Both the position numbers and the translations under genes were made by a program. 64,000 nucleotides of DNA from Raillietiella orientalis (lineage: Eukaryota), in contig JAYWIR010000001.1 in assembly GCA_036172245.1 (NCBI GenBank), positions 10,788,001 to 10,852,000 on the forward strand, given 5' to 3'. Below are positions 1-64,000 of this stretch, piece after piece; position 1 is the stretch's first letter, and each line of letters opens with the position of its first letter. The notes under the pieces are model-generated. The model was given only the letters and a program-made list of their open reading frames with translations. It did not search any database and had not been told where the DNA came from.

Positions 1-157
1 TTCTCAGAAGGGGGGAGGAGGGGAGGATACCGTCCGCTCGGGTTGAAGGAGACCCCATGCGCGGCGAGAGGGCCGGCCGCTTCGCGCGTCCGCCCCGGGA
101 GCTGGTCCGCAGAGCAGGCACCTCCGGGGCTGACCAGGCGCAGAAGTCGCCGCCTAC

Positions 158-2353
158 CTTTTCCTTGTAAGCGTTCCCTAGCAGCTGCACTGTCTTGAGG
201 TCCACCGCCCCTTTGCCCTTCTTCAAGTCTTTGGCCCTCCGCTTCCGGAAGCACTTCCGCAAGCAGTAGAGGCAGCAGCAGCACAGCACCAGTCCTACAG
301 CTAAGGGGAATGCCCGCCAGGCGGTGCTCTCTTCGGAAGGAAGGGGGTGGTCTCCCAGCTCACCCATTATCACTGCCACGATCCCCCATACTGGCAGGTG
401 GGTCCTCTTCGACAGGATGTCTATCGCCTTGACGATCTTATCCTCTCCTTGAGACGGAGGCGGTGGTGCTGCCGTCGCGTGAGCGATCTGGGAAGCACCT
501 GCAGCGCGGGGGAGATAAACGTCAGAAAGCCGTGAGCGGCCTTCGCCCCCCTCGCTCTCCCTTCCCGGTTAGTGATGCTGCTCCCGGAATCCCCACCATC
601 GGGACTTCCGCTCGCGTCCGTAGCCGGTGGGCGGGGGTGGATGGGTGAAATGAGGATGGGGGGTCGCTCTCCGGGAGAACCGCGCCGCCGCTGCTCCCGG
701 CGGCGCCTTGCTGGTGCCGTTGTGACGCGAAGGGAGGGCCCCTTCTCCCTCCTCCCTCCGCTGTAGGATCCAGAGCGGAGGTGCGGCGGTGGTCGCCGTG
801 CAGGCGCGCCCCGAGTCCACCTCGATCCAGTAGATACTACAAGCAGTGCCGGAGGAGGGGGGGGGGTAAGGATGGTGACGTCACAAGGGACCAGCAGCAG
901 GGTGGAATGGGTGGGAAGGAGGGTCGCTTCCTGAACGAAGCCGGGAAGGAGGACACCCGCAGCACTGGTCGGCAAACGCTTTCGTCGCTCCACCCGTCAC
1001 TCGTCACTGCGTTCAGAGATATCGCGCGCGTCCCTCGTACTCTCCCGACATCTGGAAACTCTGCGACGAGCGCCGTCTACTCTCAACCGCCACAGGTGGG
1101 ACTAGTGGCTTCCTCGTCCTTCTTGGCGATTTCTTCTTCCTGACCGCTTGGCTGGGAAAGGAGGGGAAGGGGAGAGGAGGAATTGCGCGCGCTTTTTTTT
1201 TGTTTCATCCGAGGCGGACGGGGTGCATAACTGGCTCCCTGGACAGCTAGGGGTCCCTCCTCCACAGAGCGGGTCTTCGACCAACGCTCTCCCGTTTCCC
1301 AACAGCCTTCGGGGATCGGGTGCCGTTTCCCTGGAGACCTCGAAGGCATCGAGGCTGACCCAAAGGTCTCATCGAAGCTGAGGGTTCGACATCAAGAGGA
1401 GGCGCGCTCCGGACACCAGGAGCTTTCATGTGCTGAGCCCTACGACCGTATCCCAGCGACGGTCACGGGGCATACCTTATCGGTCGGCCTACCGCAGACC
1501 ACCTACCCGCTCTCAGATTCGGTTTCCAGGTCCGAGGAAGTCTCCGTCGCTATGGGAACGACAGCGATGCGGGGATCAGAAAGAATCTCGGAAAAGAGGA
1601 GACATGCCTCCAGGGCTCAAGAGAAAGAAGGTGACCAGTAGGGTAGGGGGTTACTAGAAACTAAACCACATCCTCCCACTTCCACTCTCTCCGCCAGGGT
1701 CGGCGCTTTCGAGGGAGAGGGAGGGAGAGAAGCGCTATCTGCGAGACGAATGACGAAGCTGAATCGCTGCCCACCAGTGCCTCCGCCTCTCAAGGAGAGG
1801 GCGCTGCTCTCGTTCACAGGTCACTCCGGCAGTCCCCTTTTCCTGTGTCCGGGAGGAGGAAAGGCTGGTTCCCTTCTTCGCACGAAAGGGGAGTGCGAGA
1901 TCCTCCGAGGGCGACTCTGATCGGTTTCCCAGACAACCAAGTTCCCCTTGAGAAAACGGGGGCGCACTTGAGTTTGGGGACGTGCCGAACTCTCCGCTTG
2001 CGCATCATTCCCGATCGGCAGCCCTTCTCCACCTGGACCGCTCCATCTGAACGCAGTGGAGTGGGCAGCAACGGCCTGAGACCACAGCGGGGTCACGAAT
2101 TCGCTCGGGGGGAGGCTACAAGGAGGCGTTCGAGTGCCGCGCAAACTCCGTGAAAAGGGATGAGCGAAAGGGTCGAAGGATCGGTAAACCAATGATAGGA
2201 TCGTAGCCTGAGTAGACTAGTTTTGGACTTACCTTTTTCCAGAACTGAGGACGCGGGAGGCGCCGCTGGAGAGCTGGAGGTAACTGCCGACTCCTGGAGC
2301 GCCCTGCGGAGACGCGGACGCCAGCGTCCCTCTAGCGTCTTCACGGCAGGCAT
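158..2353 (-). CDS. Syt1: Synaptotagmin-1, N-terminal exons (partial; C2 domains lie off the left edge)
   Basis: Exons 2353-2233, 498-364 and 300-158 have GT/AG ends and compatible phases (1,1,0). They translate to MPAVKTLEGRW...EK-GASQIAHAT...RTHLPVWGIVAVIM-AVGLVLCCCCLYCLRKCFRKRRAKDLKKGKGAVDLKTVQLLGNAYKEK, matching the arthropod Syt1 TM/juxtamembrane signature (LPxWG..., VDxKxVQLLGxAYKEK). The first exon assignment is less certain. Confidence 0.85.
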
Positions 2354-5300
2354 TCCGGACACCGCCAGCAGAAGGTCCAGACAGTCTTATTCTTCCTCCA
2401 CCTCCTCCTCTTCCTCCTAGAACGAGAAAATGTCGCTCTTAGCTCGAGCTCAAGAAACGAACAGCCCTCGGCGCCCTCCAGCCAGACGTCTCCAGCGGCG
2501 ATAGTCAGCGCTGGCGGAGGAGACCTGGGTTTGCGAAGGGCAGCTCGGGACTTCTTCCTCCCGGGACGCTACACCTACGGACACTTCCAGATGGATCGCA
2601 AGTAGCGAAGTTGGCGCGAAGATGGAGAAAGCCATCGACCTCCGGTAGCGATTCCTCCGTGATCTCCCGTGCTCATGCACTAGAGATCGGACGAACGGGA
2701 CCCCGGCAAGCTGCCGGGAAAAAGCTGCCCGTTTTGCCCTCCTCTGTTCGGCGGCAGATACCTCAGCGGTCTAGTAGCCGGGAGCAAGTTAAGGCGCGCC
2801 CTCTCTCGAGCCAGCGGTCCAACAGAGAGAAGCTCAGATGGACCGAAAAGCAGAGCGGTTCCAGAGGAGAAGACGGGAGAGGGCGTAGTGACGTGCGCTT
2901 GACCTGCCACAGGCAATGTGGCCGTGAGGTGGCGCTGTCGGCGGCCGGGGAAGGGCGGGATAATCGCCGTAATGCCACGCTGGTGGCAGCAAGGCAAAGA
3001 TGGCGCAGTAGCCCTTCAGAGGCGCTGATGGAGGCTGAGGAAGGGTGGCGCACCACCGTGGAGTGGCACTCACGTGAGGCCGAGGAAGGGGTGGGATAGT
3101 CCCCGTAATGTGGCGCTGGTGGCAGACGGGCGAGGATGGCGCAGCTGCCGTGGCATGGGGCTGGAGCAGGACCGAGCAAGGGTGGCCTCGCACCCCACCC
3201 TGCAAAGGGTCGGTGGGACGGCCTTCTGCTATGGAAATCGTCATCGGCCCCCAATGGAGCGCCAGTCCGCGCGGATGGCGCAGGCGACGCCCAGCTCCCT
3301 CGTGCTGGCGGTGGCGCAGTTAACTTCTCGCCTGGGAGCCGCCCGTGCGCAATCGATGCGATCTTCGCGCGCAAGAGGACCGTCGGGCGCACGCGCACCC
3401 CCATTCTGGAATATTCCTCCTCCTCCTCCACTAGATCCCTCGGTCGTCCCGGCTCGCGGACGTTATCGACTTCTCCCTTCCCAGGGATCCCGGAAAGCGA
3501 TTTCTGGAGCGTGTGACGCAGCCGTTGCCTAGGAGAGCGGACTTCTCCGTGCTGTCGGGAGATCTCTGGCGCTGGGGAGGAGTCCCGATCGACATGGCGG
3601 GCGCGCGCGGAACGGGTCTCCTCCCGGAGGCCGGTCTCATGGCGATCACCTCGGGAATGCGGAAGAGGGAGTTTTTTTTTTCTTTTAAAAAAGGAAAGTT
3701 TGGACCGTGGCCTGCAACCCAGCTTGCTCTTTGCTTGCTCTGTTCCTGTGTTCCTGTCCCTTTTTCTCCTTCTCCCACCGCCTCCCCTGGGAAGATAGCG
3801 CCGCTCCCTGGGCTACACCGCTCTCGCCCTCGCTGGCGCCCCTTTCCTTCCAGGAGGCACGCACCACCGACTTACCGTTCAATGTGGGTGAGAAGAGATC
3901 GATGAGGAGGGTGCAGCGCTCACGGCGGGCATGGCCCCAGGGCGGTGGCGGGCGGTCTAAACCACGGGATGAGGCGGCCCTCGTCACAGGGACTCCGGAG
4001 GCAGCAGCATCTCATCCTGCAAGAGAAACGCAGTGGGAGGCGTGGCACACGAGGCAGAGGCCGGATCCCCCCCATTCCCCCCCCCGGCGCATAGGGGAGC
4101 GGGAGAAAAAGCACAAAAGAAAAATGGCGGACGCACCCTACCCCCACCTCCTTCGCCCTTCCCCCGCGAGCGCACCCCTTCCGTCTCCAGCGGCCGTCAC
4201 ACACTGCACTGCCTGCGAGCCACACGGCCACACAAAGAGGAGGAACGCCGGCCGCACCTCGCGTGGTCGGCTCCGGAAAACGGATAACCATTGTTGCGTA
4301 TTGTTACGCGGAGACCGGGAGCAAAAATGCCCGGATGTCGGCACGCACGAGTCGCTTCCCGGAAAAATCGATATCTTGAGCAGATGCAGGACGCAGGACC
4401 GAAAAATCCCCTCCCTCCCGCCTTCCGCAGCCTGGCCGGGAGCGCGGACCCGCGCGGTACCCGCCGCAGCGCGCACGCGCGGCACGACCGCTCCTTCCCT
4501 TCGGGAAGCTCCTCCCTACCGCCCTCCGCGGCGCCGAAGCCGTCGCGGAGTGGCGCTGCTGCCAGCCGACCGCGCCACCGGAGCTCCCACGAAGCGTGTG
4601 CTCCCTCGTAAGCCTTCTTCAGGAGGAGACTGTCTGCTTCGTTGGGACGCCTGAGGTCGAATGGGCCACTCGACCACCGGGAGGCAGATTGCGGGGCGGT
4701 GCTCGTTGATGACCTCGAGATGACCCTCCCCCTTCCCCTGCATCTCCCCGAGGTCAAGAGAGGTGGACCGGGAACGCAGCGCCATCCGGGAGTGGTGGGG
4801 AGTGGGGACGGAAGTTCCCTGGGCATCAGGAAGGCAGGGGAGGGAGATACCCGAGCGCCGGGACCTTGACCCAAGGCGGGGAGGACCAGCGAAGGGGCTT
4901 TGGGGGGGGGGGAATGGTTGATCCGTGGGCAGCGATTCAGCTGGTGTCCGTCCTTCGCGGCAGGAGGGAGCGGGGACGGCGCCCGGGTGAAGGTGGAGCT
5001 GCTCCTGGATGGGTAGCTGGCCGAGTCGGGTCCTCCTTCGAGCGGGCGGCCTCCAGCTGGCCGCTCCTGCAGCTCTCGTCCGTCGCCCCTGGCCCGCCTC
5101 GCGGCCCTTCTTCCCTCGTTCCGCTCGCAGTTTCCTCTTTCAGCTGGTGGCGCCTCATCTCCCGCCCCTTTCCCTCCCGACCGGCGCCATCCACTCCTCC
5201 TCTTTCCCCGACCGCGACCCTCCTGGGTCCTCTCAACCAGAGGACTCCACCCGCGTCCTTGGGGTCGCGAACCGCTCTTCAGCACTCCACGCTTTCCCGA

Positions 5301-6058
5301 GCCGCGCTCAAGCGCGGTACTTGCGAGTGGCGAAGGAGGTATCTTCCGTTCCCTCCCGGAGGCGCTGCGCGCGGAGGTGGACCGCGTGTCTGACTGGGGG
5401 GGCGGCGCGCAAGACGCTCCCACGAAACGACCGCTCAATCCATCGAACGCTGCGTGTCGGCACGGCGATGGCGGCTGCGGTGGGCTGCGTGTTCACAACA
5501 CGGTGCCAGCGCGTCACGTTAGTCGGGCGGAGCGACGCGGCACGCGCCGACGGCTGCTGCCCCACGCGGACGCGAACCGCGAGCCGAAGGGACTGGCGTG
5601 CCACGGGACGGCGAGAATTTTTGTGGGATTCCGAATGCTGCTTTCGCTCGGGCCTCGCTCCGGGGGGGGGGGAACCTCCTAGCCACCGCTCGTTGGGACG
5701 CCTCTCCCCCCTCCTCCTTCTTTCCGGGAAGAGAGCGCAGGATTGCTCCATGGAGGGGCCGGCCCGGAGGGGAACCTCGCCCTTTCTCGCGCAGCATGCG
5801 GGAGGAGGTCGCGCCAACGGAGGCGACATCTGCTGGGCGAAACTCTCCCGCGAGGATCGCTGCGAGATGGCCCCACCTGCGAAGCGACGAGGGCGACCCT
5901 GCCGGCAGCACCCTGAGAGGGACGAACGGGGATCGCCGCAGGAGCCACAGTGCCGCCCACCCCTTCTTCCCCTTTGGATGAGCGCACGGTAGAGCCAAGC
6001 GCCCTACGAAAATCATCTTCTAAAAATAAACAAACCGATAAACGCCCGGTGCATCATT

Positions 6059-6150
6059 ACTGGTTCCTTAAAACCTTGCTAGGCAAAACACTCGCTAAAG
6101 TTTCAGATGTGCCGTTTGCGGTGGCTGATGCAACAACTTTGACTCCAGCG
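6059..6150 (+). pseudogene. clpX: Bacterial-type ClpX ATPase fragment (Walker A region), AT-rich insert in GC-rich DNA
   Basis: Translates (TGS)-KTLLGKTLAKVSDVPFAVADATTLT, matching the ClpX motif GKTLLAxTLAxxxDVPFAxADATTLTEAG. The Walker A frame is broken at ~6066-6069 and no other clpX sequence flanks it. Confidence 0.75.
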
Positions 6151-7499
6151 GCGGCACGGCGAAGAGCCCGGAGGCGGCGGGAGGAAGGAAAGACATGCCA
6201 CAGAGGTCCGTTCGGTCCCGGAAGGCCGCGTGCCGGGCGCTGCCCCTCTCCTGGGAGCCCGAAAGCGAGCGAGCGCGGACGGATGCCCAGGCGAGGACGG
6301 GGAAGGAAAGAGGATGGCGAAGCAGAGCAGAGCAGCGGCAGGACTGCAGGCAGTGCCGTGTCGCAGTGCGCTCGGGAACTCGGAAGGCCAGGACGCCGGC
6401 GCGCAGGCCCGCGAGGTCGACACGGCGATGCAAGGGAGGAAAAAACGAGCAGGCGCATCCGCTGCAGGATACCGTCAGGTTCCTTTCAGAGGGCTACCGG
6501 CTGAGGCCATCCCGTCTCGGACGCCCTAGGCTTCCACCACGTTCCCGCGGAGGCGGCTGGCACGAAGTAGAGCCTCGCTATGCCCTCAGGGCTGTCTCCG
6601 CCGGAAGCCGGCGAGCTCGGCGGGGGTCGGGGGGCGACGTGGCCCGAGGGCAGGTGCAAGAGAGACTCGATTTCTCCCCCCTGGCCTGTCGACGCCGGCG
6701 GGCATCTCACAGGTGACCCAGGCGTGCGGCGCCAGGAGCGCCGACGCTCCAAGTGGAGGCCGCCTTTAGCACCGCGGGCAGCACCAGGCCTTCCGGGGCG
6801 TCTCCGGGATCCGGGACGAGCGGCTTGAGGTCGCAGCAGTCAGCTGGCCGCCGAAGGGTTCCCCTCGCCGGCAGGTCCTTCTCTTCCTCACAGACATCTC
6901 TAGCCACGCGTCCCCCTCCTTGCTAGGGTTCTCCTCGACGATCCCTCACCTGCCAGAGGGCAGTCGCGCCCTCCCGTCGCCCTCATCGCGAGTCTTACCC
7001 CCTTCCCCGGGCGGACTCCACGAAGGGCTGAGGGAAAAAACTCTCCTGGCTCCTCGCCTCGGCGCCATCGCGGGCCGGCGGGCTGCCCTCTCACGCGTCG
7101 GGTCATCTCCCGGCGCGCTTCCCGGAAGATCCGCACTCTAGGGACAAGTTGCCCCTCCCCCTCCCGGACGTCCACCGCGTCCAGGGATTGAACGTCCCTC
7201 ACCGCGCAACAGCCCCGGACTGAGCAGTCCGGGGGTCGCCGCAGCCGTACTTTCGACCGTGGTCGGCGACTACCCCGAAGTCGGGCGCCGGAAGCGCCGA
7301 CACTTCAGGGAGGGAAGGGGAGGGGCACCATCGGCTCCGCAGGCAGCTGCTGATCTCCAAGAGTTCAACAAAGCAGCTTTTTTGGGAGTGTGATACTCGG
7401 GGTCGCAGCCTCCGCATTAGTTGATGTGGGGATCACCACCACCACCCTCCAGGAGGTTTCCGCAATCCTGCAGGCTCCGTCCCGCCTCGCTAGAGTGCT

Positions 7500-8250
7500 A
7501 CTGCTACAGAGGGGGGGGGGATCTGCAAGGCCCAGAGGTCACGGACTGTTGGGATCTGGCGAGCGTTCCTGCCATGTCGCGGGCCGGAAGGCGGAGCGTT
7601 CCCGCAAGTTCTCGGGGATAAGAGGGCTGCCCTGCCGGGTGGAGCTCCCGAGGTGGCGGCTCTCGCTCTTTTGCGCAGTAGCCCCCCGCGTCCGTCCCGC
7701 ACCCTGCTGGCGACGGGGCGCCTATCGGTAGGAGCGGGCCGAGCCCTCTCCTCGAGGGGCGAATGGCGGGGGCGAAGCCTTTCGCTCGCTCCGCGTCCTG
7801 GAGGAAGGCGCGCATCCACGCGAAGATCGGCAGGAGAGCGGGACTCCAGGTGTTCCCGTCGGAGCTCAGGAGGTGGCGTCGCCGGCCACCCGTCAGAGGA
7901 GCGAGGAGTCTGACTGGAGGGGGATCAGACCTCCTGTCACGAGACGCGTTTGGTTCCCCTCCCCCTTCCTTCTTTGCTGTCGGACGGTCTTCACCATGGA
8001 GACGCCCTGCCACAGGAGCCGCTGGTTCGGACGTTTGGTGCACGCCAGCGGGGCAAGGCCACCATCCTCCGGATCGTTCCCGAAGGCCTCGGAAGGCAGC
8101 ATCCGTCCCAGCCGAGAAGGGGGGGGGGGCAGCTGTGCCGTCGAGCTTCCGGCATCTGGCAGACAGGTCGGGCGTGGTTGGGACGTTCCCACGGTTCTGC
8201 CAGGGGTGTGCCCCGCCGCCTCCGCCGAGCTACGGCAGGCGGAAGCTTCG
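7500..8250 (-). mobile_element. Highly degenerate non-LTR RT remnant (CR1/Jockey-like)
   Basis: Ordered but decayed RT-like motifs across frames: QRLLWQGVS (QxGF..GRS), WMRAFLQD (WIxxFLxDR), SGAPPG...LSP (SGVPQGSVLSP). Boundaries are approximate. Confidence 0.35.
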
Positions 8251-8569
8251 TGCCTTCGGGCAGCGCGCAGGGCGAGTCCGTCCGGCGACGCGCTCGTTTC
8301 CGCAACCGCCTGCATCACTGCCGCCCGCCTTCCCGCGTGGCGGAGGACGCGGAGATGTCGTCGCTCTCTCGCCAGGAGACGCGGAAGGGAGTTGCACTTG
8401 ATATGGCAACCATCACACTGCCGTCTAGCGAGTCTGAGCCCTTCTGATCGAGGATTTTATTTTTTTATTTTAAAAAAAGAGTCCGATTGAAGTTTCAGCT
8501 GTGCGAGGTGGAAACCCCGAGCGCAAATACCAACGGCCGGCATCCGCCTTCCCCTCCGTTTTGGAATGA

Positions 8570-9230
8570 TCATCATCCGGTTGTGCCGGGATACTTATTA
8601 CATATAAATATAATAAAAATACATATACATGTGTTAGAACCCTTGGTTCTGCCACGCACAACGAACCTGCCGAGGAGCGGTGGCAGACCGGCGAGGTCCG
8701 GTGGCGTGGGGAGAAGAGAAATAAAAACACAAAAATAAAAAAACAAAACATCGGAGGGGAAATCATACACGGGGAGGGAGGGGGGAGGGAACCGAGGAAG
8801 AGATTACGGTACGCTACCCGGCGTCCTCTGCATCCTGCTTAGGATGCTGGCAAGTCCCGTCTGTATATCCCCCAGGAGGGGGCCAACTCGTAGCGGTCTT
8901 CGGGAAGGTCTGCGTCCATTGGATGGCGTCCCTGTCATTTCGACCTCTTCGGGATTTGCGATCCCGCGAGGACGGCAGAGGACTGCGAGGGATACGACCG
9001 GCGGCAGTGCGGCACCGCACACGTAGAGGAGTTTGAAAATATCCCAGGGGCCGTCTGTCGGAGTTACCAGGATCGTCGCGAAGCGATCCCAAAGGATTCG
9101 GAGTGCGGCATAGTTTAATAGTAGGTGCAGGATGGTCTCCTTGTTCCCGTACCTGCCCCACTTAGCACCCACCCTCCCGTGTCCAGAGGTGAAGGCGCTC
9201 TTGGTACGGGATTTCCCCATGCACCAACAG
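8570..9230 (-). mobile_element. L1/Tx1-like LINE 3' fragment (copy A): ORF2 C-terminus plus T-rich structured 3'-UTR
   Basis: KETILHLLLNYAALRILWDRF...SLAVLC...LASILSRMQRT aligns with the copy B C-terminus (ESFPHPPVDC...LAGILQRMQRT). The UTR shares ggacctcgccggtctgc and tcggcag with copy D. Confidence 0.7.
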
Positions 9231-9367
9231 CAACGCGATTTCCTGCCACTTGAGGAGGAGGGCGCTACTGCCCCAGCACTCTAGAGGCCTCTTCCCTCCT
9301 CCGGAGAAATTACGAGCAGCTCTTCCCTGCATCAGAGTCTGTGGGGTGGGACACTTGGGATCGAAGT

Positions 9368-9434
9368 GTACAGCAGCAAAGAAACTTTTTGACGGGACTC
9401 GTAAACCCGTCAAGAAGTTTCTTTGCTGCTGTAC
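9368..9434. repeat. 29-bp inverted repeat (hairpin, 9-nt loop)
   Basis: gtacagcagcaaagaaactttttgacggg / cccgtcaagaagtttctttgctgctgtac; one mismatch, which is a G-U pair on the + strand. Confidence 0.95.
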
Positions 9435-9799
9435 GGCTTGTCACTTTCCACCTTTCTGAGGTTACGCTGTCCCCTGCATCCTTTAGGGAGGGCGCACCCC
9501 GCCTGCCCCCGCTCCGTGGATCTGTCAGGCAGTGCAGTTCACTGGGAGGCAGGAGATCCGGGTGTTCTCCTCCACCGGGGCAACCATCTGGCGGAGTTGG
9601 CATCCGCAGCGCCTCAGCAATCTCTCGCGAGAGACGTGGAGAGTCCCTCGCAGGCGTATGTGCTCCTCGCAAAGAGATGTGCTGCTCCTCACCGGGACCT
9701 GGCCCATTTGGGAATGATAGAAATTCTTCTTTTCTATCTTCGCTGCTTTCCTTCCAGCTTTTGTTTTGTTTTGTTTTTTTTTAGACTTCTCTTCTTTTG

Positions 9800-12700
9800 G
9801 GTTCGCCAAGTGCTGAGGAACCGTTCTCTTCCTGGAGGGCTCAGGAAGCTCTTTAGCGCTGCCCACGCTACTCGAGGGCGCGTACCCCTCTTCAAGTTAT
9901 GGGGGTCAATTCCGTAGAGAACATCTTATGAATCCATCAGGAGGAAAGGATCCGTTCCTCCCATCTACGCCACTCGAAGGTGCACGTAGCTACAGTTATG
10001 GGATAACCCCGGAGGGAACACCCTATGAATCCAGGAAGCCTCCGGACCAAGGGGTCCGTTCCTTTTACGCTCGGTAAGGAATCCAGAAGGAAACCTTCGC
10101 CCTTCTTCTCTCCGGAGGGGGCTACTCAATTATTTCTCCTCCTCCGGTGCAAAGGACCGCTCCCTATTTTCTCCTCCTCTGAAGGGAACCCCAACGGAAC
10201 TTTCCTGAATTTTCTCTGGAGGGACGCTCCTGAAGGGAGCAGAACGATTCTTTACACTCTGGAGAGGTGTCAATCCACAAGCTCCATGCTACACGATGGA
10301 GGGTCACCCCTCAAGGGAGGAGCGGCTCCGTCTCTACAACCAGAGGGGAATAAACCCAGAAGGGCTTCCTGATTCCTTTAAGGACCCCCGAGGGTCCACT
10401 TTTAATCCCGGACGGCCAACGAGAGTATTTCCGGCTTGAACCAGCGCCGCACCCGTATAGGCCAGCCAGCGTCAACGAGGTGCGCCCTGCGATGCACACA
10501 CGCAACTTATTGATCAGGGAACCGGGAATGGAGACCAGCATGCACCATGTCTTTCTTGATGATCACCTGTACTCCCGTGTGGGCAGGCGCGGCAAGGTAC
10601 CGTCGAAGCTGTCCAATCATTCCCGGATAGAGTTCGAAGTTCAGTCGCGGAACATAGGTCCCCCACTTCGATTGCGTGACGTCTCCCAGGGGACTGGTGA
10701 ACCTCCCTGGAGCTGCGGAACACCTCCTCGAGTTCGTACGGGATTTCACATTGCAGACACTCGAGGACTTGGATCTCTTCAAACGCACGGCCCAAGAGTT
10801 CTGCCAGCAGTTCCTCCTGGACCGCCTACCTGCAGGCTTCGAAGAGCGTGTTCGTAACGAGCGGGCTTATCTGTGCTCCCGTCGTAACAGAACACCCGAC
10901 ATCCGGAAGCTGCAGGAATTGAAGAAGGAGCCGACAGCCTGGCAAGCCTGGCAGTCTGGGTCGGCCAGTCTACTGGACGACAAGGACCGGGAACACTCGG
11001 CTTCCGAACAGGTAAAAGGAATACTACGCAAGTTCTTCTCCTCTCCGTACGCGGGAGCACTTCCCGAGAGGGATTTCGCAAGATTCCTGCTCCCGGAAGG
11101 TGCTCCAGCTCCTGCTGTACAGGAGAGGAGCGCAGGAGAAGCCTCGGCGAGCCTTTCTCGGCCGGTCCGGTGAGACCATCACCGCGATCGGGAAGCTGAA
11201 GAGGCGTAAGGCCCCAGGGAAGGACGGCCTGCCGGCGGAGTTTTTCCAACATGCTTCGCCGCACAGCTGACTTCCCTGGTACAGTAATTAACCTTGCCGA
11301 TAAGCGAAACAGGCGACGTTTCCGCCTCGTTTCTCTCAGCAAGGGTACGCCTCCACCCCCAAGGAGGAGACCTGAGGAGCATGAACAACTGGTGGCCGAT
11401 TGCCGTGGTAAACGCGGACGCCAATTTGCTAGCGAAACAGTGGGCCGAGCGGCTAGGACGGGCGGCAGAAAGCTTCATCAGCTCAAAGAAGTCGCATGCT
11501 GTTCCTGGGCAGAGCATGGACTCCAACCTGCTCTGCGCTAGCACCTGGTTCGCGCTCCTACAAGAAAGGGGCAAGATGGGCAACCGGAATTCCGGAGCGT
11601 GCATCGACCAGGGGCGGGAAGCGAAGGAGGGAGCGGGAGCCGTTGCGGTCGCAGTCGACCTGCAAAAGGCATTCGCCTGCGTCGACCGGGGGCTCCTGGA
11701 GTTGCTGGAACGCTTGGGCTTCTCGGCCGCACTGTCGGCCTGTCTGCGCTCCAACTGGCTCCGAGCGCTCATTAACTAACGCCTCTTTCAGCGAGCGGAC
11801 GGTGTACGGAGTGCCGGTGCGACGCGGTACACGGCAGGGCGACAGCCCGAGCCCTCTGCTCTTTAGCACCTATTTCGAACTGGCGCTGAGAGCATGCAGG
11901 GAGACTCTGGCTCTCCAGCCGCGTGTATGTCCCGGCATGCCTGCCGCCTCAGCATACTCCTGCCGTTGCTGGTCACCATGTACACTGGACGGTCGGTTTC
12001 TTCGAGCTGCTCTGCCGTGGGACTGAAAGAAGGCAAGCTGTGAAGGCAAGGCGAAGTGCAAGGCGGTGTGGCGTGGGCAGGGCGGCCGAACTACATCCGC
12101 CTGGGGATCCCCACGGGACGGTACTTAAAGTACCTGGACGTTCCGTTGGGGGACTTCTGCTCCGCAGAAGCCTGGTCCGGCCGAATCCAGAAAGCATCGC
12201 AGGCGCTCGGCCCGTTCCATAGAGGCAGGTTTCACCTGCCGGAGCGGGACGCTGTGTGCAACACGCTTGTGGCTCCCCTCCTCCGTTCCTTGCTTTTTGT
12301 CTGCCCACCGCCATGCAGCATCGGAAAGCGGACAAAGTACCCCTTCCGGATCGCTCTCTGGCACAAAGGGAGGCCCCGAGTCCGCCTGAAGGACTTGTGT
12401 ACTGCGCTCCGCGACGGCGGCCTAGGCCTTCTGAACTGCAGCTCCAGTTTCGCCCTCGTGGCAAAACTCTGGAGCACCACCTGGTGCCAGCCTGCACGTC
12501 TTTCGTTCAGCAAGCCACCGGCAGCGTGGGACTCGCGTCCTTGCTTGAGCGCCGTGCACGCAGCCTCATCCACGGCGGACTGCACCTGCGGCAGGTGGCT
12601 GCTCTGGAGAGGAAAAGCGCCGAGATCTCGTGCCGCCATCCGCGAAGGGTAGTGTCTGGTTTCAGGGAACCACGTGGGCGAGGATCCGGGAGCCAAGCGC

Positions 12701-13740
12701 GGAACAGGTGCGACGTTCTCTGCACGCGCGTAACAACAACTGCACGCTCCGGGAGATCCTGGAAGATTCTGCGAAGAGTGCATGGGCAAGCAGAGGCTCC
12801 CTCGCTGCCCTTCCTCAGGGAACCCATGGGCATCAGCCTCACGACGAGATGGGAGGTTACCGTGGAAATCTGCGGAAGGAGAAAAGGACTGGGCGAGTGG
12901 ACGACGGGTCAGCTCACCGACGCTGCGACCCCGAGTGCTCGATCTCGTGGGCTTTTGCGCTGGGGCGTGCTACTCGGTATTGCGGAGGAAGACCTGCAGC
13001 GGTCCCGGTGCTCATGAGCACCCGCACCCTCCCCTTAAAGTGGCAGGAGTTGTTGTTGGGGTACTGGGGCCTCCCGTACAGCAACAACTCAACGCCCGCC
13101 GGCATCTGTGGACACGGGTGTGTGTGGACCCAAACTGTGCAAGGTGTGGGGAGCGGGAATCCTTCCCGCACCCCCCAGTGGACTGTGTTGCCCCTGCGAC
13201 CCTTTTGGGGACGCTTGGCCGCTTTTGCCCGTTGGAATCCCCTGACCGCAATGCCAGAGACGTTTTAAAGTCTCTCTTCCCGCGAGACGCCCTCACGCCG
13301 GCCGCATCCCTAGCAGCACTTTGCTGCCTACGCGGCGGGATCGTGACGGCGTGCAGCGGAGCCAACCGAAGAGCCAACGACAGGGACGCCACCCACTTCG
13401 CTCTTCGCTTTCTGCGGATAGCGGTCAGATGGCCCCACCTGCACATCTCCGTGAAACAGGACCTTGCCGGCATCCTTCAAAGGATGCAGAGGACCACCTC
13501 CAGCAGGCTGTGGGACGGAATTGGGAGGATTACTTTCCGTTATCCTCCGAAAATTGTTTTAGTTTTGTTTTGTTTATTTTTCTTTTTGTTTGGGCCCTCT
13601 CCTCTGCTATCGTCCTCACCGGTCTGCAAACCGGTAGCACGGCAGGTTATCTACACGAAGGACGTGGTTGGACCACTGGTCCAACCACAGAAATTGTAAA
13701 TGCTTATTATTTTAAATAAACGCTCTGGCGAATCCGGGAG
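9800..13740 (+). mobile_element. Degenerate L1/Tx1-clade LINE ORF2 (APE endonuclease-RT-zinc finger), copy B
   Basis: Motifs in order: LSNHSRI (SDH, ~10610); KAPGKDGLPAEFF (~11205); NNWWPIAVVNAD; AVDLQKAFACVD; RRGTRQGDSPSPLLF; KYLDVPL; RDGGLGL; CARCGERESFPHPPVDC. Multiple stops and frameshifts, and the YADD motif is lost. AATAAA at 13715-13720. A CCHC-like knuckle (CIRVCGVGHLGSKC, ~9325-9368) may be an ORF1 remnant. Confidence 0.85.
10887..13512 (+). repeat. 2626-bp near-identical inverted repeat, left arm (partner 30523-33148)
   Basis: The ORF track gives identical translations on opposite strands. Only three substitutions were noticed (~11214, ~11360, ~12943). Confidence 0.97.
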
Positions 13741-14300
13741 AAAAACCAGTGTCGTAGCCGATGCCTGCATGCCAGCCAATGTCGCCCCGCGGAAGAGGGA
13801 AGATCGATACCCAACGATGCACCCACCGTTCTCTGCGGTGATCCTTCCTTCCCCGGACGGGATTCGAATTCACGACATCCAGTGCGGCGCGAGGAGACCC
13901 GCAGTCACGCGGCCTCCGGCGCGGGCAGCTCCTCGCTCCCTACGCGGGACCCACTTTGTAGTCCGCTTCTTGAGGACGGCATCGAGATGGCGCCATCCGG
14001 GAAGCACACAGTCCGGACGACTTGCCGGCATCCTTGGACCAGAGATGCAGAGGACGCCTCTAAGCAGGCAGCGATCCCTTCCCGAACTCCCCCCAGGGTT
14101 TTTCTTATTTATTTAGTTTTCTTTATTTAATTTTTCTTTTCGTTCGCTCCTCTTTCCTCCGCTGCCGAGGCGAACCTGCCCTTTTCGCCTGCCAGTCCCT
14201 CGGCAGGTTCTTTGATCAGTGGATGTCGTAGGAGTTACAGTTCTACCACTGCCTTTGCACGTTTCTTGCACATAACAAACGCACCGATGCAACCGGGACG
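13740..14300 (+). mobile_element. Short derivative of the same LINE family (copy C): endonuclease-internal piece fused to ORF2 end and 3'-UTR
   Basis: 13740-13930 aligns with 30310-30120 and ~44990-44840 (reverse). THFVVRFLRTASRW...LAGILGPEMQRT matches the copy B end, followed by a T-rich tract and ctcggcaggttc. Confidence 0.65.
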
Positions 14301-15329
14301 GAAGCAGCTGCCTCAGCGAACAGCAACGGTCGCAGAATTGCCTGCATGAGGAAATTTGAAGGCGATCCCCTCTCCCCCCCCCCCCCAAAGTGGAGACAAA
14401 ACTCTACTTCCTGCAAATGAAAACAGGAACTTCTGAGTTTCCTACTTCTCCTGCCAAGACTGTTATCAACAAGACTGTTAATGCGGACTCATGGAAGCCC
14501 TTCGGTCTGCTACAAGCGCTCATCAATTTGTGATCAGCTCAAGACATTTGGAAATCTTCCGCTTTCGTATGTGCCTTAATTTCCAGTTGTTCTCTTCCTT
14601 AGTGTGACATCACGTGTCATTAGAGTTCCGGTTGCAAGTAATTGCGATTTGCTGCTGATCAGAAGGCAGGGAGATTGCTTTTGTCGAGGATGCACTCGTC
14701 GCACCTTCACGTGCTGCTGCAGCAGCCTTGAGCTACAGAGGCGTTGGAATCTCCCGTGGCTTTCAAAAACGTCCCGAATTGAGCTCGGAGGGAAAACGGG
14801 GAGGCCGAGTTTCAAACATTATCTCGCGTGCAGGATGGGACTAACGTCGTCCATTCACTGTGCACAAATAAATGCTTTTACTTGAAGTAGTAGGGACGAA
14901 CACTGACGTAAGGAATTATTTGCTTTTTGTGGGTGCGCGCACAACGAAATGGACCGGAAAATTCAAGAAAAAGCAGCTCCGTTTATCTTGTTTTCCCTGT
15001 GTGGTGTGTGTGTGTGTTTTGCTCGAAAAATTCTTCCACACTTTTAAACGTCTGAAACTTGGTCCTATAACCTACTTTCTGACCGTAAAACCAAATGTCA
15101 GATTTCGGGGATCCGGGCTGAAACAAAATTTCCGACGGATCATCGACGCATTAGATTTCAGTTCCGCACACGCTGGATGGGTTGCAAGTTTAACTTGGTA
15201 ACCAAGCATGCAGAGTTGCTATGGACGGTGGGTATGCACCAGCTGATTTCCGCAGGAGGCTCAGTTGTCAAATATTTATCCTCTTCCATCCAAGATACAA
15301 AGCGAGTTTATCAGCCGCTGGGCTGAAAA

Positions 15330-17560
15330 CAAGAAATGGAGAGCCCACTGATTCCCTTCATAAGGAAGAAGGGAACTGAATCTCTTATTCTCGTCGTACC
15401 CACGTTGAGCCATGGCAATGTAAAGATCAGAAGGAGTCGAAAATTCGAATTCGGATATCCATTCATTTCCATGCCCTGTTCATTATCCTCACGGATTATA
15501 TGGAATATAAGTGGGAATATTGCTGAGTATTTTGTGTGGATTTAAAGTCCAGTAAATTCATCCTGCCATATTAGAAAGATGATGGGTCTGAGAATGAATG
15601 GATGTGGAAAGAGAGTTGTAAAGTCATTCTAATGGATGAATGAGGGATTGCCGATGGTTGCTTGTTGGTTGATGAGTCTTTTTAAAATGATGAACGTAAG
15701 GAATAGTGTAGAGACGGAGGATGTGGGGGTATTTCATAGCCTAAAGATGTCTGGGTAGTTTGAGTAGCGTGGTGATATACCCGTGGGTCCTAGGAGTTCT
15801 GCAGAGGGAAGAAGGCTATGTTTACTCCCATGAATATTGGGATGAATTGAATGCCGGGTAAAGGATGGTTAGAGATAGACCAGTTAACATAGGATTGAAA
15901 CATCTTTCTCTTCCAAGCTACCTTCTTGAATTGAACAACATTTGAGATGGAATAACTCCTCCCCAAAGTTGCTTAATTTGACCCAACAACATTAGACTGA
16001 AACACATTTCTCTTCAAATCTGCCTACTTGATTCAACGACATTTGAATGAAACAACCCCTCTCCATCATTCATTTAATCTTTATTCCATGTCATCCTCAG
16101 ATCCAGCTATTCCACTTGCTGAACTTTCTCCACAGTTATTTTTCTAGAAAATATGATTTTATTAATCACTGGCCAATCAGCTCATAGGTTTTCACTTTTG
16201 TGGCCTGTTATCAAGGTGAGGGAATAATTTTTAGAAAGCCTATGTATATAGTAGGATACTCATTTGTGAATTTAGATCGCCTGATATTATTCCTAGGTCA
16301 CGTGTTATTTGGATTCGTTTTTGCTATTCAGTTCGAGTAGGATTTGCTGGGAGTTAGTAATGGATTCAGAAATTTTTTGTAAAACGTGAAGAAAGAGGCT
16401 GCATACTGTTTTTTGAATTGGTAAATTTGGGAAAAACTTGTGGCTTATATTCCGTTGAATGCGGTTATTGCATTCACGTATTTCTTGCAGATTACAATTG
16501 GCCACACCCAATATGGCGCATGATCGCCTATGCCGTATCGAGGCTCCCTGGTTTTGGTGGTTTTCCACTATAAATTGTTTTCAAAGGATTGCCATCCATT
16601 TGCCGTTGGTTGTTGATGTTCCCAGATTGATAGGTCACTCATTGTTTTCATCTGTAAATAATAAATTTCTCTTCGGTCATTTCATTGCCTCCATTTAGGA
16701 ATACAATTGGTAATTTCTTGCTGAGTCCTCTTTGAAAAGGATTAGATAGGAAAAAATCACTTTACCTTCTTGCCTGGGTTTGTTATCCTTCTGTTTCATT
16801 CCCATGCGTAACCTTGAAATAAACGATCGAACTATTCTTTCGGCTAAAGTGCACGAATGCATTTCTATTGGAATACAGAGTGAAGAATTTCATACCTCTG
16901 AAGAGAACTTATTAGGAAGCCATAAATGTAGCAGCAGCATTCGATGATTCAATAGTGGTTGGGTTGGAATCCCTGACGGCGTCTCAATCCATCATTACAA
17001 GATCAGCAACGGTAGCCAACTTGGAAGGCACCGCTGTGAGGATGAAAGTGGGTTAGGTAAACTCCTGGTTCCCTCTAAATTAAAAACTTGTGATGTGCCG
17101 AAATCCAGATAGAGACACAAAACATTCTTCCCCTGAGGCAGAGATCACATTTGATTTTGGAGAGCACTTTGAGTTTTGAGGGACCCTCGGGGGACGATTT
17201 TCCGACGTCTGGAGACGATCGCTTTGGTACATTTTGGGCGGTTTCCACGAGGTGTACAGAATTTCACCGATTCCGGCCAAGGCAGCATCAACCTCGATTT
17301 GGTACACAGAAACGAAATTAGAGAAGAATTGGGAGCATCAGAGAGAACGTCAACTGTGTTCGTTTCCATCGCACCGTGTGAAACCCGATATCGTGCTGAA
17401 AAGTTCAATGGAAGACTTGCAATGGTGTTTTCCTGCTATCGTTCTCGGTGTTCACGGTTTCCCTGTGGGAACACCGTGATGACTGTGCACGAATCAGCAT
17501 TTATCGGCAGCCGGTCATCAAGTTGGAAAGTACAACCGTGCCCCATGTCCCACCCCTAAG
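15330..17560 (-). mobile_element. Decayed Polinton/Maverick-like remnant (integrase + chromodomain, possibly minor capsid)
   Basis: Ordered fragments on the minus strand: TVDVLS; EVDAALAGIGEILYTSWKPPKMYQSDR (cf. EVxxAF...PKxLQTDxG); LAERIVRSF; PRYGIGDH (PKFxVGD); WRKFSKWNSWI (chromodomain). These are followed by LKLPRHL and EFSTPSDLYIAM...ALHF, resembling the Polinton penton. Many stops and frameshifts. Confidence 0.5.
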
Positions 17561-18229
17561 CGCACCGTTTGCACAACGCACTCATTTACGGAGAGCTCAT
17601 CTCGCAGCAACGTGGGAAGAGGGGATTGTGGTGCGAGAAGAAAATGGTGTAAGAAGGAAAACAACAACAACAACAACGGAACAAAAAAAGGGTTCATGTG
17701 TGCCCCAACCGAAAGTGCTCCAACGCGAAACAAAATTCATCGGAAAGCATTTCAATCAGCTGCCCAGTTGGAATCGTTCGAATGCATTGAACTCCGTATC
17801 GACAGACGGCACTAATTATCTTCATACTTGTGACGGCAGAAAAAAAAAAAAAAAAAAAGACACCCATATCAAAGTTGCTTAAGTCGAATATGCAAGAACT
17901 GTATGGATACCGTTGTTTTTTCCTGCCCACGTTAAGTGATTGTGCAGTTCTCACAGGGAATGTGTAGAAAATAGTTGGAATACTTTTAGCTCACCCGAAC
18001 AGAGAGCTCCAAATATGATGCTTCCAAAAAACATTATGTGCATTTTATTATGTGAAAATATTACTTAAGTTTGTTCCATCAAAGTGGTTTCAACCTGTTT
18101 CGAGATGAACTTTGATAATGAAATTACTCATAGTTCAGAAAAAAACTGTTTGCCGTGTCTGGTGTTCTGTGAAGTAATGTCTTGATGTATAATTGAGGAC
18201 CTTATTGGATTAGTGTAAAGTACCATATC

Positions 18230-26744
<8,515 letters not shown>

Positions 26745-27949
26745 TGATCTCTTCCATTGCCATATCATCTGTAAAACACATTCCAGAGAAGTCTGTTATG
26801 TGGGAGCAACCTTGTCTATTTAAAAACCCTCAGGAATGCCACACTTGAAACTAGCATGTCCCCATGACTATCAATAAGTGAACTGTGCATTCTTTCATTA
26901 AACAGATTTGTAAAATATTTTCGTGTTTGTATAAGTTCAGTATGAAGAATATGTATGTGTACAGTATTGTAATTATTATTTCAAGCATTTTTGTAGAATA
27001 GAAGATGATCAAAGGTTATTTTGCATTTTGTTATATAAATTTGCATACGTAAGTCATTTGATAAATAAATGTCTTCTCTATTTAAGTGTTTTTTATGTTT
27101 GTTTGTTTCCATGATTTCGTAGAAAGCCACTGATACTGTGATAGTATAATATTTTTAACATCCTTTTGTCAACTAGAAAATCAATTATGGCATTGTGTGC
27201 TTGAAAAGAAGTGCTGGCGTTCGAATTAGTTTTCAACCAAATCAAAAACAACACGAGCAAGATTGGTTCCGTTTGGTATTTATTACCAGGTTTTCGGATG
27301 TGAACTTTGCTGAGGTTTTTCCATTGGTTTAGGAGGCTGTCTGTGAAGCAATTGGTAAAACTACTTGCATGCAATCCACTTTGTGCAAGTGAATAAGAAG
27401 GAGGGATAAATTTCCCTTTAAGTTTTTATTTGTTCAGTTGCATCACAGATGAATGTGCAATCCCATTTCTATTTGGCTCGTTTTTGTGACGATTTATATT
27501 ATTCTGAGAGATGTACTAACAGTAATCTGTCTGCTTTTTTAGTATCACATTTTTTCAAAATCAAGATCTCATAATTTGAAAACATGGTGATGTTTCACAT
27601 TGAAATGAAGAGATTGGCAAAAAACAGTAAGCCATCAACATTAAATGTGAAAAGGTACTGGCATGGTCCTTTCGAGGCTGATCAAAGGACTTGCTTTCAG
27701 GAGCAATGAGGGTAAATGATGAACTTTTCGTTATTCTTAAAAGCCAGCCCTTGGGTTGTCATGTCTAGAATTTGCGCGCGCGAAAATTGAGATCACCAAG
27801 AGGGCACGCAAAATCGAATGCTCTGAAATCCAATTCACATTCAGCACACGCAGAATCCGATTTTTCACGGTTTTCATTAATTTTTTTCCTGATCCAACAT
27901 GGAGGATGTGCTTCTGTCTGTGTGTGAAACGGGCAAAGGTCATCAGATC

Positions 27950-28700
27950 ACTGAGCAATTGGTGATTTTTTTTAGAAGGAACCCGATCAGCAAGGAGACT
28001 CCATAGTGCTGTGCATCGAAAGTTTCCCTGGCAGCATTTTCCAGTATCTACTCTTTCCCAATTTGATACTGGTGTTGCACCTGTGGAACATTCGTGTACC
28101 AGATGCCGTTTCTTGTTTCATTTACTTTTGAATAAACAGAATTCCCAAAGTATCTGGTACACAGTCCCGTTCAAGTAGAAGTTGTTCTTATCTGTCACCT
28201 GAGTGTTCTTCGTGATATGAAGACTGCCAAGTCTGTGCACTTAATGTGTGGGTTAGCTGAAGAGCTGGTGGAAGGTGCGTGTAGAGTTTAGATTGTCTTT
28301 CAGATTGCGCGTATTGATATTGGTATGATGATACTGAGGGCCAGAATCTTTAGATTCTGAAAAGACTATTTTAGAAGTTTCAACGGTTAAGAGGATCGCT
28401 TTCTTGGTTCTCTTGTTGATGCAGGTATGATTAAGCAGGTTGCCATTGCATTTTATAGTAACATGAGGAGGTAATAGTAACATGATGTGTCATAATACCA
28501 CTCGTCTTCTGACTCGAGACGATCTAGGGTAACCATAAACTTCCTGGAGGTTTCTAAAAGTCCACTCCCGCTTCCGTAAACGAAGTGAATGTGCCACTGT
28601 CACTCACTATGAGTGCTTCATGGGAATCTCCACAGGAAATGATTTGGTTCTTGTGTTTCCGAATGGGATGATCACCATTTTTTTTTAGTTCATGTTGGTT
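27950..28700 (-). mobile_element. Possible Penelope-like RT remnant
   Basis: Ordered decayed motifs: MVIIPFGN (IVIxPADKG), PGSLWLP*I (PGxFYxLPKIHK), AILLTVETS..YHHTNI (AILxTxDVxSLYTNI), KNNFYLNGTVYQ (NYFxFNGxxYxQ). Confidence 0.35.
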
Positions 28701-30119
28701 TGGCCGAATTGCTGAGACCTCTCTTTGAGGGTCGGGCGTTGGTGATTGCCATCAACCTTCGAACTTGAGAAGTGAGTCCACGTGGAGGAGCGATGCACAT
28801 CTTGCTGGAGGCATGCACAAAGCTACGCATGCTCGTAGAAGCGTGAGGTGGCTGGGAAAACAGGAGATTGCAAATCCGTTGCAGATTCGATCTTTCCTTA
28901 GCCAGTGGAATAGCTTGCAGGGGAATGTGAATTTTACTGGTGGTGTGGCTTTGCGAAGGTTCTGTTCACAGCAAACAATTTGTAAGTGAAAGTACAGCAG
29001 GTATTAGCTGGTGTGTAGAGTAGGTAGTGGTTGGTGGTTTGCAAGGGTGGAGCTGAAAGCATCAGCAGCCAAATAAGACTCTTGGAAATTGAATGAGAAG
29101 ATGCAAAAGCACATTTCCGATGGTAACTGATTGATTAACTCGCTCGTTTGAGGAAAAAGCCAAACGGGGAACGTGGATACAGATGCTTTGTGTGATGGAA
29201 GAGGGGAGATAGATAGCATCTGTTCAGAGTATGAGAAATCCAGCGGAATGTACGCATCGGATATCCCATATCAGTTTCATGCATTCTTGATGATTATGTA
29301 GGCGTGGAGGAGATTATTCTGCTTCGTGGATATGGAAGCATAAAGTGCAGGAAACGCAAGAGGAGAATGGAGATACTTTTGGGAATAACGTAGCTCTTGT
29401 GATGATAATTGTGATAATGAATAATGGAGAGAAAGAGAATCGATAATGACTTTTTCTCCTGTCAATATGGCAAGGGAATCGTGATGGAAACGCATCGATG
29501 GAGATCGAAAATAGAGAGAGCGAGAACTCCGTTTTTGCTCAATAATCGATACGTTGACATGGCTTTAATTTGTTTCTGATCTGGTGTTGCTTATCGAGGA
29601 TCCACACGATACTCAGCTGCTAAACTACCTCCGGTCTCTGATATTAGGGCACGCAATAAAATTGCAAATGGATTATGTAAAAGTCGGTGGTTCGATTCAT
29701 CCGATGTAAATACTCGTATTCAAACATAAATCGATCTTTCAGCCAATCGGTTCTTGCTCCTCATGACTGTTTCCAGCCCCTGTTGTGGACCGACTTCCCT
29801 TGGTTTCCGCATCTCCTTATTTTGGAAGCTAGAGCTTTGCCGCACAACTGTTTGGGGAGGAGGAACTGCCTCTGTGCTGCGTGCGATGCGACTGCATCAT
29901 AAGAAAGAGAATTGCAAAAGAAAGAAAAGTCTCTCAACAGAGAAACTTCTTCGGAACAGCATTGATGAAACGCGTGAAACCCGAAAACTCTCTTTTCCTA
30001 TCCATCCTGATGTAAATTTCCGGCTCGCAAATGAGCACGCTGATGGATGCGTTCTCTCGGTTCACACTTGCTGATGGTGCATTCTGAATTCTCCGATGTC
30101 TTTCATTGGAGACTTCCAC

Positions 30120-33100
30120 AGCAAGGTTACCCGTGCTGGAGGCCGTATGGCTGAGGTATCTGCGCGTGCTGGTACCAACGTTTCCGGTTCGAATCCCGCC
30201 TGGGGAAGAGTCGATACCAGAGAAAATGGATACGTCGTGGGTCTCCAGTCCACCATGCACGGTTATGCTAGTTAGCTTATATTCGGCTGCGGCACTGGTT
30301 GACATCCGGTCACGCTGAGACGTTTATTTCTAAACCAACATTTCTGTGGAAGGACGTTTGATTCTGCCACGTTATTTATGAATACGAAAAGGAACCTGCC
30401 GAGATCTCGAAAGCAGGCCAGCAGAGTTCACCTCGTCAGCACAGGGGAAGGGGGGACAAACAAAAGAAAAAAAAAAAAAAAAACTGCAATCAAAAAGGAT
30501 AGGGGGGGGTTCGGGAAGGGATCACAGCCTGCTGGAGGTGGTCCTCTGCATCCTTTGAAGGATGCCGGCAAGGTCCTGTTTCACGGAGATGTGCAGGTGG
30601 GGCCATCTGACCGCTATCCGCAGAAAGCGAAGAGCGAAGTGGGTGGCGTCCCTGTCGTTGGCTCTTCGGTTGGCTCCGCTGCACGCCGTCACGATCCCGC
30701 CGCGTAGGCAGCAAAGTGCTGCTAGGGATGCGGCCGGCGTGAGGGCGTCTCGCGGGAAGAGAGACTTTAAAACGTCTCTGGCATTGCGGTCAGGGGATTC
30801 CAACGGGCAAAAGCGGCCAAGCGTCCCCAAAAGGGTCGCAGGGGCAACACAGTCCACTGGGGGGTGCGGGAAGGATTCCCGCTCCCCACACCTTGCACAG
30901 TTTGGGTCCACACACACCCGTGTCCACAGATGCCGGCGGGCGTTGAGTTGTTGCTGTACGGGAGGCCCCAGTACCCCAACAACAACTCCTGCCACTTTAA
31001 GGGGAGGGTGCGGGTGCTCATGAGCACCGGGACCGCTGCAGGTCTTCCTCCGCAATACCGAGTAGCACGCCCCAGCGCAAAAGCCCACGAGGTCGAGCAC
31101 TCGGGGTCGCAGCGTCGGTGAGCTGACCCGTCGTCCACTCGCCCAGTCCTTTTCTCCTTCCGCAGATTTCCACGGTAACCTCCCATCTCGTCGTGAGGCT
31201 GATGCCCATGGGTTCCCTGAGGAAGGGCAGCGAGGGAGCCTCTGCTTGCCCATGCACTCTTCGCAGAATCTTCCAGGATCTCCCGGAGCGTGCAGTTGTT
31301 GTTACGCGCGTGCAGAGAACGTCGCACCTGTTCCGCGCTTGGCTCCCGGATCCTCGCCCACGTGGTTCCCTGAAACCAGACACTACCCTTCGCGGATGGC
31401 GGCACGAGATCTCGGCGCTTTTCCTCTCCAGAGCAGCCACCTGCCGCAGGTGCAGTCCGCCGTGGATGAGGCTGCGTGCACGGCGCTCAAGCAAGGACGC
31501 GAGTCCCACGCTGCCGGTGGCTTGCTGAACGAAAGACGTGCAGGCTGGCACCAGGTGGTGCTCCAGAGTTTTGCCACGAGGGCGAAACTGGAGCTGCAGT
31601 TCAGAAGGCCTAGGCCGCCGTCGCGGAGCGCAGTACACAAGTCCTTCAGGCGGACTCGGGGCCTCCCTTTGTGCCAGAGAGCGATCCGGAAGGGGTACTT
31701 TGTCCGCTTTCCGATGCTGCATGGCGGTGGGCAGACAAAAAGCAAGGAACGGAGGAGGGGAGCCACAAGCGTGTTGCACACAGCGTCCCGCTCCGGCAGG
31801 TGAAACCTGCCTCTATGGAACGGGCCGAGCGCCTGCGATGCTTTCTGGATTCGGCCGGACCAGGCTTCTGCGGAGCAGAAGTCCCCCAACGGAACGTCCA
31901 GGTACTTTAAGTACCGTCCCGTGGGGATCCCCAGGCGGATGTAGTTCGGCCGCCCTGCCCACGCCACACCGCCTTGCACTTCGCCTTGCCTTCACAGCTT
32001 GCCTTCTTTCAGTCCCACGGCAGAGCAGCTCGAAGAAACCGACCGTCCAGTGTACATGGTGACCAGCAACGGCAGGAGTATGCTGAGGCGGCAGGCATGC
32101 CGGGACATACACGCGGCTGGAGAGCCAGAGTCTCCCTGCATGCTCTCAGCGCCAGTTCGAAATAGGTGCTAAAGAGCAGAGGGCTCGGGCTGTCGCCCTG
32201 CCGTGTACCGCGTCGCACCGGCACTCCGTACACCGTCCGCTCGCTGAAAGAGGCGTTAGTTAATGAGCGCTCGGAGCCAGTTGGAGCGCAGACAGGCCGA
32301 CAGTGCGGCCGAGAAGCCCAAGCGTTCCAGCAACTCCAGGAGCCCCCGGTCGACGCAGGCGAATGCCTTTTGCAGGTCGACTGCGACCGCAACGGCTCCC
32401 GCTCCCTCCTTCGCTTCCCGCCCCTGGTCGATGCACGCTCCGGAATTCCGGTTGCCCATCTTGCCCCTTTCTTGTAGGAGCGCGAACCAGGTGCTAGCGC
32501 AGAGCAGGTTGGAGTCCATGCTCTGCCCAGGAACAGCATGCGACTTCTTTGAGCTGATGAAGCTTTCTGCCGCCCGTCCTAGCCGCTCGGCCCACTGTTT
32601 CGCTAGCAAATTGGCGTCCGCGTTTACCACGGCAATCGGCCACCAGTTGTTCATGCTCCTCAGGTCTCCTCCTTTGGGGTGGAGGCGTACCCTTGCTGAG
32701 AGAAACGAGGCGGAAACGTCGCCTGTTTCGCTTATCGGCAAGGTTAATTACTGTACCAGGGAAGTCAGCTGTGCGGCGAAGCATGTTGGAAAAACTCCGC
32801 CGGCAGGCCGTCCTTCCCTGAGGCCTTACGCCTCTTCAGCTTCCCGATCGCGGTGATGGTCTCACCGGACCGGCCGAGAAAGGCTCGCCGAGGCTTCTCC
32901 TGCGCTCCTCTCCTGTACAGCAGGAGCTGGAGCACCTTCCGGGAGCAGGAATCTTGCGAAATCCCTCTCGGGAAGTGCTCCCGCGTACGGAGAGGAGAAG
33001 AACTTGCGTAGTATTCCTTTTACCTGTTCGGAAGCCGAGTGTTCCCGGTCCTTGTCGTCCAGTAGACTGGCCGACCCAGACTGCCAGGCTTGCCAGGCTG

Positions 33101-33200
33101 TCGGCTCCTTCTTCAATTCCTGCAGCTTCCGGATGTCGGGTGTTCTGTAATGACGGGCGCACAGATTCGCCCGCACGTCACGAGCACCCTCTCCGAAGCC
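30120..33200 (-). mobile_element. L1/Tx1-like LINE copy E (5'-truncated ORF2, 3'-UTR, downstream endonuclease-internal piece)
   Basis: Same RT and zinc-finger motifs as copy B. ORF stop at 30522-30524, T-rich tract ~30458-30483, AATAAA at 30328-30323. GC-rich island within AT-rich DNA. Confidence 0.9.
30523..33148 (-). repeat. 2626-bp near-identical inverted repeat, right arm (partner 10887-13512)
   Basis: Reverse complement of 10887-13512, of equal length. Confidence 0.97.
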
Positions 33201-33550
33201 GGATACTTGACCTTGCTGTGTTTAAATCGAAAACTATGTAACTCTCAGGATTTATAACTGTGAAATCAACGACTTTTTTTTACTCTTTCTCCGTTTGATT
33301 TTTTTAAATCATAATTCTCTCAAATCTCTCAGTGCTCAGAACTTCTCAATTAACATGCTCTAAATGGTCTTCGTATAGACTGATTAGATTTACAAAAATA
33401 TCATGTTCTATGTTTGCTGTCGTTTCGCTTGGTGCACATAGTTACTGATCAACAGGGAATATGAAATATTCTGAATAAATAGGATACTGACGAAGGAATA
33501 ACTACAACAGATTGTTTTAACGTATGTAAGCAAAAGCCTCATCAGCCCTC

Positions 33551-33614
33551 TTCCTATTGATCTGTATTAAGCTTATATGGTCTCTGCCTATGAGTTAATA
33601 CAGATCAGTAGGAA
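33551..33614. repeat. 64-nt hairpin (20-bp basal stem with one G-U, plus an imperfect extension)
   Basis: ttcctattgatctgtattaa ... ttaatacagatcagtaggaa. Confidence 0.9.
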
Positions 33615-34129
33615 TTTATCTAATATCAAATAACTGTAACTGGGGAAAACATTTTATTTCCGATTGTTTTTATTATTGACAACTTATTAAGAGTATATAC
33701 AATCATCGTACTAACCCGAGAAAAGCTAACGACACTTTATCACTATTGCTCTTTCAGAACAAGCCATTATCCTTTCCTGACAGTATTTGGAGCTATCACT
33801 GTCTCCATAATAGACCTAAAAATCTCCCTAAAATAATAGTTTCATTTTCAGTTTATTAGTCGTTATCTATAAATCAATCTCTCATCTAGCACAAAAGACT
33901 TCACACTGAACTATTACTGAACGATATGGCCACCAAAAAGTTAATATTGAAGAACAAAAGTGAATCCGATTAAATCTGAGAAACTCCTTGCACTCCGTAT
34001 TCATTTAGAATGCTATTGCGAAGAAAAGTTTATGCTTTGAGAACTTGAAAACCTATGATACACTTCAAGTTGTGCAAGTACAGTTGGCGTAGCTGGAATC
34101 ACTTAAATGCTGTCGATTATCAGTAAACG

Positions 34130-34560
34130 GCTTCGAGCCTTCGTGTTCCGCATAAAGCAAATCCACAATCTTCACCACCACGGATCAACTTCTGTAATTT
34201 CGAAGGCCTGAAGGCACAATGAATCCGAGCATGTTGCGCACCCTGATTTCGGAGCATTGGGATCGGACCCTTCGTTGATGGTTCTGTTGTGCTTGGCCTA
34301 AGAAAGCTGAAACTACGCGCTCTGCCCAAAAGATGTGAACGTGGCTGTGGAACCGTGAAAACCTCAGCGAGGATCTGATCTGCGAACGCTGCAACATTGG
34401 CCTAATCTGAAGATTGCTAATATGTTGCATTCTCCTGCGTGGTGGTCCAAGTTTTGGGGTTTTCTTGATGATCAGGGGGGTTTTGAGTGCGCTTTTCCAA
34501 GGAAATCTACGGCTGCATGGGGTGCCATATACAGTATTCTTTTTGTCACACACACAAAAA
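34130..34560 (-). mobile_element. CR1/L2-like LINE RT remnant
   Basis: FPWKSALKTPLIIKKTPKLGPP...ISNL (cf. FPxxWKxAxVTPLLKKPxLDP...RPISNL), followed by GFHGST (GFRxxHST); frameshifted. Confidence 0.55.
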
Positions 34561-34674
34561 TAATTTGTGATAGTTGCAGTAAGGTGTTTCATTGGCACAC
34601 CCATTTGTGTCTGCACAACGTGTTTGGATAAGGCAAAACAGTAATTATTCGTATTTGACTACTGTAGATTAACA

Positions 34675-35962
34675 ATGGCATCCTACGTAAAGCCAGGTAA
34701 TTAACAAAAGCATCCATAGTATTTAAGTTGCAATTTGTTGAAAGCAAAGCTTTCTTTTGTGTTTAGAAAATGAACGAAACTGAAATAAACTCTTTAAATG
34801 ACAAAGTTCCCCCCCTTTTTTTTTTTCTTTCATTTTGCAGTTCCTGATTTTAGCATAATTTTTGATAAATACCCTGACAAATCTGTTGGACTTTTAGCAA
34901 TAGAATCAATGTTGGCGTATCTCAAAATTGATACAGGTATATTCAATTTACGATCCAAGTAAATGTAATAGATTTTCAGCAAACACATTGTCTGAATTGA
35001 TGAAAAACTTAGATGCTGTTGTAGCACAATTGAAGATGCAGGACTTATCTGTTTCAGTGATGTCAGGCTGTGAATTATTCCGAAGGTACATAACTTTGGC
35101 ATCTGAACAGTTAGAACAACCAGTTCAGTATAAATCCCTTTGAAAAGCTAATTTATTATTAGACTAGCTTAGGAATGGAGCAGATGCAAGCAAGTGATGA
35201 TATCAAGAGGCGAGAGATTTCTGCTTAAATTAAGTAAATGCAAAGAAAAGATAGCAAGTTTTGCAAATTCTTTCATCCAAGATGGTGCTGTAAGTTGCAG
35301 ACATAGAAATGTTTTAGTTTTCCAGCTATGTTAGCATATCTTAATCCACTCAAAATCCCGAGTTATCCTGCAGTCACTCTTAGTGGCTTCTCAGGAAAAC
35401 AGAAAATTTAACGTTTTTGTAACAGAGTCATGCCCCAACAAAAGTGGGTATGTAATTGTAATTCTGGGAGAGACATGAAGTAAGATCCTATGGTAGGATA
35501 GACATGCAAGCAGCTCTGCAGGAACATGGTATACCATGCACTCTAGTGTTGGATTCAGCAGTAGCCTCTATCATGGAAAGGATTGACTTTTGCCTTGTAG
35601 GTGCTGAAGGTGTAGTAGAGAGTGGTGGAATTATCAACAAGGTACGTGCATCTGAATGTGAAACTCGCTTAATACAATTTAACCATCAGGTGGGCACTTA
35701 TGCCATTGCTTTGTGTGCTCAAGTACTGGGCAAACCTTTTTATGTGTTAGCAGAAAGCTTTAAGTTTGTGAGAAGCTACCCACTCAATCAAGAAGATTCA
35801 GCAAGGGTCTTTGGATACCCAGATTATTTCAATGCAGGAGAAACATGTGCTCATCCCTTAGTGGATTACACACCTCCTGCCTACATTACCCTTCTGTTTA
35901 CTGATTTGGGTATACTGACTCCTTCGGCTGTTAGTGATCGTTTAATACAACTGTATCTCTGA
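34675..35962 (+). CDS. EIF2B1: Translation initiation factor eIF-2B subunit alpha, 7 exons, ~302 aa
   Basis: Exons 34675-34696, 34841-34936, 34980-35122, 35173-35289, 35335-35447, 35497-35641, 35690-35962 (909 nt). Motifs [36 protein letters not shown] and [26 protein letters not shown]. The first short exon is less certain. Confidence 0.95.
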
Positions 35963-35972
35963 TTTATTGTAC

Positions 35973-38216
35973 CTACACACCCTTTCTCCATTTGTCAGCA
36001 ATTGAAAAAGCAGTCATTGGACGACCAGCAATGCCACATGTTCCCACACCAACACGTCCTAAAATGTTATCTGGAGAAGCAAATATGGACTTCTTGTTGA
36101 AGCCCTTTTTGTTCTTTCCCAAGGCCTATACAAAATAAGTCTCTGAAAACAAAAGCTCAAACCTTACTTTCTGTGCAAACGACTGCCATTTGTTTTTTTC
36201 CTGTTCTCGTTCTTCCTCTTGTTGCTTTAATCGTTGTTGCTTTTTAAGCAATTTTTTTTTCAAATGCTCTCTTTGCTGTTTGATATACACCTTTCTGAAA
36301 GCAAAGAATGGCCAAGAATAGCCGAGATAAGATCCCTGTTACTTGAGAATGCGTTTTCCTGATTCTTTTTCTCCATCAGATATCTTACGCTTTGCACCTG
36401 AACCTCTTGGACGAAGCAACACAATGGGAGTGACTGTTTTTTTGCGGTAACCATCGAACAGTACTGTGCACTGCCCATCTCCAGTGATGTTGGTGATTGT
36501 AGCGTTATAATATCTGTTACAGTTTCACAATTTTTCATCAAAACGAACAAACTCACTGTCCATCCCCACTCCAGATTCCTTGGCATTTATCTCCAACATT
36601 CCAAGAGTTGATGAGTGGTGTAACTTTTTGAGGGAATTGTCCCATTTCCACAGATTTTTGGTCACTATCTTTAATTAAAAATCCAATTCAATCACAAAAT
36701 TACAAAAAAAAATTTCAGGTGCAAAGAAAAGGGTATTCTTGCAAGACTCAAGATTTGTACAGAAATAGAAAAGAAATAACTCAAAACATAAGTACCAATC
36801 TTTTTTATACCTCAAAACTGAATAACATTTCAAACAAACATTTCAAAGAACAGAGAGTTTATAGGGAAAATAATGAATGCAAACCTCGACCTGCTCCATC
36901 TGACTGGGAATTCAATAATTCATTTGTAAGACTGATCACAGCCAATAAGTCTTCTTTTAATTTATGAAGTTCTGCATTTTCACTGTCTGTTGTAAGTGCT
37001 GCTTCAACCTATGACACAATATAGGGAGATCAAAATAAGCTTTAGAAGTGAAAAATCCAATATACGCTGGTATTAATAGACCAACATTTCAGGTAACAGC
37101 TACAACAGAAGTTTGACTCTACCTCATTTTTGAATTACTTTTTCATGATAAATTTTTGATTACAAACTAAACATAAACTTTCAAAATAATTGACATTCAA
37201 CAACTTTAACCAATTTAGGAAACTGTCTGAGTAACATGTATTCAAAAGACAAATCTCTAAAGTTTTGAAGAGCAGTTTCTTCTATTCATGATTTAGCACG
37301 ATGGATTAGGTGGTAAATTGTGCTGAAAAGTGACGTAAGAATGCTTCAGTAAATCAAAAAAATCAATAATACTGTAAAGTTTCTTTTTTAATTGGTTAAT
37401 TATGCCCAAATAATAAGGAACAAAAAAAAAACTGCTTGGATTTTACACAAAATATTGACTGATTAATTAAACCACAAATATTTTACGAAATTAATCAACA
37501 AAAGAGATACTTTGATATACCAGACACAATTTCCACGCCAACTTGATTTCAGTTTCTCAATTTGATCAAATACATTTCCAATTTTGCACAGCAAAGCAAA
37601 TACAAATCATTTACGCGCTTGATTTAACAATTGAAGATACAGTGATTACTTCTTATGACTACATTTTACTCATCACTTCTCACTAATGGACTTTTACACC
37701 TGTATTCATTTTGACACATTTCGCTAAATGAATACTAAAAAATTTGATATTCCGTTAATGTCGTCCAAAACCCAAGCTCTTCCATGGGGACAGAGTACTC
37801 TACCCCGAGTGATAATTATTCATGGAGCCATGCATATTTGCATAAATGGACAAAACCATTGGCAAAAGCTCTTGCAGGTGAAAAAAATAGAATAACATTC
37901 CTGATAATAAAAATGCATTACGAGATCCACATGCAGGTTCCAATAATTTCAATTTGTGAAAACGATTTCTGTAACATGATCTTAAATGTACATCCCCCAC
38001 ATTTAGCAAAGGATTCCAAAGACCCTAATCTGGTCATCTTTCTTCATATCATTAAAATAATAATTTTGCAGTGAAAAATTAAAAGTAACACAATGTGTTT
38101 AAAACTTCTACATTATAAATTTAAGTTACAATAACATTTTCAACATACTAACTTGACAGTACCTGGGTTAATTGCAATTTATAAGTATGTAGACTTGCTT
38201 GTAAATCGTCTGACAT
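35973..38216 (-). CDS. SMNDC1: Survival of motor neuron-related splicing factor 30 (Tudor domain), 6 exons, ~246 aa; missed by the ORF track
   Basis: Exons 38216-38163, 37008-36885, 36668-36557, 36513-36343, 36294-36168, 36125-35973 (741 nt, phases consistent). Translation includes MSDDLQASLHTYKLQLTQVEAAL, Tudor WNVGDKCQGIWSGDGQYYNATI..VLFDGY, and the C-terminal KSIFASPDNILGRVGVGTCGIAGRPMT. Confidence 0.95.
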
Positions 38217-39701
38217 GATAATCAATCACTCTTTATCAGCCATGCAATTTGATGTTGGGCACATATATTTAACATATTCTTCAACATATCCTACAACATT
38301 GTTTGTAAGTTTCATGATTTCCTTTTTCAAACATCCAATAACAAGAACAAAACATGCTTACCAGGTCATTGATGAGACTTTCTTTGGAAGTTAAACTTTG
38401 AATATTTGACATCGATAGAAGAAGGTAATCAAATCTAGACACAATAGCATTTTCATAGATATTCATGAAAAATGAAGACAAAAATTAATCAAATGTTTTA
38501 GTAGTTTTCAAAGGAAATATTGACATATCGCTCATTTTTGCTTAATGTACTAAATTAATTTCGTATTCATCACTTTTCAAGTTAGAGTGGAAAATCAATC
38601 ACTTTTTAAAAATCATGATTCATTTTGGAAACTTATTTTATTGCAGTACAGAATAAATTAGATTTTCTTGAATTTTAGTGATAAGATTCGTCTATTGTCT
38701 ATATTTTTTTAATTCTGTGAGAGCCACTGTTGAAATATTTTATTTTTTCAGTGACCAAATGAAATATGCTTCCTCATTAATATCACATTAACCAATCTCA
38801 TTACAGATTTTAAGGCAGTCCGATTTTTTTAAAAATATGCACTTTAGTTCCAGTTTTCTAGCATTCAAGTGATGCTTACGGAACTACAAAAAAATTTTCA
38901 TAATTCAGATTAACGCACAAATGTTTCTCAGTTTTAGTTAGTAATATTAGGATTACATGTAGTTATCGAAAACTGCTAAGGTTATTATGTAAATGAACGC
39001 CTTCAAGTTTTTTGTTCAAATTTTCATTCTAAAGAGATAAAAGGTGTTTCGCCTATAGCATGGGAGTTGTGCGTTATCATCAAACATGCTGGCTGCCATT
39101 CAGAAGAGAACACCATTCACACATCTAATCTTGAGCATCCATATTGCCCATGTTTTCGTTCTTGCAACCCTCTTCCTGTACAATCTTTCGATCGCTTTTA
39201 GGTGAGTTTGATTATTCATATTGTTTCCTAAATGGAAAATACAAGTCCGATTGTGAAATATAATACCGAACAAGTTTGGGTCGTGATCAAATAATAAATA
39301 AGAAACAAGAATAAAACCATGCAATATTATTTTTCGAGAAGAAAAAGTTAGATATGAGGAAAACTGGACTCAAAATGTGCAACATCCTTAGATAGGATCA
39401 ACTGGACCGGGAAACAAAGACAAGATTTCGAAAAGGTCTTTGTCCTGATTTTGCTTCCTGTCTGTAGGAGGCGAATCTCGCTCAATAGCTTGGCTGTCCA
39501 AACATAATAAAATTAATGTATATTTTTCACCATGGAGCATGAATCCGGGATGAAGAAACAATAAGCAACAAAGTGGCGAGAACAGAGAAAATCCATTTGC
39601 TACTTTCCCGAGTGCACGCAGAAGAGAACCATGCAAGCAGAGTGGAATTCAAGAATGCTTTAGCTTCTTTCATTGCTGTTTTATTCCCTGTTTGCCCCTC
39701 A

Positions 39702-39741
39702 TTTTTCCCAATCTCGATCGAAAGATCGAGATTGGGAAAAA
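39702..39741. repeat. Perfect 18-bp inverted repeat with GAAA loop
   Basis: tttttcccaatctcgatc-gaaa-gatcgagattgggaaaaa. Confidence 0.95.
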
Positions 39742-42700
39742 AGTACTAGTAACGGCAAAAAAGCTATGGCATTCGAAGAGACGGTCATTCTACCGTTACA
39801 AATATATGATTTGCAAAATGTCGTTACGAAGAAATTGTTCATGCTCTCTGTTGAGATCTCATCATTCCATGAATAAAGCACAGACCAAGAACCGGGAATC
39901 ATGCATTTCCAATTCATAGTTTACTTGGGAAGATCAGATTACGAAGCATCGAGATCCATTTTTACAGGCAAGGGAGCAAGTGGGAGATGTCTCATTCCGC
40001 AGTGGAGAGTGAGCTTTCTGATTCCTTCAAGAAAAATTTCTTCCGTCCTTGCTGAAAGGAGCAGCGTCATCAATGAAAGATTTCATCATAGCATCATCAT
40101 TCTGCAAGTTTCATGATTTCTTCGTTCAGATATCCAATGACGAGGACAAATCATGCTTATCAGATCATCGATAAAACTTTCTTTTTTACAAAAAAAAAAA
40201 TCTTTCTTTGAAGCTTAAGCTTTGAATATTTTATATCAGTAGGAGGTGGAAATCAAGAACCTTACAGAATGCTCAGATATGATGAATCTTTCTTTGAGGA
40301 TGCCTGAGCATTCTACTATGTCTGTTCTCTCATATTCATTTTTGAATTTAAAGTTGCCCCTTTCAGAAATGCCAGAATACAAAGCGCTCGAAATGCAGAG
40401 TATCTTCCGGCACCTGGTAGGCGACCCTCGGAGGAAAGGAACCTTCCTGGATGGCTCCCTGGGATCTAAACTTCCGGCTACGGAAGCGGGACCGGTACGA
40501 GTTCCTTTGGAAACCGAGGCGGGAGGGCGATAGTTGCCTCCGAGGATCGAAATCCAATCTAGGAACCGTTGCTAGGGCGCTCGTCGGGGCAGATGACCCC
40601 CCTTCTTTGCGCCTCTCCCTCGAAGCAGGAATTTTCAGTGGCCATCATGTCGAAGTGCTTGGAAGAAGCAGAGAGCCGCGCTGACCGAAGAGAAGGAGAA
40701 AACGGCCGAAGAGGAGGTGGGGAGACGAGGAAGATGTTGACTTTCTCACCTGCAGGCGACCTGCATGGTCGAGCAGTTCCTCGGTGTTCCCCACCAGATG
40801 TGCTCGTCCGCCTCGAGTTCGGCAGAGAACAGAGGAGGGGAAGGCGAGGAGGCTGGCAAGGATGCGGACCGTTCCGCTTACCCCAAGACGGGGTTTCTTT
40901 CATCTCTTCGTGGGAGGATGGGGAAAAGGGGGGAGGGGAGGGAGGATCGCTGACAGGGAAGTTCCCCCGGTCGGCTTGCAGGGCGCAAGGCGGGTGCAGG
41001 AGCTCCTGGGGAGGAATCTCTGCCCATCCCCTCCCTGCTCCTTCAGGAGCTTCACCGGCTTTCTGCAGGTTCTCCTCCAGAGTTTCCCTCCCCCCTCTGC
41101 TTTCGCTGGATGTGGCCGCTGCTTTTCCCGTCCAAGATCCCGCGCCGGCCGGCTACGAGATCTGCGCGCCCAAAGCCTCAACTCGGGCGTCCTTCGGTTT
41201 TCCGGTCGTGCGCGCGCGCGCGCCGCCGCCGCCACTCGCTCCCCTCGTCTTCCTCCTTCCCCCGGAAGCTCGCGCTCCGCCGCCCCCGTCACGCAAGGCT
41301 CGCGCGACTGGCCGGCGGGCAGTGCGTTGCCAGCGCGACGCTGGGCTGCGAGGGTGGCGGTGGTTTGCGCGCGCGCGCCTGTGGCTCGCCGTTCCCTCCT
41401 CCTCCCCCCCTCCCTCTTCCCTCCGAAGCGCGCGCCCGCGTGCGCCCAGGTGCGAGACCGAGGCACCAGGGCAGAAAGAGGCTCTTCCCCCTTCCCCATC
41501 CCCCCATTGCTGCAGAAACCTACCTCCTCCTCCTCTCCCTTCGCCTCCCGTCCGTCCCGTCCGTGGAGGACGGTTTCCTAGTGACAAGCCGATTCGCCCG
41601 AACGCGACGCGCGCGTCCCCGCTCACGGGATCCGTTGCCGCACAACCTACCAGAAGGACTCGAAGCCCCGTCTCACCGGCTGCTGCCGCTCGACGAGGAG
41701 GGCTCGAAGGGGGCGGAAGGGGCAGAATCGAAAGATCTCCACCCTCACTCCCACCCCTGTCTTCCCCTCTTCCGCCGTTGCCTTGGGAGTCGCTTCGAAG
41801 CGATCTGCCTCCCGTTCCCGGCCTTCCCTGCGCGAGGCGCGCGAGGAGGGGGACGCGCAGCGCCAGTCCACGGTGGCGTTCGATCGCCTTTTCCTCGGTT
41901 GCCTCGCAACGCCGCGACTCCCTCACGCACTCGAGGGGCGTCGTCACCGCCGCCATTCTCCCTTTTCTCCGGCAGAGTCTCCCCCCTCCCTTCCTCCCGT
42001 CGTCTCCTTCCTTCCCGTCTTCATGGAAATCCCTCACTCCCCCCCTCCCCTCGAGCGCTTCCTCGTCCGGGGTCTCCGTCCCGCTCGGGAGGATCCTCGC
42101 GTCCCTCTGCGCACGCGGAGGGGAGAAAGGAAGGGTGGGTGGTGTTGCCGCAGTCCCGCACGACCTCTCACGCCCTTGTCTCCTCCCTCAGGGTCACCCT
42201 TCGCCCCTTGCGTCGGAGGTCCGGCGGCGTCCAGGATGGGGTGCGTGCCTTGCTGCCTTAGAGGGATCCCAACCCTCCGCGCTCAGGAGTGCGAGGTCCG
42301 CTACGGTGAGCTGGGATGGTGGCGGGGAGCGCCGTGACCTCATGTCGAGGGGTCACTGCCCCCTCCCCCCCCTTTTTTTTTCTTTTCTTCCTCCCTTCCC
42401 TCCTCCTGCTCCTCCCGTGTCTCCCTCCCACCCGTTCCCCTCCTTGCACCCGAAAGCGTCTCTGGAGTCCCCCACGTGGAGCGAGGTCGACTTGAACCTG
42501 GAGGATGGCATCCCGGCGCCCAAGGACGGAGTGCCCTGGAGGCCCAGGTAGGCGGGCGCGGCACGAGACCGGGACTCCGTGACCAGGGAGCCGGCGGCGG
42601 CACAGGGTTCTGCGCCTCCTCGGAACTTCCAGCGGCCGTTCCTGGAAGATCAGCCTCCGACCGCACTCCTGAGGTCTCCCGGAGGCAGCACGCCTGTCTC

Positions 42701-43899
42701 CATGGCGAAGGCCGCGAGGGCGCGGCTGAGGACGCTCCCGCACGCGGAGGCGCGTCCACCCTCTTCCTGCTCTTGCCTCGCCGCGGGAGGACCCTTCCTG
42801 CCCCCCGAGGGAGGTCGACGACGGCACCAGGAACTCGCCTCCTCTGTCCCGGCCGCGCGGGGTCGCCCGTGGCCGGGGGGCGGACGAGCGAGGCGGGGTG
42901 CGACCCGCTACCCCGAAAGGAACCGCTGGCTCCTCCCTCCGGAAGACGCTTCAGGTGCAAATAAAGCGGCCGTCGCCCGAGGCGCCCACCCTCGTCCGGG
43001 AAGTTGCAGAGAGTGCGGGAGTGGCTTGCATACTCCGATGCGAGGTAGGGGAAACTGTGGCCAGGAGGTAGGGACATTGTTCTCGGCAACGTCGCGGAAG
43101 GGGGATGGGGGTTGGAAGGTCACAACCCACCCCGCTCTCTTGCAGGACGGCTCCTGGAGGGGGGAGCGGGACTCCTCCCTCTGTCCCCCTGACGAGAGCG
43201 GTGGGGACACCATGCCCTGAAGGAGGCCGTCGGGACTTTGCTGACGGGGCGAGCGTCCTCCGAAGAATGCAGAGATCAGCTTGGAAGAGTGGGGGGGGAG
43301 GTGCAGGGGGGGAGAAGACGGCGGGGGAGTCGCGACCCGAAGCCACCGCAGCGCGACGTCACCGAGCCGAGCGCGGAAGTCCACGTGCTCTCCTTGGGCT
43401 CGGCGTTTCCCCTCCTTTCCCGGCTCCCAGCGATTCCCCGTCGGGACCGTCGTCCGTGAAGGACGGCGGCAGCGGTCGCGCGTGGACCGGCCCGGAAGTT
43501 GTGTATACGAGGAGCGAGGCAGCTCCCGTCGTCCCTCAATTCCACGCCGGGCGTCCGACACGGGGAGCACGAGAGGATCCTGCGGTTTCGGACCTGCTCC
43601 GGTTCCTCCCGGTGCCAATCGAAACAGAGGGAGAGGGAGAGAGGGGGGGAGGAAGAAGAGTCGTCAAAGGTCAGACGAGGGATCTCCAAAAACGCGCCCA
43701 TTCGGGAGGCAGGGCTTCGCGCCTTCTCAGGAAGTTCAGAGGCCACCCCTTAAGGGGTCCGCCGCCTCCGTGGGAGGTCATGGTGTCGGCCTCTTCCCGC
43801 AGACGAAAGTGGCTTTGAGGGTTCGAGTCTGGAGGAAGGAGTTGGCGCTACCTCCCGCAACCGCTCGCGAGTGGATTGCTGGAGGGGAAGGGGAGGGAG

Positions 43900-45560
43900 G
43901 GGGAAGGCGACGATGAAGACGACGTTCCGACCGAAAGGGCCCAGTCGCGGGGGAAGGGGAGGGAGGCGGCAGCAGCTAGGCGTCTCAGGCGCGACTCTTG
44001 CACGGGAGCCGGTTTCCCGGAGTCCGCGCCCATCAGGATGGCATCCGGACTCCTCTTTTCGGGGCACCGAGGTCACTCTCCTCGCTCTGCACGCAGCTGC
44101 TCCCAGCGATGCCCTGGGTTGCGCGAGAGCGGCTGCCCCTTTTCCCAGAGAGTGGGTCTCCCTCGTCCAGCGGCCGCCATTTTCCCGTCAGTATGGTTGC
44201 CACTCGCTCGTGGCCTGGTCTCAGGAGAGGCCTGCCGCATAGGGGGAAGAAGATACGCATCTTCGCGCTGCTGCGGGGGATGGCGGCGGCTATTTGGCAA
44301 GCATCCGGCAAAAGAGTCTCTCTGTTTCCTCCCCGGCTTGGCTCACTTCCTCCAGGTGACTCAGGTGCACGTTCCCTCACTTCCTGCGCCGGGGCGGGCG
44401 GCTCCCCGCTGAGCGTGGATCAGTTGCGCGCACTTTCGCGCTCCCAGCGAAGGCACACAGGTGTGGGGAGAGAGGACCAATCGGCACACATCCTGCTCTG
44501 CGTCGGGGGAAGGGAGGGACTCCGTGGGGCATCAAGGGGCTGCTGCTGGCCTGGAGCCTCCGCGACGCACCAGGAGAGGGAGACGATCATTCGAGAATGC
44601 AGAGGATGCCCCATGAAGAATGCACCTCCGGAGCAGTGCGCTGTTGGATCCGACAGCGGGACGAGACTGCCGACGGCGCGGCCTGGTGCCGAACAATGCC
44701 CTCGGGGGAAATGGGGACGGTAACCTGTCCCCATTTCCCCCGCGAGCAAGAACGCCCATGAGGACGTCCTGCAGAAGCTGCCATTCGGGAGTGTTCTCTT
44801 GGTGGGAGTCGGGAGCACCAGCCAGAGTTCCGACCGCAAGTTGGTCCGCGCTAGCGGCCCGCACGGCCTCCGCTAGCGGCAACAACGGTTGCGGGTTCGA
44901 ATCCCGTCAGGGGAAGAACCGATCCCCACGAGAAATGGGTGCGTCGGGGATTGCGAGCTCCCTCCCCCTTTCACAGAGCGACACTGGTTGGCCCACGGGC
45001 TCCGGGATGCCCCCGTTGACAGACCAGGATGGGGAGTCGACCCTCCAGGGTCCTTCAAGCAATCAAGGAGTACTTCGGGGTTCCCCTCCGATAGTGAAGA
45101 TGGAGTTGGTTCACGCCCATCTCGGGGGGTCGCCTCTCCGGAGTGCAAGGAGCGCCCTACTGCTTTCGGGTAGCGTCCTCCAGGTAAATCGGGAAGTGCC
45201 CTTCAGGGTTCTCTTCAGAGGAGGAAATGAGAAGCGGATCCTTTCCGGGGGTCCCTCCGGAGAGAACAAAGAAGAGCCACCTCTTCCTTGGGGTTCCCTC
45301 CCAAGCGTGAGAGGAACGGAATCCTCACACTGGAGCCTTCCTGGATTCATGGGATCGTTCCCTTCCGGGCTTACCCCCCTAACTTGAAGAGTCACACGCA
45401 TCCCCGGGCGGCGTGAATCGTGTCAAAGAGCTTCATGAGTCCCCCACAAGAAGGCGAGTGGTTCTCTAGCACGTAGCGATCCCCCCCCCCAAAAAAAAGA
45501 AACCGAAAACCAAAAAAAAAAAAAGAAAAGGCCGGAAGGAAAACAGGGAAACAGAAAGAA
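43900..45560 (-). mobile_element. Diverged L1/Tx1-like copy F (5'/endonuclease region and decayed RT)
   Basis: 45480-44930 aligns with 9810-10500 (MNPGRLQCEDSVPLTLGRE vs MNPGSLRTKGSVPFTLGKE; DCLKDPGGST vs DSFKDPRGST). It continues with SADQLAV (SDH-like), PEWQLLQDVL and EGDPLS (~44150). Confidence 0.6.
44703..44742. repeat. 16-bp inverted repeat, 8-nt loop
   Basis: cgggggaaatggggac-ggtaacct-gtccccatttcccccg. Confidence 0.9.
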
Positions 45561-45619
45561 TCCCAGAGGATTTTCATTATCCAGTCGCTCTTCCTCAAGT
45601 TGCACGAGGCGGCGTTGCT

Positions 45620-46305
45620 GGAGGTGCATGAGGGAATCCCGTGTAAAGCGCGCCTTCGCTACTGGACTCAGGGGGGAGCATGAACGCTCAGAGTTGGAGA
45701 GGTTCGGGAAGGAGACTCTCCTGCACGTGTTGTTGGACCGTGCTGCCCTTCGATCCCTTTGGGATCGCCTCGCGGCTGCCCTAGGAATCCCGGCAAGAGG
45801 CCCCAGGGACATTTTCTCAGACGCCTCTTCGCGTGCGATGCCGCACTGCCGCCGCCAGCCGCGCCCCCTCGCAGTTCCCTCCTGGTTGTCTCCGCGGGAT
45901 CGCGGCGGTCTGGAACGCCAGGAGAAGAGGCTGAAATGCAGAGACGCCGTCCACTGGGCACGGAAGACCCTCCTCCTCCTGAAGACCTCTCTAAGATGGG
46001 CCTCCCTGGAGATCATACGGAACGATCATACGCCTCAGCATCATGGGTGCAAAGGACGCCTGGCAGCGTACTGTATGATCCCCTCCTCGATTCCCTCCCC
46101 CCCTTTCCCATGTAAATCCTTCCCTCCCCTATTTTGTTTGTTTATTTTTTTATGTTTTATTTTCCCCTCCCCCACCGCTGCCGAATTGGACCTCGCCGGT
46201 CTGCGCACCTCTTCGGCAGATTCGTTGCGCGTGGCAGAAACAACGGTCCTACCACACCATTGTATTTTTATTACGTTATGTAATAAATGCCCCGACATAA
46301 CCGGG
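45620..46305 (+). mobile_element. L1/Tx1-like LINE 3' fragment (copy D)
   Basis: FGKETLLHVLLDRAALRSLWDRL...GPRDIF...DAVHWA aligns with copy A. T-rich structured UTR with AATAAA at 46282-46287. Confidence 0.7.
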
Positions 46306-48249
46306 AGATAATCCTACCACTCGCGGTCAGAACTCGTGGGTCGGTGCAACCTGCAAGGATTGGATGGAAACGGTGTCTTTATCCGGGAATGCGTTCGTTG
46401 CATCTTTCCGTGGCATCTCGAGGTTCTCCTTCCATTCCTTCCCAACGGGAATACTGGGCATGTCAACGGAAGTCCAGGACCGTCGCCAGCACGTGTGTTA
46501 TGCGTACAAGCCCCTGCTTCCTTCCTCTTGTGAGCAGCTGCTGCGTGTTGCCGCCACGAGGAGAGCGCGCGCTCCACGCGCTGGCTTCGAAGATGTCCTT
46601 CCAGAGTCTTCCCACGAGTGACGATCGCCGCTGAATGGTTCCTTCGCTTCCTCGAGACGGGAACGCGCACACACGCGAAGAGGAGTGCTCTGCACTATCC
46701 TCGACGGGAGCGCTGTTCCCCGGTTCGGTAGGAAACGTCTTCCCGGGAGCACCGGGCAGGCCTGCATGGGGTGGACGCTCCAGAACCTCATCGGAGCTAT
46801 CGGAGCGGCTCCTGGAGCTTCCGTGCGCATCTCCCTCACCAGCCTTCGCAGTGCAGCAAATTGGATCGGTTGCTGCTGCTGCGTTTCGCATGGAAATTCC
46901 ACCCATTTCCAGGGATGATTTCTGGTAATGATGCCGCCGTCGGAAATGGCTCTTGATTACGGGAGGCAACGCCTGGGAAGGCGAAAAATGCAGCGTCCGA
47001 CGCAGGCACAGCGATAAAGCAGCCGCGCAGAGATAAAACTTTTTTTTTTCTGTTCTGAGGGAAAAATGAATTTCTCGTTCGATTTTCGCAGCTCTCGATC
47101 CCCAGACTGAATGGAGGATGTTCAGATTTCATTGAATCTGTAAGTCTCATTTATTCCATTGATTCATTTCGGAGGCTGCTTTGGCAGAGTTCGGGATGCA
47201 ATGATCTGTTTGTGCACTTGCGGATAACCAGAGAAAAAAAATCTATTGGGATGTTATTCTCATTATCTCTGTGGGATCTTTGCACCCGGTCGCATGCATG
47301 TGGGCCATGCCGCCTTCAATGATAACGTGAGCTCTTGATAACTCTGGTATCTATCCAAGCGTCTGAAAAGCACAATGGCTGAAATGAGGTTTTCTTTTGT
47401 TCTCCTGTCTGCGCTCCTTGAAGAACCACTTCAGGTGGTGAAAAGACATTGCACGTACCAATCATTTTCCATGCATTATTCAAGCACGAAACTTTCAACC
47501 CCTTTAACCAAACAAAACCCTAATCTTCACATGAAGAATTCACTCTATTTCCTTCTCCACCTAGAGTTCTTCTTATCACTGAATAAAGATGTATTTTTCT
47601 AAGAGCCTCTAATAGAGCATGTTATTGTTTGTTTTGTGTGTGTCTTTTAGAGAAAAGCAAAGACAAATTCAGATATCGAGCTCGAAATTTCGTTGTCGTT
47701 ATTGTTTTTAACAAAAAGCAAACGCTAACTCCGCAATGGTTTGAACAGCACCATCATTTCAAACAGAACCATTCAACAACTTTGGTATTTCGAATGCCTT
47801 CAAATATTCCGCTTTACCTTTAAATAAGAATATTAAATTTTAAATACGTGTTTCAACCGGTGAAAGAGTGAAGGCTTCTGGCAAGCGTGCTTGGGAAGCG
47901 CGTGACATCATCGCCATTGCCGTTTCGCTAGCGTCTGTGTAAAAATTCGAGGGTCCAGAAACCAAATCTGCTTCTGAATCCACCGGGGATGCCCACAGCA
48001 AGGCTCGGTTGCGATCCCCGCGTCTCCACCTTCAAGCGCGGAAGATTTTCGCCAATATTTTCGCTTGTTTCGCCTTTCATTGCGTGTGGAATTCCGAGCG
48101 ACTAATTTTTTTTTCTTTCTTTTGTGCCTCAAATCAATTTCTCTTTTCATTTCAAGGAGCATACGAAACCACGAGGGAGCCAGCAGTAGTGTCCCATCAA
48201 GCAGGGTGAGTCTGTGAAGATGATTCCGATCTCACAATGGTTCGCGCGG

Positions 48250-50000
48250 GTGATCAATCTCGAGGAGCTTTTAAGCAACCCGGCGGAAAGAGTCCTTTGT
48301 GTGTCTGCTTACACTTGGAGCGTCCCGGAGGGCATTCTTTGAGTCTTAACGACGGACTGCTCTCTCGATAATCTTCATTGAGTAGTGCCAGCAATTTGTA
48401 GCTCGGAGGGAACGGAACGTTCAACCTCCATGAGCATCGTTTCGAGCGTTCGTCTCCTAAGAGGGCTGCTTGATCCAGGGACGAGAAAACAGACTTTATG
48501 GGGGCGCCCACGACGGGAAGCGCGAGTGGAACTTCTGGCAACTCTGCTTCCCAACTCTTTTCGCTCTTCGTGGAGCGGCCGTCATGGAAGCGCGAGTGGG
48601 TTGCCTCTATCATTTGCGTGCTGTGATGTGGACCTTTGGTGCTCGTGCGGGTCGATCGCCGACGGTGGTCAAAAGCATGGAGACCGTCCGTTGCGAGTTA
48701 TTCGCTCTGCACCTCTCTGACAACACAGAAAGCAGATCTCGAGGTGTAGCTGCGAGGAACCCTTCCGCCAGCGTTTTCCCTCCCTGTTTTGGGAACATGG
48801 ACGGGACGATGTGTCATCGGAGAGGGAGTTGGGCTCTTCCTATCTTCGAGTGCACCAACCGGTTCTGCCGTTCCTCCGACCAGGTTTGCGAACCGTTTCT
48901 TCGGGAGTTGCCGGGCGCGACGCGGCAGACCCGCTGCTTCCGCGCCTGGGGCTTCGGTCGGCGAAGTTCGCCGCAGCAATTACCGGCTCGCTCACCTCGT
49001 GAAGGACGGGCGATGCCACGGAAAGGGGGGAAGTAAGGGGGGTAACGCAGAGCTGGACCTCCAGCCCGGTCTGTTCCGCCCGACCTCGTCGCATCGGGAT
49101 CGTCCGATCCGAAGAGCTCCGGCTCTTCTCGCTGCCTCGAGGCGGGCGGGTCCTCAAGAGAGTCAACAGGCGAGATTTGCAATCTCTGTAAGAGAGGTCA
49201 AAAGTCGGCGTGGCTCCCTCTGCATCGTTCGGTTCCATTCAGGCTGCGGGAATTTCAAGGCTGAACGGCGACGTTGGAAGGAGCGACTGGTCATGAATCA
49301 CGACGTGTTCGATACACTCCCGTGTCCAAGGCCACCCTAATAGTGCTTGTCCCGAGGCGAGCATCACAAAGGTCAGTTTCTACCAACCACTTCGCGACTC
49401 GGGCCCCTGACGTTCCTCGAGGAAACGCGAGTCCCGGTCCGTCCGGCGGCAGCTCCCACCAGGAGAAGGGGAGAGATAAACTTCGACCTTTCGGGACTGC
49501 TCTGGATCGACCCTAAAAAAACGATCCATCGCCCCACGAGAAAATATACCCAAACAGGTGCCGTTACTTCGAATTTCTGGAACGTTCCGAATAGCCTTCG
49601 GGGCGATGCACGCCGGTCAGAAGGCATTCATTTGATCCGCAGGATATCCAGATGGGAAGGGAAGCCGAAGAGCAGAGTTATTCCTAAAGCATCCAGGATC
49701 CTAAGAGGGGGTCTCGTTCTGGGAGTCATCCCGCAAGCGATGGTCCTCGGAGAACGCCGAAGAGCAGTCCAGTTGTCCCGCAGCCACCGATGGGGGGCAT
49801 GGATTCTCATTACGCGCGTTTCTTTCGCGCGGGGTCCTCCCGGAAGGCTCGTACTCTGCGGATCATTCTCGTCGCCGTGGAGACACGCGGTGATCCATCG
49901 GCTGACCGTCGCTGGGATGCCGCAAAGGAGAGCAGGGGTCGAGCAGGTCGTCGAGGGAGTCTCCTGATACCTTGTCGCTGACGCGGGCGTCTCCCGACGT
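48250..50000 (-). mobile_element. Degenerate APE-type LINE ORF2 of a different family
   Basis: Ordered remnants: YQETP, MRIHAP, SHLD, PSDRR (endonuclease), then VHVPKTGR, HSRFHDGRST, KSVFSSLDQ (RT). Confidence 0.5.
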
Positions 50001-52549
50001 TGGCTCTTGTGCAACCAGCTCTGCGGATCCGGTTCGAACCGGAAGTCACGTGACTTTGTGACGCTTTTCCTCGAGACCTAAGAGGGTGCTGGCCTTGTAT
50101 CCGTTTCTTCGTAGGATGGCGGCTTTCCGCTCTCGACGTTCCCGCCAGGTCGGTCTTGCAGCTAATCGGCTCCGGTTTCCACGCAGCCCCTCTTTATCGG
50201 GAGCAGCGAGCGTTTCCTTTCCGGCACAGTCGCTCTCGACGGGCGAACGCGCGTCGTCCGTAGCCGGAGGGAAGGCTGTGCCTCGACTTTCCCGCTCCGA
50301 GGACTCTCGAAACCCACGCGACGCACTCCCCCTCCCCCCCCCTTCTTCCTGCCTCCGCAGCTTCTGATGCGCCTGGCGCACCAGACGCAGCACTTCCACC
50401 AGCCCGCGAGCAGGAACCTGGAGGAGCGACGTGCCTGGAACGCATGCCGCCCGTGGCGATTTCACGTGGAGAACGCGCGCCTCCAGGTGCCATAAATGGC
50501 GGAATGCATACTCAGATAAGCCTCTTCTGCCGAAGACGCGCAGCTCGAGCGATCCATTAAGAGGAGAGGCGCTTCCGGGGAAACACGAGCCAGCCTGCAT
50601 TCTGAGTGCTCCTCCGCGTTTCCCGGGACCGCTCTTCGCTGCCTCTCGTCACGGTCTTCGCCGGCGACGGCTGGATGGTAGATGCTCGGACGAAGTGGCT
50701 GGGGGCAAAAAGCAGGGCTTGAAAGCAGAGACCTGGGGGCATATGACCCCGACTGGAAGCTCGAGCAACTCTCCTGGCAACTCCCCTTTTCAACTCTTTC
50801 TCTTCTCGATTGTGCAGCAGGAGAGCGCGGATTTTTTAGCTGATGTCTTTCGAGACACGACATCCCGGGGCAATTGCAGCTTCCCCTCATCCTCTTTGAG
50901 AGTTTGGGTCCCTTAGCGCGATGCGAGCTGCGGGTGTTGACGGTCTATCAGCTGGGCGAGGAGCAGGGCAGTTCGCTTTGAAGGTCGGCACGCACCGCCG
51001 ACGGCTTCGGACTACCTCGACCGTCGCTCTTTTGACTGTGCGGCTGCAGCTGCGATGGGTCGAGGCGAGGCGAGAAGTCTCCCCTCCCTCCTCCCCGGCA
51101 AATCTTCCGAATGGGAGAGCTGGACTCATCCCCACGCCTTCCCCAAAAATCTGAGGTGACGCGCGTTTCGGTCGCTCCCGTGTGAAATCGAGGAAGCGGC
51201 CGAGCGGAGACCCTGAGAGGGAAACTCGCGTAGGGCTGGAAGAAGTGAGGCGAGTACGGCAGCAACGGAAGAGTAACCTCTTCCGTTGCTGACGCACTCG
51301 CTCCGCGTCATCCGACGGAGGCGACGACGTGACAGCCTGCGGGCGTGTCTTTCCCCCGCCTCTCCAGGGAATGCGTGACCGAAGCAGATTCGCCACCACG
51401 CTGGGTCGGAGCAGCCAGAGCAGCGGCCTCTGCGACGAAATTTTCCTCTGGAGGCAACGAGCGCGCAGCTGGGGGAGGAGACGAAGGGAAACGAACTCCG
51501 CTGCTCGGCAACGGGATGCCTTCTGCTCCGGGAGCCCGGGACGCCGCGAATCTCCCTCCTCGCGCGGGCGAAGGTGTGTTCCAAGGTCGAGACTTGCTCG
51601 GGTCCGCAGAGGGTCGAACAAATCTCACTGCACCTCTGCAGAGAGGGAGGTAGGAGGAGAAAGGAGAGAAGAGGAACTGTCGTTGGTGATTGAGCAGTGA
51701 GCATCGACGACCGCCGGTTACACGCGTTTTCTCCTCCCAGGGTTGCCGGAAGGACCAGCAGACTCTCCTAAGTTCGGATCACGGGAACGTCTGAGGTGGG
51801 CAAGTTTCCATGACAACCTCCCTTCCCTTTCCCCTTCTCCGTGGGGCGAAGATGGGGAAGAAAAGCGGAAAAATATCGAACTAGACTCGTGCTGGTCCTG
51901 TTCGAATGAAGCTGTGTCCGGAGCAGCTGGTTTATCGGCACATCCCTCGCGCGTTGCTTGAGCTCCCAGAGGCGCGAGGAAGGACCTGCCCTAAAGGAAC
52001 TGGGACACCGCTCACCCCCTGGGACGATCCTCAGGGACGAGCAGGAGTCGCAAACCATCTCCTTATCCCTCCTCCTTCTTCTCCTGTTTCAGGGGAAAGT
52101 GCGGAAGAAAACGGTCGGACGCGTCGGGCTGAGCACGAAGGTGGCGCAGTCCAGAGGCTGCAGAAGAGCTGCGGGGCTTCTTGCTCCAATGGATGGCGTT
52201 ACCGCCTGAGGACGGCAGAACCGACCTCTGGACCGTTTTTCATTGCAGGCTTTTGCTGCGTCTTACTCCAACAAGGTATCGCTGCCCTGTCGTCATGGGA
52301 ACCGGAGAGCGTCGGCTTCGGAGACGGCTCCGCGTCTTACTTCAGGGTAGAGGAGGAGCAAGGGAGCTGGGGGTAGGCGCTTTCTGGAGCGCAGACCCTT
52401 TCGACCCTCAGAGTGTGGCAGCCGGATGCAGTCGCGGCCGAGGTCGGCTGTCGGTCGGCCGCGGACTCTTGGCGGCTCGCTGCGGGGGAGAGGGAGCCTT
52501 CTGCGGTGGCCGGCTACGCCGCCCGAGGAGGGAAGGCAGGAGGAGGATG

Positions 52550-52790
52550 AGGCCGAGAAGTTCCTTTCCAGAAGGAAGAATGAGAGCATCAGGAGCAACC
52601 GCCGGTTGTCTACTTGCGTGAAAGTCCACCCCGAAGTCTACCCTGTGGCGTTTCCGGGGCCACCTCCAAGATGGAGCGACCTGCTCCTGATCTGCTCGCA
52701 ACGGGCCAAGGAAGTGAGGAAGCGGGGGGTGGGGAGACTCGTGACAGGATCACCCCAGGGGGTGATCCTGTCGCGAATTACCAGGGAAGG
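52550..52790 (+). mobile_element. LINE RT fragment
   Basis: KFLSRRK...R.N..LS followed by VTGSPQGVILS (GVPQGSxLSP motif). Confidence 0.4.
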
Positions 52791-55700
52791 CGGCGCCCCT
52801 GACAACAGAAGGTCAGCACTACTGCGGGCGCGTCTCCGGCTGTTCCGGCTCTTTCGGCCCGCTGGCGGATCGCTGCGAACCTGTCTCTCGCTCCCCGCTG
52901 CAATGGGCTTGATTTCTGGACGAACTGCAGGAGGCGGCGCGGTTGGCGTGTCCGGAAGTGTGCGGGGACAATGCGTAGGGGAGGAGGTGTGTGAGAGCGG
53001 AGGCGGCAGTGTGTGAGTGGTGTGCAGGGGCGCTCGAATGCTTGTGAGATTGCGTAAGTGTTCCGTGAGCGTCTGGCGTTCACATGGAAGATCATGTTAT
53101 CCATAAGGTCGGTTCGGCAGCAGCGTTTAGGAGCGTATGAGGGCGCATGTGGAGGTGGGTGGGGTGCTGGAATTCGTGTGCGGGAAATGGATGGGTCCAT
53201 ACTCTTCTGCTGAGGTCCAGGCCTTTGTTTGCCTTGGAAGAGGAGGGGGAAGGGTGAAAGGGGGTTGAGATGCGAAGTTTTCAACTAGCAATAATCGCGC
53301 CTCCCTTAAGTTCAGCGGCAGCAATATTGCCCGTGAGCAAGGTTGAGATGCGAAGTCAGCCATCAGATCACCCACCACCCCTGCGGAAATTCTAACGAAG
53401 ACCCCTTTGGTTGCAGGATGGCTCCTCGCCCTGCGACATTTTGGAGGTGTTTCTTACCCTGGAAGAAGAAGCAAAGGTGCCTAAGGATCAGGCAACCCAG
53501 GTCGTTTCCGGAGACGCCAGCGGCGACGCTCACCTAGAGATGCTGCCCTTCATAGACCGCTGGACGGAGGGGAGAGGCGTGGAAGGTCACCAAGGCACCT
53601 ACTCTCCCACTTCCAGCGCCGGAACGGTGCCGCCTCGGTTCCAGAGTCACGAGGGATTCCAATCCGCGCCTTCCCTCCAGGCAATGCCATGCTCCTCTTG
53701 TAGCCAGAGCCCAGGAGAGCCACCGGATCTCTCCACTAGGTAAGGTCCTTGGGGTTCGTTCGATCGCGTAGTCGTCGTCAGCAAAGACGCTCGCACCAGA
53801 AATCCCGCGGATCCGCCGAAGCCGTCTCCTGCCGCAGTCCCGAGGTTCCCCTAGGGCTATCGGGGAAGGGAGAGGAGGAGAAGAAGGGGGCGCAAACTGC
53901 CGCGCATTTTCCTCCTCTTCCTCCTCCTCTCTTCCCTTTTCCTTCTCCTTCCCTTTCTCCTCTTCTTTTTCCCGTCTTCCCTCTTTTCCCTTATTTTCTC
54001 CTCTCTCCTTCCTCCTCCTCCTCGTCGTCCAGGGCTGAATGTTCCGCGGCTTCTTTTAAGGAACGCTGAGAGATAGAGCTGCTGGGATATCGGGAGTTCT
54101 CCCGAAGCTTCCCTACCCCCGTTGACGACGCGCGCAGCGGCCACTGCCGGAGACTCGGTCCACTTCCCTCCTCACCAGCTGGAGACACGAAGAGAAGCGC
54201 CAAGCAGCTGAGATTTTTTTTCACTTTTCCGGTTTTCCCTTTTAGTTCGCCTCCAGATCGCACGGAGCGCGGCAGCAGTCGCTTTGCGGTCCAGAGGTTC
54301 CACTTTCTCACTCGCCCCATCAGTCCACCCTCCGCACCCATTTCCACGCTCCCCGCAGTTCTCCCCGAGGCATCGCTCTCGCCGCTCCCCGTGCGCGCGG
54401 GACAGGTGGGATCGACCCAGGCTCTCCCAGCGTAGCCGCGGGCGCTGACGGGTGGAATCCTGCGAAGGTAGAGAGGTGGCTTCCTAAGTGGGCGCCACCC
54501 CTTCCCCCGTCTCTCACCTGCTTACTGGGTCACGACCCGCACCTGAAACGCACCCGCGGCGGGGTCGACTTGCCAGCGGCTGCTGTAGCCTTTCTGGCTG
54601 TCTCTCCTTCCTGGGAAACCGGTGAACGACCCCTTCTCCCGTATGAAAAACTGGCGGGTACAGGAGACGGATGCTGCTTGGCAGCCTTGGCTGGCTGCAC
54701 ATGGGCTGCGCATTGGACGCGGTCCCTGAGCACGGAGGCAGGAATCGCTCGAGGGACGTTTGGCATCAGGCGATGCTGCCACACGACCTCGCGAAGACTT
54801 CCGTCTGGTAGCTCCATCCGGGCAGCGGTGGCATCGATGGCGGTCGCAGAAGACGCGACAGCAGCAGCAGAAGAGCGCGAGAAGTCGCGGCGGTAGCAGT
54901 CTGAAGGGGAGGAGGCGGACGTCCGACTTCTGCCGGAGGCGGAGCGGCTTTCGGAGGGGAAGGCGCCCATGCCGGTCAGACTTCCCCTCTACAGGGAGGG
55001 AAGGGAAGGGATGCCGAGGGCGGAAGAAGCAGAAGCATTCCGAAAAGGGGGACCGCAGGGGGGCCCCGTCTAGGAACCGTTCGGAAGGGAAAGAAGCGGC
55101 TTCTGCGCGCGCGCTTCGGCGACCCAGCGGGAGGTCAAATCGCCCCCCGGGAGACCTCCGCTCCGGCGACCTCTCCCTTCATCCTTGCGTGACCCCGCTG
55201 CGCCACCTTCGACTTCCCTTCTCCTCTCCCGACCTCCTTTTTTTTTTTTTTTCACCTCCTCGGACGCCGTGAAACTTCAGGGACGCCCCGCGAGGCGGCA
55301 GGACGGGCGAGCGCCTTTCGCGTCGCGTCGTCTTCGCGTTCGCGCCCCCGTTTGTTCTGGCAGCCTTTTGGTCGCGGACCGGCGTCCCTTGAGGCGCTCC
55401 TTCCCCTGCATCTCGTCCCTCCGATGGATGCAGTTGGCAGGAAACCGGCGGTCGTCTTTTCGGGCTGCTTCCTCAGACGGGAAAGTTCGGCCACGGCCCG
55501 CGCCGCAGAGGCCGGTCGGACATGCCTTGAGGTGCGTCCGACCTGCAAACAAGAGGAGCCATTCCTGCTCTACCGGGAAGGTGCTTCCCTGGTCTTCACT
55601 GTCTCTTCCCTTCCCTCCCTCCACCGATTCCAGGAGAAGGAAGCTGAGGAGAGTGGCCGCAGTCCTCATACCATCCGGCGTCCTTGGAAGGTGGTTCTGG

Positions 55701-56149
55701 GGCACCGTCTCCCTGCTCATCCTCGCGCTCCTCCTGGTGGTGGTGTCCCTAGCCTCAGGTAGGTGCGGGTCGGGGACGGGAGGGACAACGATCGCGGGAG
55801 AGGACGGGAGGGCAGACCAGTCCTTTTCCGCGAGCGCAGCGGACTGGCTAACCGTTATGACGGCCAGAGCTTTCCCAGCTTCTCTTCCGTGTCACATATT
55901 CCCACAGGAAGTGCGAAGATGAGAGCGGGTTATTGGGGTGGGACAGGGTGGAAAAGGTCTCAGGGATCACGCTCCCTTCCCCGCCTTTGATGCCGTCTCG
56001 TGGGTCTCAGAAATGGTCAGGTCACTTTAGACCCCCCATCCGAGGCGCGGTCGAACCAGGGTCCTTCGGAACTCCCCTGCCACTTCTCCTTCCCTGACTG
56101 GCAGGAGACCCGCCGTTCGAGATGGCGCTGGCAAAAGGAGGACGGATGG

Positions 56150-56300
56150 AAGAGTCTCCCGCGGCATTTCTGGGGTGCGCTTTGCTGACCCTTCGCCCTG
56201 CCGCCACGTGCAGGAGTCGCCGGATGTCAGGAAGGTGAGGGAGGATGGTGGTCGGGGACTGCACGCCGTCAGATCAAGCAGTGCAGGAGGGGATTGACCT
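56150..56300 (+). mobile_element. L1-like post-RT fragment inside an intron of the nudel-like gene
   Basis: RHFWG and KVREDGGRGL resemble the FxWxG and xxGGLGL motifs of copy B. Confidence 0.3.
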
Positions 56301-56834
56301 CCCAATCCGGGGCGAAGGATTCACAGAATGCGTGGCACCTTTTGGTTCCCCCCAAGCTTCCAGGAAGGTCACCCTTCCCGAAGGGCGTGGGAGGATACTT
56401 CAGACACACACTTCCCTGGGAAAGTGACGCTCTTTTCTCCTTTCCCATCAAGTCGGGAATGCCCGAGGGGATGCAGAATCATCGCTGGTCGATTCCCGAG
56501 CTCTTCTCCAGCACTGTGGGTCTTCCTCTGTCCTGCCGTAACATTCGAGGGTCCCAACCGGTGGCGGTGCGCCCCATGGGTCTTGTCCGCTGTCATCCTT
56601 CGGAGAACGCCGTATGGATGGGGGATGAAGGAGCCCCTTCTTCCTTAAGGAGGCCCATCTGCAGGCGCCGAAGGGATCCGATCCTTCAGTAGGAAGTGCG
56701 AGCAGCTGGTGATCGTCTCCACCGATGGTTCCCTGGAACTCGAGGGGCTGGTCGAGCCGGCTAGAGCGTTCCGCAGTTTCGTGACCGAGGTCACGAGGAG
56801 GTCATCAATCTCCGATCCCATAACAAGGGCAAAC

Positions 56835-56945
56835 AAGGAGAAGAGAAAGAGGAGGAGAAAGGAGGAAGAAAAGGGGAGGGAAGAGGAAGAGATAGAAAGG
56901 AAGAGGAGGAAGAAGAAGAAGGAGGAGGGAGGGAGGGAAGAGAAA
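56835..56945. repeat. Polypurine (GA-rich) low-complexity tract; similar tracts at ~53905-54025 (CT), ~61975-62110 and ~62620-62765
   Basis: Runs of gaa/gag/agg with almost no pyrimidines. Confidence 0.8.
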
Positions 56946-59900
56946 GGCACCTCATGAGTCTCCATGAAGCGTCTCCTCTGCTTCCAGCCCTTGTCGAATT
57001 GCCCGTTTCTTTCCCGCTCTTTCCGTCTGCAAGGCACGAGTCGAATAGGCTGCCTCTCCTTTCTGGACTCCCTCCTTCCCACGTGCTCGCTCGCCGTCCT
57101 CACTCACCAACCTCTTAGGTGAGCGGTGGGTTGTCCTCACGCTTTCTTCCGTTCTCCTCTCCGTGGGGCATTGGAGATCCTTCCGGTCTCCCTGCCTTCT
57201 TGCGATACTGCTGCGCCTTCCCTGAGCCTCTTTCCACCTCTTCCCGACTCTCCCACGAGCGTATCCCGTGACGACTCACAAAGAGCTCGCAAAGAAAGCC
57301 ACGAAGGGTCTTTTACCCGGGGGATGCCGGGAAGAGGAGGAGGGCGATAACGAGACTTCGGATGGGCGTGCGGTCGACCTGGATGCTTCCAGTTGGCGTG
57401 ATTCGCACCGGCGATCGGGAGATCTCCAGGACGACTTTGGCTGCTGCGGAAGGGCTAGACCTGAACGCCATGCTGCAAGAGGAGTCCCTCCTGTTCTGCA
57501 ATCAGGAAGACGGGGACTGCCACCTGGGAAACGAGAGCGGCTCCTTCGGTAAGGATGAGGAATTCCCAGACCCATCTTCCTCCGGACAGGGTGGTTATCC
57601 ACCCTTCCTATCCCATCCCTTTCCTCCAACCCTTGGGGTCATCGCATGAGGGAGTGGAGATGGAAGCTCTCTCCCGCTTTCTCTCGTTACCTTCTTCACC
57701 CTTCCTCCTCTGCCTGGAAGGTCCTGCAGTGGAAGGGACTTTCGAGGCGATCGTCCTGCGCTCCAGAGGACAATTTGACCGTGTGCTCTCCGGACACGAC
57801 GGCAAAGAGGACCTGACCTTCCGATTGGAGAGTGCCGTAAGCAATCTGGGCCCTCTGCGCCGAGCCACCACCACGCTCCGCTCCTCTGGCGCGTGGCTTC
57901 AGTGCTTCCCTCCCCTCTCTTCCCTTCTCTTCCCAGTTGCGCCGTTTCTTCTCAAGAGAAGCGGCGGTGAACTCAGACACCTCCGTCCGCGTCCTTGACC
58001 TCAGGTCGACTTCAGGAAGAGGGTCCACCACGGCTGCACCCAGCAGCAGGGCGGACCCGGATCGGATCGCCGTGAGGTTCCGGGCGATGTTTCGCGGAGG
58101 CAGCACTGGAGCTGGCGCCCGTAGCCCTTCTGTCGCCGATGGCCTTCGAAGGCTGCTCCTGGACAACCTATGCGGAGACTCCGATGACCACAGTCACTAC
58201 CAGGACCACGTTGGGGACGTCGTCCTGATGCAGCCGGACACTCTGGAGATGCACGGTACGGAGGGAAACCCACCGCATGGATGCCCCCCAGAGCTCCTGT
58301 GTGTAGATCTCCGGGACTCTTGCGCCACTGGCGTTGTGAAATGCGCCCACTACTGCGCCTTCTCCATGAGGACGCTCAGGTTCTTCTGCTTCTGCCGACC
58401 TTCGTTTCAGCTGGACCGGGACGGAAGGACCTGCGTCGCTGCAGGTATCCGAGGGACTTGGCATCCCAGACGTCATGAGCGCGAGTGCTGGAGGGACTTA
58501 TAGGAAGACAGGGATTGGACTGAGTTGGTTGTATGACAGCCGACTCAGAGGCTGCGCATGGAAGAAGAGATCTCGGACTCTGATCGCGGTGGTCTACGGT
58601 TTGTTGATGCTTTTCTGAAGGAAGGAACGCTCTCGTGCGCCATGGACTCTGTTGAGGTGGAGGCAGGAGACGCCCCATATTGCCGCGGTGCCTTTATCAG
58701 CTCGTATCCACGAGGGGTTGGAGTATCCAGAAGGAATTCTGTCCGTCTTTTTGGATACCGTCCGTTCCTTCGTTCCTCTGGTTCCTTGAGGTTCTTGAGC
58801 GCATTTAGCCTCATCCTTGTCCCTCTTTGCATCCGTCCGCGCGCCGCCCTTCCTATCCATTCATTTTCGGGCCTTCTTGCTCGTCGGCTCGCTCCTCCTT
58901 CTCTTCTTCACCAGAAGGAAGATGCACTCTGACGGGCGGTGCTAGAGGCGGCCGTTGTCATGGTGACCACAGCCAGTACTGATGAGGTCCTCTTTCTTTG
59001 CAGATGCTTCGTCGGCCGAGGAGGCGCGAAGCACATCCGCCGCGGCCGCTGAGATGCGCAGCAGCGCTGCCGCCAGAGGCTGGAGCGACATGCGGCGGCA
59101 TCTTGAGGACTGGACCACGGTCTCCGGCGCAGCCGCCACCATACGCTCACGACTCAACGCCACGTCCGCGCTCCTGCGGAAAGCTGATTCTCCATCAGAA
59201 GCCGCCTCTTCCAGGCAGCAGGACGGGAGAGATGCGTGTGAGAAACAGGGACCTCTCAAGAAGGGAACGCGTGCATTTCAGGAGCCGCGTGCGGAACGAC
59301 TCGCCCTGGTTGCCGACACAGGAGGATGAAGAGGAGGAGAGGAGGATCACCGCACAGGATGGCAGAGTTGGCAGCGGTGCCTTCCACTCGTTCCAGTGCA
59401 GGCGAGGCGCCACACCCGGCACCGGTGATGATGGTACGCGCGTGTGCGTCGTGACGAGGAGGATGCGTGGTCCCACTCCCCCTTGCCGGGACGCGGGAGT
59501 ACGCGCCTGCCCTGTGGAGCGCGTCTCCGGCTAGGGAGGAGCAGCCTCAGGATCACGAGCCCAGCTTTCCCTCGTCTTCAGTGCACCTCGTGGGTGGACC
59601 GCCCTCCTCTCTCTCTTGGCAGTCGTCGCAGACGCCGGTCGCGGGAAGGCGGATAGGGTCGGCCGGCTTCATCCTGGGATGCCACGAGCCTCCTCTCCCT
59701 TGGACTTATCCATCCGAAGAGGCGGTCTCTTCAGCTTCCTCGGTCCACGATCACCTTTTTAGCATCCCCCAAGACGAATTCCCTGTGCTTCCTTTCTTCC
59801 GCTCCCGACAAGAGGAAACTTGACCTCGCTGCGCCCCGCCGAGCTTTGGCGGCGCAGCCGTCGGCGGTCGGACTAACTTTGCGGGGACCCGCCTGCTGCT

Positions 59901-61049
59901 AAGGAGGCCCTTCAGTTGGCCAGATTGACACTTGGAGTGCGGCGCAAGAGACGCGTCCCGGTGGTCGGCCGCCGCCATCGCCCCGGGCAGCGAGCCGTCG
60001 CCGCAGGGAGTTGCGACCCCCTCCCATCTGCCACTACCTTTCCGTGGAAAATAAAAAGAATGGGAGGGGGGAAAGTGGGCGTGGGCCTCCCCGGCGGCGC
60101 TCGCGGCAAATCCCCTCTTCCGCCCTGCTCGCTGCTCATTCCGGCGGACGCACCCTGGTGGGGGAGGGAAGGGAGGCGTGGGCCCCTCAAGATCGCGCGC
60201 GTTCTCCACCCGCCTCATCTCCACGCGACCAGCCGGTGCGCCGAAACGCCGGTGGCGGCACGCGGGGATGACGGGATTGTTCCCCCCTTCCAGGGGCAGA
60301 GTCTCCCTCGCGCTCCCACGGATCGCAGAGATGGAGGTTCTCCTCCAGATAGGGGCAGGCAGTCGATGCGCTCGACCCCGGGTCTCCCGCCCTCCCGCTG
60401 CCTCGCCTGCCGGCCGGAGCGGCAATTGCCAGCGTTGAGTCGTCTCCTCGGTAACGCTCCCTCGCTCCGCCGCCATTTCCTGAAGAGGCGGAGGACAGAG
60501 GAGGGAGAGAGGGGTGCCCCGTAGTCCTCCTGCAGCTCTTCCTGCCCCCTTCCTTCTCCTGCCTCAAAGATTTCCGCAGGGAGGCAGCGGGGGATGGGGC
60601 GGTGAGGGGTCAAGGTCGTCGCTTTGGACGCATAGCTGACTCCTCGGTGGAGAGGGCATATCCCTTCGGCCCCCCCTCCGCCGCAGGCGTCGGCATCGGC
60701 GTCCCAGGGTGAGCAGGGGGAGTAGGAGGGGCGTTCCAGCGCTACCATCTCCCGGGAGATGCGGGGATGGAGCGGGGCCTCCCGGAGGGCGCAATCTGGT
60801 CGGAGGGTGGGGGTCACCCTCAGGACAGCGGGGGAGGATGAGGTCCAGGACGAGAAGGTCTCCCGGGAAAGAAAGATGGCCTCCTAGTCACCCTGGAAAT
60901 CGCCTTGGGCAACCTACCCGGGAGATTTCCTGTCAGCGGGAACGCGTGCGGTTCCCTGAACTGCCGCTCCTCCCTCGGGAACCGGAGGCCCCCTCTCTTC
61001 TGGCTCCAAGGGGGCACTCAGAGGCCAACTCCCTGACGAGGATTCCTGG

Positions 61050-61700
61050 CCGCAAGGTCGGATGAGGAGGGTGTACCTGGAAATCATTCCCTGATCCTCT
61101 TGCCCCCTCCCCCGGGGAGTATCGGACTTCCGGGGAAGAAGGAGCACATGGCAGCCCTGTCGCCCGCTGCTCGTGGATCCCGATGCGCGCGCTCAACCCT
61201 TCCCGCGTTGCGAGGGAGGGTAGGAGGAAGGGCAGGAGGAAGGGCGACTGGATCGCGGCCTCCCTCCCCCCCCTCCCTCGAGAAGATCTTGAGAGAGCAC
61301 GAGGGAAGGTCAGGTCACGAGGGGCCGCAGGCGCGCGGTGGTAGCGAGAGTGCATGGCACCCACGGCGGGGACGCCCCAAGGGTGACTTCCTGTCCCCTC
61401 TCCTGCGTGCCCGAGACAGGGAGGAACCGGGACCGCGACGCGTCCCCTCCCCCCTTTCCCTCCCCAGTACGTTCCTGGAATTTCTGGGAGGGGAGGAGGA
61501 ATTTCTCTCGCGCGCGCTCCGTGGTCCAGACTGGGCGAGCCCGCAACGGGGTCTCCTCCTCGGTGGAGCCCAAGCACCTTCCGGGCGTTGGCTGGAAAGG
61601 GAGGCGCTGCAACTCCCAATCCTCTCCCAAGAGAGTCCCGTGCGATTCTCTGTTAGGCGCGTCCATGAGATCGCGAGGGAGGAGACCGTTCCTCGCACAA
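61050..61700 (+). mobile_element. L1/Tx1-like RT remnant
   Basis: WQPCRPLLVD (WRPIxLLNxD) and RRGRPKGDFLSPLL (RGxRQGDPLSPLL). Confidence 0.45.
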
Positions 61701-64000
61701 CGACTTGAGCGGGAGGGACGCGCACTGCTTCTTACTGGTGGGTGGATGGGGCGAGGGGGTGAGTGGCCAAAGCCGGAGAAACGAGCGTGTGCCACGGACC
61801 TCGTGTGACGTCACGACGAGTGCACCTTCCGAAATGTCCCTTCCGCCTGCACGTCTGTCGCTTTGTGGATTTCCAGGACGCGCCATTTCCGATCTCCTCC
61901 TGAAGCCGAAGGGTGTCCAACGGTGGGGAGGAGGAGGAGACGACTCGGAAAGCGAAGCACCATCATGACGACGATGACGAGGAGGAAGAAGAGGAGGTAG
62001 AGGAAAGAGAAGGAAGAAGGGGAGGAAGAGAATGATGATGAAGAAGATGAGAAGGAATGGGAATGGACGATATAACGAGGAGGAATGGGGGAAGGATGAA
62101 AGGGCGACCATGAAGGTCAAGAAAGAAACTGCTGCTGCTGTATCATCCATCAAACATCATTCGCACCTCCGTTTGCTTGTGTGGGGTCAAAGGTGGCCGA
62201 GCAGGGCGGGAGAAGCCGTCTGGCTGTGAGCTCGCTGGGGTGGCGACCACCGGAACGCACGCCCACACCTCGGTATTTCCGAGCGCGGCGGCGGCGGCCG
62301 CAGCAGCGATCTTGGCGAGGAGCCGCTGCTCTCGTTCGTCCTTTGAGGAATCCCGGCGGCCGTCTTGACTACGGAAGTGCCATTGCAGCTCACCACCCTT
62401 CTTCCGCCGGCACTGGAGAAGCCCGCTGCTGCTGAGGCTGCTGGGCATCTCCAGGAGGAGAGGAGACATGGGATCCGGAAGGAACTTGGCCCTCCTCCGA
62501 AAAGTACTCTCCTCCCGCTTCCTGTCCAGTCGTTTGCCGGCGGCTCGTGCCCTCTTGTAGCCACGTCTCCCTACGAAGTTCACCGGAGGAAGGGATGGAC
62601 GACGACGAGGAGGAATTGAGAGTTGAAAAAGGAGAGAAGAAGTGTAGAAGAAAGATAGGAAGAAAAGTAGAAGTCCTTCTAAAGAGAGTGGAAGAGGGAT
62701 AGAAGAGTAGAAGAAATCTCTTTGTAAGGAGAGTAGGAGATGATAGGAGGAGAGCAGAAGGAGAGAGCTGGCCTCATTTCCTAGTAGATGAGGCTGACTG
62801 GAGACGCTTGTGACGGTTGTGAAGGTGGGCAGTACACATCCCTCATTTGCCGATGCGATCACTCCTCAGCTCTCTGGACTGGTACTGAAAGACACTGCCG
62901 AGCAGCTTTCCATGGCGGCATCCATTTCTGATACGAAAGACGTCATCTGCACGGTCAAAAGCTAATTTATTTCCCGAATAAAGAGCAAAAAGACGTAGAG
63001 GTACAGGCAGAAGAATACTGCAGGGGTCGGATTAATCCAAAATTAACCGGCTATCTTCAGAAAAGCCAATAAAATTTCGTGATTTGACTGGATTCTTTAG
63101 ATCTGCGTTTCTCGCTTCCGTTTTCTTTTTCTTCCTTTTCTAAGCTTGTCAAGGTACAAATTCGTTGATCTATTTTTGGCTACCCTCTGAGATCAAAGTA
63201 AATGACGTCATTAAGCTCGGTGACGTGCAGGAAGGAATAACCACAGTTCCAAAGCCAGCATAATGAAAGCCTTCTGGAACTTCCACCTGGTCCAGTCAAG
63301 TGGAAAACCAGCGTCGTATCTCTCGCGTTCCAGAAGAGATGAAGATGCTTTTGTCGTTTTCCTCGAGTTTGAATCCCACACCTGTCTCGAAGTGTCCACA
63401 CGGCGTAATGCACACCACCACGTTCCTTGCATACTGAAATGCAACCGGATTTGACGCGTAGGGAGGCACACTGCTAGGCGTGGGCAAAGCATGGCTTCCC
63501 TCTCCTGAGGTTGATGAACAGGAAATTTAGCATCACTTCGCTAGTCCCCTGAACAGCTTCCAGATCTCCTTCTTCTACTCTCCTTAGAAGGAGACTTCTA
63601 TTCTCCTCCATCTTTCGTCTTCTCCTTCTATCCTTGGGTAGAACCTGCGGTTGTCTTATTCGACACGTGGCAGTCAGCTCAAAGTGAAGTCTACGTATCT
63701 TCAGCGATTGTGGCTAAATCGAAAACTGTCCGGGCCTGATATGTAAGCAGTGGTCCGCCTGACGCTGCCTGCGTCCAGCAGCTCGAAAGCAAAGCATCGA
63801 CAGCTCCATCTCGTATTAGGGAGATTCCCGTTGGCTTTCGTCGACCAGTGGAGTCGAACCTTCTGATTTGGTTCAGTCATTTCCCCAAGCCACCGTTTGC
63901 TCTGCCAGCCGATAGCCGAAATTCGGCCCAGCAGGTTCCTCTTCTACGAAGGTCGCCGCTCATCCGGCACACCGATCGGCTTGGTTGCATCTCGGTGTAC

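Follow-up and report, generated by a model that had tools for sequence, protein, structure and literature searches.

Two LINE copies in this stretch of DNA end without a poly(A) tail and are followed by the same short segment. The question is what that segment is and how two LINEs came to be joined to it. The window analysed is 64,000 nt of Raillietiella orientalis contig JAYWIR010000001.1, and positions are window coordinates unless a locus number precedes them. The first-pass annotation took the segment to be part of the family's own endonuclease gene. It proposed either that the family inserts into its relatives or that a chimera of 3' UTR and endonuclease was amplified as a unit. The two LINEs, B and E, are read here as independent targeted insertions into one fixed site of a tRNA-like SINE, in antisense orientation (probability about 0.9). 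The window contains the following features.

8556..8570, minus strand: 3' target-site duplication of LINE A, with 13/15 bases identical to 9704-9718
8571..9703, minus strand: LINE A (A/D lineage), 5'-truncated, in sense, directly after the SINE 3' tail
9704..9718, minus strand: 5' target-site duplication of LINE A, beginning in the ATCAT tail of the SINE
9719..10474, minus strand: body and tail of the SINE split by LINE B (model positions about 145-790, nhmmer)
10440..10474, plus strand: duplicated target at the 5' junction of LINE B, starting ACCAG; the last 6 nt overlap the start of the LINE
10469..13744, plus strand: LINE B, 5'-truncated within the endonuclease, with a decayed ORF2 and a B-type 3' UTR
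13715..13744, plus strand: AATAAA signal and conserved tail-less terminus of LINE B, with CCGG at 13734-13737
13745..13926, minus strand: 5' head of the SINE interrupted by LINE B (model positions 2-176); the junction is CTGGT on the SINE strand
13949..14303, plus strand: LINE C, a short copy of another lineage, adjoining the SINE 5' end
30128..30299, plus strand: SINE head downstream of LINE E, with a junction identical to that of LINE B
30300..33200, minus strand: LINE E, with an E-type 3' UTR and a 5' end without SINE body
44844..45579, plus strand: uninterrupted SINE (model positions 2-802)
45588..46310, plus strand: LINE D (A/D lineage), 5'-truncated, in sense, directly after a SINE tail; its duplication is degenerate

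All five LINE 3' ends in the window (A, B, C, D and E) were free of poly(A), as had been annotated. Each carried the CCGG motif, a terminal motif of about 25 nt after an AATAAA-like signal. The motif precedes unrelated flanks at many loci and is therefore the LINE's own terminus. The joining of 3' ends to a common segment held for B and E and failed for A, C and D. The segments downstream of B and E were homologous to each other (z 11, score reached by 0/300 shuffles) and to 44840-45005 (z 12 and 16, likewise 0/300), in agreement with the annotation. The latter region is the head of the uninterrupted SINE copy. A further similarity claimed for 10430-10530 was weak: 10400-10640 gave z 1.0 with B and 3.9 with E, and the match seen by eye was confined to 10440-10474. 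The identification as endonuclease DNA was not borne out when six endonuclease/ORF2 DNA stretches were compared on both strands. The segments downstream of B and E, the stretch D5 and 10430-10475 gave z ≤2.6, and the positive contrast, 10470-10650, scored z 18-29. The endonuclease sequence of LINE B begins at about 10469, and 10440-10474 is duplicated SINE target, which was taken for endonuclease because LINE B is truncated inside that domain.

On the opposite strand the downstream segment is the 5' head (about 180 bp) of a dispersed repeat of about 800 nt. The repeat was aligned from 21 uninterrupted loci and window copy 44844-45579 (22 copies). It has a sharp 5' boundary and CAT/ATC short repeats at the end of its tail. 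The B box is its best-conserved part among the 22 copies, and in the head next to LINE B the tRNA-like B box lies at about 13860-13871. The head aligned to tRNA-Asp, tRNA-Arg(CCT) and tRNA-Glu of the same genome at z ~7 (40 of 62 tRNA matches were tested). A tRNA-His origin was rejected on its low alignment score. ARAGORN predicted 0 tRNA genes in 42 SINE loci, and Rfam gave only one sub-threshold tRNA-Sec match on the SINE loci (E 9.5). The name "tRNA-like SINE" was chosen because the tRNA alignment reached z ~7 yet ARAGORN and Rfam made no tRNA call. By its sequence the repeat resembles SINE2 elements in the fixed 5' end, the short repeat tail and the dispersed high copy number. Twenty strong matches made up 2.1% of a 400-kb sample, which was drawn from 40 contigs at fixed positions and whose small size gives small counts. 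Uninterrupted targets, which the annotation had advised looking for, were common: the SINE was intact in 21/29 non-window loci. No target-site duplication of the SINE itself was evident by eye, the LINE 3'-end model gave no match in the SINE body in the window, and the folds of the two window SINE heads were of ordinary stability (z ~0 and 0.4). Folding of the LINE 3' UTRs gave z -2.9 for B but 0.15 for E, so no shared 3' UTR structure is claimed. Near a SINE copy, L038 719-1001 (-) matched the metazoan SRP RNA model of Rfam with 76 bits, which exceeds the cut-off.

Further E-type copies were collected with a flank-blind query, the 3' UTR of LINE E without its terminus or flank. This gave 39 non-window matches from 769 candidates, which are the best-scoring copies rather than all copies. 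The SINE head followed in antisense from one junction in 36/39 of these best-scoring copies. The exceptions were L201 and L204, which are off-target, and L224, which retains about 15 nt of the target. The chance of this junction per LINE end, estimated from the fixed-position 400-kb sample, is about 3.4e-4. In that sample 2/7 complete LINE ends lay at the junction, and both belonged to the 3 E-type ends present. The annotation was right in seeing a site-specific L1/Tx1-like LINE whose junction is fixed. The B-type set, obtained with the LINE B 3' UTR, comprised 39 non-window matches from 451 candidates, again the best-scoring rather than all copies, and included two 3'-truncated matches and two duplicate pairs. 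The SINE junction was present in 13/39 by model match, or 14/39 with L027 added by eye. In a tree of 115 3' ends the E-type, B-type, Y, W, A/D and C lineages came apart. The clades of E and B were distinct, lineages free of the SINE stood between the two, and SINE-linked and free B-type copies were interleaved. The E lineage is nearly strict for the SINE site and the B lineage only prefers it. No intact ORF2 of either type was found.

The 5' ends of the E-type copies bear on how the junction arose. Eight of the 39 copies reach the edge of the fetched stretch and 31 have a visible 5' end. In 24/31 the SINE body lies directly upstream. These 24 copies are truncated at 22 different points, or at 18 when those lying within 5 nt of each other are counted as one, and the points span 11789 to 13563 in LINE B coordinates. 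The remaining 7/31 are without an upstream SINE body, and two of them are the off-SINE insertions. The target-site duplications that the annotation suggested looking for were found. They start ACCAG and have a median and mode of 15 nt (range 5-19, n=23 loci); lengths were taken from model coordinates, and automatic calls were noisy, several being mis-anchored. Matched 5' and 3' duplicates shared 8 non-consensus bases compared to 2.9 in permutations (p=0.005). This anchored test used 21/24 pairs, with L219, L221 and L229 dropped for weak anchors; L215, whose SINE body stops at position 222, was excluded from the length and permutation tests. Around a copy of about 4.2 kb (L068, L209) the two duplicates, 17 nt each, are identical. 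The linked SINE heads were 65-69% identical among themselves and 68% identical to free heads, which were 70% identical to each other. The LINE ends joined to the linked heads were 80-83% identical. Distances among LINE ends and among heads, a counterpart of the tree comparison that the annotation had proposed, were uncorrelated in the E type (Mantel r 0.06, p 0.32, n=28).

These results were weighed against amplification of one ancestral chimera of LINE 3' end and SINE head as a unit, whether as a composite or by habitual 3' transduction. The head is present without a SINE body upstream in window LINE E, in L199, L212 and L227, and in the B-type copies L003, L006, L021 and L026. Some SINE heads end early (L003, L020, L022), and a minority of copies could be read-through transductions. 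As a general account the chimera is nevertheless very improbable, since 24 differently truncated copies lie between both SINE halves, paired duplications have private variants in common, and the same junction is used by two separate LINE clades. The linked heads also diverge as much as free heads do and fail to track the LINE distances. The composite unit of the first-pass annotation was accordingly given up. Repeated targeted insertion is preferred because both SINE halves, varied truncation and duplications are found together and the linked heads are as unlike each other as free heads.

Self-targeting by B and E of endonuclease-coding DNA in their own family is harder still to credit. It draws on the target-like stretch just before the endonuclease sequence at 10440-10474 and on a sibling lineage, Y, whose copies sit antisense in the ORF2 of a relative (9/9 non-tandem flanks). 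The downstream segment is nevertheless unlike intact endonuclease/ORF2 DNA. It forms the head of a repeat of about 800 bp that is dispersed and stands uninterrupted at most non-window loci. The target of B and E is thus the antisense tRNA-like SINE and not their own endonuclease gene. A loose preference for a short motif (ACCA/ACT-like), with the abundant SINE acting as a hot spot and no dedicated targeting, gains from the off-SINE insertions, which often open with ACCA(G) or something close to it (L016, L017, L120, L201, L204), and may describe the B lineage. For the family it is highly unlikely. The SINE site (about 13 per 400 kb) is far rarer in the genome than the 5-nt word, and the E-type copies nonetheless sit at the SINE site in 36/39 cases and in a single orientation. 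The ACCA(G) starts of off-target E and B copies fit either a core nuclease preference or bases from RNA read-through.

Within the window, LINE B fits an insertion that split a SINE, with the body at 9719-10474, the target from 10440, the LINE at about 10469-13744 and the head at 13745-13926. Its duplicated target is about 35 nt, above the modal 15, and the two copies differ by an indel. The decayed ORF2 retains the end of the endonuclease, the reverse transcriptase and the C-terminal zinc motif. LINEs B and E were 99.5% identical over 2678 bp (10835-13512 / 30523-33200), with 3 mismatches after 10886. The two copies are inverted and 17 kb apart, and they share this near-identical tract yet have 3' UTRs of different lineages. 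Recent gene conversion may account for the tract, as may an inversion of the DNA between the two copies or an assembly artefact. The 5' duplicate of LINE B is nearer to the head variant of LINE E than to B's own (z 3.9 vs 1.0), which an inversion would fit. Assignment of the tract to a lineage was attempted and gave no decision (73.1% to E-type vs 72.3% to B-type).

Other lineages use other sites. For the A type, 20 of 39 main non-window matches were picked as likely truncated; 7 of these were still inside the LINE, leaving 13 visible 5' junctions. Nine followed a SINE-tail match, 2 were tail-like by eye, 1 came after the SINE body and 1 was neither. The A/D lineage uses the ATCAT tail of the SINE in sense orientation. 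LINE C has a possible duplication of about 10 nt (13925-13934 / 14304-14314) as a single case at the SINE 5' boundary. No convincing further C-like insertion at the SINE 5' end was found in 51 flanks searched with no C-specific reference. Lineage Y lies antisense in the ORF2 of sibling Z just after the endonuclease, its non-tandem flanks ending at nt 870-881. Its bodies were 95.9% identical and the flanks 82.8%, with a 15-nt duplication (loci L091-L109, e.g., L095 2455-8022). Copies in tandem Y arrays are separated by the 15-nt duplication. Y is a young lineage with open ORFs in L097 and L102, and Z has open frames in L099. Because Y inserts in a sibling ORF2, self-family targeting does exist in this genome, though not for B and E. 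Zepp/ZeppL elements reportedly insert into pre-existing copies. Lineage Y2 also lies in this antisense sibling ORF2, where it ends about 90 nt upstream of the Y site (L095 2300-2455; L102 299). Lineage W 3' ends were followed by antisense DNA coding for the reverse transcriptase motif KAFD in 2 clear cases and 1 weak case of 6 tested (L100:1153, L110:9306, L136:5495).

The open-frame siblings encode an ORF1 with two CCHC knuckles and an ORF2 with an APE endonuclease, a reverse transcriptase and a C-terminal zinc motif. Over 10500-11400, window LINE B and these copies have about 72% identity. L097 has an open frame of 1173 aa. Sibling L095 matched PF03372 (E 3.5e-15) and PF00078 (E 3.5e-17), and its match to PF13966 (E 0.0017) was below the cut-off of that family. 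ORF1 has two C-X2-C-X4-H-X4-C motifs and no Pfam match; its look-alikes in the atlas carry zf-CCHC in about 51% of members (score 0.94). An ORF1 with CCHC zinc knuckles is typical of Tx1-like elements and not exclusive to them. The 65 homologs were 22-30% identical and mostly unnamed, with no labelled Tx1 reference among them. The 5'-truncated copies flanked by target-site duplications are an L1-group trait. On its proteins the family is an L1-group LINE, which may belong to either the L1 or the Tx1 clade. In the available text of Kojima 2015 (PMC4494074) target preference is recognised where one repeat type occurs in >20% of flanks. The values here were 36/39 for E, 13-14/39 for B and 9/13 visible 5' junctions for A/D, all above that level.

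The target site of B and E lies about 176 nt into the abundant tRNA-like SINE, and insertion is always antisense to it. By standard target-primed reverse transcription, the ORF2 endonuclease would nick 3' of CTGGT on the sense strand of the SINE. The end freed by this nick would prime on the 3' terminus of the LINE RNA, and a second nick about 15 bp away would make the target-site duplication. The betaB6-betaB5 hairpin of the endonuclease is thought to be the target reader in L1, Tx1L and R1. In the present family the catalytic residues are invariant and the region is short. The GDFN-to-SDH span was 60-63 aa in four lineages, a decayed E-type copy included, compared to 79-101 aa in relatives (55 measurable of 150 library representatives, the other 95 being too short or without an anchor motif). 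The short endonucleases at L097 6390-7091 (-), L099, L093 and L068 are about 20 aa below all measured relatives in this region. The inner segment from GDFN to (R/S)ID was 38-40 aa in three lineages vs 44-63 in 29/29 homologs. The predicted structure (mean pLDDT 88.9, falling to 52-70 over residues 161-180) has a helix at 168-178, a short strand and then directly a strand at 197-202, with no hairpin. Its closest solved fold was the human LINE-1 endonuclease (PDB 1vyb, 8sp7; TM ~0.75, E ~2e-16). The hairpin is predicted to be absent, as judged by length, alignment and secondary structure rather than by residue-level superposition. Lineage Y, despite its short endonuclease, appears to have spread recently with regular duplications. 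In L1, deletion of the loop abolished most activity and altered specificity, according to the available text of PMC1950540.

About 20 residues are missing where L1 has its minor-groove hairpin, so target recognition probably falls to other surface loops of the endonuclease or to pairing between the RNA 3' end and the target. A wider proposal is a radiation of site-specific LINEs that share a hairpin-less endonuclease, each with its own fixed site and with specificity set elsewhere. It is offered tentatively and is rather doubtful. If it is true, the fixed sites would be two in one SINE and others in sibling ORF2s. A few bases of the RNA 3' end would possibly pair with the nicked target, and the target could then be switched through the RNA sequence. 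With its short endonuclease, the family allows the accepted role of the hairpin to be tested directly. The related lineages with different targets, including Y with open frames and about 96% identity, form a natural series for the gain or switch of specificity.

The nearest parallel is the Tx1-Mar LINEs, found with SINEU in Mariner-N4_AMi of crocodilians (Kojima 2015, PMC4494074). As far as the available part of that paper describes them, they also use fixed sites in another dispersed repeat, with different families at different sites of Mariner-N4. One site, at ~240, lies near the 5' part and is used in antisense, and the other, at ~830, lies near the 3' part and is used in sense. Their tandem copies sandwich the target-site duplication, as do the present LINEs. 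Their target is a DNA transposon, whereas here it is a tRNA-like SINE (~176 antisense, ~800 sense) and a sibling ORF2. Tx1L (in Tx1D of Xenopus), Keno (U2 snRNA) and Kibi and Koshi (microsatellites) likewise combine APE and reverse transcriptase with repeat targets in the same text, but those targets differ from the SINE and sibling ORF2. The ATCAT-tail site of A/D resembles the microsatellite targeting described there for Kibi and Koshi. The Tx1L endonuclease has an 11-residue betaB6-betaB5 hairpin in the available text of PMC1950540, and the matching segment here is about 20 residues shorter. The nested L1-type Zepp/ZeppL clusters of green algae, as described in the available part of bioRxiv 10.1101/2025.03.28.645958, are like the nesting of lineage Y. 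That likeness is limited to Y, as B and E target the SINE. Human LINE-1 is similar in endonuclease fold and retained catalytic residues. It differs in that the present LINEs lack a poly(A) tail, do not target T-tracts and have CCHC knuckles in ORF1. A literature search that covered neither Repbase, most subscription journals nor the target-listing supplement of PMC4494074 found no SINE-targeting LINE, and the available text of PMC5786205 and PMC3747384 held nothing on SINE targets. A search with similar journal coverage found no hairpin-less retrotransposon endonuclease. Site-specific LINEs are known, and a SINE target together with a short DNA-contact region of the enzyme appears uncommon. 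With counts from across the genome, the present data add a SINE to the landing sites of target-specific LINE integration.

A number of other features were seen in the window. Self-BLAST showed short imperfect palindromes at 9368-9434 (within LINE A), 44697-44748 and 51250-51301. ARAGORN called a 96-nt tRNA-His at 7115-7210 (-) in GC-rich DNA, which is possibly spurious. Host exons of CYFIP/FragX_IP were found at 25115-26071 (+) (PF05994, E 3e-83) and an exon with an eIF2B-alpha-like IF-2B domain at 35462-35962 (+) (PF01008, E 8e-32). Both host-gene exons lie in an AT-rich block that has GC-rich blocks of repeats on either side.
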